A stretch of 7,366 bases of DNA. Origin: a virus (taxonomy: Duplodnaviria > Heunggongvirae > Uroviricota > Caudoviricetes). Positions 1 to 7,366 of the stretch are shown in pieces. The stretch lies in IMG/VR virus record IMGVR_UViG_2531839665_000009. The stretch is one strand, 5' to 3'. The notes under the pieces are model-generated. The model did no database searches. It worked only from the letters and a program-made list of their open reading frames with translations, and was not told where the DNA came from. Each line of letters opens with the position of its first letter. Within the stretch, counting starts at the first letter, position 1. The position numbers were made by a program, and so were the translations under genes.

Positions 1-90
1 TGCCGGACCAGCATCACCTGCCGGTCCCCGTTCGCCGGTTGCCCCGACAGGGCCGGTGTCACCGCGCTCTCCCTTATCACCCTTCGGCCC
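1..90 (-). pseudogene. stf: Continuation of the side tail fiber (stf) collagen-like region in a frame shifted by 1 nt relative to the upstream stf ORF; partial, runs off the window start
   Basis: Minus-strand codons starting at nt 90 translate to [30 protein letters not shown], an uninterrupted Gly-X-Y repeat with no stop through nt 1. The upstream stf ORF ends in the same repeat type ([19 protein letters not shown]) and then hits TGA-TAA at 79-74. Whether this is a true pseudogene, a sequencing error or a slippage site cannot be decided from sequence alone. Confidence 0.55.
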
Positions 91-886
91 CTGAGGACCC
101 GCGGGCCCCTGTTCCCCCCTTTGGCCCGGGAGGTCCCACCACGGTGGGGATTCGGTTTACGGCCTCTTCCGCCGCTATCCTGCTTTGTTCCGCTGACTGT
201 GCGCTTTCTGCTGACTCCCGGGCTTTTTCTGTTGCGGTCGTTGCATCCCTGGCTGCATTACCGGCTGCACTTTCTGCCGTCTTTCTTGACAATTCAGCTT
301 CTGCTGCACTTTGTGATGACTCACTGGCTTTTTGAGCGGCCGCAGAAGCCGAGGACGAGGACGCATCCTCTGACTGCTTTGCTGAGGCTGCACTTTCTGC
401 CGCCTGCCGGGCTGACTCCGATGCCTCCCCTGCTGAAGTGTCAGCATTTGCAGCGCTCTCTTCTGCCTGACTGGCTGATATGCCGGCATTCCTCGCTGAC
501 GTCTCCGCCTCTCCGGCATTCTTCTTCGCCTCCTCAGCGTGACGCGCCACCTCTTCCACCATCAGTTCAAAACGGCGCAGTGCCTCCGGCCGGACGTCAT
601 CCTCCGACATGGCACCGAGAAAATCATTCAGCGTCCCCGGTTGAGAATCTTCATACACGGTGATGGTCCCGGCATGTGACGGCGGGAATCCTTCCACCAA
701 CAGAATGACGCTGTACTGACCGTACTCAACGTCCATGCTGTAACGACCGGCTTCATCCGGATTTTCAGAGGCCACCGTGTTCACCACCACCGTGCTGCTG
801 GTCCGTCTGGCTTTCAGTTGAATGGTACAGTTCTCTACCGGTTTTCCTGTGCCGTCTTTCAGTACACCTGAAATCTTTACTGCCAT
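77..886 (-). CDS. stf: Side tail fiber protein Stf, N-terminal portion (269 aa from the ATG at 886..884; the ORF track extends to a GTG at 892)
   Basis: N-terminus [17 protein letters not shown]...[15 protein letters not shown]...[24 protein letters not shown] matches lambda Stf as I recall it almost residue for residue. It is followed by an Ala/Ser/Glu-rich low-complexity segment and a collagen-like Gly-X-Y tail. A GGGGTG Shine-Dalgarno-like motif lies upstream of the ATG. Terminates at TGA 79..77. Confidence 0.85.
130..520 (-). repeat. Low-complexity Ala/Ser/Glu/Gln-rich coding region inside stf (approximate bounds)
   Basis: Translation is dominated by short reiterated motifs ([27 protein letters not shown]), typical of the fibrous shaft of side tail fibers. 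Bounds were judged by eye. Confidence 0.5.
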
Positions 887-895
887 ATTCACCCC

Positions 896-924
896 ACAAA
901 AAAGCCCGCCTGAACCGGCGGGCT
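896..924 (-). terminator. Rho-independent terminator downstream of lom (minus strand)
   Basis: 8-bp GC-rich stem (plus 903-910 agcccgcc pairs with 917-924 ggcgggct, loop tgaacc) followed on the minus strand by a T-run (plus A-run 898-903). Lies between the lom stop (951) and the stf start (886). Confidence 0.7.
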
Positions 925-950
925 GTCATAACACTGTGTTACCTGGCTAA

Positions 951-1574
951 TCAGAATTTATAGCCGATACCCACGATGAAGCCGTCAGTGCGCCAGTCGC
1001 CACTGGCGGAACCTTCATAAGCAAGGTCAATAACCACCGTCTCTACGGGACTGAACTGAATCCCGGCATTCCAGGCCGGCGACAGATGACGCGCAGTATG
1101 GCCATCACTGGCGGTGGTGGTCTCCTTCACATACCCCGGTTTCACTTCATCACGCCGGTAATCCTGAACACTGTCAGACCAGCGGGTGTACGCCATCCCG
1201 GCCATGCCATAGAGACTGACCCGCTCACTGAGCTGCCAGACAGGGCCGGCCATCAGACTGACATAACGACCGCGCAGGCTTTCATAATGGAAGGTATTTT
1301 CACCCGTCTTCATCGTGTCACTTTTCTTCACCGATGCATAACTCAGCGCGACAATGCCGCCCAGGTGATCCGTGAACTCATAACGGTATTTCACATTAAT
1401 CCCTTTTAAATCACCTGCACGCGCACCGGTACCGGACAATGCCGGTACGCCGCCCGGGTGAACCTGAGCATATCCCACGGAAAATGCACCGTGTCCGCTT
1501 TCAGCCTGTGCAGGAAAGGCAATTCCTGCCAGCAGGGTAGTAAACAATAATATCGTTGCGTATAAATGCCGCAT
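951..1574 (-). CDS. lom: Lom outer-membrane protein (Ail/Lom/OmpX beta-barrel family), 207 aa
   Basis: Translation from the ATG at 1574..1572 (MRHLYATILLFTTLLAGIAFPAQAESGHG...KGINVKYRYE...GDWRTDGFIVGIGYKF) closely matches lambda Lom as I recall it, including the signal peptide and the C-terminal aromatic barrel-closing residue. GAGG Shine-Dalgarno 5 nt upstream of the ATG. The ORF track started at an upstream TTG (1598); I prefer the ATG. Confidence 0.9.
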   Translation of the reverse strand: MRHLYATILLFTTLLAGIAFPAQAESGHGAFSVGYAQVHPGGVPALSGTGARAGDLKGINVKYRYEFTDHLGGIVALSYASVKKSDTMKTGENTFHYESLRGRYVSLMAGPVWQLSERVSLYGMAGMAYTRWSDSVQDYRRDEVKPGYVKETTTASDGHTARHLSPAWNAGIQFSPVETVVIDLAYEGSASGDWRTDGFIVGIGYKF

Positions 1575-1579
1575 GATTA

Positions 1580-1586
1580 CCTCTTT
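1580..1586 (-). promoter_or_regulatory. Ribosome-binding site for lom (AAAGAGG)
   Basis: Minus-strand sequence aaagaggtaatcATG; GAGG core with a 5-nt spacer to the start codon. Confidence 0.6.
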
Positions 1587-1596
1587 GTTTTCAGTC

Positions 1597-1622
1597 AATA
1601 AAAAGGCACCTCCTGAGGTGCC
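1597..1622 (-). terminator. Rho-independent terminator downstream of J (tJ-like, minus strand)
   Basis: Palindrome ggcacctc..gaggtgcc (plus 1605-1622) followed on the minus strand by TTTTTATT (plus A-run 1597-1604). Lies between the J stop (1642) and the lom start (1574). Confidence 0.75.
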
Positions 1623-1641
1623 CGTCCGGGTTAATAAACCG

Positions 1642-4600
1642 TCAGCTGATACTGATCCCTGCCGTGGATTTTTTCATGACCACAACCAGTAAATCACTGA
1701 TGTACGTTGTCGGCGTCCAGTTGTTCGCACCGGCCGACGACACATTAAACGTCAGGGTGACATGACCCCGCCCTGCCGGCATATCTATCACCGATGAGAA
1801 CACCCGGCTGACATCCGTTGCCGGTTCATGGAAAATCTCAACCCCGTTCTTCAGCACCTGCAGCTTACAGGTGGAATACCAGTACGACTGCTGATTCGGG
1901 CTGTTGAAATTCTGGTGTTTCGTCCCGCGAAACAGCACCGGGGGAATGATGATCTGCCGGTCGAAGCCCTGGTCATCGTAAACTGTGACGGTTACCGTCC
2001 CGCTGGCATAACTGTTATTCCGGGGAAAGGCTTTCCCCACCGTCTTCACCAGGTCGCCTTCAATCTGGTTTGCAGACAGTTTCCCTCTGATGACACAGTT
2101 CTCGTTAATGGTGACATTATTGAGCGTGCCGGTATTCGCGGTAATTGCTCCGCTGATATCCGCGTTCCTGGCTGTCAGCTTCCCTTCCGGCGTCAGGGAA
2201 AACGTCGGGGGGTTGCCGGATGACGTGATACTCGCCGCAAACAGACGCTTCAGGAACACGTCGTTCATGAACAGCTGATTCCCCTGCGCCACAAATAACG
2301 GAGTGCTGTTGCCGCTCTCCGGATTTATCATCGCGATACGGTCAGCCAGCAGCAGTATGTTGCTCAGTGGCTGGCCATCAGTATCCTCAATCCCCGCTCC
2401 AATACCGGCCACATAGGGAATGCCGTCTTTCGTTTTTTGAACCTTCAGCATGTACAGCGCAGCCAGGTCATCATTTGTGTCCTTCTGCACGCGCTGTATC
2501 TGCTGAATGGTGGCGCTCTGGTCTTCCAGCGTTTTACTGACCGTCTGTGTGATTTCATTGCGGGTTTCGGTGATGGTGGTCTTCATCTCCGCCATCTCAT
2601 CCGCAAGCTGGCTGTTGTCTATCAGCTCCCATAGCCCCTGAGCCAGATGCAGTTTTCCTATTTTTTCCCGAAACAGCCCCAGATACCCTTCTGCATCATT
2701 GCTGGCCCGGCCACTGGCTTCCACAAAAGCAGATTTCCCCACCAGGTTGACGCTGCGCACGTAAAACCAGAAATCCTTCCCGGGCTTAATGTGCGGGCCG
2801 GATACACTCCACTGACTGCCGGTCCCCAGATAACGGGCAGAGGTTTCCACCTGAGATGTGTCTGCGATTTTTGTCTCCGAAAACCAGAACTCAAACTGTA
2901 CCGTCGGGTCATACACCGCAAGACGCGGGACCGCTGTTATCTGAAAATAGCCCGGTGTCAGCTCAATCGTGGCGGGTACCGCAGGTGCATTAATCCTGAA
3001 CGTGGTGGTGGCCGGTTCCCCCTGCTGGCCATAACTGTTAATCGCCCTGACCGTCAGGGTGTATTCCCCCGGCGGCAGACCGCTGAAACGGTGCTCTGTA
3101 TCCGCGGTGATGGCGGTGGTCACCAGACGGCTGTCCTCACCGCTTCCACTGGTCAGGCGCAGACTGAAGCGCACGCCCTTCACCACCCGCGGCGTGTCCC
3201 ATTTCGCCTGCGCCAGATACTGACCGTCAGCTGCGCTCACCTCCACCGTCAGGTGCTGCACTGCCGGAGGGATGACGCTGTTCAGGGTGCCTGACTGCGG
3301 CTCAAAGCTGGCCCCGTTATCCACGATGGCTTCCTTTTCCGGTACGTGCTGCACCGCCGTGATGGCAAAGGTGCCGTCCGTGTTTTCCCGGATGGAGACA
3401 CAGCGGAACAGGCGACGACGCAGTGACGGCAGGGAGAGTCCCCATACACCGTATGTCTCCACACCATCAGGCAGGGTGCTGACCTGTATCCGGTCCGGCG
3501 CGGGGTGTGCAGTGATGGCCACGCTCACCGGCTTACCGCTGCCGTTAATCAGGTTCACCGTGGCGGCACCTGTCTCCGGCAGGGTCACCTCACGGTCCAG
3601 TGTCAGGGTGCGGCTGGCGGCATCGATGGACAGGATACGTCCGCCGGTCATGGTCCCGGCATAGTCGTTATCACAGATTTCAATAATGTCACCGGGTGTG
3701 TGACGCAGCCCCTGTGACCCGAGCGTGAAATCCACCGTCTGCGTTTCCAGCAGTCCGGTCTTTATCACCCACAGCCCGGCACGGTGGGCCTGACCGCGAC
3801 TGGTGCAACCGAACGCATCCATCTTCAGCAGGTTGCGCCCGTAGCGCAGTATGGCTTCCGGGTCTTCCACCAGTTCCGTGGAGGTCTGCCAGCCGTTCTG
3901 CGGGTCGGTGTAATTCACCTCCACCGCCGTGTGGCGGTCCTTCAGGGCGCTGAAGCTGTAGCGAAACCCCACGCCGTTATCATCCACCACCACATCGCAG
4001 TTGGTGTACGGCCACACCACATCCGACGGGCGGTCCTGAACGAACGTCAGCGTCTGGCCGTTCCATACCGGCATACAGCGCATCGCCGAGCAGAAATCAC
4101 TGAGAACGTCCCACGCCTTACGCTGTTGTGACAGGTACGCATTAAAGGTCATCCGCGGCTCTGTGCCCCCGAAACCATCCGGGACCGTCTGGTCGCAGTA
4201 CTGCGCAATGGCATACAGCGCCCATTTGTCCACGTCTGCCGCCCCCAGACGTTTTCCCATGCCGTAGCGCGGGTGAGTCAGCATGTCCCACAGGCACCAG
4301 GCCGGGTTGTTGCTGTATGCCGGTTTCAGGCTGCCGTCCCAGATGCCGCTGTACGTGCGTTTTTCCGGGTCATAGTTTGACGGCACCTGGATGATGCGAC
4401 CGCGGATATGGTAGTTCACCGTCATCTGCTGACCGCCAAACTGCTCCGCATCCACCTGCAGCCCCACAATCGCCGTGTTCGGGTAGCACTGTTTCACATC
4501 GATGATTTCGGTGTATGACGACCAGAGCGTCTTATTCTGCAGCTGGTCCGAGGTGCTGTCCGCTGTCTCCCGGACCATCCGGATGTTAAAAGGACGGGGA

Positions 4601-5118
4601 GGCAGATTACCCAGAATCACCGACGCCAGAAACTGCGAGGTGGTCTTGCCGTTAATGGTGACATCCTTTTCCGTCACCCAGTTACCGTTACGCTGTAACT
4701 GAATCAGCAGGCGGACGGATGTCGGGTTTCGGTCACCCTTTGACGTGGTCTGCACCAGTGACTGCACCCCGAAGGTGACCCGCAGGCGGTCAATGTTCGC
4801 GGATGTAATGGTGCGCGTCACCGGCTTTGCCTTCGTCACTTCCACGCCCAGTGCGGTTTCCGCCCCGGATGACTCAAAACCTTCCGGCGGTGTCTGCTCC
4901 TGCTCCCCGGCGCGCCAGACCGCTGTCACACCATGTATCACAGGATTACCGTCCGTGTCCGTCAGCGGGGTTTTGTTCACCAGAATACTCTGCAGCCCCT
5001 TCACCGGACCTTCCACCGGTCCCTCACCGATGGCATCAATCACGCTCATCATCTGCGTGGACTTAAGATTGTCCTTTGCCTCAACCGGCGTGTGCGCCCT
5101 GCCGCCACCTTTACCCAC
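1642..5118 (-). CDS. J: Tail tip / host specificity protein J (central tail fiber), 1158 aa, GTG start
   Basis: N-terminus [39 protein letters not shown] and long stretches throughout ([39 protein letters not shown]; [24 protein letters not shown]; [24 protein letters not shown]; VIDMPAGRG) match lambda gpJ (1132 aa) as I recall it. Single uninterrupted ORF. AGGAGAGGGGGA Shine-Dalgarno region upstream of the GTG. Confidence 0.95.
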
Positions 5119-5122
5119 TCTG

Positions 5123-5134
5123 TCCCCCTCTCCT
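5123..5134 (-). promoter_or_regulatory. Ribosome-binding site for J (AGGAGAGGGGGA)
   Basis: Purine-rich Shine-Dalgarno-like tract on the minus strand immediately upstream of the J GTG start at 5118..5116. Confidence 0.55.
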
Positions 5135-5162
5135 GTCTGATGTCTGAATCTGTTTATGCCCC

Positions 5163-5190
5163 AAAAACGACAGGCACCCCGGAGGGTGCC
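5163..5190 (-). terminator. Hairpin with downstream T-run on the minus strand (weak terminator-like element) in the I-J spacer
   Basis: 7-bp GC stem ggcaccc / gggtgcc (plus 5173-5179 and 5184-5190, loop cgga). On the minus strand it is followed after a 5-nt spacer by TTTTT (plus A-run 5163-5167). The spacer is longer than in canonical intrinsic terminators. Confidence 0.3.
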
Positions 5191-5327
5191 CGTGTCATGA
5201 CGGAATAAAATTTCTGAATTTCTTCACATTTTCTGTACGCCCCCGTGGCAGATATCATTCCCGGGCGTTACAGTTTTTTCGGGCCAATAAAAACAAAACT
5301 CCCTGTGGTTAATCTTCATTTTCTGTT

Positions 5328-5358
5328 CCCGCAGCCTTCGGTCACTGCGGGATTTTTT
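5328..5358 (+). terminator. Plus-strand intrinsic-terminator-like hairpin immediately 3' of the I stop codon (antisense to the late operon)
   Basis: 7-bp stem cccgcag / ctgcggg (5328-5334 and 5345-5351) with an inner C(UUCG)G-type tetraloop motif (ccttcggtca), followed on the plus strand by A-TTTTTT (5353-5358). No T-run follows it on the minus strand, so it is oriented for plus-strand transcripts only. Confidence 0.45.
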
Positions 5359-5363
5359 CGCTT

Positions 5364-6044
5364 TTATGCCTGCCGCCCGATAACCACGACCTTTCCGCCA
5401 CCGCCTTCATCACGGGTACTGATGTCCTGGGAGATTCGCCGGGAGCCAACCAGCATTTCACCGTAAGGCACCGGCATCGGGTTCCCCTGGGCAATCATGT
5501 TATCCAGCGAGGAAAAGTACGTGTTCTGTCTGCCGTTATCCGTGCTTTTGTACTCCGGTACTTTAGCCTTCGGGGCCAGCATCTGGGCCACACCGCCCAG
5601 AATCATGCTGGCCCCCAGTGAAAACAGCATCGTGGTGGCAGAAAAACCACCGGCTGCCAGGGCTGAACCCCATAACGCCATTGATGCCCCGGCAGTGAAG
5701 AAAGAGCCCACGATGGCTGCCGCCCCCAGCACAATCTGCAGTCCACCCTTTCCGGCCCCGGCCAGTCGCGGCACAATGTGGATGACCGTTCCCTCACCCA
5801 GCTGTTCGTGAAGACGGGCGTACACCGCCTCCGGTGCCGTGTCCTCACCGCGAATACGTATCTGGTACCAGCCTTCGTTCATCTGACGGCGGAATCCCGG
5901 CATCTGCATCGACAGGGCACGGATGGCTTCCGCTGCCGTGTTCACATACAGGCTGAGGCGGCGGCCAAATCGTTGTAAATCCCCGTGAAGGCAGATACGT
6001 GCCAGTGGCGGTGACGCCAGGCTGAATGCGTTCGTCGTTGCCAT
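5364..6044 (-). CDS. I: Tail tip assembly protein I, 226 aa
   Basis: Translation (LASPPLARICLHGDLQRFGRR...VIHIVPRLAGA...LGAAAIVGSFFTAG...FSLGASMILGGVAQMLAPKA...DNGRQNTYFSSLDNMIAQGN...YGEM.VGSR.ISQ.IST.DEG) matches lambda gpI (223 aa) as I recall it. Start overlaps the K 3' end by 103 nt, the same overlap I recall for lambda K/I. Confidence 0.9.
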   Translation of the reverse strand: MATTNAFSLASPPLARICLHGDLQRFGRRLSLYVNTAAEAIRALSMQMPGFRRQMNEGWYQIRIRGEDTAPEAVYARLHEQLGEGTVIHIVPRLAGAGKGGLQIVLGAAAIVGSFFTAGASMALWGSALAAGGFSATTMLFSLGASMILGGVAQMLAPKAKVPEYKSTDNGRQNTYFSSLDNMIAQGNPMPVPYGEMLVGSRRISQDISTRDEGGGGKVVVIGRQA

Positions 6045-6685
6045 TTTTCGGAATACCTCTCCCGTTTACTCAGTTGTTCAGGCAGATGGTGAAGCAGTTC
6101 ACCGTTGCCGCAGTATATGGCGGCATGATTGGCCACCGATGCGCCAAAGCAGCACAGCAGGATATCGCCCGCCTGTGCAGAGGACAGGGGCACCCGGTAA
6201 AAGCCAGTCGCCTCCATATTGTCCAGGTACAGGTTCTGACCGTTGCGCCACCAGTCATCCTCACGCTCAAAATCCGGCATATCAATTCCCGCCAGATGGT
6301 AGGCATCCCGGAACAGCGTGTAACAGTCCGTCACCCCGTGCTCAAAGCGCCGTCCTGTCAGATGTGGCACACAGCGGAATTTATGAATTTCCCCCCGGCA
6401 GACCAGCCACCAGGACAGTGCACTTTTTATCTGCAGCCGCCGGTCGGCCTCGCTCAGCCAGGGCAGACCACCGGGATGACTGTGGACCAGTGCCACAATC
6501 TCCCCCTGCATCTCTGCCCGCAGCCAGTCTTCCGGTGCAATACGAAAATACGCCTCCGGCTCTGCAGAGATATTCACACAAGGGATATACCGCTCCCCCT
6601 CCGGCGTTCTCACCACGAAGCCGCACGACTCCGCAGGCACACACCGCCGGGCATGCACCAGAATCGCTGATTCAGTCTGTGTCAT
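5942..6685 (-). CDS. K: Tail tip assembly protein K, 247 aa (JAB/MPN N-terminal motif plus NlpC/P60-like C-terminal region)
   Basis: JAMM-type motif HSHPGGLPWLSEAD (H-x-H-x7-S-x2-D) in the N-terminal half and a downstream Cys/His pair (DCYTLFRDAY ... ANHAAIY) consistent with an NlpC/P60 fold. Position between L and I and the overlap with I match lambda K. The ATG at 6685 lies 23 nt downstream of the alternative-frame L stop; no strong Shine-Dalgarno is visible, so translational coupling is possible. Confidence 0.85.
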   Translation of the reverse strand: MTQTESAILVHARRCVPAESCGFVVRTPEGERYIPCVNISAEPEAYFRIAPEDWLRAEMQGEIVALVHSHPGGLPWLSEADRRLQIKSALSWWLVCRGEIHKFRCVPHLTGRRFEHGVTDCYTLFRDAYHLAGIDMPDFEREDDWWRNGQNLYLDNMEATGFYRVPLSSAQAGDILLCCFGASVANHAAIYCGNGELLHHLPEQLSKRERYSEKWQRRTHSAWRHRHWHVSAFTGIYNDLAAASACM

Positions 6686-6708
6686 AAACAGGATTTACTG
6701 TCGAAAGT

Positions 6709-6750
6709 TTATTGAATGGAAAGGAAACCGCCAAAATTAGCCACCACTGC
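6709..6750 (-). pseudogene. L: Out-of-frame remnant of the L C-terminus (AVVANFGGFLSIQ*)
   Basis: The frame shifted by 1 nt from the main L ORF ends ...AVVANFGGFLSIQ-TAA at 6709, which matches the lambda gpL C-terminal tail (...NVGNFGGFLSINKLSQ) as I recall it. The main L frame instead ends ...CSKCMRGCEMRGSGG at TAA 6739..6737. Confidence 0.5.
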
Positions 6751-7366
6751 CGCGCATCTCACACCCGCGCATGCACTTGCTGCATCTGTCCTTACGGATA
6801 TCGGTGGTGGGTTTATCGAACTCATCCGCCACAGCCCCGCCCGTGTAACCACACTCATCAGAGCGGTAGGTCCACATACAGGTATTCGCCAGCATAATGC
6901 GACCGGGAAACAGCGCCCCGTCCGTCTCCGTCGGTGTCGCCAGCACAAACGAGGCTGTCATGGCCGTCAGCTCTGACATCTGCTCCACCACCCAGCGGTC
7001 GCTCAGCTCCTGCTCCGGGTCCGCTTCCGGATTGCCCGCCACAAAATTCACCGCATCCAGAAAACGGGCATACACCCGGCGGCGGACCACCGTGGCCCCC
7101 ACCAGGCTCTGCAGGTCCTCCGCCATCCCGGTGACCAGACCAAACAGATTGGACACCGTCAGCGACGGGCGGGCACTGCTGCCCTTCCCGTTCATCTCAA
7201 AACCGCTGCCGTCAATCGGGTATACCTGATATTGCCGCCCCTGCCAGGTGACCGCCTCCCCTTTTTCATTCAGCTCATTGCAGAAAAAATAGCGCTCACC
7301 GCCCTGCACCGTCAGGTCAATTTCCCAGAGCACCACCCGCGGTGACTGCTCTGATTTAACCGACTC
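6737..7366 (-). CDS. L: Tail tip protein L, 5'-partial (N-terminus lies beyond the window end), with an apparent frameshift near the 3' end
   Basis: Translation VVLWEIDLT.QGGERYFFCNE.NEKGE.VTWQGRQYQ.YPI.GSGFE.NGKG...VGATVVRRRVYARFLDAVNFV.GN..ADPEQE...FPGRIMLANTC.WTYR.DECGY...CSKC matches lambda gpL as I recall it. The frame stays open through nt 7366 (ESVKSEQSPR upstream of the track's GTG at 7336). Confidence 0.9.
   Translation of the reverse strand, partial: ESVKSEQSPRVVLWEIDLTVQGGERYFFCNELNEKGEAVTWQGRQYQVYPIDGSGFEMNGKGSSARPSLTVSNLFGLVTGMAEDLQSLVGATVVRRRVYARFLDAVNFVAGNPEADPEQELSDRWVVEQMSELTAMTASFVLATPTETDGALFPGRIMLANTCMWTYRSDECGYTGGAVADEFDKPTTDIRKDRCSKCMRGCEMRGSGG

Follow-up and report, generated by a model that had tools for sequence, protein, structure and literature searches.

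Side tail fibres with a collagen domain have been described in the lambdoid prophages of EHEC, and the biochemically characterised member of this group is EPclA (Ghosh et al. 2012, PLoS One 7:e37872, PMC3368898). In EPclA, PfN and PCoil make up residues 1-250 and are followed by a collagen domain of 111 residues, with PfC at residues 363-426 (PMC3368898). The protein has the shape of a dumbbell, in which a hinge joins the coiled coil to the collagen stalk (PMC3368898). PfC has been identified as a trimerisation module, while recombinant PfN-PCoil (residues 1-250) is also mainly trimeric (PMC3368898).

The loss of side tail fibres has been studied in lambda, in which stf lost under selection for low adsorption has most often been inactivated by a frameshift at a short homonucleotide run (PMC2762979). 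A frameshift in stf is also carried by lambda PaPa (orf401/orf314; Hendrix & Duda 1992, as cited in PMC2762979).

The window described here is a stretch of 7,366 nt that ends inside an stf gene. Judged by its sequence, this stf is a side tail fibre gene of the ordinary EPclA type (PfN-PCoil-collagen-PfC) in a Stx-phage-like lambdoid prophage of E. coli. The reading frame is broken by one extra G close to the contig end, and this G is probably an artefact of sequencing or assembly in a strain whose own gene would be intact and of the EPclA type.

Gene context and the stf reading frame

The window is the entire contig AFAA02000028.1 of the draft assembly GCA_000194495.2, as identified by an exact look-up of the J protein; therefore, both ends of the window are contig ends. 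It carries a tail-tip module of the standard lambdoid type on the minus strand in the order L-K-I-J-lom-stf, and the same order is annotated in relatives. All whole-window matches are EHEC/STEC-type prophages and Stx phages, with identities of at most 98.0% to complete E. coli genomes and at most 97.1% to phage records. The features are as follows.

[quoted passage not shown]
6685-5942, minus strand: K
5945-5364, minus strand: I
5118-1642, minus strand: J (1158 aa)
1598-951, minus strand: lom
886, minus strand: ATG of stf
77-886, minus strand: stf open reading frame as it stands, 269 codons and a TGA, comprising PfN, PCoil, 2 true Gly-X-Y triplets and, from the shared Gly on, a 13-aa out-of-frame tail
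488-886, minus strand: PfN (prophage tail fibre N-terminal), residues 1-133, PF08400, E = 1.1e-69
143-487, minus strand: Ala/Ser/Glu-rich low-complexity region, residues 134-248, the putative PCoil with limits taken from EPclA (PMC3368898)
114-119, minus strand: run of six G (six C on the plus strand) that carries the extra base shifting the stf frame; five G in intact relatives
1-113, minus strand: continuation of the true collagen-coding frame, the same base for base as in intact alleles and cut off by the contig end
88-91, minus strand: run of four G (CCCC on the plus strand), unchanged relative to intact genes and not the lesion
74-79, minus strand: TGA-TAA double stop, present in the shifted frame only; the true frame reads GGT GAT AAG here (Gly-Asp-Lys)

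A strong terminator-like hairpin is located at 903-924 (minus strand), in the interval that separates the lom stop (951) from the stf ATG (886). It has 8 pairs, 7 of them G-C, and is followed by TTTTTGTGGG, so that stf lies directly 3' of an apparent intrinsic terminator.

The intact relatives of the gene in E. coli E2865 and phage 2851 encode proteins of 437 aa with PF08400 at residues 1-133, the best stretch of PF01391 at 251-309 and PF06820 at 363-426. Their collagen domain contains 37 Gly-X-Y triplets. In E2865, phage 2851 and JB2 the gene is a single in-frame open reading frame. The product of the window's stf as written has PF08400 as its sole Pfam match, and in the comparison of the last 420 nt it is completely identical to the intact relatives over residues 156-248.

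Position of the frame break

The initial annotation had described an stf frame of about 269 codons on the minus strand that ends at the TGA-TAA at 79-74, with Gly codons at 136, 127, 118, 109, 100, 91 and 82, and a frame offset by one nucleotide that continues to nt 1 as a perfect Gly-X-Y repeat free of stops. All of this is present in the sequence. Its reading of the gene as a lambdoid stf with a 1-nt frameshift at a homopolymer, within the collagen-like tract, also agrees with the alignment to intact relatives. The site of the shift, however, must be moved. The two phases had been taken to meet at the C4/G4 run at 88-91, but the Gly-X-Y periodicity of the offset frame already begins at nt 126, and the G4 run is identical in all sequences aligned.

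The alignment places the lesion at another tract. Over the last 200 nt, the sole difference between the window and both E. coli E2865 and phage 2851 is GGGGGG against GGGGG at 119-114. The longer comparison of the last 420 nt gives 419/420 identical positions for the best matches, with one gap and zero mismatches. This places the shift at codons 256-257, after the first two triplets of the collagen domain. As written, the gene contains 2 in-frame true Gly-X-Y triplets, while removal of one G gives 15 perfect triplets up to the contig end. We will refer to the alleles by the length of this tract on the coding strand, as G4, G5 and G6.

The position of the shift is not visible by eye, since Gly periodicity is legible in both frames across 126-80 (minus strand). 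The periodicity of the shifted frame arises because Y codons end in G, so that an NNG-GGN junction reads GGG. The first six true triplets after GPP have the Y codons AAG, CAG, GCG, CAG, AAG and AAG, all ending in G; over the whole domain, G-ending Y codons account for 18/37. The proposal that removing one G at 88-91 fuses the two frames is thus correct for the fusion but not for the site, as dropping any base within 126-80 does likewise. The repaired protein with ...GARGSSGPKGDKG... that followed from this proposal is not obtained when the extra G is placed at 114-119. A comparison of C-run lengths of 3 and 4 at 88-91, which had been suggested as a check, addresses the wrong tract; at the real one, relatives have G5, rarely G4 and never G6. 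More generally, a shifted frame in G-rich collagen-coding DNA can keep its Gly periodicity, and locating a break in such DNA needs alignment to intact homologues.

The tract overlaps the heptamer A-AAG-GGG (122-116, minus strand), which in the stf frame has the X-XXY-YYZ form of a slippery site. A shift of this kind would be -1, which is the wrong direction, and the heptamer is also present in intact genes. It was judged coincidental.

Occurrence of the six-G allele

The frequency of the allele has been determined with an 81-nt query spanning the tract, for which a G6 copy scores 100% and a G5 copy 98.8% (short-query megablast with identity banding). A search of 5,426 complete E. coli genomes gave 4,457 homologous places in 715 records from 708 matching genomes; no G6 copy and no match of at least 99% was found among them, and the best match was a G5 copy in 715/715 records. 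Likewise, none of 134 matching phage records reached 99% or more. The exact 33-nt G6 pattern gave zero matches in IMG/VR, the JGI metagenomes and a GTDB set with a single genome for each species. A gapped pattern scan returned at least 120 IMG/VR stretches, which were tallied with 3 annotated records; among the matches listed (123 loci) the tract is G5 in 119, G4 in 4 and G6 in none.

The truncated products have also been searched for as proteins. Exact look-ups of the 269-aa form, and of the 237-aa form that was actually called, returned this contig only or nothing, and a homology search with the truncated protein singled out no twin. The protein database does contain many differently frameshifted versions of this fibre gene, some of them with several frame hops. 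One draft-genome product (P0077, DEC3B) has the same out-of-frame tail, which it reaches through a different, upstream shift.

Four-G alleles at the same tract

With the query changed from G6 to G4, the search detected G4 alleles in 14/715 complete-genome E. coli records. They are also present in at least four IMG/VR stretches (4/120 among the matches listed); in one of these, another homopolymer indel is located ~40 nt upstream of the tract. Eight G4 loci from various prophage contexts and serotypes were inspected, and 8/8 are annotated by PGAP as 'frameshifted' pseudogenes. At least 4/8 have another frameshifted gene within 1.5 kb.

A single inherited G4 lineage was considered, as the first three loci inspected adjoin an EspF-repeat gene, but the other five have DinI-like, NleG and NleC neighbours. 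The differing neighbours point to independent events or errors. The G4 alleles may be real mutations, or they may be long-read or 454 errors. A length change of one base in this tract is rare, and events or errors of this kind have already been catalogued.

Contig quality and other indels

Position 1 of the window is located inside a collagen-coding repeat that is present in ~7-9 copies per EHEC genome, and the G run is 113 nt away from it. The prophage genes in which the two contig ends fall, stf (in its collagen region) and L, have multiple copies in EHEC genomes, a pattern typical of assemblies broken by repeats, and the collagen region is also where several IMG/VR contigs end.

The extra G is accompanied by other single-base indels. 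Relative to the closest genome and to 126 related loci, the window has four private 1-nt indels within 60 nt at the 3' end of L and in the L-K spacer (minus strand), of which three are insertions (6747, 6716 and 6701) and one is a deletion (6688). The frame of L changes three times as a result, and the last 17 conserved residues are lost, with the protein ending in ...CEMRGSGG* in place of ...CEMRGMVANFGGFLSINKLSQ*. A search of complete E. coli genomes gave 6,200 homologous places, and none of the four indels recurs in any of them. Over the 161-nt stretch compared, the alignment with the best matches contains four gaps and zero substitutions. In an essential tail gene, such a mixture of three insertions and one deletion within 60 nt is unlike natural divergence, and these indels look like consensus errors.

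A further length difference is found at 1600-1604, where the window has T5 in place of T6; it is shared with 1/392 matching records (666 places). The run forms the T-tail of a hairpin (stem 1623-1604, minus strand) that follows the J stop and resembles a terminator, and it is T6 in nearly all relatives. The only record that shares T5 is that of the O121:H19 strain 16-9255, where the neighbouring lom and stf are annotated as frameshifted.

A 21-mer comparison of the window with 126 related loci identified 11 private zones. They comprise 6 private or rare indels and ~4 substitutions, with the rest being combinations of variants. Natural divergence is expected to give more substitutions than indels. 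The other ~32 homopolymers of at least 5 bases in the contig agree with relatives. Four zones (2404-2410, 5394-5400, 5565-5577 and 6203-6206) are private junctions of variants that are found separately in relatives. Such junctions could have arisen by natural recombination between mosaic lambdoid prophages, or they could reflect a consensus that is chimeric between paralogous copies.

Origin of the extra G

Genuine truncation, homopolymer error and slippage had been offered as three options for the frame break; an error of sequencing or assembly is the best supported of them, while a phase-variable or recoded fibre is not supported. An error is likely, as judged from the alignment and the state of the contig. 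A miscall of homopolymer length, or an error in the consensus, would have added a G to the G5 tract in a short draft contig, and one possible source of a poor consensus would be the collapse of reads from diverged paralogous prophage copies. The real gene would then be intact and encode a fibre of ~420-440 aa. Apart from the +1 in the G5 run, the last 420 nt agree fully with intact alleles; the G6 allele is a singleton across all collections scanned, and the draft contig ends 113 nt further on within a multi-copy repeat. The collagen sequence downstream is free of decay even though it is out of frame. The same contig holds five further error-like single-base indels (the four in L and T5), and its 6 private or rare indels against ~4 private substitutions are the opposite of what divergence would give. 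Some of this evidence is shared with the alternative that the extra G is real and arose by a recent slip in replication, so that this copy of stf is inactivated, since a brand-new true mutation would equally be a singleton with undecayed sequence downstream. This alternative is possible, although unlikely. Lambda readily acquires real stf frameshifts at short runs of one nucleotide, which make up 15/19 stf mutants under selection for low adsorption (PMC2762979), and the G4 alleles in 14 complete genomes, which lie in differing prophage contexts and carry the PGAP 'frameshifted' label, indicate that the tract can vary in length in deposited sequences. The abundance of other frameshifted versions of the gene in the protein database points the same way, as does the redundancy provided by ~7-9 copies per EHEC genome, with many of the prophages defective. 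The trimeric state of recombinant PfN-PCoil (PMC3368898) would also be compatible with a truncated product. In addition, the agreement of the ~32 other homopolymers with relatives argues that homopolymer errors are not pervasive in the contig, and 3/4 of the L indels lie outside long homopolymers, suggesting a messy consensus over homopolymer miscalling specifically. On the other hand, a true mutation has to be reconciled with the absence of G6 from ~4,700 other copies, with the location of the lesion 113 nt from a draft-contig end in a region prone to collapsed repeats, and with five other error-like indels, four of which are implausibly clustered (within 60 nt, and free of substitutions relative to the best matches). 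Its G4 precedents are themselves weakened, since several adjoin other frameshifted genes and may be long-read homopolymer errors.

It has also been considered that the G tract is a functional switch, either through programmed +1 ribosomal or transcriptional slippage, by which the G6 allele would still give full-length fibre, or as a phase-variable tract that is on at G5 and off at G4 or G6. This is very improbable. A Gly-tRNA in the P site on GGG would re-pair perfectly one base on (GGG-G), with GGA as the next codon in the 0 frame and GAA in the +1 frame, and some spontaneous +1 leakiness is conceivable from the sequence. Both a -1 (G4) and a +1 (G6) variant of the tract exist in the databases, and the loss of side fibres can pay in structured habitats (PMC2762979). 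However, a programmed site would be conserved, and the out-of-frame layout is absent elsewhere (715 E. coli and 134 phage records). The G4 allele occurs in just 14/715 records, which is orders of magnitude under the level of a contingency locus, and the inspected G4 alleles are annotated as pseudogenes in 8/8 cases. Typical phase-variation tracts are longer than five or six G. Programmed frameshifting and phase variation are thus not supported by the sequence comparisons. A related and highly doubtful suggestion is that the G5 tract, at the hinge between PCoil and collagen, is a slippage hot spot that would turn the side fibres of EHEC prophages on and off reversibly at low frequency. If so, the window would be the first +1 state observed, and the behaviour would match the selection against lambda side fibres in structured habitats.

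The consequences differ between these readings. If the extra G is an artefact, the effect is limited to annotation: the stf and L of this contig are sequencing-damaged genes and not pseudogenes, and the fibre counts as intact. If the mutation is real, the gene would yield a 269-aa stub of PfN and PCoil that may retain the ability to trimerise and perhaps also to attach to the tail. It would be devoid of the 30-nm collagen stalk and of PfC as the distal trimerisation/binding domain, and any virions would be without side fibres. In the EHEC-like strain, which has several redundant prophage tail fibre genes, a further copy would thereby be inactivated.

Comparison with known systems

The gene shares with EPclA the PfN domain (PF08400), an Ala/Ser-rich region that corresponds to PCoil and the start of the collagen domain at ...VVGPPGPKG. 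Once repaired, its last 420 nt are 100% identical to the genes of the 437-aa EPclA-family proteins in E2865 and phage 2851, and the gene order L-K-I-J-lom-stf is that of the EPclA-type relatives. It differs from EPclA in that the frame is broken at codon 257 by the extra G, and the contig stops short of the remaining collagen and PfC.

The G4 pseudogenes of complete EHEC genomes (e.g. PV15-279, RM10386, 16-9255 and RM9322, and also 2013C-3264, 14EC047, RM12367-C1 and MBT-5) belong to the same family and have a one-base change in the same tract, and they lose the frame at the start of the collagen domain as the window does. In these pseudogenes, the change is a deletion from G5 to G4 that results in a long out-of-frame read-through of 306-372 aa. 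The change in the window is an insertion from G5 to G6 with a stop after 13 out-of-frame residues, and it has a single occurrence.

A similar comparison can be made with the frameshift of lambda PaPa (Hendrix & Duda 1992, as cited in PMC2762979) and with the stf frameshifts selected in the laboratory at homonucleotide runs. Like these, the change in the window is a single-base indel in a lambdoid side tail fibre gene that leaves an N-terminal fragment; if real, it would be a mutation of this type and would be expected to have their effect, which is the absence of side fibres. The break in lambda PaPa is at ~codon 401, while in the window it is at codon 257, at the PCoil/collagen junction. Lambda also has a long Stf that functions with Tfa, whereas the fibre type of the window has collagen and PfC, and the change in the window is probably an artefact. 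The gene family is characterised, and the lesion type is known from lambda and regularly labelled by PGAP at this tract; the specific +1 allele is unique, and it is probably not real.

Follow-up and report, generated by a model that had tools for sequence, protein, structure and literature searches.

The window analysed here, a 7,366-nt stretch of tailed-phage DNA, carries lambdoid tail genes on its minus strand. Gene K (5942..6685) is followed by gene I (5364..6044), which codes for a tail assembly protein that shares 67% identity with lambda I over its C-terminal 182 aa, and by gene J (1642..5118), a 1158-aa ORF with a GTG start at 5118 that encodes the tail tip or host specificity protein and is 75% identical to lambda J over its N-terminal 165 aa. 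The copy in E. coli O26:H11 11368, with a spacer identity of 99.6%, is annotated in RefSeq in the order K (C40 peptidase), tail assembly protein and gpJ. Since J lies at 1642..5118(-) and I at 5364..6044(-), the I-J spacer spans 5119-5363 and is 245 bp long, as the first-pass annotation of this DNA had reported. That annotation gave the lambda gap as about 60 bp, and the lambda gene coordinates (I end 15444, J start 15505) gave exactly 60 bp, leaving 185 bp of extra length. The spacer is also less GC-rich (0.48) than J (0.58) and I (0.60), as had been judged by eye.

Next to J, a Shine-Dalgarno-like GGAGAGGGGGA was read from the sequence in the J leader at 5123..5133(-), with the GTG 4 nt downstream. 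A 7-nt unit, TGTCTGA on the plus strand, is repeated in tandem in this leader, with two copies in the window (5134-5147) and four in one IMG/VR allele with a 259-bp spacer (L097), so that the copy number is variable just upstream of the J ribosome-binding site. The start codon of J is GTG in the window's leader type and ATG in other leader types.

We compared I-J spacers anchored on the C-terminus of I and the N-terminus of J in 80 IMG/VR loci, 8 phage records, Sakai, O26 and lambda. This alignment across lambdoid prophages, which the first-pass annotation had proposed, gave size classes of 60 bp (lambda, from which the additional segment is absent), 234-259 bp (30 distinct sequences including the window, hereafter the 240-bp class), about 342 bp and about 851 bp. 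The spacer matched 147 phage records at 72-99.6% identity, and almost every one of these is a Stx-converting phage or a related lambdoid one. Among 5426 complete E. coli genomes, 781 contained a match, at a median of 4 places each and a maximum of 11; beneath the matches in these genomes, no record carried any annotation. A scan of genome contigs with protein I returned 12 loci, most of them distant or likely contaminants, and the IMG/VR scan was more informative. On short contigs assigned to Streptomyces flavalbus (L019), Parendozoicomonas haliclonae (L020) and a Clostridiales MAG (L026), protein I was 94-98% identical to that of this E. coli prophage, most likely through contamination.

Two hairpins lie in the spacer. 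Hairpin (a), TCCCGCAG-N10-CTGCGGGA followed by T6 (5327..5358, plus strand), has the form of a Rho-independent terminator. Its arms (5327-5334 and 5345-5352) are complementary at 8 of 8 positions, the T6 run occupies 5353-5358 on the plus strand, antisense to the tail genes, and the folding energy is -14 kcal/mol, in line with the earlier description of a terminator-like element oriented against the late operon. The inner C(UUCG)G-type motif noticed at that stage was located as CTTCGG at 5336-5341. The stop codon of I (5364-5366) begins 6 nt from the end of the T-run. In all 30 distinct 234-259-bp spacers the stem and the T-run are invariant and the loop is variable, and the hairpin is present in the 342- and 851-bp classes as well. 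Because the stem never varies, covariation gives it no support; the support for hairpin (a) is experimental and drawn from the relatives described below.

Hairpin (b), ACGGGCACCC-TCCG-GGGTGCCTGT followed by CGTTTTT (5163..5193, minus strand), was called by the terminator scan as intrinsic-terminator-like on the strand of the late operon, and its T5 run is on the minus strand (A5 at 5163-5167 on the plus strand), as had been described. The arms, 5170-5179 and 5184-5193, form 10 pairs, 7 of them G-C, around a 4-nt loop with CGUUUUU downstream, which is the structure expected of a terminator. The folding energy was -23.3 kcal/mol (z = -4.6), and none of 200 shuffled sequences folded as well. Across 13 distinct alleles, 98.5% of the cells are paired, that is 128 of 130 when the late-operon strand is read vs 121 of 130 on the opposite strand. 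One pair has shifted from C-G to U-A, and U.G intermediates are present; at four further pairs a single partner varies, and each time the outcome is G.U when the late-operon strand is read (C.A on the opposite strand). The substitution peculiar to the window, A to G at 5191 of the late strand, produces one of these G.U pairs. These changes indicate that hairpin (b) has been selected as RNA of the tail-gene strand. Moreover, the conservation of both hairpins over dozens of distinct spacer alleles shows that they are not there by chance.

Hairpins of the second kind were also found at junctions without its sequence. In the 342-bp class, its place is taken by an unrelated hairpin, AAACCCCGGTATC-TGCTG-ATACCGGGGTTT, with a T-rich run. 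The 60-bp lambda spacer carries the late-strand hairpin AAACCGCC-TGCG-GGCGGTTT followed by TTGTCATTT; it resembles the window in having a late-strand GC hairpin and then a T-rich run just upstream of the J ribosome-binding site, and differs from it in having no sRNA gene. Two distant enterobacterial loci, for which the spacer boundaries are approximate, have a hairpin with a T-run at the same place. Thus, the unrelated late-strand hairpins of lambda and the 342-bp class point to a general feature preceding J that is independent of the sRNA. Direct homology between the lambda spacer and the hairpin (b) region was considered and set aside as marginal, with a local score of 25 against 17.2 +/- 2.9 (maximum 32) for shuffled sequences.

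The sequence that ends in hairpin (a) corresponds to an sRNA gene at 5277..5359 on the plus strand, antisense to the late operon, which we assigned through a covariance model match and two published probes. Tree et al. 2014 (PMC4104026, Table S2) reported EcOnc22, EcOnc23 and EcOnc24 in EHEC O157:H7 Sakai as homologous Hfq-CRAC peaks in the prophages Sp15, Sp14 and Sp11, all three on the plus strand, with a northern band of about 85 nt that was destabilised in an hfq deletion. When we placed these peaks on NC_002695.2, all three fell in I-J spacers, and the tail genes of the three prophages are on the minus strand. The published coordinates refer to NC_002695.1, so we applied an offset of about +137-142, which shifted the peaks into the I-proximal half of the spacer. 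The offset was calibrated on Rfam matches to AgvB and Esr41 and on stx2A, for which we assumed the older coordinates. The coordinates of Tree 2014 and Sy 2020 (NC_002695.1) both lie about 137-142 nt below the current RefSeq at 1.27-2.9 Mb. A placement of the EcOnc22 peak over hairpin (b) arose only with uncorrected Sakai coordinates and was discarded because of this shift between the two versions. The sequence of the northern probe (suppl. Table 3C) fixed both position and strand: it is complementary to the plus strand at 5863-5897 of the Sakai Sp15 locus (L002), directly 5′ of hairpin (a), and its reverse complement matched the window at 5308-5330(+).

PasB (pathogenicity-associated sRNA B) of EPEC E2348/69, prophage PP6, was reported as an 83-nt RNA at NC_011601 1466343-1466261(-), with a 5′ end estimated from read coverage only, 37 RIL-seq partners and log2 fold changes of -6.8 and -2.4 in an hfq deletion (Pearl Mizrahi et al. 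2021, PMC8550237, Table S6). We found that its neighbours E2348C_1436 and E2348C_1437 are I and J, on the plus strand, and that the PasB probe AATCCCGCAGTGATCGCGGAGCT reproduces hairpin (a) of the E2348/69 allele as read on the late strand. Since both probes map to the region and the strand of hairpin (a), the EcOnc22-24 RNAs and PasB are, judging from these matches, two names for one family. We did not find this equivalence in the literature searched: beyond Tree et al., 'EcOnc22' appeared only in a review (PMC7873438), which gives its targets as unknown, and the 2026 Pas preprint of Zhu, Shabalina and Storz makes no mention of EcOnc.

To place the window in this family, we used a covariance model of 13 alleles that included PasB and EcOnc22 and left out the window's allele group. 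It matched the window at 5277-5359(+) over its full length with 54.5 bits (E=3.9e-11). The gene layout and the probe strands put the sRNA where the family resides, in the I-J spacer of lambdoid prophages and antisense to the tail genes. Like PasB, the window sRNA occupies the I-J slot on the antisense strand behind the same upstream block, shares the terminator stem CCCGCAG/CTGCGGG with its U-tail and the GAUCUUCAU and AACUCC motifs, and has a similar size (about 80 nt predicted vs 83 nt). It differs from PasB in the 5′ half, the loop and the promoter region, where its -35 and -10 elements are weaker, and its targets may differ. Overall, the window spacer is roughly 75-80% identical to PasB- and EcOnc22-type alleles. 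The EcOnc22/23/24 RNAs, Hfq-bound and about 85 nt long, likewise share locus, strand and terminator with the window sRNA; over the 115 bp of spacer closest to J the two are almost the same in sequence, whereas the spacer middle and the sRNA 5′ region diverge. On sequence grounds, the window copy is a divergent allele of a known, published sRNA family. The Sakai and E2348/69 alleles are the members with shown expression as Hfq-dependent RNAs of about 83-85 nt, and expression of the window allele is expected from their example.

Rfam 15 was searched over the whole window at the gathering threshold and over 5050-5450 at E <= 10, in both cases with no match, and the same scan recovered AgvB, STnc100 and Esr41 in Sakai control loci. 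The structure search that had been suggested for the spacer was run with zero matches, and the EcOnc22-24/PasB family, missing from Rfam as it is from genome annotation, is known only outside that database. Identity with AgvB, AsxR, Esr41 or STnc100 was excluded by position and by the lack of an Rfam match; AgvB occupies the PR′ moron site and not the I-J junction (Tree et al., PMC4104026).

The body of the sRNA is single-stranded and C/A- and U-rich, with an AACUCCC motif and the conserved GUUAAUCUUCAU ahead of the terminator. In the predicted fold, most of the RNA is unpaired up to the terminator at its end, as is typical of Hfq-dependent sRNAs. From sequence and folding, the Hfq-binding module of the window would consist of UUAAUCUUCAUUUUCUGUU, the 8-bp GC stem of hairpin (a) and U6. 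Two stretches of the sRNA body are conserved in the alignment of the 30 distinct 240-bp-class spacers, GTTAATCTTC and an A(A/T)(C/T)TCC motif, and the latter, a pyrimidine-rich stretch, might base-pair with Shine-Dalgarno sequences. For a duplex in trans between the 5′ half of the sRNA and the ribosome-binding site of J, the calculated energy was -25.4 kcal/mol; because 23% of shuffled sRNAs equalled this value, it gives no support for such pairing.

The spacer alignment further revealed two candidate -10 elements on the plus strand at 5253..5274, TATCAT (5253-5258) and TACAGT (5269-5274). The former aligns with TATAAT of other alleles and the latter fits a conserved TAnnnT pattern. Most alleles of the 240-bp class read TTCACA-16-TATAAT, and the E2348/69 copy matches the consensus at 11/12 positions, whereas the window reads TTCTGT-16-TATCAT and TACAGT in place of the TTCACA/TATAAT of PasB. 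A promoter scan called no sigma-70 promoter in the window allele, which bears out the remark in the first-pass annotation that no convincing one was visible; the 11/12 consensus promoter belongs to other alleles. The TAnnnT element lies 15 nt beyond the first -10 and 6 nt ahead of the 5′ end annotated for PasB. From the consensus promoter, PasB would be about 98 nt long and not the annotated 83, and in the window an RNA of about 93 nt is predicted from the first -10 and one of about 78-80 nt from the second. In the window's allele group, an inverted repeat ACGCCC...GGGCGT (5237-5268) lies over the first candidate -10, TATCAT; it is absent from PasB- and EcOnc22-type alleles and could be an allele-specific operator or a chance occurrence.

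Upstream of these elements, the block 5194-5231 is near-invariant in all 240- and 342-class spacers and is the best-conserved part of the spacer. It contains a CRP-like site at 5210..5231, ATTTCTGAATTTCTTCACATTT (TCTGA-N6-TCACA), with 3 mismatches to the 22-mer CRP consensus. At a threshold of 3 or fewer mismatches this was the sole match in the window, with 0.02 expected by chance. Its centre, 5220.5, is at -60.5 from a start at 5281 and at -44.5 from the other candidate start. Class I CRP-dependent promoters have the CRP site near -61.5, upstream of a weak -35. By consensus match and position, 5210-5231 is thus a candidate class I CRP site. In the 342-bp class, homology to the window stops 5 nt beyond the CRP-like site, which marks the edge of the functional unit. 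In the published EPEC data, PasB was commoner in overnight static LB than in exponential DMEM (PMC8550237), a difference that fits catabolite control and does not prove it.

The longer spacers show what else this junction can carry. In the 342-bp class (336-343 bp; L066, L014 and L019), the sRNA gene, promoter and CRP-like block are kept. About 180 bp of unrelated sequence, containing a 60-aa ORF, replace the hairpin (b) segment there. In the 851-bp class, which makes up 23 of the 80 IMG/VR loci, sodC (PF00080, E = 3.9e-32) lies antisense to the tail genes; in the example L030 it is followed by its own hairpin after the stop codon and then by a PasB-like sRNA module with terminator (a), and the class is without the consensus sRNA promoter, the CRP-like block and hairpin (b). 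This phage-borne Cu,Zn superoxide dismutase moron sits at the same junction and in the same antisense orientation as the window's cargo, which is an RNA gene only. Its presence in other phages therefore identifies the junction as a moron slot, and the window's insert, absent at the lambda junction and equipped with terminator (a) and promoter elements, has the features of a moron. The junction seems to act as a cargo slot for the sRNA, sodC or the insert of the 342-bp class, with terminator (a) always kept. Alleles of the leader, of hairpin (b), of the promoter and of the sRNA body are combined differently from one spacer to another, which points to recombination within the 245 bp.

We consider it very likely that the 245-bp spacer is a lambda-type intercistronic region into which a PasB/EcOnc sRNA moron was acquired, with hairpin (b) as a separate late-strand terminator. 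The first-pass annotation had come close to this in proposing a small inserted transcription unit, possibly a small antisense or standalone RNA; a standalone antisense RNA is what we found, and the part that fell away is the notion that the two hairpins bracket one unit. That both hairpins belong to one inserted unit or its remnant, as opposed terminators around about 140 bp, has in its favour that they flank 133 bp of AT-richer DNA and that most 240-bp-class spacers carry both. However, hairpin (b) lies outside the sRNA unit, upstream of its promoter region, with a T-run that belongs to the opposite strand. In the 342-bp class, the sRNA is retained together with its promoter and the CRP-like block, but an unrelated hairpin stands in for (b); the 851-bp class has (a) without (b), and lambda has a (b)-like hairpin without the sRNA. 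These patterns indicate that the two hairpins assort independently and that only (a) belongs to the unit, making a single bracketed unit quite improbable. Nor did the idea of a remnant hold, because the relatives are expressed, Hfq-dependent RNAs. The function, which had been left open, is less so now that the sRNA family proves to be published already.

Two further readings concern the late-operon strand. Hairpin (b) might end a second small RNA on that strand, divergent from the PasB-like gene, so that the spacer would hold a back-to-back sRNA pair. The 45 nt upstream of (b) on the minus strand are the spacer's most conserved part and are A/U-rich, and A/U-rich sequence is typical of Hfq-binding sRNAs. 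In the -10 region, which reads TTATAA in many alleles, the sequence is almost symmetric, and a sense peak near J would have been dropped by the filter of Tree et al., which kept peaks antisense to, or >100 bp from, a CDS (PMC4104026). Yet no promoter was found on the minus strand in the window, Sakai or E2348/69, no such RNA is among the EPEC table entries listed, and the conserved block is equally explained as the CRP/UP region of the PasB promoter, so we regard a second sRNA as doubtful. The spacer could also code for a small late-strand protein, given that an ATG-started 31-aa ORF (5224..5319(-), MKINHREF...) is present in the window and that a 32-aa 'hypothetical protein' is annotated there in one record, phage PhiR12_1. 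This we judge most improbable: about half of the alleles have ACG in place of an ATG start (CTTCGT vs CTTCAT on the plus strand), indels break the frame, no Shine-Dalgarno sequence precedes it, and the region is antisense to an experimentally detected sRNA. The earlier impression that the spacer contains no credible small ORF therefore stands.

For the acquired sRNA moron with a separate hairpin (b), we propose the following mechanism. The short lambda-type region comprises a late-strand hairpin with a T-run, the Shine-Dalgarno sequence and the J start. From the plus strand, an RNA of about 80 nt would be transcribed from a promoter at 5253-5274, probably helped by cAMP-CRP bound at 5210-5231, beginning roughly at 5279-5281 and ending at about 5358 in the T-run of hairpin (a). 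The 3′ hairpin, the U-tail and the preceding U-rich stretch are predicted to bind Hfq, and the unstructured 5′ half would serve as the seed; the most likely mode of action of the sRNA is pairing in trans with mRNAs on Hfq. As for hairpin (b), we infer that in the lysogen it would halt unmodified RNA polymerase and that during lytic growth the Q-modified enzyme would pass through it. In published DESeq tables for the EPEC lysogen, the base means of I and J were about 5 and 15 and that of PasB 482-1082 (PMC8550237); I and J are thus almost silent there, a point against this reading of hairpin (b).

A cis role in addition to trans targets was also weighed. The sRNA is fully complementary to the late mRNA across the I-J region, and a perhaps CRP-controlled antisense sRNA and terminator (b) could jointly regulate the tail operon through cleavage or through collision with late transcription. 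We think such a switch unlikely; if it existed, it would allow tuning of the host-range protein J or silencing of leaky tail expression in lysogens.

With the spacer assigned in this way, the expanded I-J gap of Shiga-toxin and related prophages ceases to be an anomaly, since it houses a published sRNA that depends on Hfq. Alleles of the family are numerous and vary in the presumed seed, and the set of targets may therefore vary between strains. The sRNA family itself was already known under both names; the modest additions made here are the equivalence of the two names, a promoter model that includes a CRP-like site, evidence that ties hairpin (b) to one strand, and the other cargos found at the junction. 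In Sakai Sp15 and Sp14 (L002 and L003), the J annotation is split between two overlapping ORFs (ECs_2943/2944 and ECs_2719/2720), implying a frameshift, and the sRNA gene beside the split J is intact in both prophages.

Follow-up and report, generated by a model that had tools for sequence, protein, structure and literature searches.

Single-base indels that truncate tail gene L on a draft contig from a Shiga-toxin-producing Escherichia coli, and their probable origin in sequencing or assembly

As deposited, tail gene L of a lambdoid prophage in Escherichia coli 4.0967 stops early, and a stretch that reads like its conserved C-terminal tail lies directly downstream in another frame. A preliminary description, drawn from the DNA letters, had taken this for a frameshift that removes the tail and had left two explanations side by side: a degenerate prophage and an error-prone assembly. 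We asked which differences separate this L from its relatives, whether any other sequence shares them, and how they are best explained.

A prophage tail module on a short draft contig

The window, by which we mean the whole 7,366-nt stretch of DNA analyzed here (positions 1–7366), is the entire contig AFAA02000028.1 of assembly GCA_000194495.2 (E. coli 4.0967), a 2011-era J. Craig Venter Institute (JCVI) draft of a Shiga-toxin-producing E. coli (STEC), a type of strain rich in near-identical lambdoid prophages. AFAA is given in the literature as O145:H2 strain 4.0967, Stx2-positive, from JCVI, with no platform stated (PMC3359367, Table 1 therein), and phage sequence in such drafts is described as scattered across several contigs (PMC3359367). 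The minus strand of the window carries a lambdoid prophage tail module in the order L-K-I-J-lom-stf, which is also the gene order of lambda (Table 1).

The contig ends 30 nt inside L, so that the first 30 nt of the gene are absent, and at its other end within stf. Such ends are to be expected where an assembler fails to place a prophage module that is present in repeated copies. Complete E. coli genomes bearing the module have a median of two copies of a similar module and a maximum of 16, which makes the module a repeat within a draft. The reading frames of K, I, J (1,158 aa; 3.5 kb), and lom are all full-length. Exact look-ups found the K and J proteins on record from AFAA02000028.1 only; no second, independently made assembly of this prophage came up. 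Scanned against Rfam over its full length, the window matched no known RNA family. For gene I, the mechanically derived open reading frame has 226 aa (5364–6044, minus strand) and overlaps K by ~100 nt; the gene called in the source record and in relatives has 193 aa.

Table 1. Genes of the contig, with the single-base differences discussed in the text
Feature	Position	Strand	Basis
Tail tip hub gene L as deposited; 5′ cut at contig end, premature TAA at 6739–6737	6737–7366	−	ORF; PF05100; JB2 alignment
Extra G, GGCA[G]TGGTGGC, outside homopolymer; frameshift after Gly216	6747	−	Alignments
Out-of-frame L C-terminal remnant, MVANFGGFLSINKLSQ, with canonical TAA at 6697–6695	6695–6746	−	JB2 comparison
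One extra base, ATTC versus ATC/ATT (Ile codon) in relatives	6714–6716	−	Alignments
Extra A, TTTCG[A]CAGTAA, just ahead of canonical L stop codon	6701	−	Alignments
L-K spacer, one T missing (TTTT to TTT, run at 6686–6688)	6686–6694	−	Alignments
K, JAB/MPN and NlpC/P60 tail assembly peptidase, intact, 247 aa	5942–6685	−	ORF; domain matches
I (PF06805), start at ATGA overlap with K stop codon	5364–5945	−	Gene call; Pfam
J, 1,158 aa, TipJ domains	1642–5118	−	ORF; domain matches
T5 run versus T6 in all relatives; private non-coding deletion	1600–1604	−	Panel alignment
lom	951–1598	−	ORF
stf, N-terminal part	77–892	−	ORF
G6 run versus G5 in all relatives; stf frameshift, stop at 79–77	114–119	−	Panel alignment

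The 3′ end of L

The L fragment matched the PF05100 profile (Phage_tail_L) with E = 9.2e-87 and 290 bits (cut-off 25), and residues 11–219 of lambda gpL at 76% identity (BLASTP, E = 4e-125), in agreement with its first identification as tail gene L. The profile alignment spans positions 3–188 of 206, so the C-terminal end of the profile is missing from the deposited L, which GenBank annotates as a 199-aa protein (EII34382.1) starting from a GTG at 7336. Lambda gpL is the tail tip hub protein, and the ligands of its Fe-S cluster are Cys173, 182, 205, and 212; the role of this cluster and its domain is uncharacterized (PMC10721106). The lambda protein has 232 aa (PDB 8IYK, 8IYL, 8K35, 8XCG, and 9E7M; Pfam PF05100), and its C-terminus, ...CKFRNNVGNFGGFLSINKLSQ (...CSKCLSGCKFRNNVGNFGGFLSINKLSQ in PDB 8iyk_L and NC_001416), is the one given in the preliminary description.

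The deposited L frame ends ...CSKCMRGCEMRGSGG with a TAA at 6739–6737 (...CEMRGSGG; minus strand), and the neighboring frame reads ...AAVVANFGGFLSIQ up to a TAA at 6711–6709. Both stops lie where they had been reported, and the frameshift cutting the conserved C-terminal tail is present in the deposited sequence. That tail, x-F/G/I-G-x-F-L-S-I-N-K/R-L-S(-Q), is absent from the deposited reading frame. Relative to lambda gpL, the deposited protein stops at the equivalent of residue 219, carries SGG for residues 217–219, and is without residues 220–232 (NFGGFLSINKLSQ), which are encoded downstream out of frame with two more insertions interrupting them. The net change at the protein level is the replacement of residues 217–232 (16 aa) by SGG; the earlier estimate had been about 13 residues replaced by GSGG. 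The cysteine cluster had been said to survive, and it does: five cysteines are retained, and the four that correspond to the lambda [4Fe-4S] ligands all align and are conserved in the window frame, upstream of the shift.

For the base-level alignment we used the closest complete genome, JB2 (NZ_CP182203). The L DNA is 100% identical to JB2 over about 650 nt and then differs by four single-base indels inside 59 nt. Seven nucleotides downstream from the first of them, the G inserted at 6747, the frame reaches the TAA at 6739–6737. The insertion at 6714–6716 can be placed as T 6716/6715 or equivalently as C 6714; it creates a second shift and the ...SIQ stop at 6711–6709. The third insertion is the A at 6701, and the fourth indel falls beyond the L stop codon, in the L-K spacer, which has 9 nt here versus 10 nt (ATCCTGTTTT) in the closest relatives, the K ATG normally lying 10 nt past the L stop codon. 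The same four differences were found against prophage Sp4 of O157:H7 Sakai, six other complete genomes, and lambda, and within L all of these alleles, JB2 included, share one common length. The Sp4 gene (ECs_1116) is 98.2% identical to the window L at the DNA level; measured against the intact prophage L (WP_001179486.1; Sp4), the window has three extra bases in the last 50 nt and a spacer one base short. A single extra nucleotide around 6751 (within cgcGGca) had been proposed to explain the shift. The alignments replace it with four indels, three of them within L, and put the first insertion at 6747.

With all three L insertions deleted, the frame runs through to ...CEMRGMVANFGGFLSINKLSQ (...NFGGFLSINKLSQ) and a stop, and the corrected fragment of 222 residues is identical to residues 11–232 of the JB2 protein (WP_001179486.1). 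Removing 6747 alone gave ...FLSIQ and a stop, a product that is still truncated; removing 6747 and 6716 gave read-through to ...INKLSTVNPVYDTD before a stop, and the family C-terminus needs all three bases removed. Correction to a single frame, as anticipated in the preliminary description, was thus achieved in silico, at a cost of three bases and with the end ...FLSINKLSQ in place of the expected ...FLSIQ. As judged from this alignment, the likeness of the downstream frame to the L tail is not due to chance, because its DNA is base-for-base identical to intact alleles apart from the indels.

A conserved C-terminal coding sequence out of frame directly downstream is also what programmed recoding would leave, with a ribosome frameshift near 6747 yielding full-length L, and it is the only observation that speaks for such a mechanism. 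To yield full-length L, the ribosome would have to shift three times within 50 nt, always in one direction, and 6747 offers no slippery homopolymer. Moreover, all relatives encode L in one frame, and the arrangement is absent from them. On these comparisons, we consider programmed recoding effectively refuted.

Indels aside, there are zero mismatches to the JB2-type allele from about 6250 to 7366 (~1.1 kb). This identity bears on a further possibility, that a recombination or gene-conversion junction between divergent L alleles scrambled the 3′ end. The L 3′ end is polymorphic among paralogues (EMRGMVA, EMRGMAV, ELRRNVG, and KFRNNVG forms), and L-K spacers of 5 to 10 nt occur among prophage paralogues, both of which would give such a junction material to work on. 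However, the JB2-type allele continues on either side of the indels and at every position between them, with no haplotype switch seen; conversion would import substitutions and not pure single-base indels; and the known alleles all have the same length within L. A junction of this kind is very improbable.

Private differences along the contig and in public sequences

The four indels at the end of L have company elsewhere on the contig. Measured against a panel of eight complete-genome loci, its private differences came to six indels and one substitution (at 5191); besides the indel events, three window positions match no panel member. Three of the six private indels are changes in run length (G5 to G6, T6 to T5, and T4 to T3). 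The stf frameshift noted in the preliminary description is present and is due to the G6 run at 114–119. The T5 run directly follows a terminator-like hairpin, GGCACCTCAGGAGGTGCC (1622–1605, minus strand), downstream from J. Judging by the alignments, these two changes and the L indels belong to one class of error. If six indels were placed at random along 7,366 nt, the probability of four falling within 59 nt would be about 3e-5, which points to a local technical cause.

We searched for the indels in other genomes. A 141-nt query across the site at the end of L matched 6,198 places, spread over 1,873 complete E. coli genomes, and none of them (0/6,198) has any of the four L-end indels; the best identity among these places was 97.2% over 141 nt, which is exactly the four gaps. 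At the stf site, complete E. coli genomes gave 5,458 places, the closest of which matched at 99.3% and was one base shorter; 587 records match the 141 nt around the G6 run at 99.3%, and G6 at 114–119 occurs in no complete E. coli genome. At the T5 site, the 667 places in complete E. coli genomes likewise matched at 99.3% at best, here one base longer. For each of these two 141-nt stretches, records in the hundreds agree at 99.3%, the run-length base being the sole difference. Taken over the contig, the six indels are absent at all homologous places in 5,426 complete E. coli genomes.

Searches with short exact words reached beyond complete genomes. The 27- and 33-mers containing the G at 6747 had zero exact matches in GTDB species representatives, IMG/VR, and JGI metagenomes; a 23-mer over the 6716 insertion had none in IMG/VR, and a 23-mer containing the A at 6701 had none in GTDB species representatives and IMG/VR. 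The positive control, an intact 26-mer for the 6747 site, had at least 120 matches in IMG/VR.

At the protein level, the truncated 199-aa L product is on record from one contig only. We examined 120 cluster representatives of L homologues, from Escherichia, Shigella, Salmonella, Citrobacter, Yersinia, and Edwardsiella, and none of them ends ...GSGG. The preliminary description had allowed for functional homologues that naturally end ...CEMRGSGG, and among these 120 there are none. The tail xFGGFLSIN(K/R)LS(Q) is found in essentially all complete homologues among the representatives, and it is nearly invariant in homologues down to about 70% identity. The comparison with lambda L and with related prophages, suggested at the outset as a check, shows the conserved tail intact and a single-frame L in the relatives.

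Other L entries have unusual forms of their own. One (P0099) is frameshifted, ends ...VRCAHGG, and lies on a 5.1-Mb contig; two (P0007 and P0008) are 314-aa forms that run into an alternative frame of K; and several have in-frame internal deletions with the C-terminal tail intact. P0116 also belongs to this aberrant set.

Origin of the indels

The frameshift is real in the deposited sequence, and from the comparisons above the gene underlying it is most likely an ordinary lambda-type L of an STEC prophage. We infer a technical cause: the L frameshift is very probably an artifact of sequencing or assembly. A local patch of consensus errors would consist of three spurious insertions (6747, 6716, and 6701) and one dropped base (6686–6688), and two further homopolymer miscalls on the contig would account for G5 to G6 in stf and T6 to T5 after J. 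What the cell carries would then most likely be an intact L, followed by K 10 nt later, whose 232-aa product has its hub domain at the N-terminus and a [4Fe-4S] domain at the C-terminus and ends ...CEMRGMVANFGGFLSINKLSQ. Such a pattern resembles indel errors in draft STEC sequences, in that indels dominate, half of them are in homopolymers, and they are private to a short draft contig with both ends inside repeated prophage genes. It differs from simple random miscalls in that the G at 6747 and the A at 6701 are outside homopolymers and in that four indels in 59 nt make a denser patch.

STEC commonly contain defective lambdoid prophages whose frameshifts are real, and this counts against an artifact. 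Strain 4.0967 could have a defective L allele in a tail module at the onset of decay, the stf frameshift being part of the same process. The deposited sequence reads so, and GenBank annotated the 199-aa product; STEC genomes are rich in lambdoid prophages, of which some are defective, and other odd L entries such as P0099 are public; and two genes, L and stf, are frameshifted on one module. Nevertheless, about 770 nt with four indels packed into 59 nt and not one substitution do not look like natural decay, which would bring substitutions as well as intermediates in relatives, and no intermediate with one to three of the indels was present among the 6,198 homologous places. Indels that lie past the stop would be neutral, yet they come without accompanying neutral substitutions. 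We prefer an artifact to natural decay because the private indels dominate over substitutions (6 to 1), half of them (three of six) are homopolymer length changes, they are clustered and unshared, and the neighboring genes (K, I, lom, and the 3.5-kb J) are intact. What would mark a genuine pseudogene was not found: no other sequence shares the indels, and there are no substitutions across 6250–7366. A decaying module in this strain is thus an unlikely explanation. The narrower claim, that the four indels at the end of L are real and define a unique allele that lacks the invariant FGGFLSINKLSQ tail and keeps the hub and the Fe-S cysteines, is quite unlikely. Of the two explanations offered at first, the privacy and clustering of the indels and the intact neighbors favor assembly error over a degenerate prophage.

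Assuming that the indels are artifacts, low-quality reads are one possible cause, and a consensus merged from reads of several paralogous prophage copies is another. Merging is suggested by the positions of two indels, since the 6716 insertion and the spacer deletion fall where paralogues differ: at 6714–6716 prophage copies commonly have either ATC or ATT, alleles that are both contained in the ATTC of the window, and the missing spacer base sits at a site that varies between T and G among paralogous alleles (CCTGTTTT, CCCGGTTT, and CCTGGTTT). A paralogue-mix consensus is plausible but unproven as the local cause. As the full mechanism, collapsed paralogues were rejected, as the insertions at 6747 and 6701 cannot be derived from known allele pairs; merging is kept as a sub-hypothesis. 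The G at 6747 and the A at 6701 lie neither in a homopolymer nor on a documented paralogue polymorphism, so that neither kind of error accounts for them, a point against an artifact.

If the indels are artifacts, short contigs of repeated prophage modules in older STEC drafts can carry dense indel errors. Errors of this kind give rise to false truncated proteins, here EII34382.1 and the shortened stf product, that find their way into protein databases as singleton variants, where they can be taken for signs of prophage decay. If they are real, the locus adds one more defective prophage gene, in which the Fe-S tail tip protein gpL is naturally cut short at its C-terminus, a form that could be used for probing the contribution of the tail to tail tip assembly, and it would be an unusual case of +1 insertions that arose in vivo in a dense cluster. 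Since homologues hardly vary in the tail that is lost, a real truncation would be likely to impair L. Translation of L would also stop 52 nt short of the K start codon, where 10 nt is normal, and this might weaken coupled translation of K.

Two minor observations concern other parts of the module. The non-coding gap between I and J (5119–5363, minus strand) is 245 nt long, versus about 60 nt in lambda, and contains a hairpin, GGCACCCTCCGGGGTGCC (5190–5173), followed by a T-run at 5167–5163; the gap shows several length polymorphisms among relatives, and the sole private substitution of the contig (5191) adjoins its hairpin. In lambda, RefSeq K has 199 aa and starts from 14276. The start context ATGACACAG, which begins the 247-aa K of E. 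coli prophages (window 6683–6697 compared with NC_001416), is kept in lambda 5 nt after the L stop, and by this comparison the annotated lambda K may begin too far downstream.
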